Source of the DNA: a virus
Virus record (IMG/VR): IMGVR_UViG_3300027733_000042
Coordinates: 1-64,000 of that record
Reading direction: 5' to 3' (one strand)
Length of the DNA: 64,000 nt
The stretch's first letter is position 1, and every line of letters begins with the position of its first letter. Below are positions 1-64,000 of this stretch, piece after piece. The position numbers and the translations under genes were made by a program. The notes under the pieces were generated by a model that saw only the letters and a program-made list of their open reading frames with translations, was not told where the DNA came from and searched no databases.

Positions 1-37
1 CTACCTGATAATAATATTTTTCAAAGAACTAATATTT

Positions 38-129
38 TAAATTATTGAGGTAAAGTTGCCTAGAGTGTCGTTTTTGGTTTTTCCTATAAAAGTTAGAAGT
101 AACTCTTTAGCTTGCCACTCAATAATTTA
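38..129 (-). ncRNA. Short Y-RNA-like RNA (predicted Ro/TROVE-binding stem, no tRNA module)
   Basis: Terminal inverted repeat TAAATTATTGAG/CTCAATAATTTA. Shares GTRGCAA..AAARAGTTACTTC..TTATA..GGAA..AAAAACG..GCAAYTTT motifs with the RNA at 2338-2496. Lies downstream of the TROVE gene. Confidence 0.6.
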
Positions 130-135
130 TTTTTG

Positions 136-238
136 TTACCGAAGCAGGATTCGAACCTGCGGTCATTGGAGTATTGGTGTTAGGTCACCACTCCTCAGAC
201 TATTCCTAATTAGCATTAAGCCGCTCTGCCATTCAGCA
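136..238 (-). ncRNA. tRNA-like RNA with non-canonical anticodon arm and long extra arm
   Basis: Acceptor TGCTGAA/TTCGGTA, class-II-type D arm GCAGAGCGGCTTAATGC, perfect T arm GCAGG-TTCGAAT-CCTGC. No 7-nt anticodon loop. Extra hairpin GGAGT-GGTG..CACC..ACTCC. Confidence 0.6.
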
Positions 239-251
239 ATCTTGTGATTGA

Positions 252-1877
252 TTAGATCACAATTTTCTTCACCTTATCTAGGTGGTAATTTGGATTGAAC
301 TCGCTTTTCGCGATATCATCGAACATTGAATATCCGTAACCGTAGTAGAAGCGAACTTTATCTCCTGCGAGTTGAGTTGTTCCATATGCAGCTAAGTCTA
401 CTGAGTACACATATGGGCTACCACATGCTTTTACGTAACTCATATAAGAGCTATAACTTGATCCGCGATTACATTCGTTATCAGAAAGGATGAAAATACG
501 ATCATACTTACGTCCTGATCTTTGTGCTTCCATCCAAGCTGAAGCTAAACTTGTACCACCCATGCTTGATTTCATCGCTGATGCGATTGAGAATACGTCA
601 GAATTTGCATTCCATTTTACATATTCAGCATGTGAACCGAAACGGATTATATCTCCATTTGTTGCCTTTGCAATGGTTGCTGCGATTAACGCTGCTTTAT
701 CCATACAGGTGCTAGTATAGTTTGTCTTACGCATTGGGTCCAATACTCGAGTAGTCATAGATCCTGAGAAATCGACCATCACCAATGTTCTACCTGGAAG
801 CATCTCGGCCAAATTTGGAACAGCCGATTCATAACCTGCAAGTAATGCTTTCGCAACCTTACGGCTATCTACCGTGCTGAACTCAGCATTAGTTACTTCG
901 TGTGCTAAATCTAATTGGTATGGCATAACCTTACCTTTTCGGATCGATTCCGCATCTGAAAGTAGAGCACATAGTTTATCAACAGTTGTTGCTTTGCTTA
1001 CAGTTTTCAACACGTTTCTGATGTTTCGGATAGCTGCAAGAATTCCAAGTTTGTTCTCAGTTAAGAGGGCATCCCAGTTTTCTGCCTTTGCTTCTTTCAA
1101 CACTTCTGCGGCTTTTGCTTCATCGAGCTTTCCTTCTTTGACAGCTTTTGCAACTTCTTGACCAGCATCAGATTGAGCAACTTCCCATGTATCTGCTGAA
1201 ACGTTTTCACCTTTCATGATGGCAGAAAGAACTGCTACTTTTTCTCCGTTCACATCTGCAAGAGCTTTAGACTCCTTTGGATTTGGGTGAACTAGGTTGA
1301 TGACGTCGACTAGTGAACTTTTATATTTCAATAGTGAGTAAGAATCTAATTTTTCAAGTGCTTCTTTGAAACCTTTCTTCATTGCATTGGTCACGGCAGT
1401 CTTGTTCATTGCTGAGAAGCATGCGATAATTTCTGACATGTCGTCTGGTCTGAAAAGAGTTCCGCCTGACTGTGTTTTCTTATTCCACAATGAGTAGAAT
1501 CGTTTTGCCCAATCTTGTCCAGCACAGTGTGGTGCTAAGTAGCTTGCAGCTAAATGGTTTACTGAGCGCATTCCTTCGCCAACGCAACGTGAATACACGA
1601 TACATTGTGCAGTGAAGTACGCATCTTCTTTTGCACAGTCATCAATTAGAGTTTTAATCTCCTTCATCGTTTCAGTTTCTGAACGATAGAATTGGTTCTC
1701 TAATTTTAGAGTGTTTAACATAGTCAAGAGCTTCAACCACTTATCAAGTGAGTAAGCATCATTTCCTTGACGGTTCTTAGCGTCTGGTTTTGGCAGGTTT
1801 ACAGCCTCAACTAGCTTCACATCAGGTTGCATAGTAGCAAGTGTGTTGCGAAGATTCTTGTTTCTGAATTTTGTCAT
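252..1877 (-). CDS. rsr: Ro60/Rsr-like TROVE domain protein with C-terminal vWA domain
   Basis: N-terminal NRQGNDAYSL..LENQFY, GMRSVNHL, KYKSSLVDVINLVHP, TWE, LAAIRNIRN, KVMPYQ. vWA MIDAS DFSGSM, GGTSL, IFILSDNE, YSVDLAAYGT. Confidence 0.9.
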   Translation of the reverse strand: MTKFRNKNLRNTLATMQPDVKLVEAVNLPKPDAKNRQGNDAYSLDKWLKLLTMLNTLKLENQFYRSETETMKEIKTLIDDCAKEDAYFTAQCIVYSRCVGEGMRSVNHLAASYLAPHCAGQDWAKRFYSLWNKKTQSGGTLFRPDDMSEIIACFSAMNKTAVTNAMKKGFKEALEKLDSYSLLKYKSSLVDVINLVHPNPKESKALADVNGEKVAVLSAIMKGENVSADTWEVAQSDAGQEVAKAVKEGKLDEAKAAEVLKEAKAENWDALLTENKLGILAAIRNIRNVLKTVSKATTVDKLCALLSDAESIRKGKVMPYQLDLAHEVTNAEFSTVDSRKVAKALLAGYESAVPNLAEMLPGRTLVMVDFSGSMTTRVLDPMRKTNYTSTCMDKAALIAATIAKATNGDIIRFGSHAEYVKWNANSDVFSIASAMKSSMGGTSLASAWMEAQRSGRKYDRIFILSDNECNRGSSYSSYMSYVKACGSPYVYSVDLAAYGTTQLAGDKVRFYYGYGYSMFDDIAKSEFNPNYHLDKVKKIVI

Positions 1878-1909
1878 ACTTTTAGTACAAGGTTTTACTT
1901 TTTTTGTTT

Positions 1910-2299
1910 TTATTCTTGCTCACTCGAGTTTGCAAAGAAGTGTAATAGTGAACGGATATTTCTCTGTTCGCTAGTTAGGCGATCATAGTCGATTCTTCGT
2001 TCTTGAATCTCTTTTTGTATTGCAGCATTTTTATCTCTTAATTCAATAAGATCTAAATCGCTACTTGTAATCTCAATAAATGCTGCTTCTCTTGCATCTG
2101 CATTCGAATAGACTTTCTTTCCAGCGTCATCAACTTTTGAATTGATTTCACTTTTAAGTGTTGTCTCAGTATTTGAAATCTCGGTGGAGACTTCTTGAGA
2201 TTTTTGAGTTTTTCCAAGAATCTGTAATTGCACATCGGCAATTTCTTGCGGTAAACTCAATAACCTATTGCTTAATTCTGATAGTTTTTCGTTATTCAT
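1910..2299 (-). CDS. Coiled-coil hypothetical protein
   Basis: 129-aa ORF with heptad-like composition, directly upstream of the TROVE gene. Confidence 0.7.
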   Translation of the reverse strand: MNNEKLSELSNRLLSLPQEIADVQLQILGKTQKSQEVSTEISNTETTLKSEINSKVDDAGKKVYSNADAREAAFIEITSSDLDLIELRDKNAAIQKEIQERRIDYDRLTSEQRNIRSLLHFFANSSEQE

Positions 2300-2337
2300 A
2301 AAGTTATTATACTATGAATTTGAGCAATATTAAATTT

Positions 2338-2496
2338 TTTGTCAGAGAAAATTGCAAAAGCCGTTTTTCTTGTAAGCGAGCTACCACTGCTCTACCACGG
2401 CAAGTAATTTTTTAGTTGTGCCGTGGGATGGATTCGAACCACCGACCTCTTCCTTATAATGGATTTCGAAGTAACTTTTACGTTGCTACTGACAAA
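2338..2496 (-). ncRNA. YrlA-like Y RNA containing a circularly permuted tRNA module
   Basis: Outer stem TTTGTCAG/CTGACAAA. Inside, in order: T arm (GGTGG-TTCGAAT-CCATC), acceptor-like stem CCACGGCA/TGCCGTGG closed by a loop, then D arm (GAGC-AGTGGTA-GCTC). The anticodon position continues into the long outer stem. Adjacent to the TROVE gene. Confidence 0.85.
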
Positions 2497-2497
2497 G

Positions 2498-2571
2498 TTG
2501 CGATGGAGTGGATTCGAACCACTGATTTCAAGCTTATGAGGCTTGTGAGATGACCGCTTCTCTACCCCGCA
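2498..2571 (-). tRNA. tRNA-Met(CAT), initiator-like acceptor with an irregular 3' strand
   Basis: TGCGGGG..GAGA/TCTC D stem, CAAGC-CTCATAA-GCTTG, AGTGG-TTCGAAT-CCACT, 3' strand CCATCGCA (one extra nt). Confidence 0.8.
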
Positions 2572-2585
2572 ATATATTTTTTTCG

Positions 2586-2658
2586 TAGCGAAATCGGGAA
2601 TTGAACCCGAGACCTCAGGGTTATGAATCCTGCGCTCTACCGACTGAGCTACCTCGCC
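2586..2658 (-). tRNA. tRNA-Met(CAT), elongator type
   Basis: GGCGAGG/TTTCGCT acceptor, GCTC/GAGC D stem, CAGGA-TTCATAA-CCCTG, TCGGG-TTCAATT-CCCGA. Confidence 0.92.
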
Positions 2659-2709
2659 ATTTTTCTACCTAATCTCCAGCCTTCTGGTATAAGTACAAAA
2701 TATTCCCGG

Positions 2710-2783
2710 CGGTCCGTACGGGGCTCGAACCCGTGATCTCCTACGTGACAGGCAGGCGTCCACTCCATCTGGACTGACAGACC
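2710..2783 (-). tRNA. tRNA-Asp(GTC)
   Basis: GGTCTGT/ACGGACC acceptor, GTCC/GGAC D stem, CCTGC-CTGTCAC-GTAGG, ACGGG-TTCGAGC-CCCGT, G discriminator. Confidence 0.95.
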
Positions 2784-2791
2784 AATAAAAC

Positions 2792-2822
2792 AAAAAACCT
2801 CAACTTTATGGGTTGAGGTTTT
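2792..2822 (-). terminator. Intrinsic terminator (attenuator) immediately upstream of the tRNA/Y RNA/TROVE cluster
   Basis: AAAACCTCAAC-CCATAAA-GTTGAGGTTTTTTG hairpin with U tract on the minus strand, about 10 nt before tRNA-Asp. Confidence 0.85.
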
Positions 2823-2846
2823 CAGATTTGAAATATCTTATAAAAC

Positions 2847-2933
2847 TCAACTTCGATGCACACAATCACGATCTGTCCCTACCTCTAATGAAGGTATGAA
2901 ACTGCGTTCGATCATATTTTTGAAGATTTGCAT
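2847..2933 (-). CDS. Putative leader peptide MQIFKNMIERSFIPSLEVGTDRDCVHRS (28 aa)
   Basis: ATG about 22 nt after TATAAATA. Its TGA stop sits inside AGTTGAGTTTT, which is complementary to the terminator 5' arm. Confidence 0.6.
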   Translation of the reverse strand: MQIFKNMIERSFIPSLEVGTDRDCVHRS

Positions 2934-2955
2934 CTGCCGGTTGTTTATTTTTTAT

Positions 2956-2963
2956 TATTTATA
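2956..2963 (-). promoter_or_regulatory. T4-like late promoter TATAAATA
   Basis: Exact TATAAATA followed by ATAAAAAA, the same motif found before many structural genes in the window. Confidence 0.7.
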
Positions 2964-3012
2964 CTCAAAAACTAAAAAGATTTTAAGTTTATGTTAAACT
3001 TTTTTCTGGGTG

Positions 3013-3044
3013 TAAATATACTACTTATTTTTGAATCTAACAAT
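3013..3044 (-). promoter_or_regulatory. Bacteroidota-type/early promoter variant
   Basis: ATTG-TTAGATTCAAAAATAAGTAG-TATATTTA, a near copy of the promoter at 5682-5713. Confidence 0.55.
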
Positions 3045-3055
3045 TGAAGCAAAAA

Positions 3056-3175
3056 TTAATGTGAACCAGTAAAATATTTGTCACGTAAATATTGATTCCA
3101 GGCCTCGCGTTTATTACCATTGATAAAAAACCAGCCGATGTGTAATTCAAAAAATTTTACTATTTCATATTTCAT
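3056..3175 (-). CDS. Small hypothetical protein (39 aa, MKYEIVKFFELHIGWFF...)
   Basis: Read by eye. ATG-TAA ORF filling the intergenic gap on the coding strand. Confidence 0.5.
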   Translation of the reverse strand: MKYEIVKFFELHIGWFFINGNKREAWNQYLRDKYFTGSH

Positions 3176-3233
3176 AAAGTAATAATACTATTTAATCTAT
3201 AACAATAAAACTTTTTTGTTAAATTTTTATTAT

Positions 3234-3689
3234 TTATTGAGAGATTAGCTTTTCTTGCTGTCTTTCTTCAAAACTTAAGAGACCCTTACCGTATGTTTTG
3301 AATCGCGCGGAATATCTCTTCTTGACTCTTTCTGACACAGGTATCGGATTTCCCTCTTCATCAATTCTAACAAATTTCATGTTAGTATGTAGACCAACGT
3401 CTTGTTCTCCGGTGTAAACGTTATGCTTTCTGACCTCAATATAGAGAGTAACTGAGGTTGTTCCAAATTCTTTTACTGCAGCGTAGACTTTAATAATATT
3501 TCCGAGCTTAATTGGCATTTTAAAAATAAGTTCATCAATTTTAATAGTGACCATTCTTGGAGTATCACAGATCTGTGACGCATATGCTCCAGCACTCTGA
3601 TCGATTATTCCAAGAAGAGTTCCACCAAACATGTTTGAATGAACGCCGATGTCTGACGCTTTACAGATATATGTAGTTACTAATTCCAT
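3234..3689 (-). CDS. Acyl-CoA thioesterase (hotdog fold, YciA-like)
   Basis: SDIGVHSNMFGGTLLGIIDQSAG, RMVTIKIDELIFKMPI, FGTTSVTL, FVRIDEEGNPIPV. Confidence 0.9.
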   Translation of the reverse strand: MELVTTYICKASDIGVHSNMFGGTLLGIIDQSAGAYASQICDTPRMVTIKIDELIFKMPIKLGNIIKVYAAVKEFGTTSVTLYIEVRKHNVYTGEQDVGLHTNMKFVRIDEEGNPIPVSERVKKRYSARFKTYGKGLLSFEERQQEKLISQ

Positions 3690-3692
3690 TTA

Positions 3693-3842
3693 TTATGCAA
3701 GTAGATGATGAAGTATGACAATCTGTATTCCTAAAACGACAATACCAATTACTGTACGCACAAGCTCCATTCGATTCTTGTACATATCTAATTTTTCTTC
3801 TAGTGAAAGTTTACGACAATTATATAAATGGTTATTCTTCAT
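3693..3842 (-). CDS. Small membrane protein (49 aa)
   Basis: MKNNHLY...ELVRTVIGIVVLGIQIVILHHLLA, one C-terminal TM helix, tightly packed between neighbours. Confidence 0.6.
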   Translation of the reverse strand: MKNNHLYNCRKLSLEEKLDMYKNRMELVRTVIGIVVLGIQIVILHHLLA

Positions 3843-4062
3843 ATTAATTTGATAAAGGTGCCTTAATTTGTGGGTGAGATTGATGATTTTCTAATACAAA
3901 ATCCGTATTATTTAAGTGCGTTACTAATGAAATATCTTCTGATAAAGATTTGAAGAATGCTTCAGTTTTCATATGTTTTAGAGTTGGTAATGGATATGGT
4001 TCTCTTGTTCGTTTAGGTAATTTAGATATATATTCCATTCTTCATTAAGTTCATCTAATTTA

Positions 4063-4440
4063 TTAGCAATCAATCTTAATGAATGAGACGCCATGGATGC
4101 CTCTACCTTTAATACAAGCATATGTATTACTTGTAAAGGTAGACACAAAGATAGGCTCCAATACGTTCATAATCGCATGGTGAACTATCCTGTCTGGATA
4201 ATAAGGCAAGCTAGATATTACTCTTTCCTTACCTTCGAAAATTTTAAATGTCTTGTATTGAGAAGTGGTAAAAGTTTTAAACAAAAGAGCTTCATTCAAT
4301 TTAAGAATGTTTATGTCTTTTTCGTTATCATGTGATATAACACCACTCTTCTTTGTTTTACTTTTCCTAGCAATAACATCTGCTAATTCTAAATTGTCAA
4401 TTGAACAAACATCATTAAATAGATTCCCAACTCGCTTCAC
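4063..4440 (-). pseudogene. DGR-type reverse transcriptase, truncated to the N-terminal 125 aa
   Basis: MKRVGNLF..SIDNLELA..ARKSK, KERVISSLPYYPDRIVHHAIMNVLEPIF, TYACIKGRGIHG match DGR RT N-terminal motifs. It stops before the PIG/QG and YxDD motifs in all three frames. Confidence 0.88.
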
Positions 4441-4458
4441 AAAACTTTCTCAATCACA

Positions 4459-4902
4459 TTATAATTCTTCTGTTATATAATCTTTAAATAAATCTAGGAA
4501 ATTATTACCTAAATATTGCGCTTCTGCATCAGTACCAACATAAAGGGCCGATGGAACATACGTAATAGTATTGCCATAATGAGTACGATAATACGAAAAA
4601 CCTTTCTCTAAATCAAACCAGATTCTCCATTTCCTTTGATTTGAATCAGACCAATTAGGTATCCAATTGGTGAATGACCTCATAGCCTTAACGATTACTT
4701 TAAGCTTAATAAAAGCGATTTCTCCTTTGGTTAAGTTAATAAACTTGTTATTGAAGTTGGTTATATTTAACCCCAAGTATTCACAAGCAATTTCAAAAGA
4801 CTTGATGTCTTTATACGATTTGGGTTTGCTTGTCTGTCTAGCTATTTCAGCTAATTGGTCATCAGTTAAGGTGATTGACATACCATTGATATCGATTTTC
4901 AT
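4459..4902 (-). CDS. DGR target protein A
   Basis: Contains VR1 (4547-4602). Paralogue of 5111-5659 (KSF..AC..L, KLKVI.KA, W.P.W..SN..K...W, GFS.Y.T.Y....T.VPSAL). Confidence 0.88.
   Translation of the reverse strand: MKIDINGMSITLTDDQLAEIARQTSKPKSYKDIKSFEIACEYLGLNITNFNNKFINLTKGEIAFIKLKVIVKAMRSFTNWIPNWSDSNQRKWRIWFDLEKGFSYYRTHYGNTITYVPSALYVGTDAEAQYLGNNFLDLFKDYITEEL
4547..4602 (-). repeat. DGR variable repeat VR1
   Basis: 56 nt aligned to TR with 8 mismatches, all at TR adenines (minus strand). Confidence 0.92.
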
Positions 4903-5029
4903 TTATTTTTATTTTATTGATTTAACCTTTGCTTTAATAGTTGCGTTCTCCGAAGATACTAACACCTAACTAAATTATGTAATTTTTTACCATGCTGGTA
5001 AGGTCTGTGCCGTTATGTTTTAGCAAGTT

Positions 5030-5087
5030 GCTGATGGAACATTCGTATTAGTATTGTTATAATTAGTATTATAATACGAAAAACCGC
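5030..5087 (-). repeat. DGR template repeat TR
   Basis: Intergenic, AAT/AAC/TAT-rich: GCGGTTTTTCGTATTATAATACTAATTATAACAATACTAATACGAATGTTCCATCAGC. Matches both VRs except at A positions. Confidence 0.93.
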
Positions 5088-5110
5088 ATCGTGTTTGACA
5101 CACAACCTTT

Positions 5111-5659
5111 TTATATGTAATATGCTTTATATTCTTCCAAAGCTATCTTAGCGCAATGTACCGCTAAATCGTTAGATTTTAGGCAAAGGGCTGATGGAAC
5201 ATCCGTAGCAGCATGGCGATAATCAGTAACATAAGACGAAAAACCGCCCTTCATTCTCCACCAATTCCAATACTTGTATTCATTGGAGTTTTCCCAATCT
5301 GGATACCACCCTTCATTTAGTGCTTTTATTATTACCTTAAGCTTTTTAAATGCTACCTCATCCTTTGTATCACTTGATGTGAAGACACTCTTAGAATCGA
5401 TATTAAGGACACTGCAAGCATCCAAAAACGATTTAACCTTACTTCTGATATCCAGAGGTTGTTTGAAAAACTTTTCAAGTACTGATTTTTGGTCATTATC
5501 TGATGCTTTAAACATTTCATCCACTTCTGATTGAGTTAACTCAATTTCGGTTGAAAATGGATTCCGTTTAGCATATTCCTATATTTTAGATTTCCAACCA
5601 GAGCAAGCAACATTATAAATTTGTTTAAGATTGTCTCTGGTAATAATTTGTTTTGACAT
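5111..5659 (-). pseudogene. DGR target protein B with an in-frame TAG at codon 27
   Basis: ATG at 5659 gives MSKQIITRDNLKQIYNVACSGWKSKI*EYAKRNPFSTEIELTQSEVDEMFK..., in frame with the track ORF 5111-5524. TAG at 5579-5581. Contains VR2. Confidence 0.8.
5190..5247 (-). repeat. DGR variable repeat VR2
   Basis: 58 nt aligned to TR with 11 mismatches, all at TR adenines. Confidence 0.93.
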
Positions 5660-5681
5660 GGTATATTTATTAAAATTTATA

Positions 5682-5713
5682 CAAAGATACTAAAGATTTT
5701 TGAATCTACCAAA
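5682..5713 (-). promoter_or_regulatory. Bacteroidota housekeeping-sigma promoter driving the DGR cassette
   Basis: TTTG-N20-TATCTTTG matches the -33/-7 consensus TTTG..TAnnTTTG, 22 nt upstream of the ATG at 5659. Confidence 0.75.
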
Positions 5714-5755
5714 TATTATGATAAATAATCTGATGGTCTATCTGATGTTGTTTTT

Positions 5756-5902
5756 TCAATTGTTATCATTGATAATTTCTTTTAATCGTTTAATCTCAGC
5801 GATTACATCATCACCTAATTCAATTTTAGACATCATTGATAAGTCTACTACTTGAGATTCTAATACTTTGATTAGCTCGTCTTTTGCTTGTTCTTTACTC
5901 AT
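5756..5902 (-). CDS. Small hypothetical protein (48 aa, MSKEQAKDELIKVLE...)
   Basis: Read by eye. Helical ORF with an A-rich leader. Confidence 0.6.
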   Translation of the reverse strand: MSKEQAKDELIKVLESQVVDLSMMSKIELGDDVIAEIKRLKEIINDNN

Positions 5903-6049
5903 AACTTTCTATTTTATTTTCTTTATATGTTATTGTGATTAGTTTGGTTGGGATATTCCATTTATCATAATATTACAAATTTAAAATTAATATTTTTATT
6001 TAATACAGAATCTCGTTTCAATACTAATAAGCCATGTCCATCTAATTCG

Positions 6050-6274
6050 CTATCCATGGTCAGTTAATTTTTTATATTCCTGAACGCCGCGTTCCCATCC
6101 GACATAAGCATAGAAAAGAGTCATTAATTCAGTTTTACTTAAGATTACAACACGTTCATCTCCGGCCTTATCTTCATTAATAATATAGATATTGCTGCTT
6201 GCTTCAAATTCAACGGTCGCATCAGTTGTCGATCCGTCTTCAAAAATAATTTTTCCAATTTTAAATCTCGGCAT
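6050..6274 (-). CDS. Hypothetical protein
   Basis: ORF in a tightly packed minus-strand run. Confidence 0.7.
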   Translation of the reverse strand: MPRFKIGKIIFEDGSTTDATVEFEASSNIYIINEDKAGDERVVILSKTELMTLFYAYVGWERGVQEYKKLTDHG

Positions 6275-6276
6275 GG

Positions 6277-6708
6277 TTATCTAGGTCTAGTTAGTAATAT
6301 TTCGATTTTTGGTCGAATTGTACGTTCTATCTTAAACGCTGGGGCAGAGTATGCTCCAATAATTTTCTGTACTGTGTCTGGCCCAGGAATACCATTCATT
6401 TGACGATTGTTAAAACCTTCGTCAAACATTGTGGCACCTCGATCCTCAATCTGAGTTAGCGGTTTTGAAAAATCAAAAATTATTTTATCGGCACCTGCAC
6501 CATTTGTGGTAGTTGGGTTAAACGTTTTGAAATCCCAGCCTTTTTCTACAATAAACATATATACCTCATGACCCAATCTTCCAGTAAAAGTTATTCTATT
6601 TGGCCATTTACCGGCTTCTTCTCGTAACTCAGAAAGATATTCTGACATGACTTGAAATACGTCCTGCGTGAATTGCGCATCTTTTATTATAGGAACATTA
6701 AACCGCAT
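6277..6708 (-). CDS. Hypothetical protein
   Basis: 143-aa ORF overlapping the upstream gene by 11 nt. Confidence 0.75.
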   Translation of the reverse strand: MRFNVPIIKDAQFTQDVFQVMSEYLSELREEAGKWPNRITFTGRLGHEVYMFIVEKGWDFKTFNPTTTNGAGADKIIFDFSKPLTQIEDRGATMFDEGFNNRQMNGIPGPDTVQKIIGAYSAPAFKIERTIRPKIEILLTRPR

Positions 6709-7009
6709 TTGTAGTTATTGTAAATTCACCAAGTTGCTTTTTAGGATGCAACTCGCTACTAATTTTTCGAAGAATCGCATTTACACGATCACTACATTTA
6801 CCGTCAAGCCACATTGTTCCATTATTTCTGCAAGTAAATGTGCGTTGCGCATCATCCATGCATTCAAATTTAAAAGAATCTGAAGTATCATGAATTACAC
6901 CAAAATGGAAAATGAATACTTCTCTCGAATAATAGTCTGGCTTTGCTTCTGCAAATTTTGTCAGAACATCGTAAACTTTCTCAGCAATATTGGTTGGTAA
7001 CTTTTGCAT
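6698..7009 (-). CDS. Hypothetical protein
   Basis: 103-aa ORF in the same operon. Confidence 0.7.
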   Translation of the reverse strand: MQKLPTNIAEKVYDVLTKFAEAKPDYYSREVFIFHFGVIHDTSDSFKFECMDDAQRTFTCRNNGTMWLDGKCSDRVNAILRKISSELHPKKQLGEFTITTNAV

Positions 7010-7015
7010 TATTTC

Positions 7016-7216
7016 TTATTTAAGAACATCCATGATTTTCGATTCCTGAACGCTGGCTACTGCAAATTCTGCAATAGAATCTTTAAATCGAGCAGTCAAT
7101 TTAGTTTCAGCTTCTGAGATTGACTCAGCTGCGACTAGATACTGTTCTTTAATTGTTTTTGTGCGACCTGAACGGTCATCGATTGTTTCAAATTTTACAG
7201 TTGCTATGTAATACAT
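7016..7216 (-). CDS. DUF4494-like small protein (Bacteroidota family)
   Basis: ATVKFE..SGRTKTIKEQYLVAAESISEAETKL..F.V..V.ES.I.DV pattern. Confidence 0.7.
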   Translation of the reverse strand: MYYIATVKFETIDDRSGRTKTIKEQYLVAAESISEAETKLTARFKDSIAEFAVASVQESKIMDVLK

Positions 7217-7219
7217 AAT

Positions 7220-7393
7220 CTATTTTGTTTTTTTGTTTGTTTTTCTTATTTTATCAATATATGCATGACACTCGCTTGGACCAAGAAGAGCATCATATTT
7301 GTCTAGTCGACGAAAAAATTCATCGTGCCCGGCTTCTTTATATTCCTGCTTAAGAGTTTTAAGATCAGGTAAATATCTTTTTTCGAATCCCAT
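7220..7393 (-). CDS. Small hypothetical protein (57 aa, MGFEKRYLPDL...)
   Basis: Read by eye. Exactly fills the gap between the ligase and the DUF4494-like gene. Confidence 0.65.
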   Translation of the reverse strand: MGFEKRYLPDLKTLKQEYKEAGHDEFFRRLDKYDALLGPSECHAYIDKIRKTNKKTK

Positions 7394-7397
7394 GTTA

Positions 7398-8681
7398 TTA
7401 TATACTCCGAGTTTTTCCGTGGTTTATCTTGAAGACTGGAAAACGTAAAGAATTGTTACCATGCTGATCAGTAGTCTCCTCAAAATAAGTAACTGTTATG
7501 ATTGCATCAACTATTTTTTCAGGATGGTCATAATATTCACGGCGTTCATTTATTGAAAATCCACTGCCTACTTGAACTCGATTTCCTTTATGCTCAATAA
7601 TAACTGCACTTAGCATTGTCTCCTCGACTTCACGTTCATTTACGATAACTCGCTGTGGACCCATAATCGTTTCAACTACTCTATATTCGGCATCAAAAAA
7701 TTCTTTAAGCTTTAGCATATTTTTTGTGCGATCGCCTTCATAACCAACGTCACGACGTGCAATCAATCCTTCCCATCCACGTTCTTTTGCAGTCTGTCTA
7801 AAATCAAGTACATTCTGTTCAGTGTAGACTCTAGTTTGAGGTAATGTTGCAAGAATAGGTGAATCAGTAAAGATATGACGATGTCTTCTGTACTGTAATT
7901 TTTCTTCTCCGTGACCATTATCGAATTCTTCAAGTGTTAGGCAATCAAATACCCAATATCTAGGTTTTTGAATAGTATGATCTTTACGCTGAATCTGTTT
8001 CAGGATTCCCTGGAAGTCATCTGTGCCATCTTCATTCATCATGCATATTTCACCATCCAACACACAATCGTTTAACCCCAGGCGTTCTATTTCCTCTCTG
8101 ACTTTTCCAAGAGTTTCAAATTCTTTACCGTTTCTTGAAAAGAACTTAACACTACCATTTCTAATTATTACGATACACCGAACTCCATCTAATTTACGCG
8201 AAATATACCAAGTACCATCGGCCAGGTTGACCTTTTTAGCTTTGGTAAAATCATATGCAAGTGCGACATCAAATGTAGGAATTAATCCGGGAACAACTCG
8301 ATTAATCAGACTAGTTGTTGCTCTGGTTTCAAGGTTACGATCGATTATTTGGTAGATTAGATAATCGAATTTTGAATATTGTGCAATAAAATTATTAACA
8401 GCTTCAATTGCATTGTGACCAGTAAGATGACGATCATTTAAGTCGTCCAGTAAATAGAAAAGATTGTCATATACATCAACTGCTGCCGTAAGATCTGATC
8501 TCTTTTTAAGATTAGCAGAAGTTACACCATATTGTTTATATGGGTGATATGTGTATTTCAACACATTGCAGATGAATTCGTCACCTGAATACTTTTTAAG
8601 AATTTCGATTTTGTGATTTGTCGAATTTGAGGAGTTCATCTCAGCGATGAAATTTGCAAGATTCTCGAAACGATCAGTCAT
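7398..8681 (-). CDS. lig: ATP-dependent DNA ligase
   Basis: Motif I RKLDGVRC, SRNGKEF, VLDGEI, YWVFD, WEGLIAR, LKLK, OB fold VGSGFS, SLRFPVF. Confidence 0.96.
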   Translation of the reverse strand: MTDRFENLANFIAEMNSSNSTNHKIEILKKYSGDEFICNVLKYTYHPYKQYGVTSANLKKRSDLTAAVDVYDNLFYLLDDLNDRHLTGHNAIEAVNNFIAQYSKFDYLIYQIIDRNLETRATTSLINRVVPGLIPTFDVALAYDFTKAKKVNLADGTWYISRKLDGVRCIVIIRNGSVKFFSRNGKEFETLGKVREEIERLGLNDCVLDGEICMMNEDGTDDFQGILKQIQRKDHTIQKPRYWVFDCLTLEEFDNGHGEEKLQYRRHRHIFTDSPILATLPQTRVYTEQNVLDFRQTAKERGWEGLIARRDVGYEGDRTKNMLKLKEFFDAEYRVVETIMGPQRVIVNEREVEETMLSAVIIEHKGNRVQVGSGFSINERREYYDHPEKIVDAIITVTYFEETTDQHGNNSLRFPVFKINHGKTRSI

Positions 8682-8730
8682 AATAGTATAATATTGGTGT
8701 ATTACTATTATACTAAATTATTGTAGTTAA

Positions 8731-9171
8731 TTAAATAGTAAGGTCACAATTATCACTTCCATGTTTATCAAACCAACCGGCAGTAAGCTCGACTGCAAAT
8801 CTGGCAGGTTTTTTACTAAAATATCTTGGCAGTTTATGATCAGCTTCGCCAGTAGTCGGCACCATTGTTTCGTGACCAACATATCGCATTGCAGAATCAA
8901 AGAAGATTATATCTAATGGAAAGCGTACGTCCTTCATCCAAAAAGACAGAGGTTGATTTCCATCATATATAAAGATAATTCCTTCACCTTCTTCCGGCTC
9001 AGATGTCGCTCCCATAAATCCTTTTGCTTGACTCTGAGCAGTTGCTGCAACTTTTAATCGCAAGGTTTTACCAGCAATTTTTGCGTCAATCTCTTTACCA
9101 TCTACCTGATTCTTTTTGCAGAATTCTTCAAATAGTGGCACTGTTTTATTATGTCGATACTCGCTCATCAT
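8731..9171 (-). CDS. DUF192 family protein
   Basis: VAAT..SQAKGFM..GIIFIY...LSFWMKDVRFPLDIIFFD...PARFAVELTAG. Confidence 0.9.
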   Translation of the reverse strand: MMSEYRHNKTVPLFEEFCKKNQVDGKEIDAKIAGKTLRLKVAATAQSQAKGFMGATSEPEEGEGIIFIYDGNQPLSFWMKDVRFPLDIIFFDSAMRYVGHETMVPTTGEADHKLPRYFSKKPARFAVELTAGWFDKHGSDNCDLTI

Positions 9172-9198
9172 AATTATTTATTTCAGTTCTGTGAAAAT

Positions 9199-9230
9199 AA
9201 AAAACGAGTGATCGCATATGCGCCCACTCG
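9199..9230 (-). terminator. Intrinsic terminator
   Basis: CGAGTG-GGCGCATATGCGAT-CACTCG-TTTTTT after the 9258-9644 gene. Confidence 0.75.
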
Positions 9231-9257
9231 CTTGTGTTTAATTATATTAGTTGTGAA

Positions 9258-9644
9258 TTACTTTGCAGGTTCTTCTTCAGGTGCTTCTTCTCCTTCTGGA
9301 GCTTCTTCGCCTTCTGGAGCTTCTTCGCCTTCTTTTCCTTCTTCCTCTTCGCCTTCTTCACCACCTTCAAGTTTTTCAACTCTTTCAGTTAAGTCTTCAA
9401 TCATAGCTTTTAAACTATCAAGAGTTACAGGTTCAGTTTCTTCTCCTTCTGGAGCTTCTTCTCCTTCTGGAGCTTCTTCTTCCTCTGGATTAGCTCCAAA
9501 TTTAGCGTCAGTATTCCAATCATCGAGTGATTCAATTTTATTGTTTACGATTCCGGCAGGGTTACTGTTTTTTGGGCTATAATCACCCATATCTTGTTCA
9601 TTTACACAGGTTTTCATAAAGCCTGCAAAGTTCTTTACTCTCAT
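9258..9644 (-). CDS. Very acidic small protein with EEAPEG repeats (possible head core/internal protein)
   Basis: Two blocks of 18-bp repeats encoding EEAPEG. N-terminal KNFAGFM..VNE motif. Preceded by GATAAATA (9664-9671). Confidence 0.75.
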   Translation of the reverse strand: MRVKNFAGFMKTCVNEQDMGDYSPKNSNPAGIVNNKIESLDDWNTDAKFGANPEEEEAPEGEEAPEGEETEPVTLDSLKAMIEDLTERVEKLEGGEEGEEEEGKEGEEAPEGEEAPEGEEAPEEEPAK

Positions 9645-9678
9645 TGTTAATTCAATTTTTTATTATTTATCTGATAAA

Positions 9679-10182
9679 TTAACTCGTTTTCTCAGTTTGT
9701 AACTCAGCTTTAAGCAAATTGATCTTTTCATCGATTTTACGAATTGCCTCCATTGATTGACGAAACATCATCGATACTGAAAATAATCGTTGTGCAGACT
9801 CGATACCCTTTCCGCTAATCTTCGTTAAGAAGAAATTAATTGGTTCAATAGTAGATGCAGGTAATTGAATTTTAATAGGTGTGGAGTCTTTTGGGTCCAT
9901 TGCTTGTAACGTATTGTCAAGTGTTAAGACTGACATGATTATCAAGTATGCTTCATTTGGGCCTTTCCATTCAACTTTCTGATTGATTGTATTTTTAAGG
10001 AATTTTAAATCAGCATGATTGATTCGAACTTCGAATTCACCAGTACGGCGATTAATCAATTGATTTAATTGGTCTTGCGGAGTTACCGGTTCAGCGATTG
10101 CGTCGTCTTGAACTGGTGTAACAGCCGGTGTAGCAACTAGAGTTTCTTCTGCGCTTACTGTTGTGTTTTCGGTATTTTCCAT
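9679..10182 (-). CDS. Hypothetical protein
   Basis: 167-aa ORF. Confidence 0.75.
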   Translation of the reverse strand: MENTENTTVSAEETLVATPAVTPVQDDAIAEPVTPQDQLNQLINRRTGEFEVRINHADLKFLKNTINQKVEWKGPNEAYLIIMSVLTLDNTLQAMDPKDSTPIKIQLPASTIEPINFFLTKISGKGIESAQRLFSVSMMFRQSMEAIRKIDEKINLLKAELQTEKTS

Positions 10183-10227
10183 TTTTAGAATATTTTAATC
10201 TATTCTACTTAGGACAAGTAAATGGTT

Positions 10228-11916
10228 TTATGCCAGAGCAGCAGGTTCGACGTCTATTGTAAAATTTTTCTCAATTTGCTTGGCATTTGCATAAGTTTCA
10301 GTACCTTTAACTTCTTTGCCGCCTGCGTTCGCTTTAACAAATGCGTATGTCGCATCTTCTTGATTAGTAAAGCTATTTGGGTCTAAATTTAATCTCTTTA
10401 CTCCATTAATAAGTAAGGAAACTGCAACCTTTGCTGCAGTAGCTTTATCATTTAATAGATCGGGGTTATTTACAAGATCAAGACCAACTTCTTTACCATA
10501 TTTGTCATATAAATACTTAAACGTTACTCCATTAAATCCGCGACCACGATATTTATATCCATCGCCAGGTGAAGTGTTTCCAGTTTCCCAACCAAGAAAA
10601 GATTTTGCTTCAGGTCCATAAATTACATCATAGAATTTTACATTGTCTTTTTTCAATTCTTCCAATTGAGGATCCGTGAATCGGGTAAGTCGTGCACCAA
10701 ATATTCCTCGTAGTCTGGAATTATCAGTTCCGCTATAACTATATTCTGATTTTGGGATAAATCCGCTTTCTTTACCAATAACTGAAAGTATTCCAACTTG
10801 TGAATATGGATTTGTTAAATTTTCTTTTTCCATCTCACCAATTAAAATATTGATATTTGCTGCTTTATCTCCAGTATATGTCGATTTAATTTTTCCACCA
10901 GCTACACTAATTGTATTTGGTACAGTCTTATTTGGAGTACTTCCAAATAGCGCAGAATATGTCTGCGGCCCAACTATTCCATCAACTCCAATATTACTTG
11001 CAGTTTGAAATGCTTTTACCGCATTATATGTATCTTTATCAAATTCTCCATTTGGCTCCTTAGTAAGAAGCCCTTTTTCTTTTAACTTCTTCTGAAGCTC
11101 AGTGACTGCATCACCAGTTGATCCAGACTTAAGTAATTTTGCGCCAGATTGAATTTGTGCCATTGTGATATCTTGTTTATTTTTACTGTTTACTGTGGTA
11201 ATCATCGTTGCGACAAACTCGCGATCCGTCATCTTGCCTGAAGACCAGTCAGTAAGCGCAGCCAATGGCATGCCAGCCGAATCTGATAACTCTTTCTTAT
11301 TTTCAGGCGATAGTGCATTAATTTGATCTTTATTTTTAAGATATTGAATCGTATTTGGTTTAGCCATTGCTGCATCAATTTGTGCATCACTTGGAGAATT
11401 AGCTGAATATGCAGTAGACTGAGTTTGTCCTTTTATGTCTTGTACACTAGCCGTATGTTCCCAATGCCATGGTTCTCTAGGAATATTTGAAAATCCATAT
11501 GTTGCGGCATTCGCTTTTAACCAATTTAATGATTTATCGTAATTTGCTTGTTGTTCTTGTGATAGCGGACGTTGTGCTCCAGGACCTGCAAGATTTAGAT
11601 CGACTGCGCTACCCCAACCATGATTAGATGTGCCAGGTGTTGCGGCTAGTCCGCCTTTTGAATATAATCCTTTTTCATCAGCAAGTTTTTGTTGTATTGC
11701 AAGAGTTCGATACGAATCTGTAATTCCCCAAGTAACACCATCTTTTTTTGCAGCATCCACCATTTTTGAGTAAGCGTCAGCTGCTGTTGGGTTTAACTTA
11801 TGATTTGATGAATCTCCAGGTAAAGTTGGAATAATATCTAGAGTATCTGCCGAGAGTTGTCCGTTCGACGCTTCATGTATTGCCTTCCATTTATTATAAT
11901 TTACAAGATATGTCAT
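10228..11916 (-). CDS. Multi-domain peptidoglycan hydrolase: M15 (VanY-like) peptidase + PG-binding domain + GH19/lysozyme-like domain
   Basis: SYRT..QQKL..AATPGTSNHGWGSAVD..EPWHW. LKSGSTGDAVTELQKKL..AVKAFQ..VDGIVGPQT. KESG..GDGYKYRGRGFNGVT..Y..LVNNPDLL. Confidence 0.9.
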   Translation of the reverse strand: MTYLVNYNKWKAIHEASNGQLSADTLDIIPTLPGDSSNHKLNPTAADAYSKMVDAAKKDGVTWGITDSYRTLAIQQKLADEKGLYSKGGLAATPGTSNHGWGSAVDLNLAGPGAQRPLSQEQQANYDKSLNWLKANAATYGFSNIPREPWHWEHTASVQDIKGQTQSTAYSANSPSDAQIDAAMAKPNTIQYLKNKDQINALSPENKKELSDSAGMPLAALTDWSSGKMTDREFVATMITTVNSKNKQDITMAQIQSGAKLLKSGSTGDAVTELQKKLKEKGLLTKEPNGEFDKDTYNAVKAFQTASNIGVDGIVGPQTYSALFGSTPNKTVPNTISVAGGKIKSTYTGDKAANINILIGEMEKENLTNPYSQVGILSVIGKESGFIPKSEYSYSGTDNSRLRGIFGARLTRFTDPQLEELKKDNVKFYDVIYGPEAKSFLGWETGNTSPGDGYKYRGRGFNGVTFKYLYDKYGKEVGLDLVNNPDLLNDKATAAKVAVSLLINGVKRLNLDPNSFTNQEDATYAFVKANAGGKEVKGTETYANAKQIEKNFTIDVEPAALA

Positions 11917-11935
11917 CGACTAATATTCTTTTCTT

Positions 11936-12445
11936 TTATTTATTTCCGCCTAACACAAGAAGTCGGTCTAATATAATTAGTTGTGATCGTGTGATAATTG
12001 GATACGCTTCTTCTGGAGTAACAAATTTTGCCCAATCGACCTCTTCAATTTGGAGTTGGCTTATTGGCACACGTTCTGTTTCTAAGCCGATTTCAGAAAG
12101 ATCATTTATTTTACAGATAAAATAGATGAGTTGTCGTTCAACTTTACGCGTTTTACTATAAAAATTAACTAGCTCTGGACTGGGATCGAGCTGTCCAGCA
12201 TCTAATATTATTCCAGTTTCTTCGCGTAATTCACGAAGAGCAGCAGTAATCGGTTCTTCACCAGCTTCCATGCTTCCTTTTGGGATCCCGCAAATTCCAC
12301 GTTGCCATGTACCACCAGTTGGGTGTACTAATAATATTTTATTTTGATAGATTATCGCGACGCCGGCTGCCATTCTCTTTTTCAAGTTAGGATTAATGTC
12401 TTCGTAACCTTCACTGATATAGTCGTTAAAGTTCAGAATTACCAT
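11936..12445 (-). CDS. Nudix hydrolase
   Basis: Nudix box GSMEAGEEPITAALRELREETG. Confidence 0.93.
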   Translation of the reverse strand: MVILNFNDYISEGYEDINPNLKKRMAAGVAIIYQNKILLVHPTGGTWQRGICGIPKGSMEAGEEPITAALRELREETGIILDAGQLDPSPELVNFYSKTRKVERQLIYFICKINDLSEIGLETERVPISQLQIEEVDWAKFVTPEEAYPIITRSQLIILDRLLVLGGNK

Positions 12446-12617
12446 ACTTTATATTCTTATATTTTGCTAATTGTAATGCTTCTCTCTTTTTAACAGATGG
12501 TTTCTTAAAAGTCTTGCGATCTCGAAGCTCACGAATAGTACCTACCTGATCGCTCTTCTGTCGATATAACTTAAGACATGCCTCTATTTTTTTATTATTA
12601 CAATTTATGATAATCAC
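12426..12617 (-). CDS. rpsU: 30S ribosomal protein bS21
   Basis: 63 aa, basic: IEACLKLYRQK..GTIRELRDRKTFKKPSVKKRE, the bS21 R..F.KPS..R signature. Confidence 0.88.
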   Translation of the reverse strand: MIIINCNNKKIEACLKLYRQKSDQVGTIRELRDRKTFKKPSVKKREALQLAKYKNIKYGNSEL

Positions 12618-13465
12618 TAGTCTGCGTATTTTTTAAAATCAATTGAATGTTTTGGTTTAAGTAAAGCAGAGTCATAATATCTCTTCTTGTAATACGGTTT
12701 TATGTATGTTTCAAATAATTGGGTTTTAAACCAATTTGGTAATTTGGCAACATAAAAATCTTCGTACGCGTTTTCGTACATTTTTATACTTTGTGATGGA
12801 CTTAGGTTTAGAGAAGTTGAAATTGCATCTAAGTATAAATTATCACCAGACTCAACTAGTCCAAGATGATAGAAATCTAGTGGGTATTCTGAGGCGATTG
12901 ATTCAATTATTGTATTTACTTGATCTAAGTATTTGAATCTTGAAGGATTAATATCAAACCCTAGAGTATTTGTTTTTTCTTGAACATGAATCGGTCTGTC
13001 TTTAAATGCCAGCACATCGAATCGCGTATTAGGTATCTTCTTTTCTCTAAATATTGGGAAGTGTCTTTCTGATTTTCTAAATTTTCCAAATGTTTTGAAG
13101 ATCTCGGAATTATCACCATCAACTCCGGTGACAGGAAATTTTAAACCTTTGACTTTTGATCGGTCAATTGTTGATTTAGGGATAAATTGATTGCCGCCAA
13201 GCTTTTCACAAAGTTCTTCGTATGTTGGAATCGGTTTAGTATTGAATATATAACTTTCATTTACAGTATCTGTAGGATATTTAAAATTATTCCATAAAAT
13301 GACTGGTGCAGTTGAACTCAATGCTCGAGTTTCTGAAGACTCTGTGATATGGTTAAATACGTCTACTCCATAATTCTCAGAGCAAGCTAGAACTACGCGT
13401 TTTTCAAAATTCTTTGGATCTTTTGAATAATATGCTGCATAATCTGTAAAATTCTTTAGTTTCAC
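12617..13465 (-). CDS. Hypothetical protein, possibly a degenerate ATP-grasp (RimK-like) fold
   Basis: FIPKS..LKFPV, RFDVLAF, LDFYHLGLV..LYLDAIST resemble ATP-grasp strands but lack the catalytic K and ExN residues. Confidence 0.45.
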   Translation of the reverse strand: MKLKNFTDYAAYYSKDPKNFEKRVVLACSENYGVDVFNHITESSETRALSSTAPVILWNNFKYPTDTVNESYIFNTKPIPTYEELCEKLGGNQFIPKSTIDRSKVKGLKFPVTGVDGDNSEIFKTFGKFRKSERHFPIFREKKIPNTRFDVLAFKDRPIHVQEKTNTLGFDINPSRFKYLDQVNTIIESIASEYPLDFYHLGLVESGDNLYLDAISTSLNLSPSQSIKMYENAYEDFYVAKLPNWFKTQLFETYIKPYYKKRYYDSALLKPKHSIDFKKYAD

Positions 13466-13482
13466 GAGAATAGTCTTTTTAT

Positions 13483-13503
13483 TATTTATCGCGAGGATAA
13501 ATA
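13483..13503. promoter_or_regulatory. Back-to-back divergent late promoters (GATAAATA on each strand)
   Basis: TATTTATC-GCGAG-GATAAATA between divergent genes. Confidence 0.7.
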
Positions 13504-13519
13504 AAATAAAGTATTTTTC

Positions 13520-14614
13520 ATGATTAAGTCATTCAATAATTGGTCCTCGTTAACCGAAGCTATCGCCAAAGGTAAAGATACAATGACCGACCCTACATCT
13601 GGCAAGACACATAAGATTACATATAAGGTTCAATCCAATACTAAATTTGTTATGAAAATAATTAACGATTTAGATGTAATTGACGCATCAAATAAATTAA
13701 CTGCAACTGGAATAGAGGCAATTAAAAACTATCTTAATGATGAAGATCAATTTACGATGACACTCGGTCAATTGACTCCTTCTTTCTTTACTAAAAAATT
13801 CATCGTTTATACTATTTTAAAAGATGGTGAGTTATTTGGGAGAACTAAACAGAAGATTCAATTTGAAATTATTGATAGAAATGATGCCTCTGGAGCACCA
13901 GTACACCCAAACATTACTGCAGGTATTCAATTTATTGACGATGTGAGTTTCAAAGCACTTTCAACTCTTGCACCAGCAATTGTTACTGATCTACTAAATA
14001 CTGCAAATCAAGCGCAACTTCCCGATCCAGCAGCAGACGATGCTAAAGCAAAGGATGCCGGAAATAACGAAACAAAGAAAGAACAGGGTAAGAAATTCCT
14101 GTATACTATGCGAACAAATAGTAAACTTTATAAAATGGAGTTTATTGAAAATGGTTCAATTACTGCAAAGACGCAAGACGGGTCTGATCCAAACGGAACA
14201 GTATCATATGATACACAAAACAAGAAAGTAATGTGGACAACTACATTAGATGATGCTGAATCAAAAGACAGTAAATTATCTAAGAGTACATCAACTCCAT
14301 TATTTAGTGATTCTGAAATAACAAATACTCAAGATAAAACATTTTTGGAGAAAATGTTCACAGATGCTGCATTTAGAAAGAAAACAATTGATGACTACGA
14401 AAAAGACTATGCATCGACTGAATTAACACCAGAAAATCTTCGTAAAATGTTATTTTATAAAGATGGAAAATCAATTTTTGGTACAAATGCTCCTGCTGAA
14501 ACTCCAGGAGCAGCAACTGCTGGACTAAGTAAAGATAAAGAGAATGCAATTATTAAAGGATTAGCAGATCTTAAAACATCATTTAATACTCCTGCCCCTG
14601 CAAAAACTGCTTAA
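13520..14614 (+). CDS. Hypothetical protein, probable head-packaged protein
   Basis: 364-aa ORF, N-terminal MIKSFNNWSSLTE motif, late promoter. Confidence 0.75.
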   Translation: MIKSFNNWSSLTEAIAKGKDTMTDPTSGKTHKITYKVQSNTKFVMKIINDLDVIDASNKLTATGIEAIKNYLNDEDQFTMTLGQLTPSFFTKKFIVYTILKDGELFGRTKQKIQFEIIDRNDASGAPVHPNITAGIQFIDDVSFKALSTLAPAIVTDLLNTANQAQLPDPAADDAKAKDAGNNETKKEQGKKFLYTMRTNSKLYKMEFIENGSITAKTQDGSDPNGTVSYDTQNKKVMWTTTLDDAESKDSKLSKSTSTPLFSDSEITNTQDKTFLEKMFTDAAFRKKTIDDYEKDYASTELTPENLRKMLFYKDGKSIFGTNAPAETPGAATAGLSKDKENAIIKGLADLKTSFNTPAPAKTA

Positions 14615-14630
14615 AAATAACATATATTAC

Positions 14631-16235
14631 ATGTTTTTAGATAAACGACAATACACACAAATCTATGAAAATTACTTAAATCCAGTTCTTGAACAGGGAC
14701 CTGCTGTAATTTCAGACGATTTAAACACTCGACTTAAAGGGTATTTAGATAATGACCAACTTCTTACGAAGCTCGGAGAAATCCTAACTGCTCACGACAA
14801 AGGAGAATATGAATTAACTGATCTTGATAAAAAGACATTTGGTATATCTGACGAAGATAGACTATTTGTAAAGGTTGATAAATCAGAAAAGGGTGATCCT
14901 AAGTTTTTTATGTGGATCATGAATGATCAGTTTCTATGGGGCGATCTAGATATGGAAACAGCAGCAGCTATCTTAAAAGCCGGCGGTGAAGGAACTGACT
15001 GGACAGAACGCGGAGTAATTGGTTCAATTGGAAGTTTCTTTGGAGGAAATGGTTCTGGTGATGCTGGAACAGATGAAGGAACAATTGCATCTCTTGCTGG
15101 AGCATTCGCACAGATTGCTGCAGAAAAGAGTGTCGATCCACAAATCTATTTTGATAAACTTGATGCTGTTTTCAAAGATAAGTATAACAAGTCAATTAAA
15201 GATTTTATGGAAGAGGAATTTAGCGGGTATGGAGAAGTAGTTTCATGTAATCTATATCGTCGTAAAATTGAAGCATCAGTATTACGGGGATTGAATATTT
15301 GGAGTATACTCGGAGATGTAGCATTAACTATTGTTACCTTTGGAGGATCTGCATCATTTACTGCAGGTTTAAAAGGTGCAGAAATTGCAAACGCTACATC
15401 AAAGGCAAGTAAATTAGCAAAAGCAACTGGCATGGCACAGGCAAGTGCAACACTCGGTAGAGGAATTGGAGCGTTAGCTGATATTACAAGATTAAGTGCA
15501 GTATTTGCAAAATTAGAAAAAGCACGTCAAATTGCAGCTTTAGAAAAAATTGGAGTATCTGCAGGAAAAACGATTGAATATAATCGTGGTGGAAAAATGA
15601 TAGCGCATGAAGTTGTTTCAGTAGGCGAAGGCGAAGTTAAATTAATGGTAAAAGGAACGAAACAGACTTTCTCTACACCATTTGAAAGAGTACCTGGATA
15701 TCTTACTCCGGAAAAAGCAACCGAGTTATTTACCGTTGCTGGAGTTAATTTAACTCCAATGGGAGTTCTAGCAGCTAAAAAGGCAGGAGATATTGGAACA
15801 TCTGGTTCAACTCCAGCTGGCGCTGAAGAGCCTGGAATAGCAACAAAGGGTGCAGAAGCTATGGGATGGTATGATACAATGGCGGCAGATCCGAGTGCAT
15901 ATATTGCAAATGCAAAACAGCAAGGAGCATCAGATATTGCATCAATGTTACTTGATCTTAAAAACGGTAGCGGATTATTTGGAAACACTACTGACCAAGA
16001 AGAGTGTTCAATTGCTTTACTTATTACTGGATTAACTCCAGAAATGGCAAAAGAAGTTAGTATCGCATACGGAAAGATTGATGCTAAAATGAATGTCTAT
16101 GCAGTATTAGATGATGAACTTGGTGGAGATATTGCAACCCTAGCAAAAGCATACTGGACAGGTTGTACCGGCGAAGGTGATGAATATAAAGAATCAATCA
16201 CAAATTTACTTGAAAAGATTAAGAAGAAAGATTAA
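14631..16235 (+). CDS. Protein with two annexin-like repeats flanking a hydrophobic Gly/Ala-rich segment
   Basis: AGTDEGTI..FKDKYNKSIKDFMEEEFSG and GNTTDQEECSI..AYGKI..VLDDELGGD. Hydrophobic WSILGDVALTIVTFGG. Confidence 0.6.
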   Translation: MFLDKRQYTQIYENYLNPVLEQGPAVISDDLNTRLKGYLDNDQLLTKLGEILTAHDKGEYELTDLDKKTFGISDEDRLFVKVDKSEKGDPKFFMWIMNDQFLWGDLDMETAAAILKAGGEGTDWTERGVIGSIGSFFGGNGSGDAGTDEGTIASLAGAFAQIAAEKSVDPQIYFDKLDAVFKDKYNKSIKDFMEEEFSGYGEVVSCNLYRRKIEASVLRGLNIWSILGDVALTIVTFGGSASFTAGLKGAEIANATSKASKLAKATGMAQASATLGRGIGALADITRLSAVFAKLEKARQIAALEKIGVSAGKTIEYNRGGKMIAHEVVSVGEGEVKLMVKGTKQTFSTPFERVPGYLTPEKATELFTVAGVNLTPMGVLAAKKAGDIGTSGSTPAGAEEPGIATKGAEAMGWYDTMAADPSAYIANAKQQGASDIASMLLDLKNGSGLFGNTTDQEECSIALLITGLTPEMAKEVSIAYGKIDAKMNVYAVLDDELGGDIATLAKAYWTGCTGEGDEYKESITNLLEKIKKKD

Positions 16236-18133
16236 AACCTAGAATAAGGGATAATATAACGAAGGTGTGAAAGTGATTCTTTTACACCTTTTTCTTTTTC
16301 TGAATGAGTCGTCGCATTTGCAAGTTCTGGAGTATCTACTGTTCCTTTACGAACACTATTCCAAAAATCTTCAAACTGATCATCAGTATCACCATATTTT
16401 TTATAGATTACTGGAATAATACTTGGCTGACCAAATAATTTGGCATAATTGTTTTGATAATTTGTAATTCTATCAAATGTTTCTTTTTCACTAGAATCAA
16501 AATTTGCTGCAGGCAGATATGTTGCGCCAGCCTCTTCTTTTTGTTTGTGAATATCTTGTGCAATCCATGTCTGCATAGCCGAATTTCCCCAATATTTAAT
16601 TTCTTCTTCCTTATATCCAGCCTTCTGTGCGTCGACTCCAGTAATTAATTTAATAATCTGTTTTCCAATGAATAGTGAAAGTTGACCTGCAGATTTTGTG
16701 ACTCTCCAGCCTTTCTTTAAGAAATATTTACCGACTCCTTCAAGCATCTTAGTATTAGATGATGCAACGCTTGAATAATATTTAGCAATTGCTTTTTCTT
16801 CGCCAACTGCAAATAAACCAGTTGCTTTTTTATCAAATACTTTGACTAGGTGCTCTGCTGGAAATTCTTTAGTTAGAAGCTTGCCGTCTGATCCGATAAT
16901 TTTTGCAGTTTGTGTAACTGGATCGATTTCCATTGCGATTTTGCTATCCTTTAGCATAGCCTCAACTGCAACATCTGCGTCCTTTGCTGCAAGATCAAGA
17001 GCGACTTTTTCAGCTTCACCAAATTCTTTTGAAAAGTTACCAAGTTTTTCTCCATACTTTGAGAAAGCTTTGCCCATTGTTTCAAAGAAACCTTTCAACG
17101 GCTTACCGATAAATGGAATCCAGCCAACCACTTTTCCAACAAATGCTTCAAAGAATTTTCCAAGCATGCCAGTAGCTTTGCCTAAAGCCTCAGTAACATT
17201 TTTTGCAATAAATCTTAATAATTTAATAGCTGGGCCACTCTCTTTTGCTGGTAATTTAGCTAGCATTTCGCCGCCTTCTTTACTTCCGCCTTTCATCATT
17301 GCCATAATTACTGGCTCTGCGGCGTTTGCTCCAGGTTTAAGAAGCTTTATCATATCTCCTGCACCAAATACCAATGCTCCGATTAATGAAATACAGCCTA
17401 ATAGCCATTTACCTCTAATGAAATAGATGATTGCGTTAATAATATCGGCAATGGCACCGACTCCGGGAATAATAAAATCACCAAATGCTCCAATAATATC
17501 AAGTAACAGATGCAGAATACCGATCGGCGATCCGCCTTCAGTAATTCCATCGTATAAACTATTTAGAAAGCCTAAAACTCCACCTTTACTATGTTGAGTT
17601 GCAGCTCCTCCAGCAAGGGCTGCATCAAACTCTTCTGGAGTTCCTGCAATTTGACCTGCTGGTGCAGGTGGAGTAGTAGATGCAGTTGCCGGTTTTGCGC
17701 CGCCAATTAGAGCAGCTTTTAATTGATCTCCAAATTGAGTAGTTGGAATCGCGGCTGCTGCCTGTTCAGTAAGTAGAGTAGTAAGTTTATCTTTTACACG
17801 AAGTCTAAAAATTTCAGCGGCTTCGTTTATTTTAGTTGAATTTGGAACTTTTAGCTTAATTTTAGCCTGTTCAAGTATCTCATTCTTTCCTGAGATAAGT
17901 TCCTTATAGTAATTAGTAACTGCTTTTGCACCCTGATTTAAAATCATATCTAGGTGTAGGTCAAACGCAAGATTCTCCGGAATCGACATTTCAGCAAGAT
18001 TTAGCATCTTTGCTTCCCATTCAATGTTTTCAAAGGTTATTACTGGCGCAAAGATATGCTCATTTCCTTTGAAATATTCATTTATTAGTTTGGTTGACTC
18101 CGGTTGAGAGCCGTATGCTGAAACATATTTCAT
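16232..18133 (-). CDS. Protein with a pre-toxin-TG-like hydrophobic hairpin (probable membrane-inserting virion protein)
   Basis: HLLLDIIGAFGDFIIPGVGAIADIINAIIYFIRGKWLLGCISLIGALVFGAGD. Late promoter at 18154-18161. Confidence 0.6.
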   Translation of the reverse strand: MKYVSAYGSQPESTKLINEYFKGNEHIFAPVITFENIEWEAKMLNLAEMSIPENLAFDLHLDMILNQGAKAVTNYYKELISGKNEILEQAKIKLKVPNSTKINEAAEIFRLRVKDKLTTLLTEQAAAAIPTTQFGDQLKAALIGGAKPATASTTPPAPAGQIAGTPEEFDAALAGGAATQHSKGGVLGFLNSLYDGITEGGSPIGILHLLLDIIGAFGDFIIPGVGAIADIINAIIYFIRGKWLLGCISLIGALVFGAGDMIKLLKPGANAAEPVIMAMMKGGSKEGGEMLAKLPAKESGPAIKLLRFIAKNVTEALGKATGMLGKFFEAFVGKVVGWIPFIGKPLKGFFETMGKAFSKYGEKLGNFSKEFGEAEKVALDLAAKDADVAVEAMLKDSKIAMEIDPVTQTAKIIGSDGKLLTKEFPAEHLVKVFDKKATGLFAVGEEKAIAKYYSSVASSNTKMLEGVGKYFLKKGWRVTKSAGQLSLFIGKQIIKLITGVDAQKAGYKEEEIKYWGNSAMQTWIAQDIHKQKEEAGATYLPAANFDSSEKETFDRITNYQNNYAKLFGQPSIIPVIYKKYGDTDDQFEDFWNSVRKGTVDTPELANATTHSEKEKGVKESLSHLRYIIPYSRF

Positions 18134-18253
18134 TAATACAGAATCTTTCTTATTATTTATCTAGACTACACAGGTTAGTTTTTAATTATCTTTTCAAAAA
18201 GAGAACTGCAGTTTCTTAAATAGCGGTTGTAATATTTATCTAAACGCTTGAAA

Positions 18254-18442
18254 TCAATAGAATTGGGAGGATTGTGCATTTAAACGACCAATTAGTTCTC
18301 TAAATAGAGACACGTCATTTGTGCGGTTAAAAAATAGCACAACATATTTTGTCGCGGCTTCAATATGATCGACTGTTGTACAGCTTTCGATTACTCGAAT
18401 TACTTTCTGTTCTATTTCTTGATTAGTCATATGTGTTTTCAC
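18254..18442 (-). CDS. Small hypothetical protein
   Basis: KVIRVIESCTTVDHIEAATKYV helical ORF overlapping the upstream gene. Confidence 0.65.
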   Translation of the reverse strand: MKTHMTNQEIEQKVIRVIESCTTVDHIEAATKYVVLFFNRTNDVSLFRELIGRLNAQSSQFY

Positions 18443-19493
18443 AATAGTTAAGGTAAGAATTAATAAAGGTTAAGTATGCCTTTTTCAAGTCGTCTTGGTC
18501 GCACTCATTTAAGTAAATAATGATTTCACGCAAATCATCCGGAGTATTAAACGAAAAAGTTTCACTTAAGAATGAAAATTTATATGAAACTGGGATCATT
18601 CCAAAAATCATCGCTTCATATATTCTGGCTGGAATAAATCGACGCTCGTCATATTTTTCTTTAGTAACATTAATCATTACTAAATATTTTTCAAGCGTTG
18701 ACCATACTGCTTGCCGCATATTTCGATAGGTCAATAGAATATTTGGTTGTAAATTTTCAAGGTCTTTTTGCTTTCCAATGAGTATTAATTTTACGACATT
18801 TGGATTTCGAATACTTGTTGTTGATAATAAACCTAACACGTCCATTAGAATTGAACTTTTTGAGTTTCCGCTCTTATAATTTGAAGTATCAATATTTCCA
18901 TAAAATACAGAAGCTTTCTCTTTTGTATAATTCTCTTTATGTACTGCGACACACTCTAATAAGAACCGATTAGATATTCCTGGAAAATCAATAGATGGAA
19001 TACTAATAGTTACTACGTCTCCATATATTTTATAAAATGATGTAGGCAATGAAAGATCAGTATCAAGTATTATGATATTTTCCTTAGTATAACCCGACGC
19101 AACTGCAGTATCAATAATCTCTTCGAAATCATGAGCATCTTTCCATTTTTTAGTAAGTGTTGAGATGTTTCTAAATCTAGCTTTAAGATATAGTTGTGAA
19201 TATTTTTTAGTACGAATATTATCCAATACTGTACTTAAATATAACCCATATTCATCAAACACATCGGTTCGATATTTAGCAAATACTTTTCCAAGATCAG
19301 TGTCTGGAAATTGAATACCCTTTGGGATTTCACCAGCCTGCAATTCCTTTGGGTAATACGAATAGAAATCAAATTTTTCGACTCCATACGATACTCTAAT
19401 TGAGTCGATCAACCCTAGTTGATATAATGAATGTCCTGGCGAGTCAATTGTGTGTAGGTCGATTAGACCAAAATATGCATATAGTGCTTTCAT
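18423..19493 (-). CDS. GT-B glycosyltransferase, T4 beta-glucosyltransferase-like
   Basis: C-terminal VFYGNI..YKSG and INVTKEKYDERRFIPARIYEAMIFGMIPV resemble the nucleotide-sugar binding region of T4 BGT. Confidence 0.6.
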   Translation of the reverse strand: MKALYAYFGLIDLHTIDSPGHSLYQLGLIDSIRVSYGVEKFDFYSYYPKELQAGEIPKGIQFPDTDLGKVFAKYRTDVFDEYGLYLSTVLDNIRTKKYSQLYLKARFRNISTLTKKWKDAHDFEEIIDTAVASGYTKENIIILDTDLSLPTSFYKIYGDVVTISIPSIDFPGISNRFLLECVAVHKENYTKEKASVFYGNIDTSNYKSGNSKSSILMDVLGLLSTTSIRNPNVVKLILIGKQKDLENLQPNILLTYRNMRQAVWSTLEKYLVMINVTKEKYDERRFIPARIYEAMIFGMIPVSYKFSFLSETFSFNTPDDLREIIIYLNECDQDDLKKAYLTFINSYLNYCENTYD

Positions 19494-19499
19494 ATTCTG

Positions 19500-19937
19500 T
19501 TATATTGATTTTAAGTTAACTGGTTTTATTAGATTTTCAGGTCGCTTGGCCCAAGCCAAATACGTATTTAATACTCCATCAGTCGGCATAACGGTCAAAT
19601 TTCCTTTCTGGAATATCTCCCAGGAATCTTGTGTATACTTACCTATTCCATATAATTCACTAGGTTCGGACCAATCTAGGGTCATCCAGTCTATCGAGAA
19701 TCGCCGAATAGTATTTGTTCGCCTATTCTTAAAGCCCAATGACGCAAGCAGATCTGCCATCTCAAATGGATCAGCACAGGCTGCTTCAAGAGCATTTGGA
19801 TATCTTCTAAAAAATTCTTCGCGAATCACATCTACCTGTTTTCTAGAAGTACAGTTTAACATGATACAACAAACGAGCATCCTCCACGGATGCTCGTTGT
19901 ATATTTCTTGTAGTAAATTATATGGACTATTTCTCAT
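19500..19937 (-). CDS. MBD4-like HhH-GPD DNA glycosylase
   Basis: LLQE...PWRMLVCCIMLNCTS..FFRRYP..LGF..R..ELYGIGKYTQDSWEIF..PTD (catalytic Asp present). Confidence 0.88.
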   Translation of the reverse strand: MRNSPYNLLQEIYNEHPWRMLVCCIMLNCTSRKQVDVIREEFFRRYPNALEAACADPFEMADLLASLGFKNRRTNTIRRFSIDWMTLDWSEPSELYGIGKYTQDSWEIFQKGNLTVMPTDGVLNTYLAWAKRPENLIKPVNLKSI

Positions 19938-20748
19938 CCGATTTCATCGCTACAAAGTGAGTGATAAAATTCTTACCATATTCAACATTTGGTAATCCTC
20001 GGATGATATCGAAACCTGCATTTTTGAAGATGCTCATGATTTCTTGGTATAGGGTGACACGATAGTTTTTATCTTTAGTTATCGTACGCATTGCATTAAA
20101 ATGCCATTCAACAATTACTAATCGAATATTTGACCAGTCTTTAACTGATTTGATTAATTCGTATTCGGCACCTTCAACATCCATTTTTATGGCAGTTGCA
20201 CCAGAGCTTGTAATTGCATCATTGATATTGATTGCCGGAACAGTAATTACGTCGCGACCTTTTACTGGAAGGATTGAGTGTTTGCCGGAGTCAGATGAAA
20301 TAAAGAAATCGATTGATGTTTCGTTATTTGGAACAATTGCTTTTTGTACAAATTCACAAGTTCCTTCAACATTATTTACTTTCACATTCTCTAATGCAAA
20401 ACTTACGTTATGTGGAAGAGCCTCATATGAAATAATCTTTTTGATCTTTGGAAACTGTTTTGCCATACGAATTGCAAAGAATCCTAAGTGACCACCAACA
20501 TCTAACCACGTATCTTCACGATTAAGTGAATGGTTTACATTTAACGGTGCTCCCATTCTTTCTGAAACGAATGGTTTAATATACTCGCCACTGTTTGGGC
20601 TTTTTGAAACGTTTGTTCCTACATTATACTTGACTTCATTAAGTCCTTTTCTAACATAAAATTTAAAATCAGAGTATTGGGTTTTCCAATCAACTAATTC
20701 AAGTTGGTCAAATTTTTTGGCAGTTGTAAAATCTATTCTAGTGTCCAT
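19927..20748 (-). CDS. FkbM-family SAM-dependent methyltransferase
   Basis: WLDVGGHLGFF, ISYEA, IKMDVEGAEYELI, IVEWH. Confidence 0.9.
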   Translation of the reverse strand: MDTRIDFTTAKKFDQLELVDWKTQYSDFKFYVRKGLNEVKYNVGTNVSKSPNSGEYIKPFVSERMGAPLNVNHSLNREDTWLDVGGHLGFFAIRMAKQFPKIKKIISYEALPHNVSFALENVKVNNVEGTCEFVQKAIVPNNETSIDFFISSDSGKHSILPVKGRDVITVPAININDAITSSGATAIKMDVEGAEYELIKSVKDWSNIRLVIVEWHFNAMRTITKDKNYRVTLYQEIMSIFKNAGFDIIRGLPNVEYGKNFITHFVAMKSDEK

Positions 20749-20864
20749 ATTAAAAATTAAGTGTTTACTTATTGTACTGTGCAGCTCAAATCGGTTTTGA
20801 TTAGTTTACATATTTATGCTGTTTTACTTTACATATTATACTATTTTTCTGGCTAATCTAAAAT

Positions 20865-20889
20865 AAAAAAGGAGCATTTGCTCCTTTTT
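20865..20889 (-). terminator. Intrinsic terminator (bidirectional-type)
   Basis: AAAAAAGGAGC-ATTT-GCTCCTTTTT directly after the stop at 20893. Confidence 0.85.
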
Positions 20890-20892
20890 ACT

Positions 20893-21150
20893 TTATAGTA
20901 CGTTAAGTGATTTTTCTTTAGGTCTTTTCTTTCGAGTTATATCTTCTGCTTTTGAGCTTTTCTTTTTGATGGGCGCGATCTTATGTACTTCTGATGTTGG
21001 ATATCGTTCACTTTTTGAGCCACACATTACTATGTATTCACCACTTAGTCCATTTACTCCAATTACTTTACCGATTTTTCCTTTTACTTCGACTGGATCG
21101 CCAATTTTAAATTTGATCTCTTTAGCTTTACCTTCGTTTACGCTAGTTCC
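20893..21150 (-). CDS. Start-less -1 frame extension (85 aa, SH3/KOW-like plus basic tail) of the 21138-22736 gene
   Basis: GTSVNEGKAKEIKFKIGDPVEVKGKIGKVIGVNGLSGEYIVMCGSKSERYPTSEVHKI...NVL*. The frame opens just before the A9 run at 21151-21159. Confidence 0.7.
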   Translation of the reverse strand, partial: GTSVNEGKAKEIKFKIGDPVEVKGKIGKVIGVNGLSGEYIVMCGSKSERYPTSEVHKIAPIKKKSSKAEDITRKKRPKEKSLNVL

Positions 21151-22736
21151 TTTTTTTTTAATAGATCAAGACGAATAAATTCTTCTTTTAAATTATTGAT
21201 TGTTTTTTCAACAGATTCTCTAATGTCTTCAAGTTTGTTGATACTTTGAGCATCAAGATCAGTATTTGCACAAGACTCAGTTAATTTCTTAGCTGCTCCT
21301 TCTAATTTTTCGATATCTGCTAGGATAACCTTTTTTTGTTCTTCGATCTTCATAATCTCAGCAACTTCTTTGTTGATTTCAGTTCCGAAAATAGGGCTAA
21401 TATCGTAATTAAATTTAGTTTTAAAGAACTCAAACATTTCAAGTTCATTTACTTCATTCCATACTCTATCAGAAGTATTTACTTTTTCACAGATGAAGTA
21501 TTTGTCATTTAATTTAACAAGTACAGCTTCTGCCAGTGTTCTATCATTTGAAATTTCTTTAATAAAATCAAAATTGAATAGACAATTTGTATTTTCAATA
21601 ATCTTTGAAACTTTTGTTTTAACGACATTGTTCTCTAGTGCTAGAGCTTCAGATACATTTACTGCATTTGGAGTTCCGATTTTTGAACCATTTACATACA
21701 AGTCAACTCCTTTTTCTTCGTTTACTTTGAAACCAAGTTTAAAGTTTCTGATTGATTTTGATTCGACACCAAGACCATCGTCAGATTTAGCAAAACCTAG
21801 AGTTGCATATGCTTCACAAAGATCGTAGAAATTACCATACGTTGTTTTTACATAATTTGGGTCAACATCCGCAATTTTGAATGCTCCGTCTAAATGAATT
21901 TTTGATTCATTTCCAGCTAATCCTTTAGCTTCACGAATTGATAAAAAACGATTGTCAGTATAAACAATTAATCCGTCAGCTGTTTGCACGGCTGGAGAAA
22001 CTAGGTTGTTTATTTTAGTATCGAAGTTGCCTTCACCTAGAGTAAAATTTCCAGTTTGAGCGGATTCGATAATTGAAAGGTCATTAATTAATGCAGAAAC
22101 TGCAGGAACAGATGTTCCGTATTTGACCTTAAGAATATCTGCTGTATAACTTTCGTCAATCAGCATACGTTTTAAGTCCGAACTTACACCTGCATAAATT
22201 GCAGAGTTTAATGAATCCATTTGATAGATTGTATTTAGTACTGCAAGTTTTGATTGGTTTTCGTTTACATATTGTTTTACAGAAGCAACGCATTTTTTAA
22301 TAGTTACATCGTAATTGTATTGTTCAAACATGTTAATAAATGATGCACAGACTGCAAAATCTACTGCACCTTTGTTTAAATATGATTCAAATGAATCAAT
22401 TTTAGTCTTAACTAATGGATTACAGTATGCGTTAGATTCTTTAAGTAAATTGATTTTAGCTAAAAGATTTACTTCTTTTGCAATAGTTGTAACTTTTGCG
22501 TCCGGTGTGTTTGCACTTTCGTCAAATTTAGTTAGTAGGGTACTTAACTCAGGATTTTTAATCGTTTCGTTAATATATGCTAGTCCAGTTTTAAGATTTG
22601 CACTAACCAACGCAACGTTTTCTCCTAATGCAATCGATTTATTTGCGGATTCGACTATCATCTTTACTAATGGCTCAGAGCTCACAGACTTATTAGAATT
22701 GAGGTCGGCTAGCATTTTTTGCAAGAATTCGTTCAT
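21138..22736 (-). CDS. Late hypothetical protein, possible prohead core/scaffold
   Basis: 532 aa, many [ILV]xE sites, C-terminal coiled coil, late promoter at 22760-22767. Confidence 0.7.
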   Translation of the reverse strand: MNEFLQKMLADLNSNKSVSSEPLVKMIVESANKSIALGENVALVSANLKTGLAYINETIKNPELSTLLTKFDESANTPDAKVTTIAKEVNLLAKINLLKESNAYCNPLVKTKIDSFESYLNKGAVDFAVCASFINMFEQYNYDVTIKKCVASVKQYVNENQSKLAVLNTIYQMDSLNSAIYAGVSSDLKRMLIDESYTADILKVKYGTSVPAVSALINDLSIIESAQTGNFTLGEGNFDTKINNLVSPAVQTADGLIVYTDNRFLSIREAKGLAGNESKIHLDGAFKIADVDPNYVKTTYGNFYDLCEAYATLGFAKSDDGLGVESKSIRNFKLGFKVNEEKGVDLYVNGSKIGTPNAVNVSEALALENNVVKTKVSKIIENTNCLFNFDFIKEISNDRTLAEAVLVKLNDKYFICEKVNTSDRVWNEVNELEMFEFFKTKFNYDISPIFGTEINKEVAEIMKIEEQKKVILADIEKLEGAAKKLTESCANTDLDAQSINKLEDIRESVEKTINNLKEEFIRLDLLKKKELA

Positions 22737-22802
22737 TGTGGTAATGATTTATTTTAGTTTATTTATCTGACTTTTAGAGCAGATATTCATAATTTCCGGG
22801 AT

Positions 22803-24779
22803 CTATTTAAGACCCTTTCCAGCATTTGTTGAATTTGGGGAAACACTTTGTGGCAAAGATACTCCGAATTTATTAACTACTGGTGAGACTGCAGTCTTCT
22901 TAATAGCAGTATGTGGAACAACTGCAGTTGCTGTATCTTTAACTAATGTATTTGCTTTAATCTCATTTAGAGTAGATTGAAGCTGAGACATGGCATTTCC
23001 TTCTTCTTTCGCAGTAGCGATTGCAAGGTCAATATCTGATTGTTCAGTTGCTTTTCTCCATTCTCCAGTATAAATTAAAGTCTCTGTTCCATCCTGCCCA
23101 ACTGATATTAAATAGGCAGTTCTATTTTGTGCCTGTAAGATAGCTTCACTATCCTTTTTTGAAACAGTAAATGCAATTACACCAGTTGAAAGATTTTCAA
23201 TTTTGGAATTATTCATGTTTGTGATAGGAATTTTACCACTATCTGTTTCAAATACAAGTCGATATTTTGCAGAATTTATATTTAAGTCCAACGGAACTTG
23301 TGTAACTTTGCTGCTTGATGTATTTGTTGTGTATACCTTTAATTTGATGATATTATCGAATGGTGAAAGAATAAATCGAAGTTTTCCTTGGGAGAAGATT
23401 ACTTCTTCTAGGGAGTCTTTTGTTTTAATTAGGGAACTTACATTCGATATAGATATGCTACTATTATTGAAAAAGATCGGCACATATTCAGTCTGAACAA
23501 CTTTGCTTACTGCAGTGATTTGTGCAGGAATATTCGTATTAAGTTTAGGCTCGCTAAATAATTTACTTGCCTCAAAGCTCTTCTTGATAATTTTATTGTA
23601 CACCTTTTGAGATTGTGGCTTATCCTGTAATGGCAGAGTGATTAACTTCTTACCATATTTCTTTGGAGAAATTAATGAGAATGATGCTTCACGGATAATT
23701 TGCTCACCATTTGAACGGTTAGTTAAACGTGCAAGATAATCAATCGACATACTTACTGCTTCATTTGCATTTCGCAATACTGGTCTAAATGTATTTGGTT
23801 CATCAAATCTTTCCTCTTGGAAGAAGACAAACCGTGCAGTATTATTGAAACGTGTGCCGACTTGTTCAAATACGCTAATTTGATGAATGATTATCCAGTC
23901 ATTTGCTGGATTTCGTTGATTTAAAATGCTAATTAAATCTGATGGGAAACCGGCATTGAATGTCATATAGAATTCAATAAAATCTCCGTCTATCGCTTCA
24001 CTGATATATGCACCAACATTGTCAAATTCATTGCTTTGTGAAAGCGGTGCTTCGAAATATTCAGTTACCTCAAAAGTATCGTATGTCACACCGGCATTTG
24101 TGTATAGAGTTTTACGTCTTCCGCATTCTCCTAGACCAATTGAGAGTTGATTGTTGTATATGAATCCAGTTGACCCGAGTGCATTTGGCGTAATTGCGGC
24201 AACAAAGGTTGATGCTGGGACAAGTGCTGTTTTATAATCCTCGTTAATATTCTTAATGGATGGAACCATAAGATCAATATATCGATCATACGTTGCATTC
24301 GCTAAGAATAGTGGCTTTGGATTGAAACTAATTAATTGAGCAATTGTTTCTGGTGCAAGTAGAATATTTGCAAACAGGTTTGACTTGCCGTCATTTTCTG
24401 AGTGTTTAATACTTAGAATTAGAGCTTTGAAATTATCAAAATCAAAACCTGCAACAAAATGGAATCTAACTTGATCCATTACAACATTATATCCAGTGAT
24501 TGGAGTCTGTGTGATTTCAGCATCATATGCTAAATAGTTCGGTATCTTCTCGCTATCTAAATAAGCGAACGTATTATTGCCAATAGGAACGACTGTTAAA
24601 TCTTGGATATTCTTAGTAGATGAAAATGAACTATCACTATTTAAGATCTGATGTGAGTCAGTATGATTATTTTGGAGTAATACAAATGAATCTGTATAAA
24701 AATCCAATGACCCTAATTGGTCAAACATGTATTCGACAACACAATATGATGTTAAATTTACGAATCTACTTTTTCTCAT
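22803..24779 (-). CDS. Putative structural protein
   Basis: 658-aa beta-rich ORF in the late gene run. Confidence 0.7.
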   Translation of the reverse strand: MRKSRFVNLTSYCVVEYMFDQLGSLDFYTDSFVLLQNNHTDSHQILNSDSSFSSTKNIQDLTVVPIGNNTFAYLDSEKIPNYLAYDAEITQTPITGYNVVMDQVRFHFVAGFDFDNFKALILSIKHSENDGKSNLFANILLAPETIAQLISFNPKPLFLANATYDRYIDLMVPSIKNINEDYKTALVPASTFVAAITPNALGSTGFIYNNQLSIGLGECGRRKTLYTNAGVTYDTFEVTEYFEAPLSQSNEFDNVGAYISEAIDGDFIEFYMTFNAGFPSDLISILNQRNPANDWIIIHQISVFEQVGTRFNNTARFVFFQEERFDEPNTFRPVLRNANEAVSMSIDYLARLTNRSNGEQIIREASFSLISPKKYGKKLITLPLQDKPQSQKVYNKIIKKSFEASKLFSEPKLNTNIPAQITAVSKVVQTEYVPIFFNNSSISISNVSSLIKTKDSLEEVIFSQGKLRFILSPFDNIIKLKVYTTNTSSSKVTQVPLDLNINSAKYRLVFETDSGKIPITNMNNSKIENLSTGVIAFTVSKKDSEAILQAQNRTAYLISVGQDGTETLIYTGEWRKATEQSDIDLAIATAKEEGNAMSQLQSTLNEIKANTLVKDTATAVVPHTAIKKTAVSPVVNKFGVSLPQSVSPNSTNAGKGLK

Positions 24780-24782
24780 TTC

Positions 24783-25574
24783 TTATTTGTTTCTTTTGAG
24801 TGCTTTAAATTTATAGTAATATCCAACTCCAACTTCCTGGTTAGTATTTGCACTAAATATGATATTATGTTGACTTGCAATACTGATTCCTACTCCAATT
24901 CCGATGCAACCAAATGTTGAGGATTTTAGCGGTTTCATATAATTACCACCAACAATGAGTTGAAAAGTTCGATCAACCGTCGGTACATATTTGTCTGGCG
25001 GTAAACTATTTACTTGAAGTGAATCTATGAGTAACCATTCAGGACCGACAATTCTGTGTTTCCATAATCCAGTCTTTTCTTCGGTAACAACTATCTGAAT
25101 TGGCAGTTTACCAAATGACCAATTACCGCGATACGCAGCGGTCTTTTTATTTACAAATCCATCCCATTTAATAAATGGGTCCTTTTCTGCAGGATATTTG
25201 AGTGCAATATCAATTTGATTAGAATCTGTTGGATTAAATTTACCGAATCCTTCTTCAACCGATCCTTTGAGTGAAATAACAGTCGATGTTAAGCTTAATA
25301 TTTTTTCTCCCTGTGACTTAACTACTTTATACAGATCAGTATTTGAATTTTTTAATTCGGTATTTAGATCTTTTTCACTCTTATAATAATCGACTAATTT
25401 AGAATAATTACCATCAGATTCTTTTATTAAAATATTTGATGCAAGAATTGAACGTTTTAATTCATCTGCTTGCCCGATTGAATTCTGACGAATTCCTTCT
25501 ATTCTCCATGCCATAAAAATTAATAATAGGATAAGAATTCCTATAGAAATTAAGTAAAATTTGTCTTTATTCAT
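24783..25574 (-). CDS. Membrane-anchored protein (N-terminal TM, coiled coil, C-terminal beta strands), spanin-like
   Basis: FYLISIGILILLLIFMAW, coiled coil, C-terminal IGIGVGISI..VGVGYYYKF. Confidence 0.55.
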   Translation of the reverse strand: MNKDKFYLISIGILILLLIFMAWRIEGIRQNSIGQADELKRSILASNILIKESDGNYSKLVDYYKSEKDLNTELKNSNTDLYKVVKSQGEKILSLTSTVISLKGSVEEGFGKFNPTDSNQIDIALKYPAEKDPFIKWDGFVNKKTAAYRGNWSFGKLPIQIVVTEEKTGLWKHRIVGPEWLLIDSLQVNSLPPDKYVPTVDRTFQLIVGGNYMKPLKSSTFGCIGIGVGISIASQHNIIFSANTNQEVGVGYYYKFKALKRNK

Positions 25575-25806
25575 TTGTTTGTATTATTTCTAGAAGATCG
25601 TCTTGAGTAAGAGGTCGATCTAACTCTGCTTCTATCTTATTTATTACGATTTTTTCAGCCTTTCGAGTATACTCTAATTCTTGGCTAAGCATGGATTGAC
25701 TATTTGCAAGATCCTGGGCAAGACGGTTAAGCTCAGCCATGTCTTCATGTATTCGACTGTATGTTGAATATACACGTTTTAATTCTTTATTGTATTGCGT
25801 TATCAT
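25567..25806 (-). CDS. Small coiled-coil protein
   Basis: 79-aa ORF overlapping both neighbours. Confidence 0.7.
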   Translation of the reverse strand: MITQYNKELKRVYSTYSRIHEDMAELNRLAQDLANSQSMLSQELEYTRKAEKIVINKIEAELDRPLTQDDLLEIIQTNE

Positions 25807-27431
25807 TATTCGACTATTTTTACGTCAAGTGTTCCACTTAACAAGTATTCTATTCTAGCAAGACGTGATTCGATATCGCCAGTATTCATTGAACCTGAGG
25901 TAGCTGCTTGTCCAGCAGATTCAGTCGGTGCACTTGTCGCTTTTGCAGGACTTTCTGCCTCAGGCGATTCAGATTTTACTTCCTTCGCAGTAACAGGTTC
26001 AGTCTTTTTATCAATCGGTTCTGCAGGTAACTGAGCTTTTACTTCTGGTGCTTTTGCTGCAGGTAATGCCGGTTTTGTTTTTACAACCTCAGTTGATCCA
26101 GTCTTATCTGCTGCGCCTTTCTTAGAGGCAGATACATCAAATCCTGCATACTTCTTAAGTAACATTGCATCACTTGAACTAATATTATTTGTAGTAGATT
26201 CAGCAGATTTAGATTCGCTGCTTTTTTCAATATTTTGTTCTTCCTTATTAGTTATCTCATTAACTGATGAATTAGTAGAAGAAGTTGATGTTTTTGAATC
26301 AGCTGAACTCTTGTTATTTTCAGTATTCTTTGAAGTTGAGATATTATTAATTGTTGAACTTGCGGCACCTCCGACAGCTGTCGGCACATTGACTGAAACA
26401 CCAGTATATTTTTTAAGTAGGGCTGCATCGTTTGTACTAAATGAGCTGGTTGTCTTTTCAGCAGAGATATTATTAGTAGTTACGTTATTTGTTACCGTTT
26501 CCTTTGATGAATTTACTGGGCTTGGCGCTGCTGCTGGTTTCGATTGTGTAGCAGGCGGTGCAGCAGTCGGAGTAGTCGGCTTCTCAGCTGGTGCAGGAGA
26601 AGCTGGTAATTTAGATGCAGCAGATTCAACATTTACTACAACTGCAGGCGCACCTGTTTCTGGACCCTTTCCGACTTCCTTTGGCAATTCTGATTTGCCT
26701 GCAGTAACAGTACCAGTAGTTGTTTCTAATGGAGTTTGTGCTGATTTTTCCGGATTTAAAGCTGATGCAGGTTTAGACTTCTCAGATTTTGTAGTGTCAT
26801 TAATTGGTGCAGAGCCAGCAGGTTTTGGTGTTTCTGTAGCATTTACTGGAGAGCTTGGAGTTTCAGGAGTAGCATTACCGGATTCAATAAATGCATCGTA
26901 TAGTGGAGCAACTAATCCGCCAGGTAAATTATATAAAATAATTCCTTCGCTCAGATCATCAAGTACAGTCTCAAAATCACTAAATATTTTATAGTCAGAT
27001 ATTTTTTGTTTGACTTGGGCCATCTTAGCCAGAGCAGATGACATAAATAACTTGAGCCATCCTTCTCCGCCAAGTTCCTTTAATCGTATGTACTTGGTCT
27101 TATTTACTGGCTCATAAAAATTCTTGTGTAATATTTTATATTCTGCTTTTCCTGGACTGTCCTTTCCGGCAAGATTTTCAAGAATTACTGGAGCAAATCC
27201 TTCAGGCATAACTTCAGATCCGCCAGCTTCTGGATATACCCATGCAAATAATTCACCAATCGTTGAGAACGATACCTGTGGCTTAGAAAAACTTAGTGAA
27301 ATCGGGTCAGTTAATTTGATCGCTTTTTGTCGAGCTGCAGTATACTGTGCAATCTTTTCATCTGATTGTTTAATCAGGTCATCTGCCTTTTTATTAAAGG
27401 CGTCGACAAATATTTTTTTCTTTTCTAACAC
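25806..27431 (-). CDS. Low-complexity Ser/Thr/Pro/Ala-rich tail-associated protein (tape-measure/hub region)
   Basis: Long disordered middle with a repeated DAxLLKKYxG motif. C-terminus DIESRLARIEYLLSGTLDV. Follows the chaperone-like gene pair. Confidence 0.55.
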   Translation of the reverse strand: MLEKKKIFVDAFNKKADDLIKQSDEKIAQYTAARQKAIKLTDPISLSFSKPQVSFSTIGELFAWVYPEAGGSEVMPEGFAPVILENLAGKDSPGKAEYKILHKNFYEPVNKTKYIRLKELGGEGWLKLFMSSALAKMAQVKQKISDYKIFSDFETVLDDLSEGIILYNLPGGLVAPLYDAFIESGNATPETPSSPVNATETPKPAGSAPINDTTKSEKSKPASALNPEKSAQTPLETTTGTVTAGKSELPKEVGKGPETGAPAVVVNVESAASKLPASPAPAEKPTTPTAAPPATQSKPAAAPSPVNSSKETVTNNVTTNNISAEKTTSSFSTNDAALLKKYTGVSVNVPTAVGGAASSTINNISTSKNTENNKSSADSKTSTSSTNSSVNEITNKEEQNIEKSSESKSAESTTNNISSSDAMLLKKYAGFDVSASKKGAADKTGSTEVVKTKPALPAAKAPEVKAQLPAEPIDKKTEPVTAKEVKSESPEAESPAKATSAPTESAGQAATSGSMNTGDIESRLARIEYLLSGTLDVKIVE

Positions 27432-27453
27432 AGACAGTTATTCTTTTTATTAT

Positions 27454-27663
27454 TTATTTTAGAGATAGCCCTTCTGGTAAATTAACACGAAGTGGTTGCG
27501 CAGCGACTTGCGTTTCCTGTGAGATAGTATCGTTTGCGGCCTCAATATCTTTTTTAAGTATATTTAACAGCAATGAATATTCCAAGTATTCTAAATTATA
27601 AAGTGTATCTAGGGATTGACCCAGCCGCACCGCCAACCGAGCATTAAGCTCCAATAAGTTCAT
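27454..27663 (-). CDS. Small baseplate-hub/tail assembly chaperone partner
   Basis: MNLLELNARLAVRLGQSLDTLYNLEYLEYSLLLNIL. The frame stays open upstream and overlaps the end of the preceding gene. Confidence 0.55.
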   Translation of the reverse strand: MNLLELNARLAVRLGQSLDTLYNLEYLEYSLLLNILKKDIEAANDTISQETQVAAQPLRVNLPEGLSLK

Positions 27664-28651
27664 CAAGTCCAGTTGAAATAATGAAAATATCTTTGACAGT
27701 GAAGCTTCCTCCCAAAAAAATATGGCTCTCCGTTTGTGTTTTACATTTTTCGCAAACACTAGCCGCTTTATTTAGGCTGTTTTTTTCAAGTAGATCCGTG
27801 AACTTATGGATAACTACAAATTTTGTTTCATTCCAGTCAAGTGAACTCATTTTTAATTCACTTAATACAGAAAGGTCGATTTTTCTCCAATCACGAAGTA
27901 GGTATGGACCATGCGCATAAAATGAATCATCGATTGCAATTCCACGTTCTTGTTCATCACGACGTTTCTGTTTAAATTTAGCAGACATTCCAATAGTCGG
28001 CAAATGAAGTCGAATTGTATCTCCGAGTTTTTCAGATGATATAGAAAAGCATCTCTCTTCTGACGAGTACCATTTCATTACTTCGTCTGGAAAATGGAAA
28101 CCCAATAGATTTTTACTTGTGACTTGTGTTTGATTTACATGACCACATTGATCGTTTGAACATTTAATATATGCCCAAAGCTTATTCTCCTGATTAGGAA
28201 AAGTTAATTCATAGATTCTAAATAGAATATGATATTTGTCGACTTCAAGATAATCATTGAAGTTCATCGGCATCATCTGGCCTTTAATTTTAAATTTAGT
28301 ACAGGCATTAAGCACAAAATTTATCTTTTCACGAATATCAATCGGATCAGTTTCATCGATCGTAGACCAGTGACGAATCTCTTTGGTTTTTGCAGACCTG
28401 ATTAATAATTCTGCCTTTTCTGGATAGAACAGTCCTCGAGATGGTAGATTTTCAAGATTTAATATTTTCCATGGAGATTCTTCAGCTGCCGACATTTCAA
28501 TCATGTTCTGATGACTGGATGCTTTACCTAAGCTGGTCACCTTTGCTGGTTCCTCTGACTTAACTTCAATCTGCGCGATATTATTTACTCCATACTTAAG
28601 ATCTTGTTCATTCAGGAAACGTTCTGCTTCTTCTGGATTGACTGTGCTCAT
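27644..28651 (-). CDS. Baseplate hub assembly / tail chaperone protein (T4 gp26-like) with Cys pairs
   Basis: LPSRGLFYP..IRSAKTKEI..D...ILFRIYELTF, CSNDQCGH, CEKCKT. Likely start MSTVNPEE at 28651. Confidence 0.65.
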   Translation of the reverse strand: MSTVNPEEAERFLNEQDLKYGVNNIAQIEVKSEEPAKVTSLGKASSHQNMIEMSAAEESPWKILNLENLPSRGLFYPEKAELLIRSAKTKEIRHWSTIDETDPIDIREKINFVLNACTKFKIKGQMMPMNFNDYLEVDKYHILFRIYELTFPNQENKLWAYIKCSNDQCGHVNQTQVTSKNLLGFHFPDEVMKWYSSEERCFSISSEKLGDTIRLHLPTIGMSAKFKQKRRDEQERGIAIDDSFYAHGPYLLRDWRKIDLSVLSELKMSSLDWNETKFVVIHKFTDLLEKNSLNKAASVCEKCKTQTESHIFLGGSFTVKDIFIISTGLDELIGA

Positions 28652-28680
28652 TATATGATATTTTTTTATCTTATATATGC

Positions 28681-28714
28681 AAAAAAGCAACTGGTTCTAA
28701 AATCAGTTGCTTTT
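28681..28714 (-). terminator. Intrinsic terminator
   Basis: AAAAGCAACTG..CAGTTGCTTTT inverted repeat with U tract. Confidence 0.75.
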
Positions 28715-28735
28715 GCTAATTAAAATATGATAAAC

Positions 28736-29209
28736 TTATGAATTGATAAATTGTGAGAATGACATTACATGAGTAGATGTAGATTCGTAGACTCGTTCAA
28801 TTGTCTCAGGATAAACTTCCTGTATTTCTAACGTTTTTGGATTCTTTATATAGACTTGGATCGAATTGTTTGTATAATCAGGAACAATTTTATGTAATTT
28901 GCCAACTACCGATACTCCATTTTCATGGTCAAGCATCGAGTTTACGATAACACCTCTAATTCTGTCACCCGGTTTATAAAATAACTTTAATTTACTAACT
29001 GCAATATCAAAATCTGTATATCCCTTGTCTCCCTTAATTGATAAGTCAACGAATGCTTTTTGAGATATTGAAATACCTGGTGTAAATTTACTACGACCTA
29101 CTGTGAAGTTAAAATCTCCCTTGGTTCCATAAAATGGAATTCCTCGAGTAAAATCTCCTCGAGAAACAAGTGGTGATATATTATTTTCGTTAACGTTTTC
29201 CATTACCAA
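28736..29209 (-). CDS. Hypothetical protein with SH3-like region
   Basis: YKPGDRIRG..VVGKLHKI..EVYPETIER. C-terminal HVMSFSQFINS motif. Confidence 0.7.
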   Translation of the reverse strand: MVMENVNENNISPLVSRGDFTRGIPFYGTKGDFNFTVGRSKFTPGISISQKAFVDLSIKGDKGYTDFDIAVSKLKLFYKPGDRIRGVIVNSMLDHENGVSVVGKLHKIVPDYTNNSIQVYIKNPKTLEIQEVYPETIERVYESTSTHVMSFSQFINS

Positions 29210-29604
29210 GCAAGTGGAATTCCTCTCTTTTTATAACCAACAATTGTATATTCTCCGCCCGGGTCAGCCGATGTTCCATCAGATTCACAGAAGTCAAATT
29301 TCTTTAAGTATACGTTAATTACTGGAAATTTCAGAAGATATGCAACTGGATAAATTGGTGCATCTGCATCCTTATTATCGATTCCCCAGATTTTAACATA
29401 TTCAGCTGAGACACTTGATAGATCTACAAATTCAACTTTAAATACTGGACCTTTTGCAAAGCCATATTGTTGAAGTTCTCCAATTTGTTGATAACCTAGA
29501 GTGGTTGGTGCGCCGGCTGGAGCACGTTTATCTGTACTAATAAAAGTTGGTTCGTAATTTAATTGATTTACCAGAGTAATTAGCTCTGCTCCAGTGTGCA
29601 TCAT
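29203..29604 (-). CDS. Putative structural protein
   Basis: 133-aa ORF in the late run. Confidence 0.7.
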   Translation of the reverse strand: MMHTGAELITLVNQLNYEPTFISTDKRAPAGAPTTLGYQQIGELQQYGFAKGPVFKVEFVDLSSVSAEYVKIWGIDNKDADAPIYPVAYLLKFPVINVYLKKFDFCESDGTSADPGGEYTIVGYKKRGIPLAW

Positions 29605-29619
29605 GTGCGTTTTATTTTT

Positions 29620-30162
29620 TTATATCGACTGTCCAAATATTACTAGAGCAGATACTCTAACATTATATAGCAAGTTAGTATTAATGATCTTTATCTTATT
29701 TATTAAGTCTTCTGCCTTATTTGACTTCGGATTTGTAAAGATCGTAAAAAGATCATATAATGGATATTCAGTAGCAGTTAGAGTGTCAGTATTCTCCAGA
29801 GATATTTTTACTGATTTGTTTACTAATTCAATCGTTTCACCATTCGTGTCATATGTTGGATAAATGATACGAAGCATTACTCCTCTAGCATATAATTTAC
29901 CGCTTTCTAATTCGCTACTAGGCGAAAGTATACTCGTTTGATTATCAAAGATTGTAATATCTCCGCCATTCATTTCAGCAGTAAGACCGATACATGTGTA
30001 CCCGTCCACTGGAAAAGCAAAATCGCCAATGCAGAACTCACCATGTGTAGCTTTACCATCGACTACCCGAAAGCATTTATCGTCGAATAGTTGCAAGATT
30101 GGCTGGTTTTCATAGCCGCCACAATCGTCGCATACATCATTTAAGTTACCAAGTGTCATCAT
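29620..30162 (-). CDS. Putative structural protein
   Basis: 180-aa beta-rich ORF. Confidence 0.7.
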   Translation of the reverse strand: MMTLGNLNDVCDDCGGYENQPILQLFDDKCFRVVDGKATHGEFCIGDFAFPVDGYTCIGLTAEMNGGDITIFDNQTSILSPSSELESGKLYARGVMLRIIYPTYDTNGETIELVNKSVKISLENTDTLTATEYPLYDLFTIFTNPKSNKAEDLINKIKIINTNLLYNVRVSALVIFGQSI

Positions 30163-30842
30163 TTTCCAAGTATTTTTTTCATCTTATTGCTAAGGCCCAT
30201 CTTCTGACGTTGATTGGGCGCCAGGTGAGGATTTTGAGTAGGTGTACTCGGTAAAACTGGTGGCTCAACAGGGTGGATTGGAGTTTCAACTTTTACTTCT
30301 TCAATTTTTTCTGGAGCAACAATTTGTTCAGATACTGGTTCTTCAATTTCTTCTGGTTTAGCTGGCTCAATATTATCTATTCCATCATACTTAATAAAAA
30401 AATGCAAACACGTAAGTGAAATTATTGGAAGTAATCCACCTTCGATTAATGCTAACCATCGGCGCTGAGCTATTGCATTTGATACGTCTGCGCCAATCAT
30501 ATCAAATGCTGGAGCAGTAAGATCTGACCAGTCTTTAAAACTCTTGGTTGTAACATCAATATCCGAATAACAGAAGTAGATATTGCCTATAAATTGTATA
30601 AATGTTACTAAAATGAATACAAACCATACTGAGAAACCTTTAATTCGAACAGAGGCTGCAGAAATTGCAGACATTGCCGCTATTTCAATCGCAACAGAAA
30701 GATATATTGCCCAGCTGGTTGGATTTGCTAGATCATACCAGCTAATAACATGGGAAATAGAAACAATCATCACTAGGATGATTGGAACCAAGAACATTCC
30801 ACGGATAACTCCGCGCTTATTTAATTTGATCCACTCTATCAT
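30159..30842 (-). CDS. Multi-pass membrane protein
   Basis: Four hydrophobic helices (VSISHV..W, AIYLSVAIEIAA, FIQFIGNIY, GGLLPIISL). Confidence 0.75.
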   Translation of the reverse strand: MIEWIKLNKRGVIRGMFLVPIILVMIVSISHVISWYDLANPTSWAIYLSVAIEIAAMSAISAASVRIKGFSVWFVFILVTFIQFIGNIYFCYSDIDVTTKSFKDWSDLTAPAFDMIGADVSNAIAQRRWLALIEGGLLPIISLTCLHFFIKYDGIDNIEPAKPEEIEEPVSEQIVAPEKIEEVKVETPIHPVEPPVLPSTPTQNPHLAPNQRQKMGLSNKMKKILGK

Positions 30843-31153
30843 TATTTCTCTAAATTTTGAATCTCTTTATCAATCTCAGATTGTCGATTAACATCAAGTA
30901 TTTTACGGTCAGTTGATTGAATCATTCTTTTTTCAGTCTTTAACCCTTCAATAGTCAGCATTTTTTGAATATCGGTCTTTGGCACAATATTCGAAATAAT
31001 AATTGAATCGTTTGATTTAATAGTATTTGTTAACTCTGCATTTGTTTTATCAAGTCTACTATTTGTTGAGCAGGTTTTGAAAAAAATAATTATTACAAGT
31101 GGTAACATTATACGATGTGCCCAAGTGTCTAAAAAGGTGAAAATTTTATTCAT
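30842..31153 (-). CDS. Single-pass membrane/lipoprotein-like protein
   Basis: IMLPLVIIIFFKTC followed by a coiled coil. Confidence 0.65.
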   Translation of the reverse strand: MNKIFTFLDTWAHRIMLPLVIIIFFKTCSTNSRLDKTNAELTNTIKSNDSIIISNIVPKTDIQKMLTIEGLKTEKRMIQSTDRKILDVNRQSEIDKEIQNLEK

Positions 31154-31189
31154 CTTGTTTCTTTTTATTATTTATTTAACTGGAAGGTA

Positions 31190-31651
31190 CTAAAATAGCC
31201 AGAGTGCTAGGCCAATTAAAATTAGTGCAAGGGTTGAAAAGTATGAAACTGCATATACTAGGACAGGGCGTTTATACTTTTTGTAGTCGAATGTGATTTG
31301 TAGAATATATCCATAATACTCTTCATTTTTAATCCTGTCATACTCAACTTTAACTGAATCAAGTATTCCCTCCTTAGTTAGGAATTCAGTATATTTTTTC
31401 ATTCGATCACTAATCATTTTAAGCTCAACTGATTCAGATGATGTTTCTGAATACATTAATATCTCAGGATTAAGATTTACACCAATATATAAATTGGAAT
31501 CAGCATCTACTAAAAGACCGATTGCATCTAACTTGCCATCTTTTTGTAGTTCAGCAATTATTGATTTGTACTTTGCAAATCGGGCTAAGTCTTCAAGACA
31601 GCCTTGAAGACTTTTAAAAATTTTTACTGGGTTGATTTTGTCTAAGATCAT
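31190..31651 (-). CDS. Hypothetical protein with a C-terminal TM helix
   Basis: 153-aa ORF ending [24 protein letters not shown]. Confidence 0.7.
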
Positions 31652-32274
31652 ATTATTGTTCGTATTTTTTCTTCGAGATCAGGATTGTCTTTAATTACTG
31701 CTTCTCGAATATCTACTCGAATTTTGCGAAGTTTGGTCTTCACAGTATTTTCATTCATTTTATAGTCGGTCGCAATTTGTCTAACCTTTTTATTTTTTAT
31801 CATCTTATCGATTGCGATGTTTTTCATCGTCTCATCGTTAATATTATAAATTTCAGCAAGGGTCTTTGCATATATCTCTTCCACGTCAAGGTGGTATGAT
31901 TGTGTTATTTCAAAATCATCGGCTTTATCTACTTTCTGATAAAGATCATCAATATCAAGATGGGTATGCTTTTTCTTATGGTAGAGGTAATATAGGGTCT
32001 CATTTCTAGCGATCGTGTAGATCCATGTAGTAAATCTGCCTTTTTCGAATTTAAACTGTGCGACATTTTTAAAGATACGTTTAAGACTATATTGTAGTGC
32101 TTCTTCTGTATCAAATTCATTTTTACAGAATTTCCACACGAAAAATTTTAATTTTGGATAAATTAGAGAAGCTAGCTCATTTCGCTCAACTTCAGTAATT
32201 GCATCTGTTAATAATTTTTCAGAAATTTCTTTTATTCTTAGATTGACTCGTTCATTGATTTCGTCGTATCCCAT
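31648..32274 (-). CDS. RNA polymerase sigma factor (ECF-like regions 2 and 4), candidate late sigma
   Basis: [58 protein letters not shown]. Confidence 0.88.
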
Positions 32275-32275
32275 A

Positions 32276-32587
32276 TTATTTTATTACTACCTCGGCGTTA
32301 TTTTTTAACTCGTTAATTACATTTAAGCACAACTGACATTTTTCATAGGCTTCTGACTTTTCATAGAAGGAGATCGCGTTCTCAAGACCACTAATAAATT
32401 TATCACGACTCAAGTTGACAGTATAGTCAACCGCATTGATTGTAATATTGATTACCGTGATCTCATGAATTGCAGGATCTCGATAGTTTGCACAAATAGA
32501 TTCTACAACTTTATCATAAATTGTAATTCGATGAAGATTAAAAACTTCTTCAAGCGTAATATCACCATTGAATTTGAGGGATGTCAT
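32276..32587 (-). CDS. Hypothetical protein with a C-terminal UVR-like helical hairpin
   Basis: [17 protein letters not shown]. Confidence 0.6.
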
Positions 32588-32641
32588 ACTCTGTTTTTTT
32601 TTATATTTGTGTTGGTTCTATCCTATAATACTATAAAATAG

Positions 32642-34618
32642 TTAATCTTTAAAAAATCTATCCTTTATTTTTTTCATATGTTCCATGGATTCCATATCAA
32701 ACACATTAGATTGAACTTTAGGTCCGTCGCCAGATGCAGGTGCAGTACTGTTTAATCGACGTAGCTCATCAAAATTATACAAACTCTTTTTATTATTTTC
32801 ACGATAGACGTTAAATATTTTTTCTTCGAGTTCTTTTCGATATTCAGCTGGAGCATTCTCAAACGTCTCAATTCCTATATCCCAGAACTGTGTCGAGTCG
32901 AAAAATGGTGCAATATTTATGCAGGTCATAGCTAAATCATCATTTCCATTTTGACCACGATATGCGCCGCCTTTAGTTTTACCAAATGACATAAGTTCCA
33001 TGAAAGTTAAATATTCGTTTGGAATAATCTTATTAATTGTAACTAGATGTTTAAATCGTTCGCAATATTTAATTTTATTTGTTGGCCCAAGTCGTAATCC
33101 GATCTTTGGAACAACTGCCATTTCAGTATGTTTAGTATGAACAAATTGTCCCGTCCAGTATTCAGAATTATCTGCACATCTTGAGTGAACGATCTCACCT
33201 TTATGATTCATCTCCAGGACTATTCTAACTTTGCTAGGATTAAATATTCGATAGATGATAAATTCAGCAGCAGCTGCAAATTGAGTAACATCAAGTTCAT
33301 TTGTTCTAAATGTTCCAATTTGAACTAGTGAAATTGCATCTAATTCGTTTCGAACAGCATCCTTCTTCTTTAAGAGTTCAGAAACTGGCATCGCAACTAC
33401 TTTGTAAATATTTAAAACTGAATAGTCGCCGCCAACTCCATCTGCAGTATCAATACTGAATAGGTAATTTGCAGCATCATTCTTAAAGTCTGATAATTGA
33501 CGCTTTACGTATCTAGGATGCAATTTTAAGTGATCGTTAATATACATACGATCTTCATCTAGTGCAAAATTGGAGTTTTTATAGTCTACTCGGATATTAT
33601 TTAATTTCTTAAGCTCATTTGAGCCAAGTAATAATTGATCTGACGAGAAGAACTGAAGTCCATATTCCTGGTTAAAATCATCAATTGAACCGATATCAGC
33701 AATTGCGTCTTCTTTCCATTTTTCATCACGACCAGGTACTTGCCACCAGTCGACTCGAAGGGCAACATAATTACTTCTATTTTCAATTGCATCAACCCAA
33801 ATATCATGGAACTTGTTTTTACCATTTGGTGTAGATGTAATTATAATCTTTGAATTAGGATCGGCAGAAATCGTTGGGAATATTGTACGATAAAACTCAT
33901 CTAATTTTGCTTGGTCAATATGCGCAAACTCATCAATATACAATAAGTTAACGGTTAAACCGATACCTGATTTTTTAGTGGTTGTTCTACCAACAACACG
34001 ACTATCATTATCAAATTTTATATTACCGGTATTGACATGTTTAATACCAGGTTTCATAAAGAATGGAAGATTGTCTAATGAAATTCTGAACTTATCTAAT
34101 AATTCTCGAGTAGTTGTAAAATTATCTGCAACAAGTAGTGCAGTTTTTTCTGCATGGAATAGAGTAAACCATAAGATAAAGATAGCAGAAGTCACAGATT
34201 TACCAATCTGACGACTTGCCATTAAGATACTATATTTGTTTCCTTGGAATGAAAGTAGAATTTGTTCTTGAAAATCGCGTAACCCGCCGGCTTCTTTAAT
34301 TAGTTTGACTCCATCATGCGTTTGAATAAAACAGTAATTATATGCGAAGTAAATAATATCTTCTTTACATTTGGAAAGTTCTTGCCATTCATCTGGAGTA
34401 TATTCAAACGGTAGATTTGCACGCTTGAGATTAATATCATTATCTCTGAATGGAGAATTATGTAATCCCTTAACATCTAACCCATTATCAATTTGATCTA
34501 ATAATTTAGCGATGCGAACAGTCGTCCATATAGAACTATTTGTATCATCGTCGTCTCCGCTCATTCTGGAAATCTTACGTGATGTGAATGCACCCCTATT
34601 TGACATTATATCCTTCAT
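32642..34618 (-). CDS. terL: Terminase large subunit (T4 gp17-like)
   Basis: LRDFQ, Walker A ASRQIGKS, Walker B LYIDEFAHI, ITSTPNG, FNQEY, nuclease SIDTADGVGGDYS and NDDLAM. Confidence 0.95.
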   Translation of the reverse strand: MKDIMSNRGAFTSRKISRMSGDDDDTNSSIWTTVRIAKLLDQIDNGLDVKGLHNSPFRDNDINLKRANLPFEYTPDEWQELSKCKEDIIYFAYNYCFIQTHDGVKLIKEAGGLRDFQEQILLSFQGNKYSILMASRQIGKSVTSAIFILWFTLFHAEKTALLVADNFTTTRELLDKFRISLDNLPFFMKPGIKHVNTGNIKFDNDSRVVGRTTTKKSGIGLTVNLLYIDEFAHIDQAKLDEFYRTIFPTISADPNSKIIITSTPNGKNKFHDIWVDAIENRSNYVALRVDWWQVPGRDEKWKEDAIADIGSIDDFNQEYGLQFFSSDQLLLGSNELKKLNNIRVDYKNSNFALDEDRMYINDHLKLHPRYVKRQLSDFKNDAANYLFSIDTADGVGGDYSVLNIYKVVAMPVSELLKKKDAVRNELDAISLVQIGTFRTNELDVTQFAAAAEFIIYRIFNPSKVRIVLEMNHKGEIVHSRCADNSEYWTGQFVHTKHTEMAVVPKIGLRLGPTNKIKYCERFKHLVTINKIIPNEYLTFMELMSFGKTKGGAYRGQNGNDDLAMTCINIAPFFDSTQFWDIGIETFENAPAEYRKELEEKIFNVYRENNKKSLYNFDELRRLNSTAPASGDGPKVQSNVFDMESMEHMKKIKDRFFKD

Positions 34619-34623
34619 GGTCC

Positions 34624-35355
34624 TTAAATTATTTCAGTAAGATCGATGAAATCGTCAGTGTCGTCTTGTTCGATCTCAATATTGTGTTCTTTCATGAGAT
34701 CCGATTTATTATTAGGATTAATTAGATTACCCGATACTTTCCCTTTCTGACGATCTTGGGAAGCGACAGGTAAACTTTTTGTAACGTTTTTAGTTCCTAC
34801 TGTAATAAAGAACTGGCCTTCCTCTGGACTTGAGCCGACCTTTTGTGTATCTTCGTTTACTGGTTTATCGCGGTTTAATTTTTGATATGTGTCTTCTAAG
34901 AAGATGATGTAATTTGCCTGCATCTTAGTTACTGCAGCCATTTTATCTTGTAATTGCCCCATGACCTCGATTAGTCGAGGATGAGTATTACCTGAAGTTA
35001 TTTCTTCCATCACTTTAATGATGGTGATTTTAATAGTCTTCAGCTGAAAGAATAAGTTCGAAATGTTAATAGTATCGAGTTCTTTCTTGTGTTTTGCGTA
35101 GTCACTCTCTTCAAAAATTCCAATATCTACGTAATTTTTAAATAGCGAATTAGTTATTTCGCGAGCTTTTTTCGTGAACTGACTGCTCATTTCCTCAAAG
35201 TCATATGGACTTTCCGTCTTAGTCTCATTGGAAATCTCAGAATCTATAACTAAATCATTTTGATTTTCATTACCTATTGAACCCAATAGTGCCTGTATTT
35301 CGTCTTTTAAATGTCTTCTATTCTCTTTGTCGATTCCGCCTTGTTTATTTGACAT
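34624..35355 (-). CDS. Probable terminase small subunit
   Basis: HPRLIEVMGQLQ resembles the T4-type gp16 PR..EV motif. Directly upstream of terL. Confidence 0.6.
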   Translation of the reverse strand: MSNKQGGIDKENRRHLKDEIQALLGSIGNENQNDLVIDSEISNETKTESPYDFEEMSSQFTKKAREITNSLFKNYVDIGIFEESDYAKHKKELDTINISNLFFQLKTIKITIIKVMEEITSGNTHPRLIEVMGQLQDKMAAVTKMQANYIIFLEDTYQKLNRDKPVNEDTQKVGSSPEEGQFFITVGTKNVTKSLPVASQDRQKGKVSGNLINPNNKSDLMKEHNIEIEQDDTDDFIDLTEII

Positions 35356-35359
35356 GAAA

Positions 35360-35605
35360 TTACTTTATTTTATTTTCATACTTGTCTAATGCTGGATTTG
35401 CGTGTATTTTAATCTGTTTTACTGCTTCGACCCATTCATAAACGATGCTATCGATACTTGACAAGTATGAAGTTAACGTGGCATTCACGTTAAACATTTG
35501 TGAGGATAACGTACGCTTAAGTATTTGGCCTTTGTAATTGAACCCAGTGTGAAGACGTTTTTCACGTCTTTCAAGAATAGGTCTAAATATGCTGTTTTTT
35601 ACCAT
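35360..35605 (-). CDS. Small hypothetical (baseplate-associated) protein
   Basis: 81-aa ORF between the baseplate and terminase genes. Confidence 0.65.
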   Translation of the reverse strand: MVKNSIFRPILERREKRLHTGFNYKGQILKRTLSSQMFNVNATLTSYLSSIDSIVYEWVEAVKQIKIHANPALDKYENKIK

Positions 35606-35606
35606 T

Positions 35607-37271
35607 TTAGTATGATGTTTTTGGTCGAGGTACTATTGATTTTATTTGAATATTTACTGAGCCTAGACCTTCTTCTGAAAGTCCAGCAGAGTATGCATTT
35701 CCAAAACGATCTGAGAATCCTCCTCGAATTAATGGAAGTTCAGCGTCGATTGTCACAATATCATTAAATTCATCAAGTCCTGTGTCTACTGCATTTGGAT
35801 TTGCAATTTTTGCAAGTTCATTCTTCTGTGAAACGAGGTTGACTGATACTGAATCGACTCCATTTACCCCTTCGATAATTTTAATTAAATCACTCTTTGG
35901 AACACGATTTCTACGAGTATTTTGAATAAAGAACGTGCCTAATGCATTTAATATATCGCGTTTAATAATATCAGTGTCAATATCGTCAAATACGATAACT
36001 GACGTATTAATAACATAATTACTAGGAATCGGATCAAGTATCTTAATATCAGTTGAAATAAGTTTTGATCCAGATTTTTCAATATATCTAAGAAGTTCGT
36101 TCTTTTGATAGTCAGTTAGGATAAATCGGGCAAGGTCAGCATTAAAGTAATCTTGGCCAGTACTAAAGGTTTTTCTAATATCTGGAATCAAGAATAGATT
36201 AAGTACACGGTTATCGACTGCATCAAGAAATACAGTGATAACTGAGAATAGTTTAAGTTTTCGAAGTAAGACTTCATAATGATCAGCATTAACTAGAGCA
36301 AAGCTTTTTGACATTCTTGGAGCAATAAGTCGAGTTAAGTTAGAATCTTCAGGATTTGACCCAAAAAATGGCGGATGTGTTGTTATAACATCAATATAGT
36401 CATTTAGATTAATTTCATCGCCTAAAATACTAAAACCGGTATCGATGAATTCAAATTGAACTTTACCTGGATCATTTGTTCTAATATTTCCATTTGCTCC
36501 CTCAGTAACAAGATATTCTACTGAGATATCTGAACCGAAACTTGGAATTTTGCCATAATTGCCGTTTCCAAAATAAAGATCGATTCCGCTAGTTATTCCA
36601 GTTTTAACCATGTATGCATTATCGCCCCTAGGCATGTCTAACATAGAATCATATTTGGTCCATTTTTCACCATTTACATAAACATTTACATAGAAATTAT
36701 CTACATAGAAATTTTGTGGGCTACCGATTGAGAAACTATCGATTGCGACACCCTTTGCGGTAACTGTCTGAGTTTCAACGACTCCTTGACGAATTTGTAA
36801 TTTCGTACCATTATCCTTGCCGCTAAATGAAAATTTAACTTCATCTTGTGGAAGATCTAAGATATATGTTAGTCCATTATTTAGACAGCGCAGCCTGGTT
36901 AAATTTGGAACAATTACAAAATCATATTGTGCGTCAACTGCAGCTACGTTCGTAGAAAGCTTTATCTCACCGATTGCTGAGACTGCACGACTTGCATTGT
37001 GGCCAGTAAGACTGGCTAATGAATAAACTGAGGTTAATCGAGTTGCTTCATTTATATTAAGTTCAGTAATTGCATCTTCAATATAGTAGAAAACCAGCTG
37101 AGTTAAATTCTCTACAACTAAGAGTAATTGTCCGAAAGGTGACGCTGCCGTGAAAACTACACGGTTCTGATCAAATTTACTGGTTAAGTAATTTATTGAC
37201 TGACCGAGTATATCCTCGACATAAATGCTAAGTCGTGTAAAGACTTTAAAATTTTCAGTTGCACTAGTCAT
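35607..37271 (-). CDS. Baseplate wedge protein (T4 gp6-like)
   Basis: NINEATRLTSVYSLASLTGHNASRA, VYVNGEKW, LYFGNGNYGKIP..VEYLVTEGANGN, ALVNADHYE. Confidence 0.82.
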   Translation of the reverse strand: MTSATENFKVFTRLSIYVEDILGQSINYLTSKFDQNRVVFTAASPFGQLLLVVENLTQLVFYYIEDAITELNINEATRLTSVYSLASLTGHNASRAVSAIGEIKLSTNVAAVDAQYDFVIVPNLTRLRCLNNGLTYILDLPQDEVKFSFSGKDNGTKLQIRQGVVETQTVTAKGVAIDSFSIGSPQNFYVDNFYVNVYVNGEKWTKYDSMLDMPRGDNAYMVKTGITSGIDLYFGNGNYGKIPSFGSDISVEYLVTEGANGNIRTNDPGKVQFEFIDTGFSILGDEINLNDYIDVITTHPPFFGSNPEDSNLTRLIAPRMSKSFALVNADHYEVLLRKLKLFSVITVFLDAVDNRVLNLFLIPDIRKTFSTGQDYFNADLARFILTDYQKNELLRYIEKSGSKLISTDIKILDPIPSNYVINTSVIVFDDIDTDIIKRDILNALGTFFIQNTRRNRVPKSDLIKIIEGVNGVDSVSVNLVSQKNELAKIANPNAVDTGLDEFNDIVTIDAELPLIRGGFSDRFGNAYSAGLSEEGLGSVNIQIKSIVPRPKTSY

Positions 37272-37291
37272 TTAGTATAATTTCTTTAGAT

Positions 37292-37299
37292 TATTTATA
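37292..37299 (-). promoter_or_regulatory. Late promoter TATAAATA
   Basis: Exact motif about 20 nt upstream of the baseplate gene. Confidence 0.7.
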
Positions 37300-37366
37300 T
37301 CAGCAAAAACTTTTTTAAGCTTTTCTATATAATACTCAGGATAGATAATATAGATCTAGCAAATAT

Positions 37367-37749
37367 GGGGTCGCCCGGTTTTGACAGGTAATTTAGTTCT
37401 TTGAAGTGCAGGCCGTGTTAGTATTGGAAACACGTTAATCACCTATATACATTTTAAATGACGAAAAGTCAACTTTCACTTTCGAAGACGCAATGTCTTT
37501 CGTTGGTGCTGATTACGCAGTATCTGCATAGTCACTAGGTCGCACTTACCTGTTTTAAAAAATGTGCACCATCAAGGCACTACGGATAGACGTGAGGCAT
37601 ACAGTAAGCCGTTATGAGAGTGAGAAGGAAACTCATTATAAACTGTCCAGAAAACCAAAAATTTTGTCTGTTTCGAAAAATAGACTAAGCTTGTGAATGA
37701 ATTTCATCGATCAGTTATTTGGACGAGGGTTCGATTCCCTCCGACTCCA
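37367..37749 (+). ncRNA. ssrA: tmRNA
   Basis: GGGGTCG/CGACTCC-A acceptor with a G3:U70 pair, 5' GGTTTTGAC, 3' GGAC-GAGGG-TTCGATT-CCCTC. Tag frame 37460-37531 reads DEKSTFTFEDAMSFVGADYAVSA*. Confidence 0.93.
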
Positions 37750-37840
37750 CGGGAATACGTCTAAGTGGTGAATTGAGAAAGAAATATAAAACTTTCTCGC
37801 CATTTTGATGTATAAATAATAAAAAAATACAAATATTACT

Positions 37841-38023
37841 ATGAAAAAGATGATCGTGTTATGCATTGCAATGTCTATCTTGGCTTCATGTGGAAGTAAC
37901 AGTGCGCCTGCAACAACAGCGACCGTTGATTCTACTAAAGTTGCGGTTGACTCAAGTGCTTGCTGCCCAGCAGTAGACACTGCAAAAACAGTTGACACAG
38001 CGAAAGTTGTGAAAGTAAAGTAA
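37841..38023 (+). CDS. Small lipoprotein
   Basis: MKKMIVLCIAMSILASC lipobox, Thr/Ala/Asp-rich tail. Late promoter at 37811-37818, terminator at 38046-38073. Confidence 0.8.
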   Translation: MKKMIVLCIAMSILASCGSNSAPATTATVDSTKVAVDSSACCPAVDTAKTVDTAKVVKVK

Positions 38024-38045
38024 TTACTCTTACTTAACGGAAATT

Positions 38046-38073
38046 AAAAGGGATCCAATTGGGTCCCTTTTTT
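38046..38073 (+). terminator. Intrinsic terminator
   Basis: AAAAGGGATCC-AATT-GGGTCCCTTTTTT. Confidence 0.85.
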
Positions 38074-38099
38074 GTATAAATAGAATAAAGGTATCTTTC

Positions 38100-39419
38100 A
38101 TGTTTAAATCAATTTCAAATAAAGAAATTTATGACAATTCAAGTCTATCCTTTGTATTTGAATTCTTTACCCCACTAAATAAAAGAGAGGCAGCTGCAAA
38201 GTTTGCTAGAGCACTAGGTAAACATGTAAAATGGTTTGTCGATATCGAAAAAGGTAGCGAACCCACATATGAATCATTTACCGTAGCTCCAAGATATTCA
38301 AACGGATATAAGGAGATTACTCTATCTACTGGTTTTTTACCATACCAGGAAGCAGTTCACATGTTCTTAAAAACAATGAATGTGATTGAAAGTATTGGGT
38401 ACACAACGGACAGATGTTCAGTAAAGACTAGAATTCGTCTTGATGAGTCAAACTTAAAATTACCAATTAAACTTGACAAATTAAACAAGTTTAAATATCT
38501 GCTTGGAATCAACGAGGAAGAATTATTTAACCTCTGGCCAGTACAACAAAATGAAAATCGTAAGTTATATCAAAATCACTTAAATTTTATTCAGCCTAGA
38601 GATATTTACAATACTGTCGTTACTGAACGCTTTATTGAACGTATGGATCCAACTGAATTCAAATTTCCAGAATCAGATTTCTTTGCAAATGACTTTTCTG
38701 AATTAGGAGAAGGTAATCTTGTAATCAATTATATCGGTGGTAAAGATTATACGAAGAAGAAGAAAGAGGCAGTTTCTGCAATTAATCTAGTAATAGAACA
38801 TTTATTTACGACAATGTCTTCAAATTATTCATACACGGTAGAGGAGAAGAGAAAGATTAATACGATAGTTAACGAATTTAGAACATCAATTGACGGTACT
38901 CGTAATTATTTTAATTTTAAAATGTTGTACCCAAATATTTCAGTTTATATTGATCTAAAGGATGACCCTCGAATCGTTGAAGCAAACTACACGATTCTAC
39001 GCGAAAAGGTATTTAAGTTAATAGTCGGCGGTGGAATAACTGAAGCTACTATAAACTATGATAGCCGCAGAAAAGCAGTTCAAGTAAAAGATGCGGTTCT
39101 AAAGAAAAGTATCTTAATTGAGGGTATCGAGTTTTATCAGTGTCAAATTGAAGCAGATGCACATCTATGTTTATTTGAAGGTTGCACAATTAAACACTCA
39201 AAATTACAAGAGTGTACTATCTTCTCAAATAATATCATCAAAGGTTCTAAAATAATTGATTGTGATTACTTAGGTGGAGAAAATGAGATTAGCATGAGCT
39301 ATCTAGATAACTCAGAAACAAAGATGATTAATGCTGAACTTAAGGAGTGTCTTGTAAATCGAGGTAAATTCACAATAAATTCAACTGTTGACAAATCAAC
39401 AAAAATTATTAAAAAGTAA
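38100..39419 (+). CDS. Amidoligase-like (degenerate) protein with C-terminal beta-helix repeats
   Basis: FVFEFF, EITLSTGFLPY, GYTTDRCSV, INYIGGKDY. C-terminal pentapeptide-like repeats. Late promoter at 38075-38082. Confidence 0.5.
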   Translation: MFKSISNKEIYDNSSLSFVFEFFTPLNKREAAAKFARALGKHVKWFVDIEKGSEPTYESFTVAPRYSNGYKEITLSTGFLPYQEAVHMFLKTMNVIESIGYTTDRCSVKTRIRLDESNLKLPIKLDKLNKFKYLLGINEEELFNLWPVQQNENRKLYQNHLNFIQPRDIYNTVVTERFIERMDPTEFKFPESDFFANDFSELGEGNLVINYIGGKDYTKKKKEAVSAINLVIEHLFTTMSSNYSYTVEEKRKINTIVNEFRTSIDGTRNYFNFKMLYPNISVYIDLKDDPRIVEANYTILREKVFKLIVGGGITEATINYDSRRKAVQVKDAVLKKSILIEGIEFYQCQIEADAHLCLFEGCTIKHSKLQECTIFSNNIIKGSKIIDCDYLGGENEISMSYLDNSETKMINAELKECLVNRGKFTINSTVDKSTKIIKK

Positions 39420-39480
39420 TAGGTGTAGTATATTCTAACTGCCCGATTCTTTAATAAATAATAAAAATAACTTATACAGG

Positions 39481-42400
39481 ATGCCTGTTTATAAAAATTT
39501 AAAGGCTGTGCGCAAATTAACAAACTCAAGTCTGACATCAATTATTGATATCACAAATTTGAACTTTGCGAGCCTTTCTAATGCAAATTTAGAATTTTTA
39601 ACAAATATTAAATATGATGAGGTTTTAAATACTTTTCAAGTATACCGCGGAACATTTGATTTTGTGAATATTACTGATAAGCTTAGCTTGACACTAGATG
39701 GAATCCCAACATTTACAATTGACTCACTAGGCCGTGCTGAAGGGCAGCAGTTATTAGTTAAAGTAGCTGAAACAAAACGTCAGCGTTTTACTGATTTTAA
39801 TGATTGGCCAGAGATTGGTGTTCCAGGTGAAATAATTTACACTGGGATTCAAAACCAACGCCCACAATTTGGAGAAGACTTTATTGGATATCTTCAGAGT
39901 CGTGGATGGGTAAGTTTAACTGAGCCAAATGCTGCAGCATTCTTAACACTATATGAATTAGCAGGAAGTCCACCAGTACCAGCATGTCCAGCAGCAAATA
40001 CTGGAATAATTTGGGTAGGTCCTCCAGGTTATGAAACAGCAACTGTTCCAACTACACAAACTCTATATTATACTGATGAAAACTGTAATATCTACGATCT
40101 TACTGGCGGAGGAGGAGGCGGAGCAACACTAATTTCAATCACATATGCACAATTAGTAACAGCAATTGGTGCTGGAACTCTTATACCAGGTCAGCAATAT
40201 TTACTGACTAATTATCAAACAGTATATGACCAGCCAGATTATGATAATAGTGGAGCGATAAAATATCCAATTGTCACAAAGACCGGAACGGTGGAGCCTC
40301 TAATTCTTACTGCAACATCCACGACAACCATCTCGGCAACTGCACTATCTGCTGTTTGGCCAGGAGATAGAATTCAATATGATTGGAGCTTTTCGTTCAC
40401 TGAACTTGGGTTACAACCTGCACTTGGAAGAATCTCAGAGCGAATTACAGCAGACGATAATAATAGAACAAGTTATGACCATCGTGCCGTATTATTTAAA
40501 AGATATGCAGATACATTAACTGGCTGCTTTACTGAAATTAACGAACCTTATCCTGGTGCAACATATCGAGACGATACACCTACATTTGGAGTAGAATGTG
40601 ATAATATGTTCCTCGGCGGAATCTTTGATGGATTTGGATTTGACGATCCAGCATTTATTGTACCTAATAGTATCTTTGGCGATTACTGCGAAAGTGTTAC
40701 TACTGGAGGCGATTTTTATAATAATACGATTGGGTCATTTGATCCAGTCGGACTTGGAGCATTCTGTTACGGTACAGTATTTGGGCACTGGTGTCATAAT
40801 AATAAAATCGGCGATGGGTTTTACAATAACCGCATTTTTAACGAGTTTTCTAATAACGTAATTGGTAGCGATTTTAACCAAAACGATATTGGAAACGGCT
40901 TTAGCGAAAACCTTATTGGCAATAGCTTTATTCAAAATACGATTCTAAGCAATTTTAAAAAAAATATTATTTCAGATAGCGTATTTTTATCAAACGTTAT
41001 TGATGATGATTTTTTGGGAAACGAAATAACAAAGACGACATTTCAAAACAATAGCATTGAGGATTATTTTCAAAATAATACTATTGGGGATAGCTATTTT
41101 TCAAGTGGCTTTTTCCAAAATAATCAAATCGGTGATTCCTGTTCCAATAACTATATGAGTAATTTTACAGCGAATCAGATTGGATTTAGCTTTTTTGGGA
41201 ATGGATCTAAATTTGCGTATATTGATACATTCGATGGAAACCGAATTGGTGACCATTTTGAGAAAAATTTTGCATATAATTTTTATAATAATAGAATCGG
41301 GGATTACTTTAATAATAATGGATCGCCTGAGTCAAAAACCGGCAGAGTTGCTACGTTTTCTTCAGCTATAACATTTCCAACTGCTGGAGGGTATACTACT
41401 GGAACATATTTAGATATTCCAACACTTGGTGCAGGTATCGGATTTACGGTAGATATTGTCGTAGATGGTGCTGGCACAATTGCAAATTTTAGTGATATTG
41501 TTTTAAATTCTCAAGGAACTGGTTATCAAACTGGTAATATTGTTGTAATTGATGGAGCAGAACTTGGCGGAGTTAGTGGAGTTGACGATATTGAACTTAT
41601 GATTGAATCTATTTCATTTGTAGCAAATTACTGTTACGAATTTCATGATAATATTATCGGAAACTACTTTCAGACTGGCAATCAGGTAAATAATTTAAGC
41701 TCAAATAAAATCGGAGATTATTTTCAGACAAATGGTGATCAAAACACTCCATGTTCAGACATGAAGAATAATGTAATCGGTGACGGCTTTAAATTAAATT
41801 TTGTAAATACGTTTAATAGCAATCACATAGGCAATGACTTTGTAGGCAATACTGGCTGGTCAAAGAATTCAGTATTTAGTAATTTTATATCTAATCAAAT
41901 TGGTGATAATTGTCATCTAAATAAAATGCCTGATGTCTTCGGTAGCAATAAAATCGGTAACGACTTTTTTAGGAATACTTTTCAAGGACAGGAGGCTAGC
42001 AGTAATTTACAATATTTTGGAATTAATCCAGAGACTGAGCAAAATGATGGAAACGTGATTGGTGACTACTTTGCATACAATGCCTTTTCCAGTGTAACTG
42101 GTAAACTTCACTTTACTGGAAACCATATTGGAAACTACTTCGGCGGACGACTCGATGGTAAAAATGGTCCAGGAAATACTATTTCTGGAGGGCAGCCGTT
42201 TGCAGACAATTATATCGGAAATGATTTTTTCTCAAATTATATTTATTTAGATGGAAGTGGCAAAGCTGGATTTATCGGTAATACTATTGGAACTAAATTT
42301 TGGTATAATGCGATACACGGAGACTTTTCATATAATACACTTGGTAGTTTCTTTCAAACAAATGTGAGCAACGGATTCCAATATAACTGGACCCAATATG

Positions 42401-42549
42401 CGGTGATTGGTGTAGATTTTACGGCCAACCCAGCAACTCATGTTTATAACCCATATACATGTAATATATTTGCGAATTCTACTGGAACTCTGAGATTAAG
42501 TTATTTCGATAATTTGGATGTTCAAATAATAACTGATCCTGATCTATAA
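39481..42549 (+). CDS. Tail fibre/spike-like protein with a long NxIGxxF beta-helix
   Basis: Dozens of F..N.IG repeats, Gly linker, N-terminal ITNLNF motif. Late promoter at 39453-39460. Confidence 0.75.
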   Translation: MPVYKNLKAVRKLTNSSLTSIIDITNLNFASLSNANLEFLTNIKYDEVLNTFQVYRGTFDFVNITDKLSLTLDGIPTFTIDSLGRAEGQQLLVKVAETKRQRFTDFNDWPEIGVPGEIIYTGIQNQRPQFGEDFIGYLQSRGWVSLTEPNAAAFLTLYELAGSPPVPACPAANTGIIWVGPPGYETATVPTTQTLYYTDENCNIYDLTGGGGGGATLISITYAQLVTAIGAGTLIPGQQYLLTNYQTVYDQPDYDNSGAIKYPIVTKTGTVEPLILTATSTTTISATALSAVWPGDRIQYDWSFSFTELGLQPALGRISERITADDNNRTSYDHRAVLFKRYADTLTGCFTEINEPYPGATYRDDTPTFGVECDNMFLGGIFDGFGFDDPAFIVPNSIFGDYCESVTTGGDFYNNTIGSFDPVGLGAFCYGTVFGHWCHNNKIGDGFYNNRIFNEFSNNVIGSDFNQNDIGNGFSENLIGNSFIQNTILSNFKKNIISDSVFLSNVIDDDFLGNEITKTTFQNNSIEDYFQNNTIGDSYFSSGFFQNNQIGDSCSNNYMSNFTANQIGFSFFGNGSKFAYIDTFDGNRIGDHFEKNFAYNFYNNRIGDYFNNNGSPESKTGRVATFSSAITFPTAGGYTTGTYLDIPTLGAGIGFTVDIVVDGAGTIANFSDIVLNSQGTGYQTGNIVVIDGAELGGVSGVDDIELMIESISFVANYCYEFHDNIIGNYFQTGNQVNNLSSNKIGDYFQTNGDQNTPCSDMKNNVIGDGFKLNFVNTFNSNHIGNDFVGNTGWSKNSVFSNFISNQIGDNCHLNKMPDVFGSNKIGNDFFRNTFQGQEASSNLQYFGINPETEQNDGNVIGDYFAYNAFSSVTGKLHFTGNHIGNYFGGRLDGKNGPGNTISGGQPFADNYIGNDFFSNYIYLDGSGKAGFIGNTIGTKFWYNAIHGDFSYNTLGSFFQTNVSNGFQYNWTQYAVIGVDFTANPATHVYNPYTCNIFANSTGTLRLSYFDNLDVQIITDPDL

Positions 42550-42565
42550 TCAAATAAAAAATAAC

Positions 42566-43099
42566 ATGGCAGCAGCACAAGAGTCAATTTTGGCAAATCT
42601 TGAAAATAACTTAAATGATACTATTTTAAAAGAGATTAATGCTCGAGTAAAACTTGAGGTTAATGCGTATGAGATACTAAATAGACAAATACTTAAGAAT
42701 ATAAAAAGTAAAGCTATTTTAGAAACTCAAAATCAGAATGATCCAGCAGTTGCCAATCAACTGCATCAATTAACTTCGCAATTAGCAGATGACACAAAAA
42801 CTTTTCTTGATGCTACCCAAACAGTAGAGATTAATGGTCAAGCGGCTGGCAGCCTTGCTAGCAAAATTGTGGAAGAGATATTTGCAGCTCAACCGGTGGC
42901 GGCAATTAAAACACCGGCGCTAATTAAATTAGAAGAGACCGCAATTAAAACAAAGGGTAATATTCAAATTACTGCAGCGTATGTTCAAACCATGCTGGAT
43001 AATCAATTCCGCTTGAACAATATTCGAAATAAAAGAACTACTGACTCCGTAAAGAATTTTGTTGCTGAACTTACTGTTAAAACGAAAGCCGTAATTTAA
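42566..43099 (+). CDS. Hypothetical helical protein
   Basis: 177-aa ORF. Confidence 0.7.
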   Translation: MAAAQESILANLENNLNDTILKEINARVKLEVNAYEILNRQILKNIKSKAILETQNQNDPAVANQLHQLTSQLADDTKTFLDATQTVEINGQAAGSLASKIVEEIFAAQPVAAIKTPALIKLEETAIKTKGNIQITAAYVQTMLDNQFRLNNIRNKRTTDSVKNFVAELTVKTKAVI

Positions 43100-43644
43100 T
43101 CGAAATCTAATTCGATATCAAAATCAAAGTATTTAAACTTTGCAGTAAATGTTCTGAAATCAGGAGTACCTGAACTATATGACAGCTTAAATCCGTCTTG
43201 GCCTGTTAAGATTGGGCGTTGAAAAATAATTGACGCTACAAGATAACCCTGATTATCAAGTAAAGAGAGTCGCATCGGCGGAAAGGTCGGAGTCTTATTA
43301 CTAAAATCCAAATAGTCTTTACTGTTTTCAAGAAAGATAAAGTAATTTAAGTACGCATCAGTCAACTTAAAAGTGATTGAAAATGTTCGAGTAAACAAAT
43401 CAGGTATCTGAACAGCATTCTTAAAATCCTGTTTCTTACCAAATAGTCGAGTCTGAACAACTGGATCCATTTCCCATCCTGGAAAATCTACACTTTGGAT
43501 AGTGGATGACATAAAGTCATTAATACTATCATATGGTAGTATTAAACTCTGATAATACTTTTTATATTTCTCCTTTACTCGATCATTAAAATAATCTGGC
43601 GGAAAGGAGAAGATAAATCCATTTTGTCTTGCGTTCAATAACAT
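43096..43644 (-). CDS. Tail tube-fold / tail completion protein
   Basis: TIQSVDFPG..FSITFKLTDAYLNY..LSYSS..FTAKFKY, the T4 gp3/gp19-like pattern. Confidence 0.6.
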   Translation of the reverse strand: MLLNARQNGFIFSFPPDYFNDRVKEKYKKYYQSLILPYDSINDFMSSTIQSVDFPGWEMDPVVQTRLFGKKQDFKNAVQIPDLFTRTFSITFKLTDAYLNYFIFLENSKDYLDFSNKTPTFPPMRLSLLDNQGYLVASIIFQRPILTGQDGFKLSYSSGTPDFRTFTAKFKYFDFDIELDFD

Positions 43645-43677
43645 TATTTGCCTACGTTTTTTACATTTGCCCAGCTC

Positions 43678-43782
43678 TTACTTGGCAATCGATAATTCAT
43701 GAGTAGCATGATATTTCAATTCATTTGAAATTTCTAAACTCTCTCCTATAAATTGGATAAAACTTTTTAATCTTGTTTCCAT
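43678..43782 (-). pseudogene. 34-aa ORF METRLKSFIQFIGESLEISNELKYHATHELSIAK, probable remnant of an internally deleted gene
   Basis: Carries the head-targeting-like N-terminus, then stops. A second frame (LPSKSWANVKNVGK*) ends in TAATG overlapping the next start codon. Confidence 0.45.
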
Positions 43783-43792
43783 ATTATATTAT

Positions 43793-44578
43793 TTATTCAG
43801 ACGGTGGAAAATCAGGATCAATAAACACGCTATCTAGTGGCGAATTTGATCCGCTTTGAGATTCGCGTAAATTGATCTGCTTAATAGTATTTCCTTTGTA
43901 GAATGTCGAATGGTCGTCAAAACTAGGGAAATATGTTTCGACATCTAAGTTTAATGTGATTGAGACAGTATTCGTATCAGTATATGAAAATGCATAATTC
44001 TTTTGAAAGTCAGCATTATCTGGAAAGACAATTTGTGCTGGAACTCGAAGACCTCTAAATTGAAAATATCTCACTTGATTCTTATAATAGAAATCAAAGA
44101 TTTTTTCGATTATCTTAAATGTCTTATTAATATTGTCGCTTTCAATTTTTACTGCATATTTTAGTGCAATTGGCATTGTAAATAATCTAGATGAAAAAGC
44201 TTTCATCTGTTTCTCGTCATTCGCATCACGAGTCTCCTGAGTAAACGTTCCACGAACATACTTATTTGTAATATCTGTTGATTTGATTGCAAAAGAGCTT
44301 AGCGTTACAATTCCGCGAGGCATCTGTTCATAATTTCCTTCTACATGTTTTGGGTATTTACAATCGGTTGGTAATTCTACAAAGAAATCTTTCATGAATC
44401 CTTCGTCTCCACCGAAATTATAAAAGAATGGAATTTCATGCTTAGTAACTACATCATCTCTCTTAAGATCAATAATAACATTTCGATTTAATAAGTCAAG
44501 CAGAGTAAGCGTTGCGTTTCTCATGAAAACGTCTTGTGTATTCTCATTTCTTATATTTTCATGTGTTGAACTCTTCAT
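43793..44578 (-). CDS. Tail sheath stabiliser/terminator (T4 gp15-like)
   Basis: FMRNATLTLLDLLN..IPFFY..MPRGIVTLSSF..MPIALKYAV..IEKIFDFY. Confidence 0.65.
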   Translation of the reverse strand: MKSSTHENIRNENTQDVFMRNATLTLLDLLNRNVIIDLKRDDVVTKHEIPFFYNFGGDEGFMKDFFVELPTDCKYPKHVEGNYEQMPRGIVTLSSFAIKSTDITNKYVRGTFTQETRDANDEKQMKAFSSRLFTMPIALKYAVKIESDNINKTFKIIEKIFDFYYKNQVRYFQFRGLRVPAQIVFPDNADFQKNYAFSYTDTNTVSITLNLDVETYFPSFDDHSTFYKGNTIKQINLRESQSGSNSPLDSVFIDPDFPPSE

Positions 44579-44583
44579 TTAGA

Positions 44584-46728
44584 TTATCTGTTTTTTGCAA
44601 TATATGGAATATTTAATTGTGGTCTACAATTATCAATTAGCAGTAACATTGATTCATCCTTAATAAATTGTTGACTTAGGATAAAATCATGCTGTTCTTC
44701 CTTGACCATCGTATTAAATAGTCTTAAATTTGTTATCAATAGAGTTGATGTCGGTAGAGTATAATACTGAGTTAGATTGAATGTGGTCTGAGTCAGAGAT
44801 GACGCACTTGAAAAGATCTTTTTAAAATCATTGTGATTTATTACATCTGATTGATCTTCTTCAATCGAATATACATAGACTCCGCACTGTTTAAATTCAT
44901 TAGATGCAGAGACAATTAGTCCGTGCCATGCATCACTCTTGAAATTAGCAATATTATATGCTTTGACTTGTGAATTAATAGTGACCGTGATATTTAGGTC
45001 TCCTTCAGGCTGCGTACTGATATATCGGGTAAAATGTGCAGTTGCCTTGAACCCAGTGCCAGTTTCATTATCGTATCCATCTAGGAAACTAATTGAACTT
45101 GCGGCTGCTGGAACATTAAATAAACACGTAAATGAAATATTTTTCGAATCAGTTAAGTTAAATTTCGGTTGAGCTGAATAGACTACTGCAGTCTGACGAA
45201 CTTTAAATTTAGCGTAATCTTTTCCACCAACTGTATCGATTAAGATATCCCGCTGATCTTTAAATGTTAAATTACGATATGCTTCAACTCGGATATATCG
45301 ACCAGAGTCAGATTGTCCAATATGATTTGGAATTGTATCAAATGGTCCGCGAACTCGACAAAATAGAGTAGAAGTACTTTTGACATTTTTATCGTTTGTC
45401 ATCAGAGCACTGTTTTTCCAAGCAGTATACATTTCGCTGCCCTGATATGCAAGTACTACATCATTTGATTGTATAACATTTGTTTCTAAACTTGGCAGAG
45501 TTGCAAGATTCATGCTTTCTGCAGTTAGAATTGGGTCATTTGTTAATTCATAATTTAAGTCAGATAATGGAATAGTACTTAAGTCATAGTAGTTATCGAT
45601 TAGACTTGCAAAATTAAATGTGTATTTTAGTGGACGAATTGAAACTTCCGGATGGATCGCTCGACGCGAAGAGTCAAACGTGGTTGAAATAGTTGAGTAT
45701 TGCTCTGGCATCGTTCCGTCCTTTATGTCATCCTTTACTGCTTCACTAAATAGTTGATCTGCACTAAGTATTACATTGTCCAAGAAGTGACGTGCGTCAT
45801 CCTTGAGCAGCATGTCGATGTTTGGACTGAATTTTTTAAGCTGTATTTTCCAAAAGGTCGGAGACATCATAAATCCACGGTGCAGATATGAGCCTTGAAT
45901 TTCAAACATACGATTTAGTAATGGAAAATATAAGAAGTCCCTCTTTCGAGGTTCTGAGTTTGTTCCAAAAATTGATTGAAAATATCGATGGTCTAGATGT
46001 ATCTCAAATGGCATTTGAAAATCTATTCCAAATTCAGCATATTTCGGCATGTTACTTGGGAATGCATTCTTTGGAACCATTACTTTAACACACTTACGAT
46101 CGACATTTTTATATAGTGTCCACTCTTTAAATACATAATCGCCGCTGTCTGCTTCAGGTAGGGTTCTAAAATAGACGACCTGGTGGCCATATAGTTGATT
46201 TGTAAAATAAGACATCTCCTGATACATACTAACTGCACTACCGACTTCATATGGTCTGAAGCTTGGATCGCGGTTAGTAATAATTGAGATACTTTTCTCA
46301 TCAGAACAAGAAGAAACTGGAGTAAACGTGGTTGGAATATTTACGCCGACTTCAAATCGAAGTTTAATCTCATTGACCTGAATAACTGATGATAATTCAT
46401 TTGCTGTTCCATCATCGTACTCATATTTAACTTCAAAATAGAAATCATCTGCTTTATCTAGGAAGATAGACGCAGCATCTCCCAAGTTGCCTGGAGAAAC
46501 TTCATACCATAGAGACCAGTCCAGCCTGTTTCTAGAGTATCTAATATATCGCTTAAGATTGGTTAGGTCAAGTGCAGTAGGTGAAGTAGTAAGTACATCT
46601 TCTACGAAATCTGTAAAGTTGACAATTCCACATACCGGATCAAGGGTAGAGAAAATTCTAAAGTTTTTACTAAACGTTAACGAATTTTTCTGTGGGTCTA
46701 TTAAAATTTTTACGGTAGTCTTTATCAT
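44584..46728 (-). CDS. Neck protein (T4 gp14-like core) with a C-terminal LamG-like domain
   Basis: LYGHQVVYFR..FGIDF..EPRKRDFLYFPLLNRMFEI..WKIQLKKF. WHGLIVS..NLRLFN. Confidence 0.65.
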   Translation of the reverse strand: MIKTTVKILIDPQKNSLTFSKNFRIFSTLDPVCGIVNFTDFVEDVLTTSPTALDLTNLKRYIRYSRNRLDWSLWYEVSPGNLGDAASIFLDKADDFYFEVKYEYDDGTANELSSVIQVNEIKLRFEVGVNIPTTFTPVSSCSDEKSISIITNRDPSFRPYEVGSAVSMYQEMSYFTNQLYGHQVVYFRTLPEADSGDYVFKEWTLYKNVDRKCVKVMVPKNAFPSNMPKYAEFGIDFQMPFEIHLDHRYFQSIFGTNSEPRKRDFLYFPLLNRMFEIQGSYLHRGFMMSPTFWKIQLKKFSPNIDMLLKDDARHFLDNVILSADQLFSEAVKDDIKDGTMPEQYSTISTTFDSSRRAIHPEVSIRPLKYTFNFASLIDNYYDLSTIPLSDLNYELTNDPILTAESMNLATLPSLETNVIQSNDVVLAYQGSEMYTAWKNSALMTNDKNVKSTSTLFCRVRGPFDTIPNHIGQSDSGRYIRVEAYRNLTFKDQRDILIDTVGGKDYAKFKVRQTAVVYSAQPKFNLTDSKNISFTCLFNVPAAASSISFLDGYDNETGTGFKATAHFTRYISTQPEGDLNITVTINSQVKAYNIANFKSDAWHGLIVSASNEFKQCGVYVYSIEEDQSDVINHNDFKKIFSSASSLTQTTFNLTQYYTLPTSTLLITNLRLFNTMVKEEQHDFILSQQFIKDESMLLLIDNCRPQLNIPYIAKNR

Positions 46729-46829
46729 TACTTGCCTACTGATGCTTTATGTTATTTATTTATTTGTTAAGAATAAACTAAACTGATATTCGCCGCGTAG
46801 TAAAATAAATAATAAAAAGAAGATTAACT

Positions 46830-47651
46830 TTGAAAAAGGATTTTATATTAGACCCGCTCTGGATTACCCAAGGCACCTATTTAGACTCGGAATACTTTAA
46901 CTATGTTCTCTTGGGTGCCAGTGTGAAGTATAAAGAGGAGATCGCAGCTGATAATATTGACCGATTTTATGAGGTCATGTTTCATATACTTAATTTGAAC
47001 AATTTAGCCGTGACCGGTAACATATTTACTGCAAAATACAAAGAAATTTGGAAAGAAGCTAGAATTAAACAGATTCAGGATGAATTGAAGAAAGTATATG
47101 ACTTGCCTGAAGAAACTGCAAAGATTTTTAAGAATGCAAATTACGTGTTCTTGAATATTGCTATTGAGTACATGAAGATTCATCTTGATATCTTGGACAA
47201 GATTAAATTATTTCATATGAATAGAGATATTCATTGTGAAAAAGAAATATTTATTGTAACAAATAAACTTGGAACAAATATTTATCGAATTTGGAAGCTG
47301 TCAGATGACCCAAAAAGAAACTTTGGCTACTCTTTCTCAAAGGTAAAAACGATCACTATTCCAGACCTGGCAAGTAATTCATTTGGAACAGCCGCTGATG
47401 CAATAAATGATCCAAAGCTAATTGGATTAACTAGTAGTAAAAATGTATGTTTTGCCGTTATTCAAGAGAAAGAAGATGAATCCATGGTTGCAAAAACTGT
47501 GAAGGACACCCTGCTTCTAAATAAAGGCATTGCTAAGAATCGCGGGTTTGAACCGCTCCTAATTGCCGAGTTATATCGTTATATTTGGATAGAAAAAATG
47601 TTACCATTTACGCTAAGTCAATGGAGATCAGAAAATGTTAAAGAACTTTAA
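46830..47651 (+). CDS. Hypothetical protein
   Basis: 273-aa ORF with TTG start. Late promoter at 46804-46811. Confidence 0.7.
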   Translation: MKKDFILDPLWITQGTYLDSEYFNYVLLGASVKYKEEIAADNIDRFYEVMFHILNLNNLAVTGNIFTAKYKEIWKEARIKQIQDELKKVYDLPEETAKIFKNANYVFLNIAIEYMKIHLDILDKIKLFHMNRDIHCEKEIFIVTNKLGTNIYRIWKLSDDPKRNFGYSFSKVKTITIPDLASNSFGTAADAINDPKLIGLTSSKNVCFAVIQEKEDESMVAKTVKDTLLLNKGIAKNRGFEPLLIAELYRYIWIEKMLPFTLSQWRSENVKEL

Positions 47652-48606
47652 TCAATTTATTACTGAAGCTCGAGGATTCTCGACAACCGTTGAGGAATAT
47701 GCACAAGTGTGTAAGACTCTAATCAACGCAACGCTCGACAAATATATCGCTGCGAATAGGACTGAGTTTACTAATTTTAGTAAGTCGATTATACTTAAAG
47801 ATGCCTATCTAGAAGTATCTCAGGAGGCCGCTACTAAATTTCCATTAGACCAAATTAAGATACTGTTTGAGATTTCGGCAGTTGACGAGGAGGAATTTAT
47901 TCCCTATGCTGCGCACTATCAACGCAATTACAATAAAGTAAAATTAATTGAAGGTAAGGGTGTCAAAGTAAAAATTGATATGTTGTGTAAATTTGTTGTG
48001 CCGAAGACCGGTGGTCAAATTGATCGAGCAGTAATCAATAAGTATTTGGACGATATTTTAAATCATGAATTGACTCATGCATACAATGATTACAAAGATC
48101 CAAATTTCTTTAAAGACTATCGTCTTGGTATGACGACTCAGTATGCTGCAGAAACATATCCATACTTGATGAAGTCTCGAGTGCTTAAGCTATTTTTTGA
48201 TTTGCTCTATGTCTTAACACCGACTGAGATAAAGGCAATTGCTGGTGAGCGTAGCGAATTTAAAAGTCAAGAAGAATTACGTGAATATAGTGGATATCGG
48301 TGGTCACAACTCGCAAGAGATTTTGACCCAGATGAATATTATGAAATTATCCTTTCCCAAATCGAAGATCGCCGATTCGTTCAATATATTGATACGAAAT
48401 TTGGTGAATTCTTTGTAAATGTATATGTTGACTCTGTACACCAAGACAGTGCAACAGTTGACCCTAAAATTCTTAGACTTAAGAAATCTGCAGGTTTAAT
48501 GGATGTGTTACGCTTCTTTGAACAAAGAATACATAAGGGCGGCCAAGAACTTTTTAGGAAATTGGCCGCGAAAGTTACTGATCAAGGATCCGGTAAACTT
48601 ATCTAG
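47635..48606 (+). CDS. Putative zincin metalloprotease
   Basis: ILNHELTHAY (HExxH) plus a downstream YVLTPTEIKA third-ligand Glu. N-terminal MLKNFNQFITE. Confidence 0.7.
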   Translation: MLKNFNQFITEARGFSTTVEEYAQVCKTLINATLDKYIAANRTEFTNFSKSIILKDAYLEVSQEAATKFPLDQIKILFEISAVDEEEFIPYAAHYQRNYNKVKLIEGKGVKVKIDMLCKFVVPKTGGQIDRAVINKYLDDILNHELTHAYNDYKDPNFFKDYRLGMTTQYAAETYPYLMKSRVLKLFFDLLYVLTPTEIKAIAGERSEFKSQEELREYSGYRWSQLARDFDPDEYYEIILSQIEDRRFVQYIDTKFGEFFVNVYVDSVHQDSATVDPKILRLKKSAGLMDVLRFFEQRIHKGGQELFRKLAAKVTDQGSGKLI

Positions 48607-48612
48607 TCTAGG

Positions 48613-51600
48613 TTAAGCTCCAGCATATATTATATAATTCATAACTATGAATTCTGGTGAGGGGTCTGTTCCAATACCGGTTGATGATAGTATATCACCA
48701 ACAGTATCAAACGGATAAGTCGCTGAGTCATATCCTACAGGAATACGGTGTTTTAAATTAGGTACCCTAAAGTTAGTTCCAGAAGTGGATCCATAAACTG
48801 TGCCAAGTGCAGCAAATAATGTAACATACGTATATCTACTATGCAGTGTCCCATCGCAGAATAACCAGCCGTTCGGTGCAGTGGTTCCAGCAAATGGAAC
48901 AGTTACTCCAATTGGCACTGCACCTAGTCCAGCAATAACTCCATTGACTAATAAGTTATCTCCAATTTCGACTGGTCCGCCGACATTTAATCCACCACCA
49001 ATATTTGCATTTTGAGTTACGTCAAGTTGATCTGCACGCAGTGATTCGATATGTGCACCGCCGGTATAAATACCATCAAAATCAATAGCGATAAGTGATT
49101 CAACATTTGTAGTATCATCACTACTACTATGTATACCAACATAAATATGTTTTCCGACAACCAAGAATCGTGACGCTAAGAAGTTTAAATCTTTACAATA
49201 TACTTGTGTTGGAGGGCTAGTTACTGACCATGTAGAATTAGTAGTGTCCACTCCTCCAGAAACATCAACTTTAAATGCATAGGATGTTGATTTATCTGAA
49301 TTAACTGCTAGAACATATAGGCTATTCCCTAACTGTTTCATATCATATATCTCACAGGTACCGCTAGGAATAGTTAGAGTCAGCTCGGTAATTTTGTCAT
49401 ATATGTGTCTGCACGGATCTGCATCATCACTAAGATCTCCAGCAGCTGATGGCAACATTAAATCAAATATTGTTATTTTATTACCGTATCCGGCGTAAAT
49501 ATATTTTTTATTTGCAACAATTGCACCACGTTTATTTACAGATGGAAAACTATCAATCGGTATTGCAGTCTCGTACGCTACGTGCAAACTGCCAAGTCCA
49601 TCCCAGGAAATGTTACCAGTCTTATTGTTTAAATTAAATACGTCAATTCTTACTTGATAATCGGTGCTTATTTCGTGATTTCCGCCACTATGTTGCCAAG
49701 TAAGAGTTATAACCTTATCATCAACGATATCCATATCAAGTATGGCATTCTCACGATATCTGAACGGTGCGGACACAGTTGATTCAAACATGGCTGGGAC
49801 AGCTGAATTTACCACGACTGGAGTGGTAGGATCGGTAATATTAATTGTCGTGACTCCGCCAAGGGATTCGGTGTTAAATACTCCAAGTAATGTGTATAGA
49901 CCGTTTGTTGCAACAACTGCATGATTGCCAGCAATCAATACACGATATGCACTATTTAATTCCGGAGAATCACCGCCAGGCGCCCCATATCCAAGTCGAG
50001 AGATTCGGCGTGGTGCAGTGTTCCTAACACTATCAAGTTCACATATTTGGAAATATGTTCGGTAGAATAGATGTGCTGGACTGGCCGTATGGTTTGGAGT
50101 ACGGTCGTTATGTTGATTATTCACAACATACATGTATTTTCCAGCAATTGCAATATCTGCTGCTCCTGGACCAACTAGTGAATCAGAACTATTATACGAA
50201 TCAGTAGAAACAAAACACCCTGGCAGATGTGCTATTACATTTGTCGTTGTTCCATCAAATTTTGCAGACCATTCTGAGATCGGATTATTTGGGTTCTCTA
50301 TTGTAAATCTATCAAAATACCCATATTTTTCTACTAATGTCGTCGGGTTCGGATCGCCAGAAACAGTATAAATAGTATTTCCATCTCGAGCAATTCCCAT
50401 ATGACCTAAGAACGAACTTGGTGAAACATTCGCAGATACTTCAACGTCTACTGCTCTAGGCTCAGTCGTTGCCACTTGGATAATATTTCCACCATTCTGT
50501 AAAACGTCGTCATTTAAGTATATTCCATTAAGATCAGAAGCAGCGGTCATCATAAAATAATCTTTCGCTGGATGATTTGTGATATATCCAGTCTCAGCCG
50601 GAAGATTTGCAATCAGATAGTCTTTTGCGATTCCAATATTTGCTCCATTGATTCCACCATCAGATAGGTAAAATAAGATACCGTCTGCTAAATTTCCAGT
50701 GTTTCCAGTAATTTCATTAAGCCCGTATTTTGAACCAATATATACATGGGCTGATTCGTTTACTGAATCAATAATATTTGCCTTTGGTGTAATAAATTCA
50801 AAAACTCCATTAAAATTACGAGTAAATAGAACTCCAGTCTCAGGTATATCCATTGAAAACTGTGCAACATTGTAGTGATCAGAATATACTCCGCCTGGCG
50901 GAATTACTCTAAGATATCGCATCTTATAGTTTTCGTAAACATTTGTGAGTATCGGATTTGGATCAGGCAGAGTATCATCTTGGTATAACTCACCTAATTC
51001 TACATGATATCTACCAATCGAACCAAATCGGTGGTCAACATAGATTGATAATAGTGAATTATAGAGAGTCTCAGTACCAATTTGTGGCATGACCGGCGTT
51101 TCCGCAGGACCATATATAAATCCTGGAGGAATTAGGGCAGCCATCGTATCCTCATCAAAATTATTTAAGAAGAGTATATCGTTATTTGCATTGTTTCCGC
51201 CAACTCCACCAAGTGTAACGTCAGTTATATTGTCTGAACGACGATTGAATAGGATAAATCGATCATCATTTGGAGAACCAATACCTAATCCTCTAGTGAA
51301 TGGTGAAGGTGAACCGGCTAGGTAATTATTAATAATTGCAGTTAGATCAAATAAGAAATTCCATGAAGTTCCATCCCATTGCCATACTGCAAAATTTGAT
51401 GAGTCTAAATAAAAATCACCAGGTAATAAATCATCGGGAATAGCTGGATCATCGACAATCGTAGGATCACCCGGCCCAACAAACCAGATATTTCCTCTAG
51501 TTCCATCTGGACCTTGAATACCGCCAGGACCAGCTGATCCTTGATTACCAAGGAATCCTCTTAACCCCTGCTCTCCAATGCCTAACTCTAATAATTTATT

Positions 51601-51681
51601 AAAGTTGAAGTTTATTTTATCAATTGAAATTTCCTGAGCGTCTGCTGGAAATAGTTCTTTTAAATTAATTCGTATTGGCAT
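48613..51681 (-). CDS. Tail fibre protein (collagen-like stretch, LVIVD-like propeller, C-terminal tail collar domain)
   Basis: GEQGLRGFLGNQGSAGPGGIQGPDG. DIAIAGKYMYVV and INITDPTTP. VPIGVTVPFAGTTAPNGWLFCDG..LFAALGTVYG..FRVPNL. Confidence 0.85.
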   Translation of the reverse strand: MPIRINLKELFPADAQEISIDKINFNFNKLLELGIGEQGLRGFLGNQGSAGPGGIQGPDGTRGNIWFVGPGDPTIVDDPAIPDDLLPGDFYLDSSNFAVWQWDGTSWNFLFDLTAIINNYLAGSPSPFTRGLGIGSPNDDRFILFNRRSDNITDVTLGGVGGNNANNDILFLNNFDEDTMAALIPPGFIYGPAETPVMPQIGTETLYNSLLSIYVDHRFGSIGRYHVELGELYQDDTLPDPNPILTNVYENYKMRYLRVIPPGGVYSDHYNVAQFSMDIPETGVLFTRNFNGVFEFITPKANIIDSVNESAHVYIGSKYGLNEITGNTGNLADGILFYLSDGGINGANIGIAKDYLIANLPAETGYITNHPAKDYFMMTAASDLNGIYLNDDVLQNGGNIIQVATTEPRAVDVEVSANVSPSSFLGHMGIARDGNTIYTVSGDPNPTTLVEKYGYFDRFTIENPNNPISEWSAKFDGTTTNVIAHLPGCFVSTDSYNSSDSLVGPGAADIAIAGKYMYVVNNQHNDRTPNHTASPAHLFYRTYFQICELDSVRNTAPRRISRLGYGAPGGDSPELNSAYRVLIAGNHAVVATNGLYTLLGVFNTESLGGVTTINITDPTTPVVVNSAVPAMFESTVSAPFRYRENAILDMDIVDDKVITLTWQHSGGNHEISTDYQVRIDVFNLNNKTGNISWDGLGSLHVAYETAIPIDSFPSVNKRGAIVANKKYIYAGYGNKITIFDLMLPSAAGDLSDDADPCRHIYDKITELTLTIPSGTCEIYDMKQLGNSLYVLAVNSDKSTSYAFKVDVSGGVDTTNSTWSVTSPPTQVYCKDLNFLASRFLVVGKHIYVGIHSSSDDTTNVESLIAIDFDGIYTGGAHIESLRADQLDVTQNANIGGGLNVGGPVEIGDNLLVNGVIAGLGAVPIGVTVPFAGTTAPNGWLFCDGTLHSRYTYVTLFAALGTVYGSTSGTNFRVPNLKHRIPVGYDSATYPFDTVGDILSSTGIGTDPSPEFIVMNYIIYAGA

Positions 51682-51683
51682 CT

Positions 51684-54600
51684 TTAGATGAATTTAATTT
51701 TTATCTTCGGACTGATATCTTGTCCAGCTGCCGTTGATTTTGGTATGCTGAAGCTTAATATTAATCTGTCTGTTTTATTTATTTGCACATTTTTGAATTC
51801 TGCGTAACCTAAAGCTTTGCGCTGAATATCATCTAAGAATACAAACGAGATCGGATTTGAATTTTGTACTGTCTTTGTTGAAAAAAGGCTAGCATTTCTT
51901 TTACTAAAGAATTCAATAGTGTCTGTATTGTATAGTTTGAGAATATTTAATTTTATGTAATCCTTAACATATTCTTGAATTGTGACGTAGTTTCCAATAA
52001 ACTCATTTGAATTTACTAGATAATCATTGAATTTTTGTTCGATTCCATCAGCAATAAGGTAATTAGTGATTGCATTGTTTAAATTAATAAATCCATCAAG
52101 ACTAGAGGTTCCCTCTTTTGCAACAATTTCAATTTGAGTAAGGTCAACATCTGATAATTTTTGGCTATCTGTTAGCATTACTATATTAAACTGGGTAAGG
52201 TATAGTGTTTCAGGAACAGTTAATATTTTACCTAAGAAATTTTCATCTTCTTCTACTCGAACTGCACCAGATGCTGCAGAATATTCAGTTTTACTAGAAT
52301 ATCTGTGGTGAAAGCCCCAATCCCAATTACTATTTAGTAGGAAATGCGGAGCTTGACCGATTGCGACTTCACCAATTTTTGGATAAATTGGAAGATGTGC
52401 AGGATCAGATTCAAGATCGAGTATCTTGGTGTTAGCTACCTTAATATGATTAAAATTAGCCAGAGTCAATAAGTTATCGATTTGTGTATTCAATCGAGTA
52501 TTACTTAATGGTAAATCGTTTATCTTATTTTTAAAAAATTTGAAATTTGATTTGCAATATAATACATCGTGTGTAATAGGTTCATATCCACCAGGATAAC
52601 GATTTAGCTCAACAATATTGTTTAATTTAGCCTGTTCATATTGATATCCAATTTCATTATTAAATGAGAATTGAGTTGGAACATCAATATCTGAGTTAAT
52701 AATAATTTGACTTGTATTTTCAACATTTGCAACATCTGGAATCTCTAAATAGAATTTAGGGTCAGGTGATAACTGACTCACTCCATTTATATCTAGAGAG
52801 TATGATTCAAATTCAATAATTGGATCAAGAGTATTTAGGTATTGTTTAAATTTAGAAAAAGACAGTTTTTGTAATAACTTTTCAAAATAGTTCTTACCTC
52901 CGCCAATCACAAAGAATGTGAAGTAATTTCGGACAACTACTGTGAATCCAGAAGGCAGCGGTAGATTTTGGAAAATTGAAGTAAATGGCGGAAGACTAAT
53001 TGGAGTTACTAAACTTAAATCTGCACCACCTAGAATATCATCAAGACTAAAATTAAGACGATCATCTATTGCACTATCAATTGGATTTGAGTTTTGTGGA
53101 GCAAATGCTGAATTCGTTTGGTCAATAATATAAAATATTCCAGATGCAGAGTTGCGCATTGCAACTAGACCTAGGTTACTAATTGGTGTAAATTCATCGG
53201 CTAGTGATGCTGGATAATTTGAAATACTTGGTATTTGGGTTGATTTAATTGTTCCTGAGACTGGCGGACCTGCGACAAAATTAACACCATTTGTGCCAGC
53301 AACTGAAATTGCAAGCTGTGATGATAATTTTATATTTGAGAAGTTATCAAGTCTAGAGTTATATTTTTTATTCTTTAGAGAATAAAGTAGAGTATGATTT
53401 AGGTTTGACACATCAACTCCATCTACTTGTTCAAATTGAATTCGATAATCTCCATATATTGTCTCAAATGGAAGATCTCCACCAATTAGTGGTCCAGCAT
53501 AAAATGTTTCATTAGGTGGAACAACTGATGGTTTTGCACTTGAGAGGCCAACTGGTGAACCCATAATTATGAATTGCTTCCAAAATGAATTAATTTGATC
53601 AATTGAACCAATTGCAAGTTCAATAACTAGTGTTATAAATTTATAGTCGGTGTGCTCAATAAATCTAAATCGGATTGGCGGCTGATCGCGATTGAAGAAA
53701 TCTTCCTTCACCGGTTTTAAGACGCAGCTAAATTTATAGCCATCGAATCTAGAAGTAGAGTCAGTTGCCACAGGTTTACCGTCTGCTCCAAATACAGTTG
53801 AATTATGAACATCATTAAATATTAACTTAAATCCTTTGAAAAAAGCCTCATATTGTCCTGCAATATTCTTAAATACTTCTGAATATCTGAATTGAGTTGG
53901 TGCAACGTCTAAGTCCTCTCCATTTATGTCAGTTCCAAATTTTGGAGTATACGTAAAATATTCAATAAAATAATTTGGGTCACTTAGTAATTTTGTAATA
54001 TCGAGTGGCTTGTCAAAATAGTAATTATTTTGCTTAGCTGTCGCTAACGTATCTAGATAATTGAATCGACTCTCAATATAGAACCACTCATGGGTAAAAT
54101 TATTTGGGTTTTGTGAACGATCAGTATGATCTGGTGAAAAATTATTTCTACCAAATACAATTTCTGTATTTAATCGATATGGATTATCTCTAGAATCGAG
54201 TCCATTTTTTATTCCCCATTTTGTGATATATGGAATAATTTTTGAACGCAATGCAAAATCAATACTTTCATTTTCTTTATAGAAGTCATATTCTGTTTGG
54301 GTTAACCCATTTACATATTTTGTCTTTATTGCATATTCGTCAGATGAGTCAGCTGCAATAACTTTAGTTGGATCTTTAAGAATTGAGAAACCGGAAAAAT
54401 TACGTAATTCCAAATTCTCATCTTTGATTGGACACATAAGTACATCACCAGGTGTAAATTTTGTTGTTTGTGATATGATTGGGGAGCCGATATAATTTGA
54501 ATAATAACATGGCTGAGTCACTGTAAATTCTATGATAGGATTAATAGTGGTTCCAGGCAAAGCGACTTGATAGATATTCCAAGAAGATAAAGGAGTCAAT

Positions 54601-57290
54601 ATATTCCAGACCACACTAAGTACGATTAGTGATAGATTGCCAGTTAATGAGTCATACCCTACCGGTGTGTCAACTTGTGCAATAAAATAATTGTCAGCAT
54701 CGTATTCTATTTTAACCTGCTGTAAATGATTTTGAGAACCATCGTCAAATCCATATGTTACAAGTGTTCCAACATTAAGAGTAATAGAACCACTTAAACT
54801 AGATAATAGTATACTCGTTGTTGAGGTAGCTTGAGTTGCAGGATCTTCAATTTTTGCAGTTCCATTATTAATTACAGAGTATCGAGTATATTTTATGTCT
54901 GCCAGATCTCTCTTTGGTGTTAATAAAGCAAGTCCTTCAGGTATGTAATAATATTGATAAAAATCTATTTCTGGAAAATTTAAGTAATCGCTGCTATAAA
55001 AATCAAAGCTAATATCTTTGATTGGAAATAGTGAAAGTAATCCAAATGCAGGTCTAAATTTCTTGCGCATGATAAAATCAGTGTATGCAATTGCTGGAGA
55101 CTCTGCGTCTTCTAAAACAACTGCACATTTATTGAAATATGCAGAAATTGCGGACTTTATTGTAGACTCAGTAACTGAATTTTCTTCAGTCACTAGATCA
55201 ATATAACTGGAAGTTTTTTTAATCTTTGACCAGCCGGAAGTTGTTTTAATTAGGATATTATTAATTTCCTGATTAATCTTAGCCATGTGTTCACGGTCGA
55301 CAATTAGACGATTACCAGTAACTATAGATCCGCCTTTAAATTGGAACATTGTCCCAACGAGTGACGTCCCGCCAGTTTCATCTAGATCAATAACTGTGTA
55401 CTGTGCAGTAGGTGATGTAAAAGATAATTGGTGAATTGCATCAAACTCTCCAGCAACATTACACTTGATAAAAACGTATGAATCAAACGCATATGCAGTG
55501 AATGTACGATTTCGTGTGCTATTAATTACATCAGCAAGCGCTTTTGCAATTTCATGTTTTAGACCAATCGCGTTAAAATAGAATACATCATGTCCAACAA
55601 CATTATCATAATCAATATATGAATAAAAATCTCCAGGATTAGGCGTTAGTGTATATCCAATTGCTGCTGTATAATAATCATATTTTCCATTAAGGTCAAC
55701 ATTTGTTCCATTTGGATGGTATAATCGAATTTCATCGAGGTGACCAAGATTTGAGTTAATTGTAATAACTGAATGCGAGAACCCAGCAGATTGACTACTA
55801 AACCCAGTGTCTTGTAGAAATAGGTCATGAGATGGGCCAAATAACCTAGCTAAATCAAATTTTGCATCACTTAACGTCAATATACCAGTTCCAATATCTT
55901 TTGCGACAAATCCAAAAACTAGCGGAGTCGCTGTTGTGTTTAGATATGTGAATTGGATATCTGATATCCTAGTGACAAAGTAGCTTCCGGTTAACTCAGT
56001 TAATGTATCTGTAATTTGAACAAGGTCATCTGTATTAAAGCCATGTGGAATATTTGATATTGCAGTTACTGTTGTTCCATCGCAAGTTAATTCAATAAAT
56101 ACTTTTTCTGAATAATTAACAGTATATGGCTGTTCTAGCTTAGGTAAATGTAATTTACCATAGCAATCAGTCACATAATTAAAATACAGAGACTCTGAAT
56201 CTGAAAAAATATCTTCAAACTCAGCCATATTAAAATCAATATTTGTATATGGAACAACTACACCAGTTGAATTTGATTGAACTAGAGTAGTATCATCTGA
56301 TTCTAAATACAGTTTTTTAGTATGCGGAGTATTTGGCCAAGTTCTACGCTCTGCGTAAAGTCTTTCCAGGTCGATATCTAATTTTGATAATTCTAGCGTA
56401 TCCACATATAATCCTAAATAACGATTAAATTCATAATTCTCAGAAGTATCATCGGTAAATATGAAATCAAGATTTAGAATATTTGGGAAAATGACGCCGT
56501 TTCGCTCAAATCCACCAGTAATATTTCCTTCAAAGAATTTTAGAGGAGTTGACTGTTTGTATTGATCGTATAATAATTCGCCTTTACTTCCAAGAATACC
56601 GGAATCAACTATGATTCCATTCCAAGTAGTAAAATCGTCTTCGTTGAATGATACACTTAGTGGGCTTACTGGAAAATTATTACTATTAATATATGAACGA
56701 ATGTATTTACCTGGTTTTGAGGTTTCACTTAGATCAAAGGTTTTAATAATTGTCGCATTCTTAAACAGGTCAATAATAAACTCTGATTTTGATTGACCTG
56801 TTTCAAAATTTTGTTTTGAAAGATCAATCTTTGAATTTAAAGGATCCTTAATTTTTAAGATTACAAAATAATTAGGTATCTCCTTTTTAAGATATAGGGG
56901 AGCAAAATATGAAAGTCGCTCGTCATACTTATTAGATGGAAAATATTTGATTCCACTAAAATAATTAGAAAAATCGTACTGATCTTTAAAATCCTTTGAT
57001 GTTTTAGTAGTGTCGACCTTTTCTGTTAAACCGAAAATAATCTCGTTTGGAGTTTCACCATTTTTAAAGAATTTATGCATATTTCCAGCTAGAGACTGTG
57101 TAGTATCTATTGGAAACCGTGAATAGTCATCTTTTGCAAGTTCAAGATTCGCCTTAATTGAATCTAACCACATATCGCCGGCTTCATTAATTGTTATCTT
57201 AACATTGCCCGTTAATTTTGGATTAGTTCTAACCAGTTGAAAACTCGAATCTGCACTAAGCGGTTTAGTGTATAATAAGTCTTTTGCCAT
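51684..57290 (-). CDS. Very large baseplate/structural protein
   Basis: 1868-aa ORF in the structural operon. Confidence 0.7.
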   Translation of the reverse strand: MAKDLLYTKPLSADSSFQLVRTNPKLTGNVKITINEAGDMWLDSIKANLELAKDDYSRFPIDTTQSLAGNMHKFFKNGETPNEIIFGLTEKVDTTKTSKDFKDQYDFSNYFSGIKYFPSNKYDERLSYFAPLYLKKEIPNYFVILKIKDPLNSKIDLSKQNFETGQSKSEFIIDLFKNATIIKTFDLSETSKPGKYIRSYINSNNFPVSPLSVSFNEDDFTTWNGIIVDSGILGSKGELLYDQYKQSTPLKFFEGNITGGFERNGVIFPNILNLDFIFTDDTSENYEFNRYLGLYVDTLELSKLDIDLERLYAERRTWPNTPHTKKLYLESDDTTLVQSNSTGVVVPYTNIDFNMAEFEDIFSDSESLYFNYVTDCYGKLHLPKLEQPYTVNYSEKVFIELTCDGTTVTAISNIPHGFNTDDLVQITDTLTELTGSYFVTRISDIQFTYLNTTATPLVFGFVAKDIGTGILTLSDAKFDLARLFGPSHDLFLQDTGFSSQSAGFSHSVITINSNLGHLDEIRLYHPNGTNVDLNGKYDYYTAAIGYTLTPNPGDFYSYIDYDNVVGHDVFYFNAIGLKHEIAKALADVINSTRNRTFTAYAFDSYVFIKCNVAGEFDAIHQLSFTSPTAQYTVIDLDETGGTSLVGTMFQFKGGSIVTGNRLIVDREHMAKINQEINNILIKTTSGWSKIKKTSSYIDLVTEENSVTESTIKSAISAYFNKCAVVLEDAESPAIAYTDFIMRKKFRPAFGLLSLFPIKDISFDFYSSDYLNFPEIDFYQYYYIPEGLALLTPKRDLADIKYTRYSVINNGTAKIEDPATQATSTTSILLSSLSGSITLNVGTLVTYGFDDGSQNHLQQVKIEYDADNYFIAQVDTPVGYDSLTGNLSLIVLSVVWNILTPLSSWNIYQVALPGTTINPIIEFTVTQPCYYSNYIGSPIISQTTKFTPGDVLMCPIKDENLELRNFSGFSILKDPTKVIAADSSDEYAIKTKYVNGLTQTEYDFYKENESIDFALRSKIIPYITKWGIKNGLDSRDNPYRLNTEIVFGRNNFSPDHTDRSQNPNNFTHEWFYIESRFNYLDTLATAKQNNYYFDKPLDITKLLSDPNYFIEYFTYTPKFGTDINGEDLDVAPTQFRYSEVFKNIAGQYEAFFKGFKLIFNDVHNSTVFGADGKPVATDSTSRFDGYKFSCVLKPVKEDFFNRDQPPIRFRFIEHTDYKFITLVIELAIGSIDQINSFWKQFIIMGSPVGLSSAKPSVVPPNETFYAGPLIGGDLPFETIYGDYRIQFEQVDGVDVSNLNHTLLYSLKNKKYNSRLDNFSNIKLSSQLAISVAGTNGVNFVAGPPVSGTIKSTQIPSISNYPASLADEFTPISNLGLVAMRNSASGIFYIIDQTNSAFAPQNSNPIDSAIDDRLNFSLDDILGGADLSLVTPISLPPFTSIFQNLPLPSGFTVVVRNYFTFFVIGGGKNYFEKLLQKLSFSKFKQYLNTLDPIIEFESYSLDINGVSQLSPDPKFYLEIPDVANVENTSQIIINSDIDVPTQFSFNNEIGYQYEQAKLNNIVELNRYPGGYEPITHDVLYCKSNFKFFKNKINDLPLSNTRLNTQIDNLLTLANFNHIKVANTKILDLESDPAHLPIYPKIGEVAIGQAPHFLLNSNWDWGFHHRYSSKTEYSAASGAVRVEEDENFLGKILTVPETLYLTQFNIVMLTDSQKLSDVDLTQIEIVAKEGTSSLDGFINLNNAITNYLIADGIEQKFNDYLVNSNEFIGNYVTIQEYVKDYIKLNILKLYNTDTIEFFSKRNASLFSTKTVQNSNPISFVFLDDIQRKALGYAEFKNVQINKTDRLILSFSIPKSTAAGQDISPKIKIKFI

Positions 57291-57294
57291 CTAT

Positions 57295-60200
57295 TTAGAA
57301 TGTGCTAATTTTTCCTTTTCCTTGAACTAGCGGAGCATCTAATGATGTTTCTTTAGTGTATTGTGCGCTTACTTCAAGGTCAAATGAAAAAGGAACGTCG
57401 TTTTTAATATTAATATCGAGTCCAATCTTCTTCTGATATTTTATATTGTTTAATGTGCCCGCGGTTCTATAACCACCAACATATCCTAGTCTATCAGAAC
57501 ATCTGAATTGAAATAGAACTGGAATATTGAATGCATTTTCAGAGCCAACTTTTACTTGACTCACAGATCTTGCTGGGAAATTTCCTTGTACTGATACGGA
57601 TTCGTAATCTTGTGGGAATAAGTATAAGTATGCACCACAGGTATATTTACCAATTAGATATTCATCATTTGGAGTAAATCCTAATTTGACAGGATATTGA
57701 TTATCCTCCAGGGTAGTATTATCAGTAGGAGGTGCTGGAGCAATTCGAGTTGCTTGTTTATAATATTTTATGCCAAACGCATTAATATCTTCCTGTACAG
57801 ATGTTTCAAAATGTATTGCATGGGCAAATGGTAGGGTTTGTTGTGGAGCAGTTGTATCAACTGCTGTTGGTATAGCTGACGCAAACACAGGTCTAAAAAC
57901 AGACGACATAAGACCAGGACCAGGATATGCAAAACTTGCACCTAATGATTTAAGATATGGATGATCTTTGCTGATACAAAACTCCGTTAGAAATCCTCCG
58001 CCAACACCGCTTGTGCTAGTGTCAGTTGTTCCATTCCAAACTTTGCTATTTGCCGTTGCAGTAAATGTAACATTTTGTGGATCAAACGGTAAATAATGTG
58101 CCCAGTTTACTGGAACATGTGGTGTTGTCCCAATTGTTATACCGACACGATAATCATACGTTGCAGAATACTGAGATATTAGATCTACTGCTGGTTTGCT
58201 TGGTGAATATACTTCTTCAGAAAGTCCATAATTTCGGATACGACTTGTTAACCATTGACTCTTAACTTGTGTTGATTGCTGACTTGCAATTTGTTTAACA
58301 TTACCAATAATTGGAGTTACATTTTTGTTTACTCCGACTGGAACTAAGTCATATCTACGATTTAAGTGATAGTCACTATCTGGATTGGCAACTGGATCAG
58401 ATGATGTTGCAGTTTCATCAATTCCACCAAATAAGAATGACATTAATTCTAAGGTCGTCGCTGATGTATTTTGAATTGAAATAACGTATTGTTTTGTAAT
58501 AATACGACCTTCATTATAAACAGTTGTTCCACCAGTTGTGTCTTTAATAAGATCACGGTAATATCCAGCAAAAAGATTAATTGTATCTCCATTTGAAACA
58601 TCTGTTGTGTTTCCATTAGGATCAATAATACTTACTTTAATTACACCAGAATCTAGTGCAATTGATTGTTGTACGCTATCTAATGTCGTTTTGATCGATT
58701 TTAACTGGTCATAAAGATTAATTACGGCACCTTGAGTTGTATAGAATCCGCTGGCGATGTCCTCTGCTAGGTGGGCAAAGAATTTCTCACCAGTTGTAAA
58801 TTGATTTGCAAGGTGAGTATCAAGTCCTCGAGCAATGAGACCTTTTTCAAAGTCGATTTTCGTCTTATCAGCAAATGCTTTTTGAGTAAGAACCGAAGAT
58901 TCTTCTTCAGAAGAAACACTTTCTGGAAAAGGTATTTGTACTGCGTTTGACCAATCAGACTCGGCAGCATTATCTGGCCATCCAGCTTCAGAAAGAGATT
59001 TAACTTGTATTTCTACAATTTCTCCCTTACGAATTGTAATATCTAATTGATTTGAGTTTACAACGTCTGAATCAGAAACGTTTTCAACGTCCCAAGTATA
59101 TAAACCAGTCGTTGTATCTAAACTCTTGGTTCTAGGCTTAGATAATTTTTCTGTCCATGGAGAAAATGATGCAGAACGTTTAGTTCCATCAGTTTCAACA
59201 AACGTATGTTGCTGAGCGGTTGGCTGATTTCCAGCTTGACTTAAATAACGATATCGATATTTAAACTGTACAACCGTTTGGTCACCATATGTTGACTTAA
59301 CTGGGTCAGGAATCTGCCAGAATCCACGAACACTGTACTTTTTAGGAACAATGAATTGTGGAGTAGTTGAGATTTGAAGAGTAAGGTTAGTAACAACAGT
59401 TGATAAACTAACTGTTTTTTCATCTCTAGTCTTCTGAACCTCAGTTAATTGTTTTTTAAGACGTTTTGCTTCTTGATCAGTTTTTGCAGTCGTTGTGATA
59501 TTTGCTTTAATATCATCGATCTTCTTGTTTAATTCCTGAATCTCTTTCTCAGTCGTAGCTTTTTCTTTAATTGTATTTTGAACCTGAGTTACGTTTTTAT
59601 CGTCTTGAATATGTTGATCTGTCTGAACAACTGTGAAGTTTGCAGCAGATAATGTTGGAGCAGTCGGTTTATTTGCAACAATCGCAGGTAACTTACGCTC
59701 TTTTGCCATATTAAGGAGAATTAATCCAAAATCGGCAACGAAATTTGTATAGTAATTGGCTAAGGTTGCTGTTGTATTATCTGGTAATGGGATAGTTAAG
59801 TCATTTGTATAAACGGCTACTCCATTCGAATAATCATCAACTGTTAAATTTTTAGCCTTGCTAATTGGGCGAATGAATACTACTTGACGTTCATTAAATC
59901 CTACATTAACTTGTAATTCAGGAGCACGATACGGTGCTGGTTTTATTCTAAGAATACTTGCACCAATTGTAATTGGGTCAATTCCAAAGATTCTTTCAAG
60001 AACGACTTCAGTGTCTGTTTTATTAACAGTTATTACTTTATATTCTGAATCATTATTCGTGATTAAGATATCTCCTTCGGATAAGAGTTTACTGTTTTTA
60101 ACTCCAGAAAGAACATCAGTATAATTTAAAGTATTGATTTTATAACGACGACGAACTACTGTAACCGTTTGATCAGTTAGTGCCTGATCTACCGTTTCTT

Positions 60201-60876
60201 CAAGAACACGCAGTACATCAAATGATCCTTTGAATCGATTTATGGCAATTTGAACATCAACTACATTATCATCTTCAAAATAATCAATTGAGTTTGTGTC
60301 TAAATCTGTTTTTAAAGCATCGTAATTAATATTGTTTTTGCCTTTATAATTCGTATCAAAGAAAGCAGCAATATCATCGTTATTTACTGCATTAACAATA
60401 AGCCTCTTTACAACGAAACTGTCAATATCATCAGTTAAAATGTCTGAAATATTTAAGTTTACATAAAGTAATGGATTTAGGAATGATTCAAAGAACCAGT
60501 TATTCTTAACTCCAAATTCAGTAGGTAGAGCAAGTGCTAAATTTTGAACACTTTCTAATTCTTGTAAAAGTTGAGAAGTTTTCTTTAATTCAAATTTTCG
60601 AACTTCACCATTTGCTGATTTGATTCCAATAACATCACTATTTGTTGAAAGAAGAGTCTCAAAGCGAGTATCAATATCTTCAATTTTTCCTTTTAAATAA
60701 CCGAATGATGGGACGTTAATTGAGTATGTTGAACCATCGTTTTTAGTTTGGTTAACATTTACGTTTTCTGATTTCGATTCAAGAATATTCTGTAAACTGT
60801 ACAGAAAGCTATTCATGTTGTCGATATCAACAACGAGTCTTTTTAAAACATCGGATAGTGTATGTTTGACTTCCAT
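57295..60876 (-). CDS. Large structural protein with a central coiled coil
   Basis: 1193-aa ORF. FN3-like IQVKSLSEAGWP..SDWS. Confidence 0.7.
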   Translation of the reverse strand: MEVKHTLSDVLKRLVVDIDNMNSFLYSLQNILESKSENVNVNQTKNDGSTYSINVPSFGYLKGKIEDIDTRFETLLSTNSDVIGIKSANGEVRKFELKKTSQLLQELESVQNLALALPTEFGVKNNWFFESFLNPLLYVNLNISDILTDDIDSFVVKRLIVNAVNNDDIAAFFDTNYKGKNNINYDALKTDLDTNSIDYFEDDNVVDVQIAINRFKGSFDVLRVLEETVDQALTDQTVTVVRRRYKINTLNYTDVLSGVKNSKLLSEGDILITNNDSEYKVITVNKTDTEVVLERIFGIDPITIGASILRIKPAPYRAPELQVNVGFNERQVVFIRPISKAKNLTVDDYSNGVAVYTNDLTIPLPDNTTATLANYYTNFVADFGLILLNMAKERKLPAIVANKPTAPTLSAANFTVVQTDQHIQDDKNVTQVQNTIKEKATTEKEIQELNKKIDDIKANITTTAKTDQEAKRLKKQLTEVQKTRDEKTVSLSTVVTNLTLQISTTPQFIVPKKYSVRGFWQIPDPVKSTYGDQTVVQFKYRYRYLSQAGNQPTAQQHTFVETDGTKRSASFSPWTEKLSKPRTKSLDTTTGLYTWDVENVSDSDVVNSNQLDITIRKGEIVEIQVKSLSEAGWPDNAAESDWSNAVQIPFPESVSSEEESSVLTQKAFADKTKIDFEKGLIARGLDTHLANQFTTGEKFFAHLAEDIASGFYTTQGAVINLYDQLKSIKTTLDSVQQSIALDSGVIKVSIIDPNGNTTDVSNGDTINLFAGYYRDLIKDTTGGTTVYNEGRIITKQYVISIQNTSATTLELMSFLFGGIDETATSSDPVANPDSDYHLNRRYDLVPVGVNKNVTPIIGNVKQIASQQSTQVKSQWLTSRIRNYGLSEEVYSPSKPAVDLISQYSATYDYRVGITIGTTPHVPVNWAHYLPFDPQNVTFTATANSKVWNGTTDTSTSGVGGGFLTEFCISKDHPYLKSLGASFAYPGPGLMSSVFRPVFASAIPTAVDTTAPQQTLPFAHAIHFETSVQEDINAFGIKYYKQATRIAPAPPTDNTTLEDNQYPVKLGFTPNDEYLIGKYTCGAYLYLFPQDYESVSVQGNFPARSVSQVKVGSENAFNIPVLFQFRCSDRLGYVGGYRTAGTLNNIKYQKKIGLDINIKNDVPFSFDLEVSAQYTKETSLDAPLVQGKGKISTF

Positions 60877-60884
60877 TTAGTGTA

Positions 60885-62987
60885 TTATCTTATTTTATCA
60901 ATTCTGAATGTGAGCAAGTTTTCGTCAGTACAAATGATATCGAAAATTGGTTTGTTGTCCGATGGTACAAAATCACTATCGTTTAAAAGAGCGATTGAAA
61001 CTCCATATGCACCTAAATTCATTTTATTTGTAGCATCGGTGTATAGTTTAATATTATATACATCAGTTACTAACTCGTCATCAATTACTAATCGTAAGCT
61101 TTGACCTTTTTTCCAAGCGACAGTTGAGTCATTTATGAAAATTTGAAGGTCTCGTGTTAGAACTATTTGATTACCGCCATTTGTATGCGCAATATAATTT
61201 GTAAAATTGCTTAACTCAATTACATTGTTTGTAAAAATATTCGTAATTGATGTGTTTGATATATTATACTGCTGATTTCCATTAACGATTCGAATTCTAT
61301 TTGGAGTTCGACGATCAATTGTAATTCCTTCACCTGGGCGAACTGTATCTAAGTCGTATGAAATAGTAATATTTGAGGTTCCATTAAGTATGCTATCAAC
61401 TCTATCATTAACACTAGTAATGAGTTGCATCATACTATTTGTATTATCAAAAATTGCAGAATTTGCAGCAAGAGCAGTCTCAATATTTGAGATACGAATT
61501 TTTAATTCATTTTGATCTTGTGTATTAATTAACAAGTCTTTTAATCCTTCTACACTCTGACTTAATTGGTCAAGTTCTAATAACTTATCGTTATATTTTG
61601 TTTGTAATTGTTTGAACTGTGTTAGAACATCTGTAAATAATTCTAGGGAGAATGTAGAGTAGTCATTGATTGAACGTTCAATTAGGACATCTTCAATTGA
61701 AGTGTCAAGTTTAAGGTTCATCTTAAATGCAAACGCATTACCATTGATCTTATTTAATGGATCTGGCTTGAACTTTTGAATCACTGGGATTTGAAATTCA
61801 AGGCCGCTTTGTTGTATTCTATCTAAGAAAAGGACTCCATATAAATTGGTTCGGATATCTAATGGTAAACCATTTGAATCTAAATTATTTGGGTCATATG
61901 TATCATAATAAATTAGGATTGCATTAAATTCAAAATCTCTATTTGCAACGTAATCGTTAAATTGTGCAAATACTTTTATTTCTGGATTCTCACTTGCTAG
62001 TTTATAGTTGGCTAAGTCAAAATCTAGTGAAATACCATCTAAACTTGTTCGTAAATATTCAACTGTGCGTAATCCAAAGTGTTTAGAAATTACCTTATCT
62101 GCCGCAATATTATATGCTCCAGTAGTATTGTAATTATCTGTGTAATATGCATTTCGGATAGTCTGAGTAAACCAATTTCCTGGAATATATGTTCCAGCAA
62201 TAGTGTCTTTGATTTGAGCAAAAACACTTGCATCATCTAAGTCATATGACGCTTTCATTGAAAGTCCAAATGGATGAGTTTCATTGTATTTTCTACCCGA
62301 TAAGTACTCGATATTTAAAGGATCTGCTGCATTATTTGCAACAGTCATGTTTGGGAAGTAGTTTGCATCGGTAACTGACTTGAAAAGAACATGTGGAGTA
62401 GTTCCTACATTTGTTGGAACGTGAACATAAACTTCAGTATATGAATTGTCTTTTGATTTTAGTGAATTGACAACATCAATATCTGCAATATATTTTACTA
62501 TTCGATTATATGTTGAGTTAGTTTCTGGTTTTTCAACAAATCTGGATTCAGTGCCTAGAGTTGTTGTATTTTTCTCGATTGCATTTGCATCTTGGAAACG
62601 AATTGCTCCAAGTTCTTTTAACCATTTCCAAAATACACGTTCGCCGACTGTTAATTTTTCTTCTCTCTTATATTGAGGTCTGCTTAATAATAATGCTTCA
62701 AAATTAAGTGCATAGTTCTGAAAACTTTCTGCAAGATTAACATTCTCATCAACATGGATTCCATCAATCATATTAGACTCACCTTGAGCTAAAAATTGAA
62801 TTTTATTATCTGTTGCAAGAGTGTTTGGAGTACCAATTTCTGGTATTCTTAATAGAGCGAACTTTGAGAAACGCACAGCATTTTCACTGTTACTTATCGT
62901 AACATTGATGTCTTCCAGAGCACTTTGAAAGTTATAGAAGATACCCTTCTTATTCTGTACTGGTTTAATTAATGGAGTAACTGCCAT
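60885..62987 (-). CDS. Structural (baseplate wedge-like) protein
   Basis: 700-aa ORF. FEFNAILIYYD..NLYGVLFL. Confidence 0.7.
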   Translation of the reverse strand: MAVTPLIKPVQNKKGIFYNFQSALEDINVTISNSENAVRFSKFALLRIPEIGTPNTLATDNKIQFLAQGESNMIDGIHVDENVNLAESFQNYALNFEALLLSRPQYKREEKLTVGERVFWKWLKELGAIRFQDANAIEKNTTTLGTESRFVEKPETNSTYNRIVKYIADIDVVNSLKSKDNSYTEVYVHVPTNVGTTPHVLFKSVTDANYFPNMTVANNAADPLNIEYLSGRKYNETHPFGLSMKASYDLDDASVFAQIKDTIAGTYIPGNWFTQTIRNAYYTDNYNTTGAYNIAADKVISKHFGLRTVEYLRTSLDGISLDFDLANYKLASENPEIKVFAQFNDYVANRDFEFNAILIYYDTYDPNNLDSNGLPLDIRTNLYGVLFLDRIQQSGLEFQIPVIQKFKPDPLNKINGNAFAFKMNLKLDTSIEDVLIERSINDYSTFSLELFTDVLTQFKQLQTKYNDKLLELDQLSQSVEGLKDLLINTQDQNELKIRISNIETALAANSAIFDNTNSMMQLITSVNDRVDSILNGTSNITISYDLDTVRPGEGITIDRRTPNRIRIVNGNQQYNISNTSITNIFTNNVIELSNFTNYIAHTNGGNQIVLTRDLQIFINDSTVAWKKGQSLRLVIDDELVTDVYNIKLYTDATNKMNLGAYGVSIALLNDSDFVPSDNKPIFDIICTDENLLTFRIDKIR

Positions 62988-63010
62988 TTAACCTATTGAT
63001 TTTTTATGGA

Positions 63011-63982
63011 TTAAAAGAATTCCATACCTACTGTGCTAGTAACAATTAGACGATCGTTTGTATTCTGGTCAAGAATATAAAGGAATGATGCATTGTTTCC
63101 ATAAGGAGATATGATATTGCTATTTAATACTGGTGTTGCGCTTATTGGATTGACTCCTAAGTCATACGATCCGTTATGTATGTATACTGGAACTGGCACA
63201 GGTAGGGCGCTTAGGTTTTGACCTCCACGAATAACGACTGGCATTGTGTTTCCATTAACAGCAGTTAAAATACTGGTCGATGTGATATTTTCGACAACAT
63301 CAACAAATGAAATTGTAAATGTACTATTTTGTGCTGGTGGATTCACTGCATCAAAATCAACATATAACACAAATTTTGTGATACCTGCAGCAAATGCACT
63401 AATTCCGTCATACACAAAACCTAGGTTTGGTGCAGTAACGACGCTAAGCTTAACTAAGATATTTTTCTTTGATCCGCTAGTTAATGTGATTCGAGCTTCC
63501 GCGGTAGTTCCCATGTTAGTTAGGGTTGCAGTAACCGTTTCTTTTGATTCGATTAATTGTGCATCAAATTCGAAAGAACTTGTCATTTTTGCAGGACCAT
63601 TTGATACTAATGCATCATTTACAGTCACTGAATTTGCAATAATTGTATCTGCATCGATCTCGATATTAACATTGATTTTATCAACTGTAAATACTGACTG
63701 TGTACTTGAATTTTTTTCAAGTCTTGCAATAATCTGATTTGGTGTTCCAGTTTGGAAAATCAAGCCAGTGTCTTGGATAATAACATTTTTTGTCTTGATT
63801 GAATTAATCGCGTTGTCTGTACCAATTGATATAGCAGTCAAGTCAATCTCCAATAAGTTAATTAGATCCTCTAATTTGTCCTTAAGTAACAAACTATTTG
63901 CATTGCTAATAGATGCGATATCTGTAACAAAGTTTGTTAAGAGAATTTCTTGAATCGGTAACGAAACAGGTGTAAATGCCAT
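63011..63982 (-). CDS. Putative structural/fibre-associated protein
   Basis: 323-aa beta-rich ORF. Confidence 0.7.
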   Translation of the reverse strand: MAFTPVSLPIQEILLTNFVTDIASISNANSLLLKDKLEDLINLLEIDLTAISIGTDNAINSIKTKNVIIQDTGLIFQTGTPNQIIARLEKNSSTQSVFTVDKINVNIEIDADTIIANSVTVNDALVSNGPAKMTSSFEFDAQLIESKETVTATLTNMGTTAEARITLTSGSKKNILVKLSVVTAPNLGFVYDGISAFAAGITKFVLYVDFDAVNPPAQNSTFTISFVDVVENITSTSILTAVNGNTMPVVIRGGQNLSALPVPVPVYIHNGSYDLGVNPISATPVLNSNIISPYGNNASFLYILDQNTNDRLIVTSTVGMEFF

Positions 63983-64000
63983 GTTCTTTGAATTATTTTA

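Follow-up and report, generated by a model that had tools for sequence, protein, structure and literature searches.

A candidate leader-peptide transcription attenuator heading a tRNA, Y-like RNA and Ro60 operon in a lake phage

Organization of the locus

The window analyzed in this work comprises 64,000 nucleotides (positions 1 to 64,000) of a 90.8-kb IMG/VR virus record (IMGVR_UViG_3300027733_000042). CheckV estimates the record to be ~36% complete, which at this length implies that it derives from a large phage. The element studied here is located on the minus strand and consists of a short leader open reading frame (ORF), preceded by a conserved promoter-like block and followed by an intrinsic terminator, beyond which lie three tRNA genes, a Y RNA-like candidate, a gene of unassigned family and a Ro60 gene (Table 1). 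The tRNA-Asp gene starts 8 nt past the tail of the terminator, a gap too small for a promoter, and our terminator scan predicted no further minus-strand terminator below position 2791, i.e. between the terminator of the leader and Ro60. Tblastn searches with the Ro60 sequence revealed no close cultured relative, the best match showing 30% identity, and a blastn search of positions 2300–3250 against isolated phages returned tRNA matches only. The 129-aa ORF gave no Pfam match above threshold. The candidate Y RNA, which resembles YrlA, a Y RNA with a tRNA-like module, scores 24.1 bits (E-value 0.021) against the Rfam model, whose gathering score is 69, and is given here as context. This stretch, located between the tRNAs and Ro60 and with a candidate permuted tRNA-like module, is conserved at the blastn level beside Ro60 in at least nine related loci.

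Table 1. Features of the leader and of the genes that follow it, listed in the direction of transcription.
Feature	Position	Strand	Evidence
Promoter-like conserved block, TTAAAA-17 nt-TATAAAT (putative promoter)	2957-2987	-	conservation
Leader ORF, 28 codons including stop; ATG at 2933, TGA at 2849-2847	2847-2933	-	ORF call and orthologs
Segment 2, candidate antiterminator strand AGTTGAGTTTT; holds the TGA and copies the terminator 3' arm	2842-2852	-	
Intrinsic terminator and T-run (to 2785)	2785-2823	-	hairpin/T-run scan, folding
Terminator parts	5' arm (segment 3) 2823-2812; loop 2811-2805; 3' arm (segment 4) 2804-2793		
tRNA-Asp(GTC), first gene behind the terminator (predicted to be gated)	2708-2783	-	ARAGORN; Rfam tRNA, 50.7 bits
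tRNA-Met(CAT)	2585-2658	-	ARAGORN; Rfam, 64.7 bits
tRNA-Met(CAT), second copy	2497-2571	-	ARAGORN; Rfam, 52.5 bits
YrlA-like candidate	2373-2451	-	Rfam RF02553, sub-threshold
129-aa ORF, family unassigned	1910-2299	-	ORF call
Ro60 gene (TROVE and vWA)	252-1877	-	Pfam TROVE 1.5e-8, vWA_Ro60 2.5e-6

In the promoter-like region (TTAAAA at 2986–2981, TATAAAT at 2963–2957) the AGTATAAATAA block and the A-rich hexamer upstream of it are kept in all orthologs of the element, whereas the flanks diverge, and we infer a promoter role. The TTAAAA-N17-TATAAAT arrangement gave no match in a strict sigma-70 scan, nor does it contain a clean Bacteroidota -7 box. In several related leaders (e.g. L003:~940–1010, L004:~7590–7640, L014, L015 and L032) a TAnnTTTG box of the Bacteroidota -7 type is found ~25–60 nt before the ATG, with a GATATATAA motif nearer the ATG than the box, where the group of the window has TTAAAA-N17-TATAAAT instead. 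These boxes hint at a Bacteroidota host.

Positions 1500–4500 were also compared with one lake-water metatranscriptome run (0.06 of the words). A contig of 231 nt, 100% identical to window positions 1769–1999, spans the junction of the 129-aa gene and Ro60. It shows that a near-identical phage is present in lake water, and is no proof of transcription. The other matches in this region are tRNA-Met look-alikes from other organisms. The leader and terminator yielded no contig and no transcript ends in this one run, a result that says nothing about expression of the leader.

Leader, terminator and candidate antiterminator in the window

An earlier reading of the window, made from the sequence alone, had proposed that the stop codon of the leader ORF lies within an 11-nt segment able to pair with the 5' arm of the terminator. 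Our analysis confirmed both the overlap with AGTTGAGTTTT (2852–2842) and its complementarity to AAAACCTCAAC (2822–2812), and a recount agreed with the composition given there, namely 28 codons with 17 amino-acid types and 23 distinct codons, including two Met and two Asp (GAT). The terminator hairpin (2823–2793) is the sole terminator-like site in 1800–3800, and has 12 pairs (4 of them G-C), a 7-nt loop and a T-rich tail. The TGA is 21 nt from the hairpin, and the spacer between AGTTGAGTTTT and the hairpin is 19 nt. In the predicted antiterminator duplex the 6-bp GTTGAG:CTCAAC helix is extended, past a bulged C, by 3–4 A-U pairs; its stability is -8.5 kcal/mol versus -14.2 kcal/mol for the terminator hairpin, a gap of 5.7 kcal/mol, and it is missing from the full-length minimum free energy (MFE) fold. 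With so large a deficit in stability, an effect of the antiterminator in this unit could only be a kinetic one.

Taken by itself this leader is the weakest of its family, and in the sequence of the window alone the pairing is not above chance: the most stable duplex that the 5' arm of the terminator can form with upstream sequence has z = -0.87, and is matched by 23 of 100 dinucleotide shuffles. What makes the pairing credible is that five orthologs keep GTTGAG, and the position of the stop codon within it, without any change, and that it co-varies with the terminator in homologous units (see below). RNAduplex picked another site, AGAGGTAGGG..., in the middle of the ORF, as the best match of an extended 5' arm (in the ortholog from contig G001 the mid-ORF pick is GTTGAGGT). 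As the G005 group lacks this site, while the stop-overlapping GTTGAG is invariant, we did not take it for the main antiterminator.

To model the effect of translation, the nascent RNA was folded up to the terminator loop, with the ribosome represented as a 29-nt footprint. The probability of pairing between segments 2 and 3 is 0.74–0.99 when the RNA is free or when the footprint is placed at the Asp, Met or Ile (ATA) codons, and falls to 0 with the footprint on the stop codon, in agreement with the masking behavior that the sequence-only reading had predicted. Across the family, the median probability of the 5' arm being paired upstream is 0.99, and drops to 0.58 once a ribosome occupies the stop codon (Wilcoxon p = 6e-4). 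We found no preemptor (1:2) helix: segment 2 pairs with segment 3 in the ribosome-free RNA, and the hairpin formed by the ORF does not sequester segment 2. The leader thus departs from the classical four-segment design in having three, and in the absence of translation the antiterminator would form as well.

Orthologs and a positional homolog

Searches with Ro60 as a query identified 34 related loci, in which Ro60 is embedded in large tRNA arrays. The leader element itself could be aligned by blastn only in G001 (73% identity). By searching the whole records of the relatives and scanning viral contigs for the pattern, we found further orthologs in G005, G007, G008, c1981 and c4316, which have the same promoter block and terminator with the same spacing, and a strongly diverged interior. 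All six contigs retain the same ATG, the same reading frame, the stop codon within GTTGAG, and the terminator. The ORF has 28 or 27 codons; the shorter form, present in G005, G007, G008 and c1981, results from a 3-nt indel that preserves the frame. AGTTGAG, with the TGA inside, is invariant in the five aligned orthologs, while the ORF interior is ~40% diverged. The leader begins with xKNMI, which resembles the MKNxxNI start common to other leaders. In the RNAalifold consensus of the five orthologs the terminator alone is kept, and the ORF part contains many broken pairs (covariation term +2.04); the lack of a supported helix in the ORF favors a translated frame and disfavors a structured RNA. 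The terminator (2785–2823) is 95–100% identical across lineages, compared with ~40–75% for the adjoining leader ORF, a degree of conservation that is unusually high for an intrinsic terminator, and exceeds what the alternative pairing by itself would obviously need.

Because the columns of segments 2, 3 and 4 are invariant in the ortholog group, covariation cannot be demonstrated within it. A positional homolog in G002 and G003, which heads a Glu-Asp-Met-Met-Ro60 array, is more informative: its terminator arms are CTCGG/CCGAG in place of CTCAAC/GTTGAG, and the upstream copy at the stop codon reads CCGAG-TTTT; the bulged C is again present, and the TAAGATA spacer is similar. This three-way compensatory change identifies AGTTGAGTTTT as the relevant partner of the 5' arm in the window. 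The covariation that the sequence-only reading had suggested looking for in homologs is found as a joint change of both arms and the copy in G002/G003, while the invariant ortholog group contributes no count of covarying pairs. G001 and G006 also contain terminators with different stems (CTCGAAC/GTTCGAG and CTCGAA/TTCGAG) directly before tRNA-Val and tRNA-Phe. Each is preceded by an ORF of 40–42 codons, the last codons of which copy the new 3' arm, as GTTCGA, which pairs with CTCGAAC, and as a 10-nt exact copy, ATTCGAGGTT.

The orthologs differ in what follows them. Asp and an internal Met are found in the leader only where tRNA-Asp, tRNA-Met and tRNA-Met directly follow, i.e. in the window and in G001, while leaders of the G005 type (...IEAGEGR...) precede Glu, Met, Arg, Gly and Ala tRNAs. 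In G005, G007, c1981 and c4316 the first predicted tRNA is located from tens to ~260 nt after the terminator, and this spacer may contain an internal promoter.

Recurrence of the architecture in related phages

We surveyed ~40 kb around the tRNA arrays of 22 related contigs with our own finder of hairpins followed by T-runs and with ARAGORN, counting as units the distinct terminators that lie at most 45 nt before a tRNA, and as leaders the ATG-initiated ORFs of at least 19 codons that end 10–40 nt before the hairpin. A leader ORF precedes 20 of the 25 tRNA-proximal terminators, compared with 2.8 ± 1.6 in shuffled upstream sequence (maximum 10 of 500), and the stop-to-hairpin distance clusters at 19–23 nt across the units. 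Complementarity between the upstream sequence and the terminator 5' arm has a median z of -2.77 in 21 leader units, 57% of them below -2, versus a median of -0.07 and 3% below -2 for 120 other terminators of the same contigs (Mann-Whitney p = 4.7e-8). The complementary segment usually lies at about -26 to +12 nt from the first base of the stop codon, i.e. under a terminating ribosome.

Leader composition and the downstream tRNAs

The sequence-only reading had described the leader as sampling most of the tRNA pool. The family does not bear this out: its leaders mirror the tRNAs behind their own terminators. A count of 23 distinct codons among 28 is usual for any short ORF. The description would be better worded as leaders matched to their own downstream tRNAs, with the leader of the window matched only weakly. 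As a score we took the share of residues in a leader for which the downstream run contains a tRNA of the same amino acid, centered per tRNA set, with one representative per ortholog cluster. The observed sums of the match are 1.88 for 13 units (strict runs), 2.73 for 15 units and 3.02 for 20 units, compared with 0 ± 0.37 to 0.51 for permuted pairings; in no case among 100,000 permutations was the observed value attained. A leader ranks first for its own tRNA set in 8–9 units. As the leader/array pairs are partly homologous between phages, the independent events correspond to approximately nine distinct types of tRNA set rather than to twenty.

Individual leaders illustrate the match. The MINISNILPSSLRPSIRRS leader precedes tRNAs for Ser, Arg, Pro, Ile, Met and Leu, the MKMLLCHISMSLSHSMSGRLEL leader those for Cys, Met, His, Ser, Leu and Leu, and a leader with the run TTTSSSTSTSSC those for Ser, Ser, Thr and Cys. 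In a further case 18 tRNAs of 16 types, none of them for Leu, follow a leader of 33 codons whose peptide contains 19 amino-acid types, including each of the 16 but not Leu. The choice of codons also fits the anticodons; TTA and TTG, for instance, are present where Leu-taa and Leu-caa follow. In the leader of the window, Asp and Met make up 3 of the 27 residues after Met1 (two Asp and one internal Met), a match of 0.11 versus a mean of 0.06 for the other leaders, which ranks 2 of 13 and is not significant alone. With the tRNA set extended according to the order found after Ro60 in G001 (Cys, Gly, Met, Glu, His) the match is 0.30, with a suggestive rank of 3 of 21.

Proposed mechanism

We propose that the element is a ribosome-mediated leader-peptide transcription attenuator, which would head a phage RNA operon composed of tRNA-Asp, two tRNA-Met(CAT), the YrlA-like RNA, the 129-aa gene and Ro60, and we assign this reading a probability of about 0.62. 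Transcription would start near position 2955, and the 28-codon leader would be translated while the RNA polymerase moves ahead. If decoding is fast, the ribosome would arrive at the TGA, 21 nt before the hairpin, and cover AGTTGAGTTTT; the arms of the terminator could then pair, and transcription would end at the T-run, 8 nt before tRNA-Asp. A ribosome lagging or stalled in the leader would leave AGTTGAGTTTT free to pair with the 5' arm as soon as the latter emerges, and the antiterminator, weak as it is, could delay the folding of the terminator long enough for the polymerase to read through into the tRNAs and the Ro60 module. The lake phage probably makes these RNAs only when ribosomes are slowed. 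Across the family, the tRNAs encoded past the terminator decode the codons of the leader, so that the circuit would amount to negative feedback on the supply of those very tRNAs. The same direction of response, with termination caused by a ribosome at the stop codon and read-through by an upstream stall, had been put forward in the sequence-only reading. The mechanism draws comparative support from the conservation of the ORF, its stop codon and the terminator, from the recurrence of the architecture and from the enrichment of complementary segments, though not from the pairing in the single window, and the masking folds agree with it. Points against it are the weak antiterminator and modest codon match of this leader, the lack of a preemptor, the spacer before the first tRNA in some orthologs, and the N-terminal motif that the leaders share.

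Several other explanations have to be weighed against attenuation. The ORF could be a free-standing small-protein gene, encoding a 28-aa peptide of an MKNxxNI-type family and equipped with its own promoter and a leaky ordinary terminator, in which case the GTTGAG copy would be non-regulatory, and the tRNAs would be produced by constitutive read-through or from upstream transcripts. The ORF is indeed conserved, its N-terminal motif is common to otherwise unrelated leaders, which may indicate a peptide with a function of its own, the G005 group has a spacer before the next tRNA, and the antiterminator of the window is weak. We nevertheless regard this explanation as unlikely, because the peptide interiors are poorly conserved even in close orthologs, and yet track the amino acids of the downstream tRNAs. 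Moreover, the stop-to-hairpin distance is tightly fixed, and leader ORFs repeatedly close with a stretch that matches the terminator arm and co-varies with different terminators. An ordinary gene end would have no need of such a stretch; z is below -2 in 57% of leader units and in only 3% of other terminators.

A structured non-coding RNA, either a small RNA with its own terminator, such as another Y-like RNA serving Ro60, or a switch that works without translation under the control of a ligand or protein, would account for the long bulged hairpin, for the folding z-score of -3.25 of the whole stretch relative to shuffles, and for the Ro60/YrlA neighborhood. The z-score, however, is due to the inclusion of the terminator, and without it amounts to -1.08. 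Self-pairings within the ORF that the sequence-only reading had listed (GATGCA/TGCATC and others) do exist and appear in the MFE fold, but they are no better than those of shuffles once the terminator is left out, and the positive covariation term and broken pairs of the five-ortholog consensus indicate that they are not conserved; these two results also count against the purely structural switch that had been offered as an alternative. In addition, the 3-nt indel keeps the frame, and an Rfam scan of the element at E-values up to 10 returned only sub-threshold noise (rnk leaders, GlmZ and miRNAs), with no family near its threshold, the best matches being to rnk leaders with E-values of 0.68 and 4.3. 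No T-box (RF00230) was detected at the gathering threshold in the window, or at E-values up to 10 in 1850–3300. Positions 2792–2963 gave no match to the YrlA model, the sole YrlA-like match being that at 2451–2373, and the consensus fold of the leader is without supported helices. We consider a structured RNA of either kind very improbable. Finally, the hairpin might be the terminator of the upstream gene for a 4HBT thioesterase (3689–3234), with the ORF as a chance frame, an idea favored by the fact that no other minus-strand terminator is predicted between 3234 and 2823. To our minds it is hardly tenable, given that the hairpin lies 410 nt past the thioesterase gene with the conserved promoter-like block and the ORF in between, and that the module of ORF and terminator recurs behind different upstream genes.

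Relationship to known regulatory systems

Leader-peptide attenuators of amino-acid operons, the nearest known systems, include trpL, hisL, pheL and leuL, as well as the multivalent thrL and ilvL of enterobacteria. The element described here shares with them a short leader ORF (its translation is predicted in our case), a terminator just before the regulated genes, an alternative helix that uses a strand of the terminator, the choice of helix by ribosome position (likewise predicted here), and leader codons cognate to the regulated product, which in our case applies at the level of the family. It differs in that the regulated genes would be tRNAs together with a Y-like RNA and Ro60, so that the quantity sensed would be the regulated product itself. 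It also comprises three segments and no preemptor, and its antiterminator strand overlaps or precedes the stop codon, whereas theirs follows it. Unlike the classical leaders, that of the window has no run of a single codon, and the system is phage-borne, with several units per genome.

In published work, the nearest biological parallel that we found is the long accessory tRNA array of Anabaena sp. PCC 7120, where the trn operon is silent by default, induced when translation is impaired, and co-regulated with rtcB (PMC8421152, PMC10272220). Its regulation acts on the promoter and involves direct repeats together with the repressor TrcR (PMC8421152, PMC10272220), and the words "attenuation", "leader" and "terminator" occur in neither of the two papers. 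The co-regulation of the RNA-repair gene rtcB with that array resembles the association of Ro60 and YrlA with the tRNAs in our phage.

T-boxes have in common with the proposed attenuator the coupling of tRNA status to read-through of a terminator; they recognize uncharged tRNA by direct binding, work without translation, and regulate synthetase or amino-acid genes. Attenuators with antibiotic-responsive, ribosome-stalling leaders respond to drug-bound ribosomes and control resistance proteins. They are similar in that a short leader ORF senses slowed ribosomes and relieves a terminator, but the leaders described here differ in being matched to specific downstream tRNAs. In the literature searched, we came across no account of tRNA genes being controlled by leader-peptide attenuation.

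Functional implications

Control of tRNA genes is generally ascribed to promoters, and what prompts phages to express tRNAs of their own, and when, has yet to be explained. If our interpretation is true, a trp-style decoding test placed before tRNA genes would close a feedback loop directly, the regulated product and the sensed molecule being one and the same, and it would explain the partition of the tRNA arrays of large phages into separately controlled blocks. What the window appears to add is a gated unit that holds Ro60 and a YrlA-like RNA alongside tRNAs. This would link tRNA supply to the phage Ro60/Y-RNA module and hint at when this poorly understood ribonucleoprotein is needed. The family also supplies natural variants, with different stems and codon sets, which can be used as controls.

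As a tentative extension, in which we have little confidence, the leader units could serve as sensors of a phage translation-rescue circuit. Depletion or cleavage of tRNAs, e.g. by host anticodon nucleases or in the course of phage shut-off of host RNA, would stall ribosomes on the matching leader and thereby trigger transcription of replacement tRNAs, and in the unit of the window a Ro60/YrlA module for RNA quality control would be co-induced by the same decoding test.

Other RNA genes of the phage group

The genome that carries the tRNAs, Ro60 and the leader also encodes a tmRNA (window 37367–37752, plus strand; Rfam 94 bits), the tag peptide of which, according to ARAGORN, ends in ...YAVSA. 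Just past the Ro60 stop codon, at 136–238 on the minus strand, there is a 103-nt tRNA-like gene, which scores 32 bits against the Rfam tRNA model, barely above threshold. ARAGORN did not report this gene, and its sequence cannot be aligned with the suppressor/Cys scaffold that occupies this position in relatives. That scaffold, found directly 3' of Ro60 (L003:5835–5906, L031:5915–5986, L008:5950–6022, L002:5916–5990, L006:5835–5908), has anticodons that vary by relative, namely tta (ochre suppressor), tca (opal suppressor), gca (Cys) or an 8-nt loop read as "ttag", and several relatives carry a tRNA(cta) as well. This pattern suggests that the anticodon has switched between a Cys and a suppressor identity, and that stop codons may be recoded in this group of phages.
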